DNA of 64,000 bases from Trichinella spiralis. Its lineage: Eukaryota. The stretch covers positions 3,031,144 to 3,095,143 of the forward strand of contig NW_003526945.1 of the NCBI RefSeq assembly GCF_000181795.1, given 5' to 3'. The notes beneath the pieces are model-generated. The model was not told the origin of the DNA. It did not search any database and saw nothing but the letters and a program-made list of their open reading frames with translations. The translations under genes were made by a program, and so were the position numbers. Positions 1-64,000 of this stretch are shown one piece after another; within the stretch, counting starts at the first letter, position 1, and every line of letters starts with the position of its first letter.

Positions 1-206
1 CTTTTACCTTCACCCTAGACACTACTTACCTTCACATGTGTACTTACCTTCACCCTAAACACTACTTACCTTCACACTACACACTACCTGCCTTCACCAA
101 TGCAGCACTCACCTTCACATTTATACTTACCTTCACACCTATTCTTACCTGACTTACCCCTAACTCTTTACCTATTTAACTTACCTATTTAGCTTCATAC
201 TTACCC
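1..206. repeat. Degenerate minisatellite, 18-22 bp units with core TACTTACCTTCAC; same family as 10440-10620
   Basis: Repeated units such as 'tacttaccttcaccctaaacac' and 'tacttaccttcacatgtg' from base 1, decaying into 'cttacc' units by ~206. Confidence 0.9.
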
Positions 207-896
207 ATAGCTTCCGTCTTTTTAGACTTGTTGTTATGTTGCCTTTAACTGACTCTCTGAATCCAGAACTAAAATGAATTCATACCGAAACTTAAATGAA
301 AAATCTTGAAAACACTAGTACCAAACAATAATAAAAAATTATAAAAAGCAAAATTATAAAAACCTGAAAAACTAGAACGACAAAATTTACACTTTACAAC
401 TTTCATAGTTTATAAAAGTAAAATGTACATACGTCACCAAACTGAGCGGCATTATAGTAGTGCTTTGTGATGACGTATTTATCAACGTGATTACGAATCT
501 TTGTAAAAAGACGACATGCTCAATAACGGATAGTTACCAAAGAATGCAGCAATTTCATTCATCTATATCTAAACTTGATTCTGAAAATATTTGCAAAACA
601 AGTGTGCTGAAAAGTAAAGCATGTTAAACAAAATTGATATAATACAGCCATATTATAAAAAATTAATTGAAGACAAATAACAGTGCATCGTTGTTCCTTA
701 ATTACTAAGTATACAAATTTGTAGAAAAACTACTTGCTAGTCATACAATTGTCCTTCAGGATGCAAGCATCTCAACAGTTACGGGCTGAAATTTTCAATT
801 ATACATTCTAAGCATGTGATAAGCAACACCGCAGTGTGAACACTATCACTCATCTATAAAAAACAAAATCTCTACTTACAAAATACTAAAACTTAC

Positions 897-1241
897 CTAC
901 TCACATAATACTCTAGTCTCTGTTGGCGAAACAAGCTCACAACCGTACGAAGGAACAAGCCTGGCTTGTTGCATTGTTTGCGTAATCCGCTGGCCTTCGG
1001 GTTGGACAAATGCCAACAAATTGGAAGCCTCCTTGTCGTCATTCGTCGTGGTGGTCACCTCTGGTTGCTGCTGCTGCTGCTGGTGGTGGTGTTTCGTTTG
1101 CTTAGTCTGGTAAGCTAGCAACGGGGTTGTCGTTCGTTGGGCACGGAGTGACAAATTCAGGGGTTTTTCATCGGCAACCGGTGTCGTTTCAGGCTGGGGG
1201 TTGGTGTCGGCATTGGGTCGTGGGGTGGAGCCATTATTTAA
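897..1241 (-). other. Orphan coding-like exon or gene fragment with polyQ/His tract and PLNLS (CtBP-type) motif
   Basis: GC-richer open frame: LNNGSTPRPNADTNPQPETTPVADEKPLNLSLRAQRTTTPLLAYQTKQTKHHHQQQQQQPEV...VLCE*. Donor-like GTGAGT (904-899) and GTAAGT (896-891) at its 3' end. No in-frame upstream ATG and no strong acceptor. Confidence 0.4.
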
Positions 1242-4200
1242 TTAAATCATACTCCTGTGATAAGCGAAGCCACACAGATTTCTAGACCAATACTGGGTAA
1301 CGCAATTAAGCCAACCTAAACTAACGCAAGAGTATGAACGAGCTCGAAGTTGATGATGTAATCCATTCCTACAATGGGCAAAATGTGTACTTATTTTTGT
1401 GATGGCACATTTAGAACGCATTGAGGTAAACGTGACATACCATGTTGGCAAGAGCAACAGGAATTCCAAAACGTTTCAATTATGTTGACGCACACTATTT
1501 AATTCGATAACAAGAAGCAAACACGATCAGATATAAGTAGAATTAGAAGACATTAATAATAGTAACAGATTATAGATACTCAATTACTTACAAATTTTTG
1601 TACATCTTTTCAATCCATTCAAGGAAACCTGAACCACCATTAGAGAAAGATATTCAAGTTCAAAGAAATAGTTCCACTGCACTGACACAACCCATTGCTA
1701 TAGCAAAGTGCATAAAATTCATTCTTACTGTGACGATGAAGAAAACCAGAAAGCGGAACTGTTGAGACACATGACTGATCACGGTACAAACATGAACAGA
1801 GCAATAGTCAAACTAAAAAATACATACTAAATAACACAGCAAAATAAAACATTGGATTACAAAATTAATGAAATTCAAATATCATCTTGATGCACTGTTA
1901 TTTGGCTTCAATCACTTTTTATAATATGGCTGTTTCTCATAAGTATCATTTCAACCGCTATCCTGAGTTCATATAAAGCGCACGCAACGTAATATATAGA
2001 ACAGAAATAAATATAGTTGCATTACGTCCCTGATGATATACCAATGAAGACAATTCAGCAAAAAATAAAGAAAGTTGAAATGATTTAATAATTAGTGTAA
2101 TATAAGCAGAATATTTTTTACCTACACTCTTTCCAGATATTGCGTTGTATTATCTTGTACATCTAAAAAGCTATATTTCTAATGTAAAATTCAAATTTCA
2201 AATTTACCTAAATCAAAGACAACCAATCTACAATATTACTTACATTACGTTGCACGTACGAATATAACAACAGACGTGCTGCTGATGGCGTTGTTAACTC
2301 ACAATCTAAATATCTCACAAATAATCACTTTGCGCAGCTGCTTGTTGGCCATCATTTTTATTGAAATTTCACGGGAATAAACAAGATTGCAAATCAACAG
2401 CAGATGAAAATACTTATGACGTATAGTGGCATCATCTTTTCATGATAGGATTTTTTATATTCATTAATATGAAAATAAAATAATGTAAATTCTAAAAGTG
2501 AAATATATTAATGCAGCCATCTATAAATAAAAAACAGAAATAGATACTTCTTCGTCTTCAGCATCTGATGTATCTAAAACTTAGCAATAATAACACTAGA
2601 AAGACACCCGCCAGTTTCCATTCACCACATATGTAAAGTAACATGCATAGCATGCCACCACCAAAATATCAAATCCAACTTACCAGTTATTCATGGATGG
2701 TGTTGAAGAGCGGAATTATAGTTGACCACGTGCTAGATTGATAGCATTGCAGTGAACTGCATAACCTAATAAAATCGATGTGCTTGGTCAATTGTATAAT
2801 AAGAAAATTATGCAAATGACTATTTACTTTGCTTCAGGAAGAATAACCTAAATTTCCATCACTAATAGCGCAGTAAAATAAACATTATAAGCAACATTAT
2901 GAAACGAGACGATGAAATTTATTACGTTTCTATTTACACACTTCATATTACTACGTAATATGGCATTGTTATGCAAAATATTTTCCCTAAAATTACCTAA
3001 AACGAAATATTATTAACCTGAAGCATCGCAAATTACTAAAAATAAACGGAAATGCTATCACTGTGAATTTATGCATGTTGTGTAAATTTAGTTGCTTGAA
3101 AGTACAAGGTGATTCAATAATTTATATTTTATCAATGTTTTTCATCTAATCAAAATTATATGGATAATAAAAAATAGCTTCCACTGAAAATAGTTTCGAA
3201 AATAAAATACGTTTTCAGATTTATGGAAAATTAAACAGTTGTCATGAAATTTTATGATGATAACTGCGACAGAAATTTTATAATATACAATTCATCTCAG
3301 CACAGAATTTAACAAGTGCGCAGCGTAGATATCATGATGGTAAGCAGCTACACCAGTGGGTATGCCACTTGACAGCTTATTTACTATTGAAATTTTGTTT
3401 TAACTAAACTTTTGTTTACACCTTATGATGATTTATAGTAAGACTGCAAACTTGATGGAGAACTGCATCAGCGCGCCACATACAATATGAGATAAACCTA
3501 CTAGCAGAAATTAAGTAACTCAACGATTTGCAATGAATTCAAGAAACTTATGCGGGTGACAATTCTGTATTGCATTTCATGAAAAGAATAAAACAAAAGA
3601 ATCAGGATTAGCCTGGATTTGGTTATATTGCTAGTCGACAGCAATTATGAGAAATTAAATTTATATGAGATAAAAACAGCAAAGTGCTGTTCATTCAATT
3701 CGAAATAGGGGGGGGGGGAAGAATTTTCAGTTTAATGCGATCTCTGTTCAGCTCAGTATTATTACGAGCTCAATGATGGGGATCTTTAGAAAGGAAAGAA
3801 GGGCGGGACAGCATAGCAGGAAGGAATGAGTAAGAAGTTGAAGGATGGATGAGGTGGAAGTTGTCATATGCGTTCTTCCACCCAATCGTCACGTATAATA
3901 TTCAGGCGTTGTTTCATTTATCAATACTACCAAAATTGATGGGCATTGAGTTATTTTCTCAATGACAGAAAATAGGTGCATCTGTATAAGTCAGTGCCAC
4001 TGGCGGTACAATAATATAATAGAAACTTTAAGGAGTCATTTCAAAAATGAAGGGAACGTTACTGCCATTCTGAAAGTATGAAAGGTGGTAGTATAAAAGT
4101 GTGTTCTCTAGCTAACAGCACCTTTCCTATATCATGCTGAAACAATCTTGTGCACGATTTGAGCATTGACAAGCATTTAGGGGTGTGTTTGTGCGACTGC

Positions 4201-7200
4201 AGTATCCCGGTGACGGACATTTCCTTTCAACAACTGGGCAAATATGTTACCTTAGCAATAAACATTGCAGTGGACAGTACAGATAATGCGGGAGGGGTTC
4301 AACTGCTATATCAGAGTGCTACTTCACAAATGGATTTGTAAGGACTATTAAAAATTAGAGCAAAATATACCATTAGTACTATTATACATTTTCTTGTCCG
4401 TAATAAAGTCTCAGATATTAGTTGAACATCATTACTGAAGAACAACGCGCTAGTTTCCATTCAAAAAGACTAAAATTAAGCATCTGGGAAAAGCTTTAAA
4501 AGCGCGCATGTTTAATGCAGTGTGCCAAGAAAAAGAAAGAAAACATTGTATGAAACAATAGCAAATATATGAAAATTCATACCTGTCAGCAAACCTATCA
4601 GGGATGACGTATAAGGCAAACGTACAGTCATACATTTTGTAACAGATGTAAGTGGTTTCTTCATATTTTTAGTCTAACAATCACAACGTATTTGTTGAAC
4701 TGAACAATGAAAATGACCGAATAACGCAATGCAGTAAGTAAGTAGACCGCCATTCAGCAGCGAACATTTATACTATAGTGCACTTCTCTCAATAAACAGA
4801 AATTTATATAGGGAACATTGCTACCGCATTTGCATAGCACAAAGTGCACGTAGCAGAATGCCAACGGCAGTGTTTACCATCACATTTGCATAAAGTTACT
4901 CTTCTGACCTAGAAATGCATGTATGCTTTGAAAACGTATAATAACAATGTAATGAGTCAACACCAAAGATTATAGTAATAGCTGAACAACAACAAAATCC
5001 TCAATACGTTACAGATGAAAGTCTCTGTATATCACAAATAATATTATGGCGTAAATTAAAGAAGTATAAAATAGTGTTTTACGTAAATGAGGCTGTACAA
5101 GCACGATGATAAAACTTTGCAGTGTTCAGCAAAATTCATTCATTAATTTAAAAGAACTGATTGTTTAATGAACATTTCAATCAAACTTTGATCAACCACT
5201 TTGAAAAGATAAGGAATGAATGCAAAAAAATAGAAGATTGGCAAAACATAACATTTACTGAAAACGCAAAAATAATGAATTGATAATTTAATGTAATGCA
5301 CATGCTGAGTTGAAGTACTAAAAATTGTGTATCACGGTTGTCATTTTAAAAGAGTGTCAAACCGGCAACATTGTTATCTTATATGCAACGACAAAATAGA
5401 GAAGCTAATTATTAAAAATTTATACATTTTACCCCCTCAAACTTTACATCCTGCACTAATGCACATTCATTTACTGATTTTAATGAAACATATTCTGCAA
5501 CCGTTTGAGAAAACATCATCAATTTTTCAAAAATAGCAAAAGTTATTGCAACTGAAAATTCAGATATCGAAGAAGGATCATTTTTACTTGACTTCACTTG
5601 ACTGAATTAAATTTAATAAACATGTTGAGACCTGACGGTACAATTCCTCCTAGTGAATTCGTCATAAAAGTGATGTTGGTGAATTGGGTTGTAAGTGCTG
5701 ATTTCTACCTCCTAGCTTTATACTTATTGCCAGTGTACATGAATTACAACATCAACGTACGGTAAAATATGAGCAGCTTGCCGTCTCTACTGACAATGTC
5801 ATGAAAGTGCTTATATTTTTATATTTTATTTTCAGCAATAATTCGTTTATAATATATTTATTTTCCTTTTGAAAAGTTTAATACTTTAATACACTGCTGC
5901 TAAACGTAATCATGAAATTTATCACAAAATATATGTCTTCTTGATAAAACATAATCTAGTTATGTCAGGCTATTATAGATTCAGTATCTACTTTCAGCAA
6001 TATTATGATGTTAATCAATTTAAAAATGTAACTTAAAAATAATTACCTTTTCATCATTTGGAAAAACTATTCTGAAGAGTTGTGCAACGTGATTTACCAT
6101 TTTGAATAAAAATGATGAAGCTTGTCAGACGTCCTTTGAGAACGTCTTCCATTCCAATGTTGCTGGAAACCATCCACCTATAAATATTTCAAGTCAACCT
6201 TACAAGATGATCCAATTCATGAATTTTCGTAGAATCAAAGTATACGCAACATGCACATCGATGAGTTATACATTATGATTAATATTTCGTTTTCTTTTCG
6301 CAAATAAAAATTTGCATGAAACATGTGCTTAACACGTTGTGCGAATAATGTTTGTCATGCTCAGTAAACAATCTCCGCGACCGTTGATGCAAAATCACAC
6401 AAACAACAAGATATGAGATAGAACTTTCCAATATTAACGATAATATAGCTTCGCACATCTAGAGGCCATTGTATAGCCGAAATTAAATAAATTAAATAAA
6501 ATTATAGTTTAAGTGTTAAAGCGAAAGTTTGGTCAAATTATTTCATCTCTGTTAGGCGCGTCTCGTTAACATGCAAATTTTCGTGCGTTCATTGCCTTGC
6601 CGTTTGTTTGCTTATCAAGTATAGCTCGTCACAAGAGTCGGCTTCTAATATATTTAAAAAACCATTTCATATGCTTATTTTTCAGCAAACCAATGATATC
6701 TAGTAATGGGGGTGAGTAAACATCTCAAACGATTGAGGAAAATACCATGGATGGGGACATGCAGTTGTGATCATTTCTTAATTTATTTTCTATTATTACA
6801 ATTTAATAAAACTGTGATCGCAAACTCACAGTCAAGCGCACTCTCACATATGAGATTCAGATATAGTTGTTACGGAAAATCATTTCAAAGAACGTCACGT
6901 TTGATATGAATCAATTGCGATAACTTTAGAGGCAACTGATGCCACAACTACTGGGCGGAGTGAGTTGTAAGTATCCATAACAATGCCATTTCTTACTGTC
7001 AACATCTATCGCTCACAAAGTTGAAATTTGTACAGAATATGTTTAACTATTTATTGCAAAACAGCGAAGGCAGAGAAATGGGATAAAAGTGGGAAGGAAA
7101 AGAAGAGAAATAAAACATAGGGAGTAAATAAGTACGCAAGGAAAATGATTTTGTGTAGCTTTATGGCAAATGTTTAAATAATAGAGCAAAGAGAAGTATC

Positions 7201-9096
7201 CCCTTCAAATAAAATTTGCTCCTGATTTTTCTTTATCGCTGACAAGATCCTAAAACCTACTAGGCAGTTTCCAGAGAAATTCTCCAAAATACTGCCTTTT
7301 ATTAATATAAAACTATAACAATGAAATCAGTGCAAATTTGGAAATCAAATTATTCGGCAATTTCCGCAAAAACAACCAAGTCTATAGCGTATGAAATTTT
7401 GAAATTTTCGAGAAAAACGTTGTCTTCCAAAAATACACGTTAATGGAATCAGTCGATCAAAACGATTAGCGGAGTACAACAAACGTATCTTCCTGTTGCC
7501 GGTTGGGCAGTTCTCGACATATCCTTAAAGGACTGGAAACTTAGCTACGCAATATGGAAAATTTTGAAGCCATTTATCCCACATCTACTACGTAGTGGGG
7601 TTGATACTCGAGAAAGCACTATTATTTATCAATATGAAAGCACAACAATCAAAAAAAGTCCAAATTTTGAAAATAAATTTTTAGCCGATTCTCGCAAAAA
7701 CAACCAAGTCTATAGCACATGAAATTTTGCAATTTTCGAGGAAACTTTTTTACACCTTATGGCAATTGATTAACTATTAAATTATTAGCTTAATTATGAA
7801 AATTAGAATTATTGGCTAAATAATACAAACTTATGCTGCCGGGTCCTGATTGCGTATTTCTTGAGATACACCAAAAAAAGTGAAACTTATCTAAGATTTC
7901 AACGAAATCGAAATAAAAAGAAATAAAAATGGAAGTCTAATAAATCATATGGAACGGTTTTATTAAATTTCACAACAAAAATATGAATGTTTTCACCCGA
8001 AAAAAAGAAATTATTTTAATAAGAATTGTTCCTGATTTTCACTTATGTAACAGGAACCTTAAAAATTTTTAAATCTTTATTCACGGTATTTTTTGATTTA
8101 TTACAATTCAGAGAAAAGAATTCAATTACAATTCGAAAATTATCACATTAGAAAGCTATTTTCGTGCAATCTAAGAGTCTTTTTATTCCATAAATGTCAA
8201 ATGCTCAAACCGTCAGGTTTATCAAAAAATATGCGGGTTATTGAAAATTCACGTGCTTTTAATTGGCACAAAATTGATTGCACTTATCAATAAATTATTT
8301 TACAATACGGCAGAGTTTTTGACAACCATGGAATCGGATTAACTGCACATACTACCGGATACCTATAAAGATTCGAAGAACTACCATGCATGTGCCCAAT
8401 AGTTTGACATGAATTGTGAATTTATTTCATTTTCTAGCGTTCGCAATGAATATTCACCTTTGGGGACTACATATTGTACTGATTTTTCAAATCACTAATG
8501 CATCGTTGTTAAGTTGTGAATTCAAATTCAAATAAGCACGCATTTGATATCATTCAGAAATTAAATACATGAGAAAGATGGTAATGGGAATCACATTCCT
8601 TGAAATGTATGCTTTTTAGCAAAGTAAAGACTTACGGCGCATAGCCTTTGATTCAGACCAATTAATAATTATTTCACAATAATAATTTCAGAAATTCAAT
8701 TTAATTGATAGTAAAAAACAGGAAATTATTAGAATTGTAAAAGACTTGACGCCAGAAATGCTTCATGCACAGAAACTGGAAGTCCCTTCTTCCGTTGGAA
8801 GAGAATTACTGATGGGCGAATTAATCATGCATTCGAAATGGACCGAAAATGAAGGAAAATCGACTTGCTCACTGAAACTAAATAGAGCAAAACACTTGGC
8901 AGATTCTATTACCACCTCATTATAATGCCGCAAAACTTTCCGATACCAAAATGCAGCCATCGTCTATCCGCTTAAACGGATTTCCAGATGGTGCTGCCCC
9001 CCTGAGTATTAAGATAAATCACATGGCTAACTTCCTACGCCATGTATTCCACACTTACGCGGGATTTTTTGCCATGGAACTTTTCCATAACCCATT

Positions 9097-9927
9097 NNNN
9101 NNNNNNNNNNNNNNNNNNNNNNNNNNNNNNNNNNNNNNNNNNNNNNNNNNNNNNNNNNNNNNNNNNNNNNNNNNNNNNNNNNNNNNNNNNNNNNNNNNNN
9201 NNNNNNNNNNNNNNNNNNNNNNNNNNNNNNNNNNNNNNNNNNNNNNNNNNNNNNNNNNNNNNNNNNNNNNNNNNNNNNNNNNNNNNNNNNNNNNNNNNNN
9301 NNNNNNNNNNNNNNNNNNNNNNNNNNNNNNNNNNNNNNNNNNNNNNNNNNNNNNNNNNNNNNNNNNNNNNNNNNNNNNNNNNNNNNNNNNNNNNNNNNNN
9401 NNNNNNNNNNNNNNNNNNNNNNNNNNNNNNNNNNNNNNNNNNNNNNNNNNNNNNNNNNNNNNNNNNNNNNNNNNNNNNNNNNNNNNNNNNNNNNNNNNNN
9501 NNNNNNNNNNNNNNNNNNNNNNNNNNNNNNNNNNNNNNNNNNNNNNNNNNNNNNNNNNNNNNNNNNNNNNNNNNNNNNNNNNNNNNNNNNNNNNNNNNNN
9601 NNNNNNNNNNNNNNNNNNNNNNNNNNNNNNNNNNNNNNNNNNNNNNNNNNNNNNNNNNNNNNNNNNNNNNNNNNNNNNNNNNNNNNNNNNNNNNNNNNNN
9701 NNNNNNNNNNNNNNNNNNNNNNNNNNNNNNNNNNNNNNNNNNNNNNNNNNNNNNNNNNNNNNNNNNNNNNNNNNNNNNNNNNNNNNNNNNNNNNNNNNNN
9801 NNNNNNNNNNNNNNNNNNNNNNNNNNNNNNNNNNNNNNNNNNNNNNNNNNNNNNNNNNNNNNNNNNNNNNNNNNNNNNNNNNNNNNNNNNNNNNNNNNNN
9901 NNNNNNNNNNNNNNNNNNNNNNNNNNN
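9097..9927. other. Assembly gap (N run)
   Basis: 831 Ns. ORFs spanning it are artefacts. Confidence 1.
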
Positions 9928-10084
9928 CAATTATATCACTTTTCCTCCCTTTAGTACATTTTTTTGAAGCTAATTTTTGTGCTGGATACTATCCGTAAAT
10001 AAGCTCACCTTCAATTTCCCTGTATCATAAGCATTCATAAAAGCATCAGTGGATAAATGCTGAACTGTTTGTTTTTGATGTGAT

Positions 10085-10430
10085 TTTGTGAGGCATAGCA
10101 GCAGGCGCAGCCAGAGGGCAAATCAAATTTGCATATTACCAAGAGGCAATTAAAAATTCGCATAAAAGCCCCCTTAGGGCAAATATTGTGCTATAAATTG
10201 CCTGGGGGATAGCCTTAGGGCATATGCAAATTTTTATTTGCCCTGGGGCGTAGCCTGAGGGTAAAGCCTGGGGCTATATTTTAAAAAATTCGAAATTTTC
10301 GAAATTTTGCCTGAGGCATAGCCCCAGGCGTAGCCTGAAGTCAAATAAAAATTTGCATATTACCCATAGGCGATTAAAAATTTGCATATCCCATTAAATA
10401 GCTTTGATTGCCTCAGGCTTTTCAAAATTT
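10085..10430. repeat. GC-richer block of direct and inverted repeats (GCCTGAGGC/GCCCCAGGC and ATTTGCATA modules), probably part of a non-autonomous DNA element
   Basis: 10088-10164 resembles 10310-10388 as a direct repeat. 'atatgcaaatttttatttgccct' (~10222-10244) is the approximate reverse complement of the 'agggcaaatcaaatttgcatat' / 'aagtcaaataaaaatttgcatat' module. Confidence 0.7.
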
Positions 10431-10439
10431 GCCATCCAC

Positions 10440-10620
10440 CCTTTGCACTACTTGCCTATGCACTTCTACTTACCTTCACCCTAGACACTACCTACCTTCA
10501 CACGTATACCTACCTTCACACGTATACCTACCTTCACACGTATAACCTACCTTCACACGTATACTTACCTTCACCCTAGAACTCTACTTTACCTTCACAC
10601 GTATACTTATCTTCACCCTA
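10440..10620. repeat. Minisatellite, 18 bp unit CCTACCTTCACACGTATA and variants; runs into a 10-N gap (10621-10630)
   Basis: Three exact tandem 18-mers from 10491, flanked by variant units that match those at 1-206. Confidence 0.92.
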
Positions 10621-13600
10621 NNNNNNNNNNGTTCTAACATGACAACCACTGTTTCATCGGTGCTTCTGAGGAAGCATCATAAAGAGATAAGAGTTATCCG
10701 AAATTGTCCGATTAGAAAGCTATTTTCGTGCAATATGCCAGTGTTTTATTCTATAAATTTCAAATGCTCAAACCAGCAACTTTATCAAATTTCTCAAAAA
10801 ATCATCGATTGCGGGTTACTGAAAATTTACACACCTATAATTGGCACACAATTGCTTGCACTGATCATAAAAGTATTTTACAATATGCCGTAGTTAGTGA
10901 GAAGCATGGAATAAGTTTCACCGTACAAACTGGTGGATACCTCTACAGATTCGAATAAATACCATGCATGAGACCAATAGTTTGAAATGAATTGTGAATT
11001 AATTTAATTTCATAGCATTTGTATTGACGGTTCACCCTTGGCGACTAAACATTATACTAATTATGCAAATCACCATTGCATCGTTGTCACTTTACGTAAG
11101 TAAATGCAAATAGCCACATATTTGGTATTAATTAGAAGCTTAATACATGAAAAAGATGGTAATGGGGACCACATTACATTAAATGTTTGCTTTTTAGCAA
11201 AGTAAACAAGTACAACACTTTCGTTTGGATTCGCAGGAAATAATGATTATATAACAGCAAAATTTCAGAAATTCAGTTCAGTTGATCCTAAATAAAAGAT
11301 ACATTAGTGGACATCTAACAGATTCTATGTCAGAAATGTTTCATGTGCAAAAATTGGCAATTTCTGCTTCCGTTGAAGGAGAGGTCCGGATGTATGATTT
11401 CCCTACTTATTAAGATATCGATAATGCCTGAATTTAAGAGCCTATTTATTCCACAACTACCCGGCAGTTTATGGTCAAAATCTCCAAAAAATATTTTTTC
11501 TATCAATATAAAGCTATAACAATGAAAAAAAGTGAAAATTTTCAAAAGAAATTTTTCGCTGATTTTCGCGAAAACAACCAAGTCTATAGTCCATGAAATT
11601 TTTCAATTTTCGAGAAAAATTTTTTTCAACAAAAATTAAACCAATTGATTTTTATCGGTACAGAATTTTTCACTAACTATTATACACATATCTGAACGGC
11701 TGGCGATTGCGTAATTCTTGAGAAATACACAAAAAAGTGAAACTTAATATAGGATTTTAACGAATCCGAAATAAAAAGGAATGAAAAAGAAAAGTGAAGT
11801 AAATGTGCATATGGTATGGTTTCATTAATTTTTATAACGGATCTATCAATTTTTTCACCTAAAAAATGGAATTCATTTTATCAGGAATTGTCCCTGATTT
11901 TCATTTATATATCAAAAATTTTTAAATTAAAAACCTTTGTTCAGAGAATTTTTTGATTGATGGCAATTTAGAGATAAGAATTGTCCACAATTATTACATT
12001 TGGAAGTTATTTTCGTGCAATATGCCAGTCTGTTTATTCTAAAAATGCCAACTGCTCGAATCGGCAACTTTATGAAATTTTTCAAAAAATGATCGATTTC
12101 GGGTTTATCATAATTTACATACGTTTAAATGGCACAGAATTGCTTGCAATAATCGTATAATTATATTGCAATTTGCCATAGTTTCTGAGAAACTTGGAAT
12201 AATGTCCACTGTACATACTGGTGGATTCCTTTAAAGTTTCGAACAAATACCATGCATGAGCCCAATAATTTGACATAAATTGTGAATTTATTTAATTTTA
12301 TAGCATTTGTAATGAATTTCAACTCTGGGCGACTACATATTATACTAATTATGCAAATGGAAATTGCATGGTTGTTACTTTGCGAAATTAATTTCAAATA
12401 GTCACACATGTGAGATATATCAGGATCTTAATAAATGACAAAGATGGTAAACGGGATTGGATGCGACAAAATGTTTACTTTTTAGCAAAGTAAACAATTA
12501 TAATGCTTTTGTTTTGATTCGCAGCAACTGATGATTACTTAACAGCAGTAATTTCAGAAATTCATTACAATTGATCGTAAAAAACACAATAAATTAGTAG
12601 AAGTCTAATAACTTCGATATCAAAAATGTTTCATGTGTAGAAACTGGCAGTCTCTGCTTCGGTTGAAAGAGATTTACTGATGGGCGACTTCCCTATGTAT
12701 CACAGCAGGCAGTATCTCAACTTTAGAGCTCATTTATTATACAACTACCAGGCATTTTAAGGTCAAACTCTCCAAAAAAATATTTTTTTATCAATATAAA
12801 GCTATAACAATGAACAAATTTTGAAAACAAATTTTTTACCGATTTTCGCAAAAACAACCAAGTCTATAGTCCATGAAATTTTGCAATTTTCGAGAAAAAT
12901 TTATTTCTCCGAAAATTAAGGCAATTAATTTATATAGGTAGAGAATTATCCTCTAACTACTATAAAATTATCCGGAATGCTCCTGATTGCGTATTTCTTG
13001 AGATATACCCAAAAAAGTGAAAATAAAAATATGATTTTAAAGAAGTCGAAATAAAATGGAATGAAAAACAAAAGTTGAATAAATGTGCATATGGAATGGT
13101 ATCTTTAATTTTTACAACAAATCTATCAATGTTTTCACCCGAAAAAAAATTTTATTTTAATATTAATAGTTTTTGATTTTCATTTAAGCTGCAGGAACTT
13201 TAAAAATTAACAACCTTTGTTCACTGAATACATTTGATTAATTACAATGAACAGATAAGAATTATCCAAAATTATCCGATTAGAAAGCTATTTTTGTGCA
13301 ATATGCCAGTCTTTTATTCTACAAATTTCAACTGCTCAAATCGGCAAATTTATCGAATTCCTGAAAAAATCAACGATTGCGGGATATTGAAAATTTACAT
13401 ACCTATAATTGGCACGCAACTGCAAGCAATATTCATAAAATTATTTTACAATATGCCGTAGTTAGTGAGAAGCATGGAATAAGTTTCACCGTACAAACTG
13501 GTGGATACCTCTACAGATTCGAATAAATACTATGCACGAGCCCAATAGTTTGAAATGAATTGTAAATTTTGTTTCATAGCATTTGTAATAAACGTTCACC

Positions 13601-16600
13601 CTGGGCGACTACACATTATACTAATTATGCAAATCACCATTGCATAGTTGTTACTTAGAGAAAGTTAATTGAAAGAGCCTCACAGTTAGTATGAATGAGA
13701 AGCTTACTAAAGGAAAAAGATGATAATGGGCACCGCATTCCATGAAATGTTTGCTTCTTCGCAAAGTAAACACTTACAGCGATTACGTTCTGTTTAGCAG
13801 CAATTAATGATTATTTAACATGAATAATTTCAGAAACTGAATTCGGTCGATCGTAAAATAAGATACATTAGTGGAAATCTAACAGATTCTATGTCAAAAA
13901 TGTTTCATGTGCAGAAATTGGTAGTCTCTGCTTCGGTTGAAAGAGATTTACTGGTGGGCTACTTTCCTATGTATTAAGATACGCAGTACCTAAAACTTAG
14001 AGACCATTTATTTCACGCCAACTGGGTAGTTTGGGTTGAAACTCTAGAAAACACTATCTTTTATCAATATGATACTATAAGAATAAAAAAAAAGTCCAAA
14101 TTTTGACAAGAAATTTTTCGCCAAGTTTCCCAAAAACAACCAAGTCTATAGTCCATAAAATTTTACAATTTGTCAGGAAAATTTTCTTTATCCAAAAATT
14201 AAGGCAATTATTTTAATAATTTCTGCTGCGAGGATTTCTAATGTTGCTCACATTTTTAATAATGTCTGTTAAACGATCATGACATTGCGTGGAATGCAAA
14301 TATTTTTTGTAGTCTTTTCTTGTGTGAAAACTGATTTGCATCTAACAGCGTGAGCAGCAGAATAAAAGAGAATTTGCTTGGAAATGAATATTACTATTGT
14401 TTTTAACCATCAGAACTGTCAAAAGCAAATAATTGCTTATTTCAGATTAAGCAACAAACTTTTGAATATTCTACCTAAAAACTATAATAAGCATTAACGA
14501 AGCAATCTATGGAAACAAATGACAGTATTAATAATTTTCTTTCCTTATCATTTCAAAATTCCTGTAGTTTCAGTAGTAACATACTTTATATATGAAAGTT
14601 CACAAATCACAATAACAACATAACAACGTTAATCATCAAGAGCAGCAAAAGCATTTCAAAACAGATTAAATATCACATAAATATAAAGATTTCAAATATT
14701 CGTGTGACTATGAATTCCAAGAAACGATATCAATCATTTATCAATATTCTTTTATTTTTCTTAGCTCTATAATAATCTGTGCGCCATTCAATTTGTGAAA
14801 CATTCGAAGATATATGGTTGTCCAATGATTATGTTCTCTTTTCATCCTCAAATTTCACTTTCATCATTTTAGTTCATTATGAATAAATACTATGATTGAA
14901 ACCACATTTAAAATACTTCTTATTTTACATTACTACTTAAATAATTTAGCCTTTATTATTCAGCTTTCTGTTGTCACCTTTGAATTTCATGTATATTTGA
15001 AAGTCCCTATGATTATTAATACTAAAGTGTTTACATGAATAATCTGCAAACACAAACTATGTCTTTCCCACTTTAAAGCATGTCACATTCATCAGCAGTT
15101 GTCGTAGACCACGATAGCTACTATCAAATGATTTGACAAAAGTTTCTTATCGTACTTCGAATCCATCAGATGATACATTTCGAACTTTCAACTTTTGTTC
15201 ATTTTTCATAACTTTCTTCTTTTATACAAGTGGTCATTTTTGATTTATGATTAATATCAATTTTACAAGTGCGGTACTCTGTATGTGATACTGCGCATGT
15301 AAGATTTTTTTCCGTATGTTGAAAACAGATTTTATTTTGCTATTTCTAAAACCAGATCGTCTAGTGTAAGCTATCGCTTGTCTGAATATATTTTATTGAC
15401 TTGTATTTATTACATGCTCTTGTAATTGCAATAATCTTCTGTTTTTCTTCGACCCTTGGAAATTTCTCCAAATCTTTAAAATATTGCTCATAATGCACAG
15501 CAACATTCCAATATCAAAGTCGTTTTCTCTGACATATAGTAAAAGATTCATTTAACAGAATCGATAGCTTGAGACACTTTAAAAATCCAGTTAAGAAATT
15601 CTTCCCCGCGTGTTCTTCTGTAGTTTAATGGAACATTCATGTGCAAAGTATTATTTGAAACAAACACAATACATTCTAAAATTATCTACATTACATTCTG
15701 CTTAACGTAAATGCACCACTAGGAGGAGATAAATTTTTCAATTATTACAACTACATTTTAATGAAAAGTCATTTAGAAATAATTTCTGAAACTGCATTTC
15801 ATGCTACAGTTGGCTCTCCAATGAATTCAAATCTAACACTTACCGTTTTGGCGTCGTTGTTTGAAGTCATTTACTGCTTTCCATGAAGGTTAATGTTACT
15901 GAATCTAACACTGTTGTCACATTGCTTTATTTTCCTCTTTGTATCACAGTTGATGTCGTAAATTTTGCTCTGTACAGGAAATGTGACGAAATCCTTTATC
16001 GTGAAACTGAATGATTGAAGTGAAGGGAATCCTTCATCTTTCAAACATTATTCACGTTCACTTAAATAGGATTATCGTATTCTTAATTTTACATGTCCTC
16101 AGGTACAAATGGTTGTGTAAAATTGTTATGTTGAGCAAATAATCTAAAATTTAATGCTTTGATATATAAAAATTGAACACAAACCAAAACGGAAAATTAA
16201 TTTTCATGTTATATGAATTTTCAAACCAAATTAAATTAGAAAAGTTAAAAAAATATTTCGATAACGATGCTTTGTTCTCAAACTGAAACAGGCCAAAGTA
16301 TAGTAAATCAAAGTATTCGGGAATAATATTGAAATTGATTAAAATTAAGCGTTAATCTTCAACAGTGAAGTTATTTTCATTTCTAAAATTACCAGTAATT
16401 AATTAATATATCCATAACATCAGTAACACAACTATATTGTGCATTCATTTTTAATTGCTTAAATTAAAATTCCTGTAAAAAGGTCTTATTTACACTTTCG
16501 AATTCTTAAATAATTATTAGTGATTACGGTATACTGTTTGATTTAAAATTAATTTAAAAAGTAAAGGGAAATTTTTAATTGGATGTACGGAAGCACGATT

Positions 16601-16917
16601 TAATTTATGTTCATAGTAATGTGTTGTTGGTAAGGATTACATGCTATTAAAAATCATGCCTTGAAAATAATTTCATAATAATTACTTCTTCATTCATTTT
16701 ATTATCTATAACATTTAAATAAGCTTCATGAAACAAAGTAGTGAGCAAAACAATGGAATTTGTTGAATACTGTAATTATTATTATTACTGTAAATTTCTA
16801 TAATAGTCAGGTATATTTTTCAATACTGTAGAGTGAAGTAAACTAGTTTGTCTTTTCGCAGGTAGGTAAGTTCCTTATCGTGTGCGATATACTTTTGCTT
16901 TGCTTCAGAAATTAGGA

Positions 16918-18058
16918 ATGGGTAAGGATTATTACAAAATATTGGGTATTAGCAGAAGTGCCACGGAAGATGAAATCAAAAAAGCTTATCGGAAGATGGC
17001 GTTGAAATATCATCCTGACAAGAACAAAAGCCCTGACGCAGAAAGCAAGTTTAAAGAGATTGCAGAAGCATACGATGTTCTGAGTGATGCTAAAAAGAAA
17101 GAAATATACGATAAATTTGGTGAAGAAGGCCTGAAAGGTGGGATGAATGCTGGGCCCTCAGGTCAAGCTTCTGGTCCTGAAGGTTATCATTACGCATTTA
17201 CTGGTGATCCTCGTCAGATTTTTGCGCAATTTTTTGGCGGCGAAGACCCGTTTTCGACATTCTTTTCCAGTGGACGTATGGGTGAATCCATGGAAACGGA
17301 AGATATATTTTCCCACTTTATGCCCAGAGGTCAAACACATACATTCACTAATATTGCTGGCGGTGGTGCTCCAGCTGGTTGTCCTCGACAGCAAGACCCA
17401 CCTTTACTTCATGACATCATGCTTTCGTTAGAAGAAGTTTATAAAGGCTGCGTGAAAAAGATGAAAGTTAAACGAAAGGTGTTGAATCCTGATGGTTTTA
17501 CAACACGCACAGAGGACAAAGTACTGGCCGTTAATGTAAAGCCCGGCTGGAAAGCTGGCACTAAAATTACATTTCCGAAGGAAGGTGATCAAGCTCCAAA
17601 TCGAATTCCGGCAGATATTGTATTTGTCGTTAAAGTTCGTGTTTTTTATTTATCATGCTTTTATGGAAATAATATCATTTTAGTTTCTGTTGTTGATGAC
17701 CTTTTATGTAATTCGTTGCGAAGGTGCATTTGAATTGTTATTTTTTCAGGATAAACCGCACGACGTCTTCAAACGCGAAGGATCTGATATTCGGTATGTG
17801 GCTACTGTTAGTCTACGTGATGCGCTGTGTGGATGCAGCATACATGTTCCTACTCTTGATCCGCACGCCGCAGTGCCACTGCAGATGACATCTGTGATAA
17901 AGCCAGGGCAGGTGACACGTTTTCACGGTATGGGCCTGCCGTTTCCGAAACAGCCAGATCGTCGTGGTGACTTAATTGTCGAATTCAAAGTGAAGTTTCC
18001 AGACACTCTTCCAAATGCAATAAAAGAAATTTTGCGTGACTGTTTGCCTGCAAAATAA
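16918..18058 (+). CDS. dnj-13: Class B DnaJ/Hsp40 co-chaperone (DNAJB1/4/5, C. elegans dnj-13-like), 341 aa; exons 16918-17634, 17750-18058
   Basis: [10 protein letters not shown]...KYHPDKN J-domain with HPD, G/F-rich region, C-terminal [13 protein letters not shown] and SLRDALCG...GMGLP...[17 protein letters not shown] intron 17635-17749 keeps frame. Family is clear; exact orthology is inferred. Confidence 0.93.
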
Positions 18059-20281
18059 CATGGATATTCTTTATGATTCGATAATTACAACAAATGTCGT
18101 GCGAAAATGATTGTATCTTCTTTATTTATAATTAAAAGTTGGATTAAATACATGATTTTATTTTTGACAGCGGTGCAGCAGACGCGCAATTAAGGCAGAT
18201 GCCTGTTTCCAGTGTTATCCGATAGAGTTAAATGGACTGCATTCAGTTCAACTATTGAAGTTGTCACGTTTTGAATGCTGTTAGTGATTAATTTTCCAAT
18301 CAGAATAATCAGACAAGCAGTTTTCCATACGGACTTTTGATATACAATACAATAGGAAAACATTCGGGGATGGAAATCGTTTCATCTTTTAGCAAAAGTT
18401 GCTAAAAATAGCAACGTTTCAGTATTTCAACATTTTCAACTAAAATGGTTTTCGGTAATTTTAAAATAGCAATTACATTCTGTACATTTTTAATAAACTT
18501 GAAAAGAATCTGAATATCAGGTTATTAATTGAAAAAAGAATTTCTTCATCATCAGCTACTGTAATAGTAAGTTGCGTCAGGAATTAATTTCATATAAAAT
18601 ATTCAGAAGAAATACATTTATTATATATTTGTAATTATATTATACATGTTTGTAAATTTAGAACGTTTTAAAGTTTAGTTAATAATTTCAAAGCAAAATA
18701 TCTCTGTCAGTCATAATAAATAGTATAAAATAACTGAATTACTTAAGGTTTATTTTTAGATGAAACACTGATTGCACATTTTTGACGTATGTAGTAATTA
18801 TAATATTAACCGTATTATCAGTATGGGATTAAAAATTTATTTGTGAAAATTTTATGATTAAAAAGTTTCAAAAAATATTATCATTTTTTTATTCTATTAA
18901 AAACTTTATAGAGAAAAGATTTGAATCAGATCATAGTATAAAAAATTAATTTTATCAAACAGAAAGTATAAGGAATGATCATTTTTATCACCAATATTTT
19001 CCTACTGGTAGTGAAGAATTATGTTTGTCGAAACAAAGTGGGACAGTGTCAAGAGTTGCAATTATTGACAGTCAATAAAAAGCCTTCAAGTAACTAATGA
19101 AAATAGATCTGCTTTCTAAAGAAAATAAACAGACTGTAATTAAAATGAAAATATACAAATATTTCTACTTAATTTACAGCTATTGTTTATGAATTGTAAT
19201 TTATAATTGATATATACAATGCTCTTTTGGCGAATAGAAATATTTTTTCCCATATTACTGAGTGCAAAATGCAAATTTTATTGCGAAAACAGTTTCTGAT
19301 TTTTCTATTTCATTTATACACATTTGATGAGCAGAGCTAGTGTGAAACACGTAAAAAATGTATACCACCTAATGCTATTATAAACAGAAACAAAAATTAA
19401 CAAATACTATTAATGCAAGTAAATCAATATATTCTCAAAAGTGAACCATTTTTGTAATAACACTAGCACCACCTAGTGAACAAAATTGGCAGATTACTGT
19501 AGCATGATTGCTGACTTTTGTTTTTTTCTTTATTGTACACATAGTAAAATGGATTTTTGAATACAAATTTCTAAACGCTGCGCATATTTCTGTAATGTTC
19601 AGCTACATCTTTTCCAGTGTAAACCTGCTTTCTGTATTGATTTGATTTATTTGTATTTACAATATTTGCCAATTTATTTCAGGTCAGGCATGCACGCTCC
19701 GCTGATTTCTAAACGCTTCTCAGCTTTCCTGCACAGATGCGTTGCACAGAGCTTGAACAAAAAGAAATTCTCTCCAAACATTCACAAATAAATCTATTTT
19801 CACCCCAGACTAATGTTGCTGACATGATAAAAAAAAATGCGCAGCTGCTGACATTTTTCATCTTATCTTATTCAGCATACATCTTATCGACTACCGCTCA
19901 AAATGCACGGGCAAATATGTCTGCTTTTTTATTTACTGCAAAACAATCCACCACTAACTAACTAACTAACTAACTATACAGCAGCTGTGCCGAGAATCTC
20001 AATGCATCTTATACGAGTGACAGCTTTTCCGTTCAGAGCAATAAAAATGTTAAACTGCCTTCTCAGCTATACGTTGCTCAGAACTAACTGCTAAGCAAAC
20101 GATCAAAATTCTGACCTGTCTAAGAGAAAATTACCTGTGTTTTGATTGAATCCACCATTGGCTATTTGTCCAAATTTCCATTGTACTTCTTCTGGGTCAA
20201 TCCCAAATAACTGTTCCACTGATCTATCTGCACTTGGTCAAAAAGCCATTCTTCATCACAGATGAACATTAATTTCCGACG

Positions 20282-20305
20282 CTCTCTCTCTCTCTCTCTC
20301 TCTCT
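20282..20305. repeat. (CT)n microsatellite
   Basis: About 12 CT units. Confidence 0.95.
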
Positions 20306-20548
20306 TTCTATTATGAGCGTATAGTGGAGCAACTTTGGAAACAAGTTGCGCAGATTATTAAAATATAAAAGCATTTTACAAAATTTTTATCAAAACGCAC
20401 AACGAACCTTCTCCCTTTAATAAAAAAAAATATGCCATGTAGTGCAACGCATACTGTATGACTTATTAAATATATTATTACTGTTATTTGAATGTAACAG
20501 AGTTCCATCTTTTTATGAAAACCTATGTGTTATTGTAATGTGTCAATT

Positions 20549-23500
20549 TTAACGTCGATATGAATCGCACCAGCCATCCGCTGCATCATCTTCATCTTCT
20601 ACTTGATTTCGACGTCTCCCACCGCCTAAATATCATCAGTTAATAAAAAAATTATTATAAGAGAGAAAAAAAACAATTTCACCGTCTTTACGAAATTCAC
20701 CGACCCCTGGACGAACGGTTTCCTCGAATGCTCCCTCATAACGACTGCGAACAGTAATAATATTTGAAGTTGGTTCATTGCGATCAGCTGAACGATTTTT
20801 GAACGTCCTATTCCATGGAATGTGTTGAACACTCATTCGATAAGATTCTTCTTTATTAAATTCTCCTGGACGATTGGCGATATTTCTCCCATCAGCGTTT
20901 TCTAGTCTTCTACCAAAACTGGAACGATCAAACATCTGCATCCTATCCATATGTTGACCACGAAATGCAGTAGACCGAATCATGCCAGTTCCACTGGTGC
21001 TGAATCGACCATCAGTCATCATATTTCCACTTGGATTATGATAATAATCATCTGCGTCAATATTTCTATTATGTTCCAATCGAACACCCTTGCGGAACAT
21101 CAAGTCTGGATCATTGCGTCTCATGCCGTGAGGCTCTGCCAATCGTATACCTTTACGAAAATGGAATTCTTGTTCCATATTTACATCACCAAAGCGAACA
21201 CGGGGACGGTCTAAACCGAACACTGACGATTCTCGGTAGACAAATTCACTTCTGGGTATCTCCCTTTGATAGCGTTCAATACGAACAAAATTTCCAGTAT
21301 TTCCTCCAACTTGATTCAACATGTTCACTCTTCTACTCATGAAACCACTGCCGCTTTGATGATGAATATCGCTTACAAATCGTTTCGCTCTGCTCCAGGG
21401 TAAATCTGCAAAACAATTTCAACTGTTGAACACTTGACACAACAATTCGCATAAATATAACGCTTTCACACATCCATAAAAAACATTAAAAAATGCAGAT
21501 CAACGATATAATCAGTAATTTAGATGAAATATTTTAAAGTTGAATTAAATAATTTTGAGAAAGAAAAAAATGGAAAACCAAATTCACCAGGTTCTGGCTC
21601 GTCGTCTCGATGGGGCGGTCTCCGTTCTCGGTCTTCTCGCAGTGCAAAACCAGCGTTTCTCAAGCTGTTCCTCGCGTTCACCCGGTCTTGTATTTTCGCT
21701 TCTTCTTCGCGTCTTTTTCTTTCTTGTTCCAGCTTGCAACGCTCTCGGTCGGCTTTTTCACGCATATAATCCGTACGTCTGCACTGTTTGCGAATCTCTT
21801 TGCGCTGGTTTAATCGAAGCTCTTTGACACGTTTCACTTTCTCTTCCCAAACTTTCATATTTTCCAAATATGTCGCATGGTGCCTTGCCCTGACAGCTTC
21901 CATAAATATCGCCGCATCGTCGAACATCCTCGAGAGCCGATTGCGGGTTTCCAGAAATTTTTTCTGCTCCTCGACAGCTTTGAAAATACGGTCTTTTTCG
22001 TTCTTTTCCCACCATATCACACTCATTTTGCAAAATTCACTGTATTCTTGTTCGCGTAAAGGAATTTCCTCCATGTGCAGCGCCCTTACGAAATGATCCC
22101 ACTTCTTTTCGGCAACTTTCAATCGAGCCATATGCTCGCGTTTTTCCTGTTCCATATGACAAATCTGAAAATTCATCCATTAATAAAATCACAACAAACA
22201 CAACAACCATACACGTATGGCAGATATGTAAGAAATGAAACTTGTGTATATATAATACTTGTTTCTGTAGAAGAGTTTCATTATCCAAATTTTCAATCTC
22301 CTCTTCAGGCATTTCTGCCAAAAAGGCGCGGAACTTGGAATCTTTCATCCGATCCAGACGATCACGAATGATACGTTTTCTCATTTCATCTTTTTCTCGA
22401 CGTTTCATCTCTTGTAGTCGTTCGGCATTTTCCTGCTCCAAGCGGGCCTTCTCAGCTTGTCGCCTCTTTTCAAGAAGACGCCGTTCTTCCTCACGGGCAT
22501 GCTCGACCTGCAAAAGAAAATTATTAAATTTGTACATTTTGCAAAAATGAAAAAACAATAAATCAAACAACACCAATTCACACACCTGAATACTTCTCTT
22601 CTTCTCATTGTATTCTTTGTATAATTCAATACGTTTACGCCTTTCATTTATTTGCAAATGATCGTCTTTCGCATGATACCTTTGCAGTTCATGCATATGT
22701 AAAATATTTCTGCGTAATTCCTGAAAAATTACAAAAAAAACCATTCCAACATGAAAATTAAAATTATACCCACATTTCAATTAAAAAAAAAGATTTTAAC
22801 ATTATTGAATAATATTACTAAACAATATGAAACATGAATCTATCTTAACAAGCTATATGAACAACGCTGCTGCACTATATCAACAGAGAAAATAATCTCT
22901 AATAAAATTATACAACAGTGAATAAAAAGAAACTCAAAAAATTCTAAAAATATGCAAAAAGATATTTTACCAAAATATGTAAAACGACTAATTTTATACA
23001 TTTCTATATAATATATTTTACAAATTCAAACAACACATTCACGAGAACACTGCATAAAATAACCAACATCAATTTTAATATTATAAATAAAATTTACCTC
23101 ATTATAATTGGCATTTATATCCAATATTGATTTATTTACACTGTCGAAAATTTCTTGAAGATAAAGTCGAATATGATCTGATGATGTACGTTGCAGGACA
23201 GGAACATTCAACAAAACATTATCCACAAATGCATCTTCGTCTTGGGCAAGATTAAACGAATCTTCCACACCAAATTCTACCATACTACTCATGTAATTTA
23301 TCCGAAGCTAAAAAAAATTTCAAAATTATCAATATCTCGTGAATATTGTTTTCAATAAAATTCAATTTTCATTTTTCAATTTCTTACTCGAACGACATTT
23401 CTTTTACTGGCATACGCTAATTCTCTTTCAAGTTTATCGCCTGTTAAATATGGAATTAGAGACGATAATTTTTCCAATGTTACCGTTTTGTAAACTTGCG

Positions 23501-25885
23501 ATAGCTTAAACAAATTATCCAGAAAATTAATTTATTCAAACAATAATCAATAAAAATTTACCTGTTTCAAAACTTTTATGCAAATTATACTGTACAGTCT
23601 GTCAAGGTATTGTTGATAGTCAGGATTGCCACACTCTTCAAGCATATGCAGATACGGTTGAAGGTCTCGGGCAAGAACCATTGGATTCTGATCATTTCGC
23701 AATTTCTCGTACAATTCATACACTTCCGGTAGTGCGAATAAATTCACACCAAGACGCATCTTCAAATTTATTGATATGATTATTTCTTTTACAGTATATG
23801 AATATCCCATTATTATTAATAGAACAATTGATTAATAAACGTATTTCAATATTACAGCAAAAAACATTTAATTAATATACAAATTTGTAATAAATAAATA
23901 AATAAATAAATTAGTTACTGTTTGTTCTACTTTATAAATTGAGCTTCTAATGCAAACTAAAAATCTAAAAAAGGAAAAACTGAAAGCATCCTTGAACTGC
24001 TATTTTCAACTTTTCCTGCACAAATGCATGATTATCAATAAAATTTACATTTTTCTGATAATACTTCTGCACTTTATCAGCAATCAATTCATTATACTTT
24101 CGTGATCATAAATCATTACCGATAGTAAAATAAATAAATAAATAAATATAGTTCAGCTGTTACAGTAAGAAATATTTACCATTTCTTTAATAAGAATTTT
24201 TCTTGTTGGTGGTCCTGACATATTTAATAATTTCGCCAGCTGACGCGGACGTTCATTATTTGCATCATCGAAATCCAAATAACGTGACAATATAGATGGA
24301 GACTCTGCTTCAGGAATAGACAGTATTGCCAACAATACTCGCGTTGCCAATCTTGAATACATCAATAAAAATAAAATAGCTAAACATATAACATTTTTTT
24401 CTTTTGTAAAATTATTTATACATTCACTTATATTAAGTAAAAATACAAATTTAGCAGCATATTAATTTTAAAAAATAAAAAGTTTTTTTAAACATTACTG
24501 CTTTGGCTCTACGCTATCCTTCTCAAACCAGCTTTTGTGTGTTTCTTTGTATAACTGATACAATTTCAACAATGCTGCTGCGTGAAACATGACATTGTTA
24601 GATTTCCAAAAAAGAAGTGCAATTTTTTCCAAATAAATTGCAAGATTAGACGGTTTCGGAGAACGTCTGCTAAATGCTATTAATTGTTGAATGTCATCCA
24701 TACTCCTGATTGCCTCCTAAATTATTTAAAAAATCGATACACATATATTAAAACAATATATATTTTTCAAAATTTATCTTTGCTCATTATAATTTTTTAA
24801 TTATAAATTCTTTACCAACATACCTGCCATGATTCTAGATTTATTGCTACATCTAACTGTACAAGCCGTGTTTCTTGATGTAATGTTATTGTTTCAGGAT
24901 TTGATAATTTGACGGCAAATTGATTCTGGGATTGTTTGTGAACTTGCTGGATATGATACCGCAGCTACAAAAAAAATTTATCATCATAAATAACTTTGAA
25001 ACTATTAGAACAAAAATTAATTATTATTATAAATATCTTTGATTACTGTATTGATGTTTTAATTATTTTTTCAAAGCAAACATGGGAATGTTCCGCTGTT
25101 CATATACCTGATTTTTTTAGTTCATTATCATATTTATATGTAATACTTACAATGTCTGCCAATTTACGAAATTCTGCTCTTCGTTGATATTTTAAGCAAA
25201 ACTGAAAGGCCAGTCTTGCAACTCTATGATACAACGTTTCCAACTGAGTATTGTTTCTCAGCAATTCCAAAGAATGACGGTAAGATTCCCACAAAAATCG
25301 GAGCCAAGGGCTTAGCACAGAACGATCTGTCCGATCTAATGTGCCTTCTGCGGTCACTGTTGATAACAATAACCTAATTCATTTGAATATTAATTTGAAT
25401 TTGATTTGAATATTAATAAAATGAAACAATAAAAAAACTTTTTTACCGTTCAGGGCTTTCACCCAAGTCAAAATCTTCTTCAACTTCCTCGGCTAAACCT
25501 TGCGATTCAGCTTTAGCTTTCTCAGCTTTTTTCTCACCGTAGTTTAAATAATTCGTAATAACATCCTCAAGAGACTTAACATTTAACTGTTGACACATTC
25601 TTCGATACTGAAATAGTGCATCTTTGGCTACATGAGGTCTTCTCATTTCCACACAGAGATAGAGCAGTTTATTCATGATTTCTTCAAAACATTTTGACCA
25701 CACACGATTTTTTGGAAAATTAATAAAATCTTGCAGGGAATCCAATGCATGTTCTTTCTTCCCAATGCATAACAAATCTGAATAATACATACATAAGTAA
25801 ATATATAATTAACAGCTAAATTATATGTCGTTAAGTTACCGTTTGCCCTTCGTAGGGCGTTTTCCGGCTTCTGCCAACGAGACAT
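20549..25885 (-). CDS. eif-3.A: Eukaryotic translation initiation factor 3 subunit A; 14 exons (25885-25840, 25777-25447, 25373-25151, 24964-24824, 24716-24499, 24351-24180, 23759-23562, 23504-23388, 23307-23098, 22720-22586, 22507-22259, 22164-21588, 21405-20683, 20625-20549)
   Basis: N-terminal [62 protein letters not shown]-region LKQLSQVYKT, coiled coil with [14 protein letters not shown]. All introns are GT-AG with consistent phases. Confidence 0.95.
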
Positions 25886-28800
25886 TTGTGAATCTGTGAC
25901 TGACAAACTATTTTTGACAATACACTTACTTCCACATGGCAAATTACAGTATTTTGTATTTATAATGAAGGTCAATTTTTTTGTTCTTCAAACTGAGTTG
26001 CTACTTCGGTTGAAAATATTTATTTTTACCTTATTTTTAGTTTTATTTTGTAATAAACAGTTTTTTTCATATGTTCAAAGTGCACTACGGTTTTATGACC
26101 ATTTGATTCCTCTGTCGATCGATTTACAACTTGAACAGAGTTTTCCAGTCTTGTATACTCTGATATTAATTTTTTTCAAAGAAGATTTGAAAAATTTGAA
26201 ACAAAAATGCATTATTATTAACTGAATGCTGAATATTGATTGAAAAATGCTCATTCACGTTCAACAGTTTTGTCAATTGAACTTATTTTTAGTAAAATAT
26301 GAAAAAATTGAATATATAATAATGTGAATAATATATAAATAACAATTATTTTATAATTTTATTTTCAATATGTCAAACAGCTTGATTTTTTTTCATTTTT
26401 TCCACCACAGTTACCGTAATAGCTTACTGTAAAATTTAAATCACGTATATTTAATTATTCTATTTTTGCATTTGTTTTATTGGGTCGTCATGATTGAATT
26501 CTACGTTATGCTTATAGATTCTTGGGCGTTAATTTGTTAGCAGATTTTGTATATTCTTTAAAACGCTTTATTATACAATGGAGAAATTTCAGATGAATAA
26601 TTTATTCTTAATAACCAACCATAACAGCGGCTAATAATAGAATGCCAATCTGTTGTGTTTTTTCAGTCGAACAAGTTTCGATTTAAACTATTTTTTCTGT
26701 TATTTATTTATATTTTTTGCAGCTACAGTAAGTAAGAACATCAACGACATAATTGTTGGGAACAGTTGTGTCATTGTCGTTGTCAGTAGTGATTTTATAA
26801 TCATTGCAATATTTTATAACATTATCTGTTATGGCTTTGTTGAGTTATTAATGTATATGTGAAATGTTTCGAAACGTCGATAAAAATTTTCTACGGCTGA
26901 TTCCAGCAACTAGTTGAATAATAATATTTGTGCAATTGCTGCGTGTTGTTTTCACAAATCGTAATAAAATAAAATAACCAAGGCTAAGAAAAGAAAAGAT
27001 TGCCGGTTTTAAATGTGATATTTGTCAGAGACGACGAAGGTCAGAGTAATATGCAAAATATCGTTAGCCTATTTAAACAGCTGCTCATATTTAAATAAGA
27101 AATTGAAAAATGAATTTTATACATTTAACTAGTAATTTCGAAGACTTTAAGTTTATAAAATCTAATTTAGAAAGTGTTAAAGTAAACTGAAATTTTTGAA
27201 TGGATAAATAAGGATGTATTATGTTGAACAATCTCATGTATTAACGTAACACATTTTCTTGGAATTCTTGTTATACATACACACAAGGCGAATTAGTTGT
27301 TCAATTGCAAAAAATAACCATTGCTAATAAATGATCTGCAGGAAGTGTCTGGTAAAAAGTGAATAAAAGAGTGATTTACAATTTCAAGAGCTATTTATTA
27401 TATTTCTGGTTGTTGAACAAAGAACAGCGTAGTTATTCATTCATCATTTAACATCAGCAGTATGCGCTATTTCAAGTAAAACATGTTGAAATCAATTATC
27501 AATGCTAAAATAATGCTGAAAGTTATAAATTTCAACTCTGCTTCCTTTGCGAATTTTTTGTTGTGTTTGATTGGTGTTTTATGAAAAAAATCTTCCTGTT
27601 GGTTAAATTTGGGTTCAATATGATTGGCCAAAATAATTTTTGATTTGTTACGAAAATAATATCAATCGAATCTTCAATTGAAATGTTCGGTTTTTGCTGG
27701 AATTTTAATTAAAGAAGTCATTTAATTTCAAAAAATGTCCTGATTGTTGGAACAAATGCTACTGATTTCATTACAAGCGATCACCGTTTTGCAAAGTTCT
27801 GCAAATGTGAACAAATTTTGGATTTTGTGAAATTTTCAACTAACAGAAAAGCCGTTTCTTGTTCATCGTCTATGCCACCCAATAGGGAAATTTATTTCCA
27901 CTGACGAACGTTTTTAAAAAGCAACTATTTCAGTCGGCGATTTGTTCAAATGAGAGCAGCTGCTCAATGGCAGGCAACTGATCACATAAAACTTTTCTCT
28001 TACTACTACTGGTTGGAAGGCAATTTTCGAAGAGATATTCGTCATTTTCAGCTATTCGTTGGCAATTCTTTCCGGTTGCAGATATGAAAATTTTCAGCTT
28101 CAATGCTTACTTTACTCTTGCTACAGGGCAAATATTCGACTGAGCAACAGTTTTCTTTTCTTTTCGAAACATCACGTCTATCTTGACAATGTAAAATTGA
28201 GAGGCAAACTGACAGGGGCCATCGCAAAGTATTGGCTTCAACTTGAACATTAAATAGTAATTTGAAAATTTTAAAACAAAGTATTCATCACAGAGGACAC
28301 GTACTTATTGACAAATGCAATGTGTATCAAACATCTGGTAATTAATTATAGATTGAGATTTGATGAACAAATTTCAAATAAAACAGTGTTGAATCAAATA
28401 TTATCATCAGCTGTAAGATTTGATCAGAAGTCGCAGAACAGCAAACCGTTCGCTGCTTTTACCAAATATTACGGTGTGACAGTGTGATCGATATGAGAAT
28501 TGTTGATTGCTGACGGATAAAATATATTGAACATTTCAATCGTGAAATGTGCAACATTGATCACATCACACAGTTCACTGCTTGCTGATGATGAACAGTT
28601 TGCGATTAATTTTAAATAAGCGAAATAAATATGCAGAATGTGCAAAAACAATAAAATATTCTTTTTAAATACAAATATTAAAAATATTAATTAGCTAAGA
28701 TAAATCAGATATTAAATATGCAGACAAATTGTGAAACACTGCTTTCTTTGTAAAGCAAAGGGAAAACTGAAATTGGATTATTATAATTTGCAAATGAGAG

Positions 28801-28889
28801 AACGAAATTAATAATTAATTCGTTGTCATGCTTGGACTGTTTATTTATCAACAATTACACAATGTTCAGACGAGACGACAAAAAAAGAA

Positions 28890-28928
28890 ATAATAATAAT
28901 AATAATAATAGTAATAATAATAATAATA
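28890..28928. repeat. (AAT)n microsatellite downstream of the macoilin stop (probably 3' UTR)
   Basis: Imperfect AAT run. Confidence 0.9.
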
Positions 28929-30397
28929 AATTGCAAATATTCAACGGTACTGTAAGAACAACGGTACCACTGTGCACCAAGAAAGCTTGCTCAGCGGTTA
29001 TGGACAAAGGAAAGAACCGATGCAGTGGCCAACTGAAACGAACCACTCATTTTATTAACTGTTTTATTCGCTGTGACTTGTGGCGCAATCGACACTGCCG
29101 CTTGCAGCAGAAGAGGGTGTGACGACATACTGCGTTGAGAGTCGGGTAGGGAGGGGAGGGGGCTGTTGTTGGCGCGTTGTTAAATAAATATCTGTTATCG
29201 TTAATATTCAAGGGTCGGCAAGGAAAGAGAAGCAAAAAAAGACGTACGCACAACGCGTAATTAACATTCTACATTGATGAATTTATCTGGGCAAAATGCA
29301 GGCAACGTGAAACGAAACATTTCGATAAGACAGACAGCTAAGAAAGAGAGAGGGAGGAGGGAGAAAGAAATGAAAAAAAATCGAAAAAGCATGCTTGCTA
29401 ATCAATTATGAATAGATACCGCCGCACTGTTGCTACAGCAGGATCAACTGTTTCAGCTAATAATAATAATAATAATAATAATGGAGTAAGAAAAATGCAA
29501 AATCACTAACAAAACAGAAAGATACAAAATTAAAATTAAAATCAAAAACAAAAAATAAATAACCAATATCACGAGCTAAATCTAGAGATAAATTTGACAA
29601 GCGCTAGAGATTTCAACTAGCCGCCCTGGAACGGTGTTATGGCCCAAAAGTAGGCTGTTTCATGAAATTCACAAATAAATAAATAAACAAATGCTCTTAC
29701 GGACACTTGTCTGTTGGATAATGGTTCTCGGCGAACAAAAATAAGTTAACGACCTCTTTGTGACTAATTTGCCAGAAAAGAAAAATCAAAGCAACAGGTT
29801 GCGGTACAACAAAATTTACAACTAACCATCCATCCACTCAGTGGTGGAGGAAAAAATTGAAAAGAAGAAAAAAATTCCGCGCATTGTCTGTCAACAGCTA
29901 CCTCAGAAAATATTTGCAAATGAATGCTAGGCACGAAAACAAAAAGTCTTATTAATTAGTAAATTAATTAATTAATTAATTATTCATATTTCTCTCATGT
30001 ATACAAATGAAATAACAAAAACCAACCAAAGAAAGGATAAAAAAGAGGGAAGGGATAAAAAATGAAGAAACAAAAATAAATAAATGAATAAGAAAAGAAA
30101 AGAGGCAAAAAAATGGAAACATAAAAGCTGAAAGAGAGGGGGCAAAAAAAAGATAAAAATACAGAGAAAACAACTAAAAACAAAAGTGAAATCAATGCAT
30201 ATTATTATGCAAAATTATATTAAACAACAAAAATTAATAAATAATACAATAGATGAATGAATTAATTAATACGGAGTGTACAATGGAAGTTTTCCAACGA
30301 TTACAACTGAGGGCTTTGAGTCTTAAAGCGGTAGCTGCCGGTGCTGCCGATTTTGTTATTCAATATCCTTGCCTGCATGTTCGGTGCTGGATAACTG

Positions 30398-33300
30398 CTA
30401 CACCTGGGTTCTTCCATTCCAAAAGGGGACACGTTTGCTCTTCAACAGAACAAAGAAATAATTTTTTTATAAAATATTCAAATGAACAAATAAACACACA
30501 GACACACACACACACATACGTGGACATGGAAAATGTAGAGTTGGTTTTATTTAAATATGTGCGTATTGAAGAAATAAATTCAACTTACATATATGTTGGT
30601 GAATAAACCGGTGGAGAGGGCGAAAGCAGAACAGCCTGTTCAACCTTTTGCCCTTCTGACGTGATAAATGCGCCACCTCGTACAGCGAGGTTGCAGTGGG
30701 CGTTCTGAGGCGGGGGACTCAGAGAAGAGGAGGATACGGTATTTTGAGGGGACTGCGTCGTACTGCCGTGATGCCGAACACCGTTGGAAAATTCGTTCAA
30801 CCTTCGCTGCAAGTCGACAATAACTTTCCTCTGTTCATCCAACTGACCTGAAAATAGCCAAAAAAACAAATAAATAAATAAACAAACAAACAAACACATG
30901 CGCACAAATAGGCAAAACATATACCGAGAACAATTTCGTGCTGTCTCTTCGATTCACCCAACGCCGAAAATAAGTCGAGCTTGATGCGAGTTTCGGCCGA
31001 AAGTGACGATTCCAAATGGGAATTTTTCCGTTCCATCTCCGCCACCGCGGCTACCAGCTGTTCCACAGCATTGGATTCTTTGAACAAGCGTAAATTTCGA
31101 ACTTCCGACTCCAACTTGCCGATCTGCTCTTCACGCTGCGTTAATTCTTTGCGTGCGTGTTTCAATTCTTTTTCACCATCACGTCGACGTCGACACTGTT
31201 CACAATCACCATTACTACAAACCGACAAACAATACAATACAATACAATTGACATCGTTCGTTTATTTAAATTTATCACCGATGTGATCCGGATGATGCAA
31301 CTGCCTGGTGACGACTGGATATCAGAGCCGCAGCCGCTTCTTCGGCTTTTTTCGTCGCTCGACGTTCCTGTTGAAGCTGCTGATCAAGGTGAGCTTTCGC
31401 TTTCTGCTCTTCGGCTATTTTCTTTTCCAGCCCGTTAATTACCTGCCGATCCTGTTGCCTGCTTCGCAACAGATTTTGAACCCTAAATATATACAAATTC
31501 ACGTCGACTTTTCAATTCATATTTATTTCATTTCAATCGATTCGTCGTCGTCGTCGTCTATCTATAATTTTTGCGCTTACCGTGTTTGCAGCTGCTCATT
31601 ATTAATTTTCAATTCATTCAGTTCACTTTTCAACGAACATTCTACATTGGACATTTCCATAAGTTGCAGGCGCAACTCCTGTTCACGCGACTTGCTCGTA
31701 CGCAAGTCAATTTTCATTTTTTCGAGATCTGCTTCACAGCTAAACAAACATGAATCATTAAACAACCGTACAAATAAGATCAGAAAAATAAATTCCCAAA
31801 GTACCCGCAATAAATGCTCGTGTCTCGATCAGTGACAGTTCTGATTCTCGCCAAAGTGCCGGTTGACGAACCAGTGGCATCCCGGACCGCGAAGATGTCC
31901 ATACCGGAACCGTCAGCCGACGCCACCGTTGGACCCGTACTGGCGCCACAGGCGCCACCACCACCTTTGCGACGGCTTTTCCTATTCTGCGCGGTTCTGT
32001 CGGCAGCCGGTGCCAATACAACCGTACAAGTTGCACTAGATGTCGGCAGTTTGCTATTGTTGGCCTGCTTGTTAGCAGCGGAAATTGGTGGGCCCATCGG
32101 GATGCAGTCGACCAATTTCCTCTGTTCGTCCTTATTTTCGCTGCTGGTCTCGCTGTCCGCGTAGTCGGTATCGTTGCAAGCGACCACACCACCGGAATAA
32201 TTATGCCCAAACCTGGCCGTCAGCCAGTCCAAACTACCAAAGATTTGTCGCAAGCTTGCCCACCACCAAGAAGTCAACTGTTCTTCGACCACTTTGGGCG
32301 GTTCCTGGTAAGGAACAGGATCGTTTTGGTTAACCTTTTTGCCGTTGAACTTCGTCCGTCGTTTTCTGATCTGCTTCTGACTGCTCGAATTCTGCCGTTG
32401 ACGGCTTGCAGGCGATGATACCAACTCAACACCACTACCACCACCAACACCGGAAAATAAGGCTCCACCGTTTCCAAGTGTCGGTTCACAGTCGATCACT
32501 GCCGGCTGAGTAGACTGTTTGCCGGTGCGGATTTTCGACTGAGAACCGCCAGTCGACTGGACCGTGCCCCTTGGCAACGCCACTTGCAGCGTGTTAACAC
32601 CGTCCGTCGTAGGGCTACCACCGTTTCCTACAATGTTCCCGTTCCGAACACTTCCTCCGCTTTCCTCTTTCAACTGCACACTTCCTCCTATACACACACA
32701 CACACACAGACAGACACACACACACAAATATACTTCGATACTATTTTAAAATGATCAAAATCATTTAATGATAAAAAAAATAACAACAAATTTATAAATT
32801 CTCTTACCTTTGCACTTCTCTGACGACACACTCACTTTGTCGGCCGGAAGGGCAAAGAACAGCAAACTCCAGTAAAACTGATTTGTGCGACTAATTTCCT
32901 TCTGGCGACGCTGCAATGAGAAATACTGGGATTTGAAAAAGTTCTCGAATAAATACAAAACACACTGGCAAATTATACCAAAATCCACCAATCACAAATC
33001 ATCAGAGAATAAACATATCGATCAACTAACTGTATGATGCATTGTGCAAATAACTCGTATGCAAATCACCGATGACTAATATCTGATGATTCACTCACTG
33101 AAATCTGTCAACATATGATAATTTCAAAATTCCACCAACCGGCTAGTGAAATGAATTCTTTTCCAAAACAATTGTAAAATAAAACGAATCTTTTCCCCCT
33201 TCCAATATATCTCATGCTTATTTGGTGACAAGAAGACGCTCAAATTGTCACAATAATAATCATCATCAACTAACTGAGCTTGATTTTAAGAAAACCTTTT

Positions 33301-35830
33301 TCAATACAACCTGATCAATAAAGCAAACCGTTAGAAACACAATCGAAACTATAGCTGCCGACTGATACTTATGCTTGAGTCAATCAACAACAATCTGCTA
33401 TGATTCGACTACTATAATTTGTTCTATTTTTCCAGCTGCTCCCGACAAATCATCATATACTTACGCAATAATTCAATAAATATAAAATGCAAATAACATT
33501 TTCCAACATTCTCTGCAATTGCACTTTTGAAGAATCAAAGTACATTACAAAATTTAAGTTACTCAAACAAAATTACCTCTGATTCCATTCTGAAGGCAGA
33601 TTTCGAGCGCGTTGTTCACCGATGCAGAATATGCGAATGAGTCAATTTAAAATAAAAACAGCTGCTTTTATATCTGTCTAAATCATTTTAAACCATTTAA
33701 CTGTTCGAACATTTCAATCAATTCAAGCTTTCAAATTAACGACACCTTGCAACAGAATACATCATATCCATATGAATTTTACACGTATTTAAGTACTTTT
33801 TCACTTAAACTGCTTGATCACTTTAAAACATTTTAATTTAATAAACATAACAGCATAATTTTCGAAAACCCTCTATTATTAATGAAACATTTGATATTTT
33901 GATATATTGAAGCTGCTAAATGCTAAAAATATATTACTAAATGAAAAACTGCCAAACTTTACTAATTACAACTCTAATCTCTAACTACTTGCTAAAGACT
34001 GAACACATTTATCAAAAAGCAGAATAATTGAAATTTAAATCAGAGTTAATAGAAAAGGAGAGTTGCAAAGCAAGTTGTGCCGAAAAAAAACACGCAAGCA
34101 ATGCGAATAACTACCTCGACATTACAACATGAATTATCCCATTCAAATAGCCACTGAAGCAGAATACTGAAACTTTCACTTCACTGATAACTGCTCTTAC
34201 TAAGCACAAATTTAGAAAAAAGTAATTCATTTTATATTAAAATAACTGAAAACTAAACATGTATTCACTCAAATGCGAGATGACCCACTGGGATGGTCAG
34301 AAGAGTAAGGTGCTCTTTTGTTCGAGCTTGATTATCCACTACAGTACACCTTATAAAAAAGACAACTAGCAGAATTGAACTTTTCCAAATATAATCGGGA
34401 AAGTTATTTCAAAAACTTATTTGTCTTTAGTAAAACAATAAAATATGTACAATGTTATTTTAAACAAAATTAATTTTAAATTTTGAATTATATATTTGAA
34501 AATTTTACTTGCCAACCGACTGAGAAATAACTGCCGAATGAAACTAAACTCAAGAAAAAAGTCAACTACCGCTATTAAAAATACATAATATAAAACAGAG
34601 AAGAACGCCCTCACATTCATGTCACAGGCTGAAAAAGTTAAAATCAATAAAAGATAACGCCAAACTATTAGTATAATAATAAAAAACAAAATTCGCAATA
34701 ATTAATGACATTCCCGAAGGCGACCACGTCGTTAAGCCGCTATAATTGTAGCGAAATGTTGCCGTGTCTATTAAACGAAACAATTAAAAAAAACGGATAA
34801 TACCCGCCTGCTATCCACAGATGTGAAATTTTCGACTCTCAATACAGGGACACTCATCACTAGACAGATGCTTAAAATTAAAAAGGCCCATTTACTTATT
34901 AGTGATTGAACCTTAATTTATGCGAGAAGCAGATAAACCTACAGTGCATTTATGAAAACTGGCACTTCTTCAATCCAGCTGGGCTAATCCCTGTTCAAAT
35001 ATGCATTCCTGTCGTAAAAAACAACAACTCACCAAACGAAGCCTGTAGCTAACGTAACTTTTGACATCAAACCCTAACGTCACAACGGGATAACCAATGC
35101 TGAAAAATACAATTCAAAAGAAAAGGTAAATAATAATGATAACAATGTAATGCGCTCACCAATGCGCCGCCAACGGTCGACAGAGATCCAAAGTAAATGG
35201 TAATGTTTTGAGCTCTTTTAACCGAACAGAAGTTTCGACATAGAGAAAAATCATCCACAGCGTTGTGGTCGGAAGGCAAATGCCTCGGTCCGCTAAAATT
35301 AATAAAAAAGCACTCTATATATCCCACGTTGAGGACAATAAGTATGCTTGGTTACCAGCGTGCCACACATACTGCACCCATACATATGTGCTGGCAATAA
35401 AAAAGACCCACTGAACGGGCACAAATATGAAACATATCACATCTGATGTAAATGTGACGCAAACAAAAAAAACCGTAAATGTCTGTTAAAAAACAAGCCG
35501 AATTAGTATAATGCAATTAAACAGTGGAACTATGAAAATACTAACCATTCCTTGATATCTGAAGGAATCGTAAATGCAACGCAACATCAACCAAAATGGC
35601 CAAAAATACTCGAAGCGAAAGTCTAACACAAAGTCTGCCATCATAACTACCGTCCAAACAAGAAGCATTTTAAAATATATAAGACTGCTAAAGTGAAAAG
35701 TTCGTTCACTAAACAGTGTATCATTTAAATGCAATAACTAATGAACTAACCTGCCGCAAAGACTTTCAGGCATTTTGTTCTTCTTAAATGCCCTCCTCAG
35801 CTTGGCGTTATCGGTAGTTCTACGCTTCAT
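30398..35830 (-). CDS. maco-1: Macoilin (TMEM57/MACO1); exons 35830-35751, 35687-35546, 35482-35356, 35292-35160, 35099-35033, 32910-32808, 32687-31805, 31739-31581, 31482-31279, 31214-30925, then 30847-30585 (unspliced stop) or 30847-30589 + 30439-30398
   Basis: MKRR..DNAKLRR; ADFVLDFRFEYFWPFWLMLR; PVQWVFFIASTYVWVQYVWH; DRGICLP; LCRPLAAHCIGYPVVTLGF; coiled coil with LESSLSAETRIKLDLFSALG. The 3' end is ambiguous. Confidence 0.93.
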
Positions 35831-38630
35831 GCTCACATCGACCTGAAATTTGCATTTATAGCAATTTCACGTTGATACAGATGTCAAACATCAAGTAATT
35901 TTCCCGGAACGATGAAAAATTAACGCTGAGAATTTCATTTGTTTCAGTTCGATAATGCCATTTAAATTCAAATTGACAATTTGCAAATAGTCTGACCAAA
36001 ACTTAAGTCATTTTAAATATACAGTGTTTTTCATAAAATAAGTAACAGAGAAAAAAACAATAAAAAAAAGAATCAAATCTAAGTCCAATCTGTTTCGAAG
36101 AGACAATCATTATCAATGGTTACTATGCAATTGAGGATGCATGAGGTATGTCAACAGGCTGCAAAAAACACAATGTGACAGCTCATACAAGTATCTCTCT
36201 CGGCCAAATATATACAATTTGTAAACAAAATTGGAACGGAAAATACAATTTGCCGCCACAACGGAACAGCACTGCAACAAATTTCACAGCCCGCTTGCAA
36301 TAATGACCATCAACACAACTACCGTAAGTAACCGTTTGGATGTTACATGATTTTCATATTTCAAAACTTAAATCTGCTTCATTAAAGAATATTTCAGATA
36401 AAAAAAGGTTACTCATGAAAATTAGCATTTAAAAACAATCATTTGTTATTTTTTCTATGCAATTCTAGCAATGTTTTATATTTGCAAATTTTAAAGTAGA
36501 ACAAATTACTGTAGAAGATACATGCATACTAAACTATTTGAATTTTGAAATGAAAATCAGCATTACTGATAGCATAAATTACTTCAAATAAAAACAGTTT
36601 TTAACAAATTTAAATAAACTTTTAACTGCAAAGTACAAAATTGGACAAACTAAAAAAATAAAAATCAATATTTTCTTTATTTGAAATATGATGTCTTATA
36701 CAAACAGTTTACAATGATCATTTAATATTTTGCGAATTTCATACTTTTATTTATTATTTGCAATATGAAAACATCTTGCTAAATTAAATTTCAATTAACG
36801 TGGAACTGTCCATGAAATATCATTACTGTTTTAACACTTACCAGAGAAACGGAGTTGCAGCTGCAGCAGTAGTAAAAATTCCAACACTAAATAAACGCAG
36901 TCAAAAGAGATACAGACAAGCGGGATGAGTCAGAAAATGCGAATTGCACCAATAATACGTTTAGCATTGCAACAGTGAAGGCAAATTAAATATGGTGCAA
37001 TAGATAACTTAAAATCACTTTTTTCAGTTCATGCAACACAAATTGATAATGAATCATTTGACATTGAATAATAGCAGTTCCTGCTATTTCATTAAAATTA
37101 TTGCATTACTGCATGAAATTTTTATAAAGAAAGTCACGCATAAAAAACATATTTTTCAAATCGGTTTTGGTGTATGCATTTTAGATTATAAATCTAAATT
37201 TGAAATGTACTCACTGTTTGTTGTAAATAATTGCTCACTTAAACAGGCATGCGTTGTAGATAAGATAGATAAACTGTACATTTTATTATGGAGCGCAATA
37301 TTTTTGAGACATTTTTGCAAAGATGAATTTCGATGTAAATAAACAAGAAGAGAGTTCACTTTAAGTGCTATGAGTTTTGATTATTCTAACAATATTGACG
37401 AACACATCAAGTACATTAATAATATAACAACGATAAAAGCAGATAAACTATCATTATTAATGAAGTGTAATTTTTGTATCCTAAGCACAGTGCTTCTTGC
37501 CATTTTTGTCGTTGTTTGGTCTGTCGAGCATCTATCCATTTATGCATTGCATATCTTTCAAATTTATTGTAAAAATTGGACTTTGGAAAAAAAATTACTG
37601 TGGAAAGCTTATTTATGTTATTTTATTTTATGGTATATTTATTATGGTTGCCTTAATCCTCTAACAATAAAATTGACTCATATTATTCAAAATGCTTTTT
37701 GCATTCATCTTTCAAAAATTCACATTTCTTTGTGACCATACAAAGTATAGTTAATGTTTTCACATGGCTTATTTTCCAGTTTAATATAATGAATGTAACA
37801 TAAGTGAAATGGAGCAATTACACTCGAAAAAGAAAAGATACAGTTAATAGACTTGTATTTTTTGTGATGATATTGAATGAACGGTCACGTCACGATTTTG
37901 GGATATGTTATTTATTTGTCTAAGCTTACGTGTAAAATGAGTGTGAAAAACGATGTGATTCATTTATAACACTGCAGGAAGTAGAGATACTGAATTTACC
38001 CAAAAATCCGTTTGAAAGTTGAATCATCAAAATTGCATGCATTAATCGGAAAAGTTAATCAATAATGATTCGAACAAAATGCTTACATCGTAGGTGGACT
38101 TCGTCGGAAGCCTTATGCAATACATTACAATTCAATGACAGAGGCGATGATATCACATTGTAAAATAAATAAACAAATCAATATGTCTGCCGTAATCCTC
38201 TTTCCTTTTTTAATGAAAAAATACTGCCAGGTAATTATCGTTCTCATTCAAGCAGATGAAAAAAAAGAATAAATGAATCAAAGCAGAACAATCGAAACGG
38301 TTAAGAATTTCAATTTGCATAATTGATACAATTCATATTAACTACATTCATAATACAGCTCTATGAACAACTTTAAGAAATTACTTTTTCAGTTTTAAAA
38401 TAAAATTCACTTTAAAATATTTTCCTACTGCTATTACTGCTATCAGCCGGCAAAATTAAAAAAAAATTTACTGCATGTGATAAAAAAGAAATTAAGCATA
38501 CAAAAAAGTGCAATAAGCATTTTCATTCATCGCAGAATGCTGTTTAATTTGAATAGAAATAAACAGTGTTAAAAAACAATGATAATGAATAATAACAAAA
38601 AATGTTTTAAGTAAAATATTCCACAGTAAC

Positions 38631-39302
38631 TCATTCTTCTTCTTCTTCTTCTTCTTCATCATCGTTGAAGGATAACAGTCGACTCATTTGCTCATCTTTG
38701 CTTAATATAGAATCAGTATGTTTTCGTTTTCTTTCATTTGAACATGAAGATTTGCTTTCTTTTGACGAAGGCTTTTGAAATGTAATATCTCCTCTTTCTA
38801 TCTTTTTTCCTAAAATGCATAATTACTAATGTACAATTCTGTTTTATCGATATGCTCATAACTGAAAACGTTTAAATTAAATAAACGTCATTACTGTTAT
38901 AAACTTAACGCTATATAAATATGAATAGCTGAAATACTTTCTTCATTCTCTGCGAGTTGTTTTACTTTTTCCTTGTATTCTTCCATTGTTAAATCGCCTT
39001 CCTGAAGTACAACAACGGTCGGCTGGTCTTCAGGGCCATCTGGCCTAGAATCAGCATCGTCTGAAGTCGCTGCTTGCCGCTAAAATTGCAAACTGTACAA
39101 AAAATTTGTTTAAATAAACAGGAATGTTTTTCATGAAAATAAAATATATGGCAGTAAAATGTTCGAAACAACAAAATTAATACTGCACCTTCGAATCAAT
39201 AGTAGGAGGTGGCTTATATCCCAATTTCTCTTTGATTGCTCTCAGAAATGGAGGTTCCTGAGGCTTGCTGTAAACAATTCCACTTCGTCTTCCTGATGCC
39301 AT
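38631..39302 (-). CDS. KIAA1143/DUF4604 family protein, 144 aa; exons 39302-39189, 39079-38938, 38809-38631
   Basis: IVYSKPQEPPFLRAIKEKLGYKPPPTIDSK / DQPTVVVLQEGDLTMEE / ITFQKP / C-terminal LLSFNDDEEEEEEE* match the family pattern as I recall it. GT-AG introns are in phase. Not captured by the ORF track. Confidence 0.85.
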
Positions 39303-42300
39303 TGTATTACAAGTAGAAAACAAATTTTACCAGGAAAGTTGCACTAAAAGTATTACAAATGCATTACAAATGCCAAACATACAATGTTTTGCACATAGTG
39401 AAAGATATCATTGAATGAATTCTAAACTTCTGCTCAGTAAACATTGGAAATAATATATATTTTATAATTAACACGGCGATGTACTAAATATTTCTAAAAA
39501 TTTGAAATGCAATTGTTCAATTTAAAAGAAAAAATGTTACTGTATGTCACTGGAAATGTAAAGAAAAGTAGGTATTGAGCAAAACAAACACCACATTCTT
39601 ATAATTGTTTTTAGCTTAAATAATATTTTGCCCATCGTTTCATATTTAATACAATATAAATTTATCCAATATTAAACTTTTTGAAACAGATTTCACATAA
39701 ACAGAATCATCTTTTAAAATTGTTCATTTTTTACTTTTAACTATTGTTTTGTTTTTAACAGCATTATTATAATTAAATTTTATGTCCACTTATAACTTTT
39801 TTACTTCAAATAGGAATAAGATTAACTGTAAGATGACAGTTTAGAAAAAATGATAAAAATCATTTCTTCACATGAACATGATTTTCCAATTGTTTTTATT
39901 CATATGGTAGTCGTGAAGATTTTTAATGTGTCACTGATGGCTTGGAATTTGTTCTTGAAAATAATATTGTTTGAACTGTTTTTATCTTCATTCTAAATAA
40001 ACAGTACAGACAAGATTGTCAATTCGAAATTTACTTTATTTGAAAAAGATTTAACTGTTACACCAATGATAATCATAAATTACGTAAACAAAGAAACGAA
40101 TGCCTTTATTAAACATAGAATGAACTTATAAATTTGTTGCAATCTAGATTCTCAAACAATCGCTGTTAAATAAGAAGTGGGTTATTATCTTTTGTAAAAT
40201 GGAGATTTCGCTAATAATAACAATGAGAGTGATGCTGTGAATGAGGTATTAGTCGTAATTATTTTGAAGGATATGTATTGAAAATTTGCAAAAATAAACT
40301 TCGACATACAATATCCGATCATTGCATGTGAAAAATATCGTGACGGAGCAGTCAAGATTATTTCGCATTTTATACAAAATGTGCATTTATTCAGCATGAA
40401 AACAAAAAAGATGCTGAAAGTAAAACATGTTACGCTTGTAGTGCTGCGCCCTTTCCTTTGCTTTGTTGAAGAAGAAGTCGTTTGCTTTAATTTTTGTAGT
40501 TGTAAATCTGGAAATGAAGATTATTTTTAATCGTAAAATTCTCTAGAGCTATGCAAATAGGTTTCAAGTGTTCTGGTTGTATAGCAATACTGCCACGCTA
40601 TTGAGTCGTTGAAAAGATCATTACCAGTCGTCGATTGCTCGAAGCAAGCTGTTTTTACACTGATCATTTATTCGCAATATGCTGATGATTATGGGTTTTT
40701 TGTTTTAAAATAGCAAGCATGCAAGACGATTAAAACGTGAAATAGAATCATCAAGTGGAGATTTGTGCTATGATCTATTCTTTGTCATTTGGTATCTGAA
40801 GTGAAATTTAAATTAAATTTTATTAATGCGATGCTTGTTCTTTTAGCAGCTGTTGGCGTATTTGAAAACGTTAAGTTTGGGTAATTTTTAAATTCAGGGC
40901 TAAATTTTGCGACAGCCGTCAGTTCACTCGACGATTAGTATATTCCAAGAATCGGTTAATGCGTTATTCTTTTTAATTATCAGTTGCCGATTGTCAGCTG
41001 GTGAATATTTTTCAATGTTTAGTGATGTAAAATGACTTAGTATGCGTATTTTTGGCGTCAACTACTTTGCAAATGTGGACCTTATTTCTTTTTGAAACAT
41101 CTCCTCGACAATGAAGTGCATTATTATAACTTTTTCAAAAGCAGAACTTTTATATAGTTGTTATCGAGTTTCTGGTTTAAAATATTTGCATTCAAATTTA
41201 GCTTCTACTATCGGTCAAACGTTCATTCATTTCTTTTGCACAACCTGCGGTTAATCCATAAATACAACAACGTGATAGCGTTGCTAGATTGGCGTCAACA
41301 TTTTGCTAATACCAGATAATCATCGGTTGAAGCACAACAGACGACATCTATTTGCATTTCTGAGCAAATAAAAAACAAAAAGTGTTTGATATCGCCTGTT
41401 TGATAAAATAAATATATCTAAATTTTATATTATTATATACGAAGAGGAAGTGAAGCATTTGAAGATTCACTCGAAATTTTGATAAAAAATATTAAGAGAA
41501 AAATTCCAGTTTAATGTTTAAACTTTTACTAGCATGTTTATTCATTGATGAGAAAGCTTTTGGAAACGTGATAGATAATTTTAAATAAAAAAGTGCGAAA
41601 TAATTTCACTTGTTTAGCTTTGTTTTTCATTGTCATGTCATACATTTTATTATTTGATAACATCATAGCAAAACAGTTTGTCAATGTAATTATGAATATT
41701 TTTGCTTTTACATCATATTGAATAAATTGCAAACAATCTACTGATAAATTTGTTTGTCAATAAAATGGAAATATGTATACACGTGAAGACAAAGGGTTTT
41801 ATAGCAAAATAAAAATGAGCAAATATTTTATAATAAAACTTTTTATTGTGGAGTGGAACGTGAAAATTTTCATCGTCATTGAGCAAATGTTTCGTAGAAC
41901 ATTCCATTCACCTAATCAGGTAGTTCAATTTGTGAATATTGAAAATTTCCAATCAGTCATAAAGCAATATTGATATTTGAAAATTTGAGCTCCAAATATC
42001 TGATAAATGAGAACAGTTTCTATGTGTGCAGTTTGTTTGAATACTGCCACTGTTTTAAGCAGTGATGCAATTATTTGGACAGACGATTATTGATATTCGT
42101 ACTGATTTATAATGTGATGCTAGGTGATACTCTTTTCATCAAGCGAACACTTGGAATAACCAGTTTAAAGTACGCCTTGAGTATTTATATTTCGAATTGT
42201 ACAGACAATATCAAAAGCCAGATTTTGTACTGTCCAAGAATTTCTCAACACACGCAAAGCATTCCGAGAGAAGCGCTTTTGAATTTCATTTTACATTTGT

Positions 42301-43625
42301 GATTGATAACAAGAATTCATAATTGGGAAGTCATTAGCAATGACAATAATTTCAGATTGGAAATGATTACCATGAGAAAAACTATGCTAATGGTTTTTTT
42401 CAATGAATTTAGCTGATATTATTGAAGCGTATTGAACAATTCACAAGAAAAAGCAAAGACACCTTTGAGCAGGTATATTTTGAAATTCAAATTTCAATTA
42501 TTCAGTTCTTCAAAATTCCAAACAAAGTGCTCATTATTCTTTTTTTCTTTTGCTTAATTTATCGCATAATGAAATTGAAGCTGTGAACAAGTGAAATAAT
42601 AACCACAGAAGCGTTCAGTATTAATAATAATAATCGTTCAAAATAATTCTCAAATTTCTCTCTGAATAGCCTTTTTAATTAATTGTCAATGACCCTTTTC
42701 ATCTTTTTCATTGACAAAATTATTTTTTCAATGAAAAACAAAAAGACCCTTTTCTTAACTTTTCATTTGCATTTATTCATCATTTTCTCATTTGCATGTC
42801 TTGTCACAGGCTAGTGAAAATTTGTTCGTGATCAGTTGGTTTGTTTAGTTTTGTTAGAACAAAACGAGGAGAAAAAACTGAAAGGTAAAATTGATTTTAT
42901 AAAAATAATGACTTTTGCGTTTCGCATTTGCTGAATGAACGAGTGAATATTTGATATGATGATGAAGGTAATTTGTCGATAGGTCTTTTTGATAATTATT
43001 TATATTGTCTGTACAATGGCAGAGATTTTATTAATTTTTCTTTTCTTTTACCTCTATTTATTGGTTTGCATTATTTGATCAAGTGATTGAAGTGGATTAG
43101 TTGCTTTTAAAATCACTTACAGGATTGTGCGCAAAAACGCAAAAGGTGCTTTCAATGCGCTCCATATTGCAGCGTGTGCTTTGTTGCTCAGATTGATGCT
43201 CTGCTTTCAAATCCCTCTACAGTTGACGTAATCGTATCAACGTTGTTTTAATTAAAAAAATAAAATTTTAAATGTTGTAATAATGATAATAAAAGATTGA
43301 CGATTATTTTTTTATGAATTTTTTTAAATTGCAAAATTTCATTGTATAAATGAAATTTTTTTAATTACTGTTTTAACCTAATTTTCTACAAAAAAATCCT
43401 ACTGTAGGTTGTCATAAGGTAATTTCGAGCGTCAGTCGCGACGCGTGGTCATAGTTTGAAGGTATCGACGAGTGGAAGACCGACTCGAGGCGGCCGTTTC
43501 GGTCTGCTGTAATTCTGAGCGATATTTTGGGTAAATATTTGGTAATTTATGTTTTTCCAGTTTCGAACGTTTATTATTATTCTTTTTTGTGCCAGCTTGT
43601 TGGACAGGTGACTTCAAGCAATGGT

Positions 43626-46600
43626 ATGACATCGGATTTTAGTGCATGTCGGCAGGGCGGCGTCAGAACGCCGCTCAGTTTTCGCCATGCAATGGACACA
43701 TGCGTCCGCTGCGGTAGGCCGGCTACGGTTGTGGCCAGTTTGAAGCAGCTGAATTGTGCGCATCTTATTTGTGCTGGTTGTGCGCATGTTCGAGGTCTGG
43801 GAGCTTGTCCGCTTTGTATGCCGCTTAAAGAAGGCAGTTATGAAATGTTAGCTTGCCGTCTGTCGAACAGCACTACCTCTGCGGACGCCTCAGGCCGGTC
43901 GAGTGTTGTCAGTCAGCAGCAGCAGCAACAGCAGCAGCAGCTGTTCAACAATGATCAACTGTGCCCAGCTACCTCAAGCCCCGCTGTGTCCAGATTCTAT
44001 GCGCCTGTGCAGGATACAAGTCTACCTCCGGTTGATTTAAAATTGCAACGTAAAAGTTATATTATTATTATTTTGTCGTTTCAATTGCAGGCGTGTACAG
44101 CTGATTCACATTCTGGTAGCTTTTTACCAACTACTACTATTACTACTACCTCTGCCGTCCCGCAAACGCAGTTTAGTGGATATCGTATTCCGACTGCTTT
44201 ACCTCGTCCAAATTGCAGCGGTTGTATGGGCGGAGTGAGAGCGATTGCAAAATGTGAAGACTGTCAAGAATTTCTGTGTGCCGACTGCGCAAATTGTCAT
44301 CACCGGACTGTGGGCGTTAAGCCGCATCGTATTTTAGATTTGTTTTCAAATTCTGTTCACAATTACAATTCTTCTGATTTTAATTATCATACAAATTCTC
44401 AGCAACAACAACAACAGTGTGCTCTGACACGAATGTCTCAGCTGAGCTTATGTAATGGAATGAACGATCATGGAATATCGCTTTGCAAGTGAGCAGTGTT
44501 TATTCGGTTGTTCTCCTTATTTCTTTAATATTGTTTCAGCGTTCATTTGACGGATTATACGCATATTTTTTGCGATGGCTGCCTAACATTCATCTGCCCC
44601 AAATGTGCCGTTGACCATCATGGTCACGGTCTTCGCACTACCGGTGGAAGTTTAATATCTCCGGCTAATGAGATGGACGTGAAAAATACTCGTCGACTGT
44701 TGAATTCAGGACATATGCATTTGAAGCTGGTCACCGACAGTCTGGATTCAGTGAATCGAATGGGCAACAGACTCGAATCCCGTGTGACTGGACTGGTCAA
44801 AGATATACAGACCATTTCGCAGACATTGATCAACGCTCTCGAAGAACGTCGTCTGAAGTGGTTGGAACAATTGCAAAGTTGGCGTGTGTTGAGAATGGGC
44901 AAATTGTCAATGTGCGAGGAGCATCTCAGGCATTACCGTGATCGAATCCAAATAGCCGTGGCCAAGTTGGAAAATTTGGGCTCCTTGAACACCGCCGACA
45001 GTGATTTATGGCACCACGAGCTCGAAGAATGCATCAGAACATTTCCCTATGAGCTGATGCCTCACGAAGATGACAACCTCGCGTTTTTGTCACCCAAGCC
45101 GTTCATTTTGATGACCATACAACAAGCCGGTGGTTTGAAAACCAACGCCAGTCCGATTCATTCGGTCGTTTACGGTGAAAATGGTCGCCAATGTGTCAAA
45201 GGTATCGTATGTTCGTTTTGTTTTTTTTTGTTTCTTCTTCTTCTTTCATATTATCTTTTTTCGACCATATTACAATACATGGATATTTTTTGTTTAATAA
45301 TTGTATGTTTTGTTTTGGAAAAATCACATCCGGTTTTACAAGGAAACGAAAATTGGTGACGTATAAAAATTGCTTGCTTAAATAAGTACAGTGATGTATG
45401 CGATAATTGTGTGGGAGAAACGAGCAATAAGAATAAAAATGGTGACGTTTGAATTTTAAGTAGGGACAGGTTTCAGTTGTTACCTTATCCAAGGTTATTG
45501 CATAAAAAATGTTTTTGTTCATACATTTATTGATTTTACTGTCGAGTAATTAAGGAAAAGCCTGAGGGTTGTGATAATGTTAATGAAACAGGGGAAAGAT
45601 ATCTATATGTATATATATGTGTATATATGGATGTACGTATGTTGTATATGTACATCCTGAAATTGGAAATTGGCCAAAGGGAGGATTGTATGTCAACGGC
45701 AGTTGTTACAGACAAGCAATTGTTCGTCCCTGGCACAGTGTATTTTTTTTTTGTGTTTCTATTTCGACTGCTTTTGGTCAATGCACTTTCAGTGGAAAAC
45801 TGGTGTTTCTTTCATTCTGGTTACAAAAATGATAATAATAATAGCAGAGTACTGTAATTGTTTTCATTTTTCCATTTTATAATTGATTCAAGTTAGAATT
45901 TTTAAATTTCAAATTGATTATAAAAAGAGAAAAAAAATACATTTATTACATATTTGCATATTATTGATGTTGGTTGAATGGAGAATAATTTTGTTATTTA
46001 GCGAACGTGTCGCTGTGAAAGTCGATTTACAAGGTTTCCCTTGCGGAAATTGTCACTTTTGAGAATTCGTTCACCTTTACAAGGAAAATTTGAATTATCT
46101 TTTATTAATTTCACAATGCGTCCGTCATTCAAAAGTACAATCAAAGAAGATGTTATATATATTTTGAAATGAAGTTCAAAAAAAGAGAAATTAATGAAAA
46201 TAAATATGCTGTGACGTAAAATGATGATTGAAATCTCTGAAGAGAAGAAATTGTACTTGAAGATTAATAAATAATGAAATTTTACAATATTAGAATGGAG
46301 ATGATTTGATTTAGTTGGGAGCAATAGAAGAAGGGTAAAAATTTCTTTTCCAAGCCAATTGTCGGGTAATTGATTGTCATCAAATCAGGATTTTGGTCGG
46401 TTGACAGAATTGCATTGTTTTCAGGAAGATTTGTTTCTTTTTTTTTTGAAAATCATATTCAAAAGTTGCTTTGATTACGCACAGTTGAGCTAGATCAAAT
46501 TGCCTTTCGATGTGAATGATGTGGTGCAGAGAGGGAGAGAGAGATGTTGTATTCGTACCGTTGTAGCACGTGATTGGATACGGTTGATTGTGAATCGGTT

Positions 46601-47872
46601 TGCTGTTTTCAAATTGTATAATTTTTGTGCTTCCTTTTTGCAGATGCAAATGTCATGTACATGGTGGAGACGATAGATTATTTCAATCAACCGCTGCGCG
46701 TGGGCGGGGATTTGGTCAGCGGGGTGGTTCAACAGCCGAACGGTGTTTTCGAGTACATGCAGGTTGTGGACCGCAACGACGGCAAGTATACTTGCACCTT
46801 CACACCCAGAATGGAAGGTGAACATTTGGTACGTGTCTCGGTTAGCATGGTGGTATATGCATTGTGTATTGTATGTTTGTTTGTTTGTTTGTTGAAGGTC
46901 AGCTTGTTCGTACGGGGACAGGCGATGCCGAATTGTCCGCTGAAGTTGTCGGTCAATGGGGGACGCAGCTATTTAACTGTCAGCGGTCGCTATCCGACCA
47001 ATCGGTTCTGCTCGCAGGGCAGCGGCGACGGTCAGCTCTACCGACCCTGGGGCATTGCTTGTGACAAGCTGAATCGAATCATCGTCGCCGATCGTACCAA
47101 CCACCGGATTCAGATATTCGACAGCGAGGGCAGGTTCTTGACAAAGTTCGGCTGTCAGGGCTGCCGGGACGGTCAGTTCGACCGACCGGCGGGTGTGGCG
47201 GTGACCAGCTCCAACGACATCGTCGTTGTCGACAAGGACAACCACCGGGTGCAAGTGTTCACATCGAACGGTCTGTTCAAGCTGAAATTCGGCGAAAAGG
47301 GCCGCGACGTCGGCCAGTTCAATTATCCCTGGGGCGTGGCCGTCTCGCCCGACGACATCATCGCCGTCTCAGACACTCGCAACCACCGCGTTCAACTGTT
47401 CACCGCCAACGGCCTGTTCTGGCGCAAGTTCGGATACGAGCAGGCATTGTATTACAAGCAGTTCGACTCGCCCCGGGGTGTGGCGTTCGGTCCGGACGGG
47501 CGTCGGCTCTTCTGCACCGACTTCAACAACCACCGTCTGGTCGTGTACGACTTGGCCGCCGGCCGGGTGACCATGCACGGTGTCGAAGGCGACGCCGAGG
47601 CTCATTTCCGTCGTCCGCAAGGAATCGACGTCGACACCCAGGGCAATTTGTTCGTTGCCGACAGTCGCAACAATCGGATTCAAATTTTCTCGCCTCAGAT
47701 GAACTTCATCGCTTCAATCGACTGCGGTCGCGGCACCAGTATCGCCAACGGCACCGCCAACCAGCACCACCACGGTCGGCCGTTCATGGACACGCCCACC
47801 GACGTCTGCGTCTCACCGGACGGCAAGGTTTACGTGGTCGACTTTGGAAACAATCGTATACTAGTATTTTGA
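43626..47872 (+). CDS. lin-41: LIN-41/TRIM71 TRIM-NHL protein (RING, two B-boxes, coiled coil, filamin, six NHL repeats); exons 43626-44030, 44091-44488, 44540-45201, 46644-46828, 46898-47872
   Basis: C3HC4 RING (CVRC..CAHLICAGC..CPLC); B-box1 (CSGC..CEDCQEFLCADCANCH); B-box2 (CNVH..FCDGCLTFICPKCAVDHHGH); filamin (VVDRNDGKYTCTFTP). The NHL repeats follow the TRIM71 order of motifs: RPWG, ADRTNHRIQIF, FDRPAGVA, DKDNHRVQVF, KFGEKG..GQFNYPW, SDTRNHR, FDSPRGVAF, TDFNNHRL, RPQG, DSRNNR, VDFGNNRILVF*. Start could alternatively be 43692. Confidence 0.93.
43867..44205 (+). promoter_or_regulatory. Cluster of predicted let-7 complementary sites within the lin-41 CDS
   Basis: CTACCTC at 43873, 43969 (8-mer CTACCTCA), 44022 and 44146; TACCTC at 44200. 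3'-supplementary matches ACAGC (43867), AACTGTGC (43957), ATACAA (44014), ACTAT (44136). Confidence 0.7.
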
Positions 47873-47898
47873 TCAGTCTGTATTTTCTTTCTCTTACC

Positions 47899-47921
47899 AC
47901 TGTGTCGACTCTACTACCCTC
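47899..47921 (+). promoter_or_regulatory. Predicted non-canonical (seed-bulged) let-7 site in the lin-41 3' UTR
   Basis: ACTGTG-T-CGAC-T-CTACTACC-C-TC pairs with let-7 nt 2-21 using three single-nucleotide target bulges and three G:U pairs. Confidence 0.55.
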
Positions 47922-48212
47922 TTCGATTGGCAATTTTTCTTTTATCATTTCCACTGGTGCAACATTTATTTTTCCACACACCCACCACATGCACATACAG
48001 AAATGTACATTTGACATGCAAAGGTAGAGGGTGGGCTCACAGAGTTCGGCCGGTTTGTATTTGTTCTTCTTTTTTTTATTGTTTTAATTATTGATTAATT
48101 ATTTCCGACGATGAGACCTCTGGTCTGCTTGGGAGATGATGTTTCGTTTGAAAAATTTCTTCATTCCGTTGCCATGGGCAGAATTTTATTCATTTCCAAT
48201 CACAGTGTGACG

Positions 48213-48214
48213 AT

Positions 48215-48270
<56 letters not shown>
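48213..48270. repeat. (AT)n microsatellite in the putative lin-41 3' UTR
   Basis: Imperfect AT run, ~58 bp. Confidence 0.95.
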
Positions 48271-48273
<3 letters not shown>

Positions 48274-49428
48274 TGAGTGCAAGAAGCAAAATACAACGCG
48301 TTGATTGTTCTGCGATGACAACAGACACACAGTGTACGCGTTTTTCACACTAATTAATTATCCAATATGAAAAATATCCATTTCTGACAATTTCAACGCC
48401 TCTACTTTCATTTTCAAGCTTCAGCTTCATTTTACCGTTCAACTTTGCTATTCCACGTTCGTCTATTTTCTTTGTTTCAACTTGTTTGTTTGTTCTCTGT
48501 TTGTTTGTTTGTTTGTTTGTTTGTTCTGTTGTTCTGTTTTGCTCCAACGGAACGGAAATAGCGGGATCCCAGCTCCCACCCTCCTTCCCTACCTGCCTGC
48601 TGTTCAGCATTCATTCATTGTTGGATAGGAAACTAGCGGAACTGAATTCAACAATTTTCAACTTTCATCTGTCCCTCTCTGCCTCTCTGTTCTCTTCATC
48701 AGATTTTTACAAACTTTACCACCGGTATTCGTCGATTACTGGTAGATGATATTCTTTTTTCTTTCTTTTTTTTCAACAATTAATTTTCTCTTTTTTTGGT
48801 GAAAAATTTGGCTTTATCTAAAAAGAAAGAAAAAGAATTGTCATATGGCGTGTGAAATTTTTTATCATCAACTCACCCTAATAACCTACCTACTACCTAC
48901 CTACCTACCTACATACTCATCAAAATTAATACGTCGCTACTGTCATCAGAACGGTATTTCTCACTACACATGTGTAGCACAATGTATTTCACCATTATCG
49001 CTGCAATTTAGCAACGAACGAACCAAACTGACATTTGCTTCATCATTATCATATAATCATCATCATCTTCTTCTTCTTATTCTTCTCTTGTTGATGGGAA
49101 ATATCTTTCTTTCATCATTCATTCATTATATATACATACATATACATATGTGGTCATTTTTGAGGTGTTTTTTAAATTGTCATTATTCTCATCTGTAAAA
49201 CAGGTGTTTTGTCCGCTTTTACGCTTAGCTTATGATGATGTGATGTTGACACGCTTGTTTAATTCAATACATGCGTTGTTCTTCTTTTTCGCTAGCCATT
49301 TTTGTGACGTGATGATGACAATAATGTGTAATATGGAACGAATCAATTCGGCTTTTGTTTATTGATTAATAATAATTACTGTCTTTGCTTTCCGTTGGGT
49401 TTCAAATGAAAAAAAAATTTCCATCTTT

Positions 49429-49456
49429 CCTACCTACCTACCTACCTACCTACCTA
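49429..49456. repeat. (CCTA)7 microsatellite in the putative lin-41 3' UTR
   Basis: cctacctacctacctacctacctaccta. Confidence 0.95.
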
Positions 49457-49978
49457 CTCTTTGTCTTCTACCTTTCAACATAACTACCTATCATTTATTC
49501 ATCTACACATCCATCCATCCATCCATCCATCTGTCCGTCCGTCTGTCCATCCATTCATCCATACATTGTTTTCTCTTTGTTTGAGTTGTTTTCCATTTGG
49601 AAATATAGGAACGTATGAATGTTTTCAGTATGCGAGTATGATTATGTTTTTTGTGTGCATGCTTGCATGTCATGCGCACTTTGTGGCTGATGATTACATG
49701 GACGAATAGAAAATAAAAGGCATAAATTATCTTCATTTATGCTGTTGATGATTGATTGATTTGTCCAAATGAATTAAAATATTAAACAAAATATAAAAAA
49801 TTTGAAAAAAAGAACAAAGCTTACGCAATTGTTGCTTTTTTTTAGTTCGCCAAAATTATAATACTACACACTCACTCACCTTTACAAGACGAATCATTTT
49901 AAAACACAAGATAGAGGATGCTTTGATTTTGCGAATGATAATAAAATTGGCAATGTAAAAAGGTGTTGTTGCCAGTTT

Positions 49979-52900
49979 TCATCGAATGAGAAAACGTTCC
50001 ACGACAGTATTGTCACTGTCACTTTGTGCATCATTAGTCCGATTTGAATGGCGATGACCACGTCTCGCGAGATTGCAGAACCGTTTGGTGGCGGTGCTGG
50101 TCTGGTAAAGTACTTCGGCTTCTTCGATTGTCTCCGGAAGTCGGATGTTACGTGTTTCCGGTAAAAGAAGCGCCAAAATGCCGCCGGATATCGTCAACAC
50201 GCCCATGATCATCAACGGTAACGCTCTTACGTCACTAGTCTGTAATTTTAATTATATAAAACACAAAGCTGTTTTTGCATTTGAAACAACAACAACAACA
50301 ACAGTGTCGCATTACCAGATAAATAATGTAAGGTGCAGTAATTACTCCTAACAAAGCGACAACCGAACTCCAGCCAATACCAATGGCACGACTTTCGGTT
50401 GGATAAAGTTCAGAAGCGTATGCATAGATAATTGTAAATGATGCGGATATGGCAAATTTTCCAACAGCTGCTAAACCTCCTTCAACCCACGGGTGCGCTA
50501 CGAAAAAAAAGAAACAAAAGAAATTTCACTATTACAAAATATTAAATAAGTAAAATAAAATTTTGGAAAATAGCATACTGTTGGCAAAGAAGATAGCACT
50601 GAGCGTAACTGCACCGCCGAAAAGCATTGTTGACGTCAACGAACACCGTCGTCCAAAATTGTTAATCATTGGCCATGTGATCAAGCTAGCCGGCACTTCT
50701 ACCGCCGCACTGAGTGCCAAATTTGCATAATCATTCAACTGCATGTTTGGCACATCGTATATGAGACCATTGTAAACGGTTGAATTGACAAGCCTGAACA
50801 TCCGTCCACTGAATGGATATAATAATTTCAATACATACATATAGACAGATATATCTTTTCTGCAGTAGTAAAAATGATCAGTAATTTTATCTGAGCTTAA
50901 AGAATCAAAACATTAAAAAAAGGAAATACAAATAATTATTGTTAAACACACATACGTTAACATTACGTGAAATATTGAAAGACATACAGAATAACAAAAT
51001 CGATCAACAAATAAGTTGATGAAGATTTTTCTTAACTTCAATAATAATAATATCATTAATTTAGAATAAAAATAGAAAAATAAATTACATGCATCTGTTG
51101 ATTTTCACAATATATGCAAAAATATTGATTTCAAAATACAAACAGACAAGAACTTTCTCCTTGGTTGGTTGAATTGACAGGAATAATTTTTCTTTTATAA
51201 TTTTCAAATTATCATATTTTTCATCCAAATCATCAATACAATACGCTCATTCAGCCAATATTGTTTTTAATACTTGAATTGTAATTTTAGGGTAATTATT
51301 TCATTGAAAAATGGAAAAAATAGCGAAAATGATTTTTCACACGGACACGGACATGTCACAGTTTCAGTGAGGATCAGTGAACGAACAACTAAATTTTTTA
51401 CAGACAACTAAAGGTTTTCAAGTTCAATAAAAATACCAAACTAGCCAACTAGCCTCCGTTGTGCGAAATAAGCACAAAAAAACAACAGAATCTTTTTTAA
51501 ACAATATTTTCTTCATTTTTAATATTTGCTTACCAAATATAAGTGACCAAAATTGCTATTTTGCGCAAATTCGGTGTACGGAACAAGTCCAGCACGGTCG
51601 GCTCGCTACCAAACGACGCTTGGCCCTCTTGCTCCACTGCACCAACCTGCCGCTTGAAAAACAAGAACAAACAAACATTCAATTTAACATTATTAAAAAA
51701 TATTATTGAATTGAAAATAAATAAAATATCTGTACACATTTTTCATAAATGTCTTGTCGAGAAACTGAGCGGCGGTTGAATCGAGCTGCGCGAACAAGAA
51801 TGTCACTAGCTTGACTGTAACGCTTTTTCAACAGTAACCACCTGGGAGATTCGGGAATGATCCTGAAGAAAGATAAATTGAATCAAAATTTGCACAATTT
51901 TGTCAAACCGATAACAACAAACAGGACTGAAAAGTATGCAGAAAAAAAAGAAGAAGAATTTTTTTGCAGCATTGAAAAAAAAAAGTCTGAAAATTGGTTT
52001 AGAAAAATGTGTAAATTACAAACCACCAAAAGATGAGATACACAGCGGATGGAGCAGAAGTGACAATCAGCAGATGTCTCCAGTTGCGTAGAAGCGATGC
52101 GATGAAGCAGAGAAGGCAAAAGCTCAGACCGAAAAATGTACAAAAAGCAGTATTCAACATTATGCGATACTGGGGACCTGACAATTCAATGCCTGTGAAG
52201 AGACAGTTTCATTGTAAGCAAAATGAAAAAAATTGCTCAAAATAAAAAAATTGTTAAACCTATTACAAATGGTAGACTGAACAACGCTGGAAAAGTAGAG
52301 CCGACGAAAAATCGCAACGCCACATAAGTGTAAATGTCGGTGGCAAATGCACTGGCAGTTCCAAAAATGCTGATCACCGCCAGCATGAGAAACAATGCTA
52401 TTTTCCGACCATATCTAAAATTTTTACTCACAAAATAAATAAATAAATAAATAAATAAATTAATTAATTAATTAATGATGATATGCTAATGTTACATATT
52501 TGTATATTCAATTAAATTAACATGCGGGAAATAAAAGTTGCACTTGAAAATCAATAAATCACACACAGTGTGACAAGATAAGATTTATGAATAACAAACA
52601 TTTGCTTGTAAAATGGCCAAGTGTAGTGCAAAAATCTATTAAAATGACATTCTGACGTCTTCAACTGAAAATTTTTGTCAAAGTTGAAAATTCACAACTT
52701 CCTAAGTAGAATGCAATTCTCAAGAAAAAAAATGCAGTTTCACTACTACAGTATTTTTCATCATTTACGAAAAGAAAAAATGGAAAATTAGATTAAAAAA
52801 CATCACGCACATTCCAGTTTATGATGATTAATTAACATTTGTGTGAAAATCGAAAAATCTGCCTACGTCGACGACTAATTCATTACTGTACTGTGCATTG

Positions 52901-53718
52901 TTGTATGAGGAACTGAAGAAAATAGAAGCTCAACTCAACAAGATAACATTTGAAAAAAAAAAGAAAACTTACTTTACAGCTCCGAAATGTGGCACAATTA
53001 ATAATTATAGAAGAAAATCTTATACAACAGATGATAATTAACGAATGGTGAAAAAATTTAGAACATTAAAAAAGATATACCTGTCAGCGATGTGGCCGAT
53101 AAAAAAATTACCAAATAAGCCGCCAATATTGAAAGCCATCAAAGAAAAAGCAGGCCAGAAATCATGATAGCAGACAAGATTCATCTGCAATACAATACAC
53201 AGCTGAAGGCCAATTCAATATTAAAAAAATAATAATAAAATTCAAATTACATCGGTCACAATAGTGGTGTCGTAAATGTCATGATTGTAATTCCAACCGT
53301 ATTTGCAGTCGACGATGGAAGATTTGTTTATAATTATCTTGTGATCAATTATTTCAGTGTCAAATTGCTTACATTTGCTGAATTTCACAGTTCTGTGAAA
53401 ATAAGCATTATCATCATCTTCCAATGGTATTGTCGAATTTTTCCATTCTTCATCGGTCATATTAATTGTAATAAAGTCCCTGGGTACAAAGCACGTGTGT
53501 TGAGGTGAAGCGGCTGCGAAAATCTTCAACATAATAATAAAAAAACAATTGAATAAATAAAATTATTTTTTTTTCACCTGAGCAAAAGCGACCCAAGAGC
53601 TTATGAGAGAAGACGGAATGGACAAGAGTATCAATATGAGACGCTGATAAAGTCCAAAAGAGCCGACAGATTGGAGAATGTGATCAAAGTCAACGGCAGT
53701 TGAAGGTGTGGTCGTCAT
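49979..53718 (-). CDS. SLC22-family organic cation transporter (MFS); exons 53718-53578, 53523-53251, 53184-53081, 52414-52260, 52192-52024, 51862-51736, 51652-51534, 50793-50579, 50497-50316, 50239-49979
   Basis: DFDHILQSVGSFGLYQ, extracellular loop DCKYGWNY..TIVTDMNLVC, ADRYGRK, IPESPRWL, DLFRTPNLRK, FGRR, YASELYPT, LLPETRNIRLPETIEE: standard SLC22 signatures. GT-AG introns are in phase. Confidence 0.93.
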
Positions 53719-55010
53719 CAGGTTCGTTGGAAAAATTGGACTTTTTCAGGCTAAGCTGACCGGGCAGATATTAATTATTACAGTGGCTTCAAATTCAGCT
53801 ACTGTTCGAGAAAAATGAACCAACGAACGCTTCTCACTGGAAGCGAAACAAACAACCCCCTGAAGGTAAGAGATGGTAATCAAAAACCCGAACAATGAAT
53901 GCAATCGATACTTACCAATTTCACTGACCTCTTTGAGAGAAGACTGTCGCTAATAATTTTTTCTCTTGTCTTGCCTGTTCAAAGCGAACAAACCAAAAAT
54001 ATCGTTCCGGCTTGATAACAACATTGCGCAGAACAATTTTCACACAGCACAACATGGAGAAAATGTATAAAAAGCAAAAAGAATCATTATCATTATTCCA
54101 ATATATCAACTATCCCCGACCAGATTGCTTAATTACATCACATGTATAGAATAATACAGCGCGACAATGTTCTTCTACGGAATGTTCATTGTGCTATTTC
54201 GCTGTTATTGTCGAACAAAAGCACATCCTCAAATTTGGTGATTGCCGCCCCAATAAAACCGGATTAATTCTTCAGCTTGCAAACCAGAAGAAAATAAACA
54301 GGACAAACAGCACAAAATGACTATAATACATACATCGACACTTCGGCTGCACAAAAATAAGAAAATAAACTTTGCAAACAAACCTCGTTGCAGCATTGTA
54401 AAATTTGCATAACGCCCGTGATAATCTGCACAAATTAACGTCAAATGGGGGAGAGGGGGGCGGTGGCGAGGTTGTTGAATGGAGAATGATAAAATGAATG
54501 TAAAAGAAAACGTGATCTATGGTTATTTATTTGTTGTTCGTAAATAAAAAATTATTTAATAGAAGAAGAAGAAAAACGACAACGTAAAAAATTATATAAT
54601 GGTCGTGGTAAAACAATTTTGAAAAGATGGAAAACGGTTCGATTATAAACTGCAAAAATTGTACAATAGATAGATAATAATAATAGTGAATTTTAAATAA
54701 TTGCACTTTGAAAAATTTTTCATACCAACCGTTGTCCAATTGCATATGATAGATGCAAGCAAGTATTTCGTGTTTTTGAAATTTCAAATCATCAGTGTTA
54801 GTAGAAGAGATCATCGAAATTCAGCAACTATGCAATTATTGTAAGCATTCTAATTGAATAGAAGCTGCATATTTTTTATCCATTGCATAAATTGTCGTTA
54901 CACTTCTCCAAAAATTGTCGAAGTGACGGTTTTTTTCAAATTTTTCTCAGAAAAAGACTAAAATGAATGAAAAATTAAATTTCAATAAACAAATTGATGA
55001 AAATTTAAAT

Positions 55011-64000
<8,990 letters not shown>

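What the first reader, a model, noticed from the sequence alone, without database searches (positions are those of the whole stretch)
43867..44205. let-7 target sites clustered inside the lin-41 CODING sequence rather than the 3' UTR
Known: let-7 (UGAGGUAGUAGGUUGUAUAGUU) repression of lin-41/TRIM71 is conserved from C. elegans to mammals and acts through 3' UTR sites. Seen: four perfect nt 2-8 matches plus a 6-mer in ~340 bp of the low-complexity RING-to-B-box linker. (1) 43867-43879 ACAGC-ACTACCTC pairs nt 2-9 and 12-16. (2) 43957-43976 AACTGTGC-CCAG-CTACCTCA is an 8-mer that also pairs nt 15-22 with two G:U. (3) 44014-44028 ATACAA-GT-CTACCTC pairs nt 13-18 perfectly, the same ATACAA 3' anchor as the C. 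elegans LCSs. (4) 44136-44152 ACTAT-TA-CTACTACCTC pairs nt 2-11 and 17-21. (5) TTACCTC at 44199. The sites lie in two codon phases (T-T-S, A-T-S, T-T-S versus L-P-P, L-P-R), so protein sequence alone does not explain them. All stay exonic after removing intron 44031-44090, spaced ~53-96 nt apart. By eye I saw only three other + strand CTACCTC in the window (5705, 29898, 34111) and none in the ~1.9 kb downstream of the stop. Inference: heterochronic let-7 control has been relocated to, or duplicated in, the ORF by exploiting a disordered linker. CDS let-7 sites have precedent in human Dicer; I know of none for lin-41 but cannot search.
Basis: partly seen in the sequence, partly recalled or inferred. 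Interest (0 to 1): 0.9.

Follow-up and report, generated by a model that had tools for sequence, protein, structure and literature searches.

The report
let-7 sites inside Trichinella lin-41 ORF
The Trichinella spiralis lin-41/TRIM71 gene carries four perfect let-7 seed matches inside its coding sequence, far more than its protein sequence and codon usage would give, plus a near full-length let-7 match just after the stop codon, so let-7 likely represses this classic target through both the reading frame and the 3' UTR.

Summary
The window is Trichinella spiralis; 43626-47872 (+) is its lin-41/TRIM71 gene. CTACCTC lies at 43873, 43969 (8mer), 44022 and 44146, all in exons 1-2 between the RING and B-box 1, and TTACCTC lies at 44199.

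The protein sequence allows this 7-mer at only 6 places and 4 are realised (P 6e-6). None of 20,000 synonymous-codon shuffles reach 4. It is the most over-represented 7-mer of the CDS. Of 15 conserved T. spiralis miRNA seeds, only let-7 matches more than once. T. spiralis has a let-7 identical to the C. elegans one, most abundant in adults.

In Trichuris LIN-41 proteins, 11 of the 12 seed-encoded residues are identical, against 28 of 99 other linker residues.

The region after the stop is not empty: 47899-47921 pairs let-7 g2-g21 with a bulged seed, like C. elegans LCS1. It is one of the two best let-7 duplexes in the 64 kb. The control was therefore added to the ORF, not moved there.

Orthologue DNA, RNA-seq and any functional test were out of reach. 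Verdict: likely real let-7 sites, a new variant of a known circuit.

The parts
43626..47872 (+). lin-41/TRIM71 gene of Trichinella spiralis. CDS exons: 43626-44030, 44091-44488, 44540-45201, 46644-46828, 46898-47872 (stop TGA 47870-47872); 874 aa.
   Evidence: ORFs and GT..AG junctions. 100% identity to NCBI 'E3 ubiquitin-protein ligase TRIM71 [Trichinella spiralis]'. Pfam: NHL x6 and Filamin above cut-off; RING and B-box matches below cut-off. The start MTSDF aligns with the start of the Trichuris suis proteins. No RNA evidence.
43860..43879 (+). CDS let-7 site 1. 7mer-m8 seed at 43873-43879 (codons ACT ACC TCT = T-T-S). Pairs g2-g9 and g12-g20.
   Evidence: duplex -17.8 kcal/mol, unremarkable against nulls
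43957..43976 (+). CDS let-7 site 2. 8mer CTACCTCA at 43969-43976 (GCT ACC TCA = A-T-S). Pairs g1-g9, g11-12 and g15-g22.
   Evidence: -22.6 kcal/mol in its own context and -23.4 in the window scan, the best let-7 duplex in the 64 kb on both strands. Top 2-4% of the 3'-context nulls.
44005..44028 (+). CDS let-7 site 3. 7mer-m8 seed at 44022-44028 (CTA CCT CCG = L-P-P), 2 nt before the exon 1 donor. ATACAA pairs g13-g18.
   Evidence: Uses the rarest Leu codon (CTA, 3 of 70) and CCT (5 of 39); P of this codon choice 0.0055.
44031..44090 (+). Putative 60-nt intron 1 (GTTGAT...TTGCAG), in frame and free of stops
   Evidence: NCBI models both retain and remove it. Trichuris muris lacks a segment at this place and Trichuris suis models carry one.
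44129..44152 (+). CDS let-7 site 4. 7mer-m8 seed at 44146-44152 (ACT ACC TCT = T-T-S). Contiguous pairing g2-g11, plus g15-g22.
   Evidence: -21.3 kcal/mol, fourth best duplex in the window, top 4% of nulls
44191..44205 (+). Marginal site 5. TTACCTC at 44199-44205 (TTA CCT CGT = L-P-R): g2-g7 plus a g8 G:U pair.
   Evidence: -14.7 kcal/mol; residues not conserved in Trichuris
47899..47921 (+). LCS1-like let-7 site 27-49 nt after the stop codon. Seed CTACC[C]TC has one bulged target C. let-7 g2-g21 are all paired (20 pairs, 3 G:U), with three single-nt target bulges.
   Evidence: -23.2 kcal/mol, second best of 63,084 windows scanned on both strands. 0 of 300 dinucleotide shuffles of the first 500 nt after the stop reach it. 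Predicted P(unpaired) 0.87. That it lies in the 3' UTR is inferred from its position only.
48878..48912 (+). (CCTA)n microsatellite with offset let-7 6-mers (CTACCT) and one g3-g13 match. Whether it belongs to the lin-41 3' UTR is unknown.
   Evidence: -19.3 kcal/mol. The first AATAAA after the stop is at 49712.

Best explanation
The T. spiralis lin-41/TRIM71 mRNA carries four canonical let-7 seed sites in its coding sequence and one bulged, near full-length let-7 site just after its stop codon, and let-7 is likely to repress LIN-41 through both. Shown directly: the sites, their excess over what the protein sequence and codon usage give, the pairing, the existence of an identical let-7 in this species, and the conservation in Trichuris of the residues that the seeds encode. 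Inferred: as let-7 rises toward the adult stage, Argonaute-let-7 would bind the 3' UTR site, as at C. elegans LCS1, and the four ORF sites in the RING-to-B-box linker. ORF sites would mainly slow or block translation, and the 3' UTR site would mainly destabilise the mRNA; together they would shut LIN-41 off. Selection to keep the seeds would then fix codon choice, and with it the small amino-acid islands [T/P]TS, ATS, LPP and TTS, in an otherwise fast-evolving linker.
For: (1) 4 of the 6 places where the protein permits CTACCTC carry it, and a fifth carries the G:U form. Expected 0.196; exact P(>=4) = 6e-6. 0 of 20,000 synonymous shuffles reach 4, for the whole CDS or for the linker alone. (2) CTACCTC ranks first for excess among the 38 7-mers that occur 3 times or more in the CDS. 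(3) Of 15 conserved T. spiralis miRNA seeds, let-7 has 4 CDS matches, one other has 1 and 13 have 0. (4) tsp-let-7 is UGAGGUAGUAGGUUGUAUAGUU, with TPM of 25,573 in adults, 5,554 in muscle larvae and 1,067 in newborn larvae (PMC3212509 Table 1). The mir-100/let-7/mir-125 cluster is intact in T. spiralis (PMC3384580 passage). (5) In a scan of the whole window on both strands, the two best let-7 duplexes are CDS site 2 and the post-stop site, and site 4 is fourth. (6) 3' pairing beyond the seed: the summed energy of the four sites is beaten by 0.7% of CDS-context nulls and 4.4% of linker-context nulls. (7) 11 of 12 seed-encoded residues are identical in T. muris and T. suis, against 28 of 99 other linker residues (Fisher 3e-5, block permutation 2.4e-4). 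The one change, T to P, keeps the NCT codon form the seed needs. (8) CDS sites are known to work: let-7 sites occur in the Dicer coding region (PMC4482082 passage), and CDS sites inhibit translation and are co-used with 3' UTR sites (PMC3613578 abstract).
Against: There is no functional, CLIP or expression evidence. Orthologue DNA could not be obtained, so conservation at the nucleotide level is untested. Peptide conservation in Trichuris could reflect protein function: island 1 is conserved for 7 residues 3' of the seed (TSAD.SGRS), which let-7 pairing cannot explain. Sites 1 and 4 share an 11-mer (ACTACCTCTGC) and may not be independent; counted as one event, P(>=3) = 4e-4. For sites 1 and 3, 3' pairing energy is ordinary (27-47% of nulls are as good). 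Predicted accessibility of three of the four seeds is ordinary (56th-61st percentile). Spacings of 53-96 nt lie outside the range usually linked with cooperative sites (recalled). The authors' qRT-PCR did not reproduce the low let-7 level in newborn larvae. A later abstract reports let-7-5p in vesicles from newborn larvae (abstract only).
Confidence: 0.7

Rival explanations
1. Only the post-stop LCS-like site is a working let-7 site. The four ORF seed matches are bystanders: conserved Ser/Thr/Pro peptide motifs of the linker whose codons match let-7 by chance or by descent from a duplicated unit.
For: The linker islands are conserved as peptides in Trichuris, and island 1 extends beyond what pairing explains. 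Sites 1 and 4 share an 11-mer. CDS sites are generally weaker than 3' UTR sites (PMC3613578 introduction). Accessibility of sites 1-3 is ordinary.
Against: Peptide conservation leaves codons free, yet 4 of 6 permitted places carry the exact 7-mer (P 6e-6, or 4e-4 with sites 1 and 4 merged). Site 3 uses the rarest Leu codon. If the islands predate the Trichinella-Trichuris split, as the shared peptides suggest, unconstrained synonymous positions should have decayed; how old that split is was not checked here. No other conserved miRNA seed shows any excess.
Confidence: 0.2
2. The repeated CTACCTC word is selected for a function other than let-7 binding, for example as an exonic splicing enhancer (site 3 lies 2 nt from a weak GTTGAT donor) or as a binding site for an RNA-binding protein.
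For: Site 3 abuts the exon 1 donor, and the donor is non-consensus. Nothing else.
Against: Three of the four sites are 60-160 nt from any junction. The word is exactly the g2-g8 complement of the miRNA for which this gene is the classic target. Two sites add strong 3' pairing to let-7. A separate let-7 site follows the stop.
Confidence: 0.05
3. Pure chance or a compositional artefact of a low-complexity region.
For: The linker is low-complexity (poly-Q, Thr runs), and (CCTA)n microsatellites occur nearby.
Against: Shuffles that keep the protein sequence and codon usage give 0 of 20,000. Elsewhere the window has 3 copies in about 127 kb of both strands. (CCTA)n does not contain the word.
Confidence: 0.05

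Closest known systems
C. elegans lin-41 3' UTR let-7 complementary sites LCS1 and LCS2
   Same: Same miRNA (identical 22-mer) and same target gene family. The post-stop site at 47899-47921 has the LCS1 layout: a single bulged target nucleotide in the seed compensated by long 3' pairing. In C. elegans one LCS has a GU pair and the other a target A-bulge, and both pair to g11-g19 (PMC9161110 passage; PMC2995062 passages).
   Different: Only one such site was found after the stop, not a pair. The bulged base is C, not A. Two further single-nt target bulges interrupt the 3' pairing. The four perfect-seed sites are in the ORF, which is not described for lin-41 in any paper my searches found (open-access library only).
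let-7 sites in the coding sequence of human Dicer (Forman, Legesse-Miller and Coller 2008)
   Same: let-7 seed matches inside an ORF of a gene that also has 3' UTR let-7 sites (PMC4482082 passage).
   Different: Different gene and phylum. I saw only the citing passage and the reference title, not the paper. Here the sites cluster in about 280 nt of a poorly conserved linker near the 5' end of the ORF.
CDS plus 3' UTR co-targeting by miRNAs (Hausser et al. 2013)
   Same: General model in which CDS sites are under selection, inhibit translation and are combined with 3' UTR sites that trigger decay (abstract).
   Different: That is a statistical result in mammals. Nothing there concerns lin-41 or nematodes.
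LIN-41/TRIM71 proteins of Trichuris muris and T. suis
   Same: Same architecture; 54% identity over the full length. The four seed-encoding islands are collinear and conserved.
   Different: Only protein sequences were available, so it is unknown whether their codons spell the let-7 seed.

Membership tests
Canonical let-7 seed site (7mer-m8 / 8mer) | Contiguous Watson-Crick match to miRNA g2-g8 (plus A opposite g1 for an 8mer) | tested here: met
   Four 7mer-m8 matches, one of them an 8mer
Canonical let-7 seed site (7mer-m8 / 8mer) | The cognate miRNA exists and is expressed in the organism | tested here: met
   tsp-let-7 sequence and TPM in three stages, read in PMC3212509 Table 1. No let-7 locus lies in this window and the genome is not held.
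Canonical let-7 seed site (7mer-m8 / 8mer) | Location in the 3' UTR (the classical expectation for animal miRNA sites and for lin-41) | tested here: not met
   All four lie in exons 1-2, in frame between the RING and B-box 1
Canonical let-7 seed site (7mer-m8 / 8mer) | Preferential conservation of the site at the nucleotide level in orthologues | not testable with these tools
At the protein level, 11 of 12 seed residues are identical in Trichuris.
Canonical let-7 seed site (7mer-m8 / 8mer) | miRNA-dependent repression or Argonaute occupancy | not testable with these tools
   Needs a reporter assay or CLIP/CLASH
LCS-type lin-41 site (imperfect seed plus compensatory 3' pairing) | Seed with one target bulge or one G:U pair | tested here: met
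   CTACC[C]TC at 47914-47921
LCS-type lin-41 site (imperfect seed plus compensatory 3' pairing) | Pairing to let-7 g11-g19 | tested here: met
   g9-g21 all paired, with 3 G:U pairs and two single-nt target bulges
LCS-type lin-41 site (imperfect seed plus compensatory 3' pairing) | [quoted passage not shown] | tested here: inconclusive
   Starts 27 nt after the stop codon, but no transcript data; the first AATAAA is at 49712
LCS-type lin-41 site (imperfect seed plus compensatory 3' pairing) | Two adjacent sites (LCS1 and LCS2), as in C. elegans | tested here: not met
   Only one duplex at or below -20 kcal/mol lies after the stop; the next best is the (CCTA)n repeat at -19.3
LIN-41/TRIM71 (TRIM-NHL) | Filamin domain followed by six NHL repeats | tested here: met
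   Run on the T. britovi orthologue P0007 (99% identical to the window's NHL exon): Pfam NHL 175.7 bits in 6 stretches; Filamin 40.7 bits against a cut-off of 26.9
LIN-41/TRIM71 (TRIM-NHL) | N-terminal RING and two B-boxes | tested here: inconclusive
   zf-RING_5 19.0 bits (cut-off 27.9); zf-B_box 21.0 and 17.1 bits (cut-off 24.1). The Cys/His patterns are visible but below the curated cut-offs.
LIN-41/TRIM71 (TRIM-NHL) | Coiled coil between B-box 2 and the filamin domain | not tested
   No coiled-coil predictor was run

The most novel reading that the evidence does not exclude
In Trichinellida, the earliest-branching nematodes with genomes, let-7 controls lin-41 largely through four sites inside the reading frame that predate the Trichinella-Trichuris split. 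On this reading, miRNA pairing has dictated codon choice and frozen four small amino-acid islands in an otherwise drifting disordered linker: a miRNA shaping the protein sequence of its own archetypal target.
Probability: 0.4. Interest if true: 0.75.

Novelty: new variant of a known kind. Interest (0 to 1): 0.6.

Why it matters
let-7 and lin-41 form the founding example of a conserved miRNA-target pair, and every described case acts through the 3' UTR. A clade in which the same pair also uses a cluster of ORF sites would matter in three ways. It would show that the circuit is conserved while the site location is plastic. It would give a natural system for asking what ORF sites add to a 3' UTR site, for instance translation block versus decay. 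It would also be a clean example of miRNA pairing constraining protein sequence. In addition, it identifies a likely developmental-timing switch in a zoonotic parasite whose four molts take place within about 30 hours (recalled).

Tried and rejected
1. The whole genome of the window is not held, so neither the let-7 locus nor genome-wide word frequencies could be examined.
3. Two metagenome scans, one with the N-terminal alignment and one with the full-length alignment, returned no relative.
4. All three protein searches found only encapsulated-clade Trichinella, and in one search Trichuris. No T. pseudospiralis, T. papuae or T. zimbabwensis orthologue turned up, so intermediate divergence could not be sampled even at the protein level.
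5. The search of protein representatives met a full queue four times. LIN-41 linkers outside Trichinellida were therefore not compared, and I cannot say whether the four peptide islands exist elsewhere.
6. Rfam: no family hit at gathering score anywhere in the window. Only TA-repeat noise appeared at E<=1 around the gene. This rejects the idea that the antisense strand or the let-7-like fragment near 40571-40590 is a miRNA gene.
7. No miR-125/lin-4 7-mer seed match in the CDS or in the 1.86 kb after the stop.
8. Accessibility and 3'-pairing energy for sites 1 and 3 gave no extra support.
9. Earlier notes of this scan held nothing on this genome or this idea.
10. The other three CTACCTC copies (5705, 29898, 34111) could not be assigned to a gene.
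Full report
**What the locus is.** The N-terminal ORF of the flagged region is 100% identical to NCBI proteins named 'E3 ubiquitin-protein ligase TRIM71 [Trichinella spiralis]', so the window is T. spiralis DNA. From open frames and GT..AG junctions I built a five-exon model on the + strand: 43626-44030, 44091-44488, 44540-45201, 46644-46828 and 46898-47872. The stop is TGA at 47870-47872, and the product is 874 aa. Pfam was run on the T. britovi orthologue P0007, which is 99% identical to the window's NHL exon, and on the window's exons 1 and 2. It finds six NHL repeats and a filamin domain above the curated cut-offs, and RING and two B-box matches below them. The start MTSDF coincides with the start of the Trichuris suis proteins. 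The model therefore rests on sequence logic and on the NCBI protein models, which exist both with and without the in-frame 60-nt intron 44031-44090. In either form the flagged sites are coding, between the RING and B-box 1.

**The observation.**
- CTACCTC occurs at 43873, 43969, 44022 and 44146, and at only three other places in the window (5705, 29898, 34111), all on the + strand. Dinucleotide shuffles expect 1.62 on both strands, and 0 of 100 shuffles reach 7.
- The match at 43969 is an 8mer (CTACCTCA). TTACCTC at 44199 is a 6-mer with a possible g8 G:U pair.
  - site 1: g2-g9 and g12-g20
  - site 2: g1-g9, g11-12 and g15-g22
  - site 3: g2-g8 and g12-g20
  - site 4: g2-g11 and g15-g22

**Is it more than chance?**
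- Codon shuffles. Shuffling synonymous codons among identical amino acids keeps the protein and the gene's codon usage. It gives a mean of 0.20 copies, and 0 of 20,000 shuffles reach 4. Restricting the shuffle to the linker gives a mean of 0.23, again 0 of 20,000.
- Permitted places. The protein allows the 7-mer at only six places (TTS, ATS, LPP, TTS, LPR, SYL). Four carry it and a fifth (LPR) carries the wobble form. The exact Poisson-binomial tail is 6e-6. It is 4e-4 if sites 1 and 4, which share an 11-mer, count as one event. Site 3 uses CTA, the rarest Leu codon (3 of 70), and CCT (5 of 39).
- Other words. Among the 38 7-mers present three or more times in the CDS, CTACCTC has the largest excess.
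- Other miRNAs. Among the seed complements of the 15 conserved T. spiralis miRNAs in Table 1 of PMC3212509, let-7 has 4 CDS matches, one other has 1 and 13 have 0.
- Pairing beyond the seed. Support here is modest. Sites 2 and 4 fall in the best 2-4% of contexts and sites 1 and 3 are ordinary. The summed energy is matched by 0.7% of CDS-context nulls and 4.4% of linker-context nulls.
- Accessibility. Predicted accessibility of the four seeds is ordinary to good (56th-88th percentile).

**Does the species have let-7?** Yes. PMC3212509 (Table 1 and passages read) reports tsp-let-7 as UGAGGUAGUAGGUUGUAUAGUU. Its TPM is 25,573 in adults, 5,554 in muscle larvae and 1,067 in newborn larvae. The authors note that qRT-PCR did not reproduce the low value in newborn larvae. 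PMC3384580 (one passage) states that T. spiralis is the only nematode with an intact mir-100/let-7/mir-125 cluster.

A sliding duplex scan shows a site at 47899-47921, 27-49 nt after the stop. All of let-7 g2-g21 are paired there: 20 pairs, 3 of them G:U, and three single-nt target bulges, one of them a C inside the seed (CTACC[C]TC). The energy is -23.2 kcal/mol.
- In a scan of the entire window on both strands (63,084 windows), the two best duplexes are CDS site 2 (-23.4) and this site. Site 4 is fourth.
- 0 of 300 dinucleotide shuffles of the first 500 nt after the stop reach -23.2 (mean minimum -14.6, sd 2.0).
- The seed region is predicted to be open (P unpaired 0.87).
- This is the layout of the C. 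elegans lin-41 LCSs. There one seed has a target A-bulge and the other a G:U pair, and both pair to g11-g19 (PMC9161110 passage; PMC2995062 passages).

The 3' UTR control therefore appears to be retained, and the ORF sites are an addition. They are not a relocation.

**Relatives.** Protein searches found only encapsulated-clade Trichinella (spiralis, nativa, T6, T8, T9, britovi, murrelli, nelsoni). Their linkers are almost identical to this one, which is too close to be informative. One search also found Trichuris muris and T. suis.

In the alignment with Trichuris, 39 of the 111 linker residues are identical in both species. The conserved islands fall on the seeds:
- [T/P]TSAD.SGRS
- PATSS
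- LPP
- TTTS.V.Q

11 of the 12 seed-encoded residues are identical, against 28 of 99 others (Fisher 3e-5; block permutation 2.4e-4). The single change, T to P, keeps the NCT form that the seed needs.

This fits constraint at the RNA level, but it is protein evidence only. Island 1 is also conserved for seven residues 3' of the seed, which pairing cannot explain. Orthologue DNA could not be reached.

**Mechanism, with its inferred steps marked.**
- Shown: the sites, their statistical excess, the pairing, the miRNA, and the conserved residues.
- Inferred: as let-7 rises toward the adult stage, it binds the post-stop site and the four ORF sites and lowers LIN-41.
- By analogy with the mammalian analysis of Hausser et al. 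(abstract read), ORF sites would mainly inhibit translation and the 3' UTR site would mainly promote decay. let-7 sites in an ORF have a precedent in Dicer (citing passage).

**Rivals.**
- Only the post-stop site works and the ORF matches are bystander peptide motifs (0.2).
- The word serves another function, such as splicing (0.05).
- Chance (0.05).

**Novelty.** Six searches of the open-access library found no paper that places let-7 sites in a lin-41/TRIM71 coding sequence or that treats lin-41 in Trichinella or Trichuris. Subscription-only papers were not searched. I rate the finding a new variant of a known kind.

**Limits.**
- No RNA evidence for the gene model or the UTR end.
- No orthologue DNA.
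- No LIN-41 linkers from outside Trichinellida, because the queue was full.
- No functional data.

Noticed in passing
window 29881-29906 (+): A let-7 8mer (CTACCTCA at 29898) with good 3' pairing (-21.3 kcal/mol), the third best let-7 duplex in the window. I could not assign it to a gene: the local + strand frames are short and the nearest clear gene (30.6-32.7 kb) is on the - strand.
   Followed up: partly
window 48886-48912 and 49430-49455 (+): (CCTA)n microsatellites 1.0 and 1.6 kb after the lin-41 stop give 5 and 6 offset let-7 6-mers (CTACCT) and one g3-g13 match. The first AATAAA after the stop is at 49712, so they may or may not lie in the 3' UTR.
   Followed up: partly
window 44031-44090 and 46829-46897: Two short lin-41 introns (60 and 69 nt) are in frame and free of stops. 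This explains why NCBI carries isoform models that read through them. The T. suis models carry a comparable in-frame insert at the first position.
   Followed up: partly
protein P0005 (NCBI, T. spiralis): An older T. spiralis record names this locus 'putative JmjC domain-containing histone demethylation protein 2B'. Its C-terminal half is read in a shifted frame across the NHL exon, so it looks like a mis-annotation.
   Followed up: no
window 9097-9927 and 10621-10630: Runs of N (831 and 10 bases): an assembly gap or a masked stretch.
   Followed up: no
window 16870-17733 (+); 55572-60327 (-): Neighbouring genes: a DnaJ/Hsp40 exon (DnaJ and DnaJ_C domains), and several exons of a Hobbit/FMP27-family lipid-transfer protein on the - strand.
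   Followed up: no
window 48196-48281: A (TA)n repeat gives sub-threshold Rfam hits to mir-1277 and mir-297, which is repeat noise.
   Followed up: yes
window 40571-40590 (+): GGTTGTATAGC resembles the 3' half of let-7, but the seed half is missing and there is no Rfam let-7 hit. Judged a chance match.
   Followed up: yes
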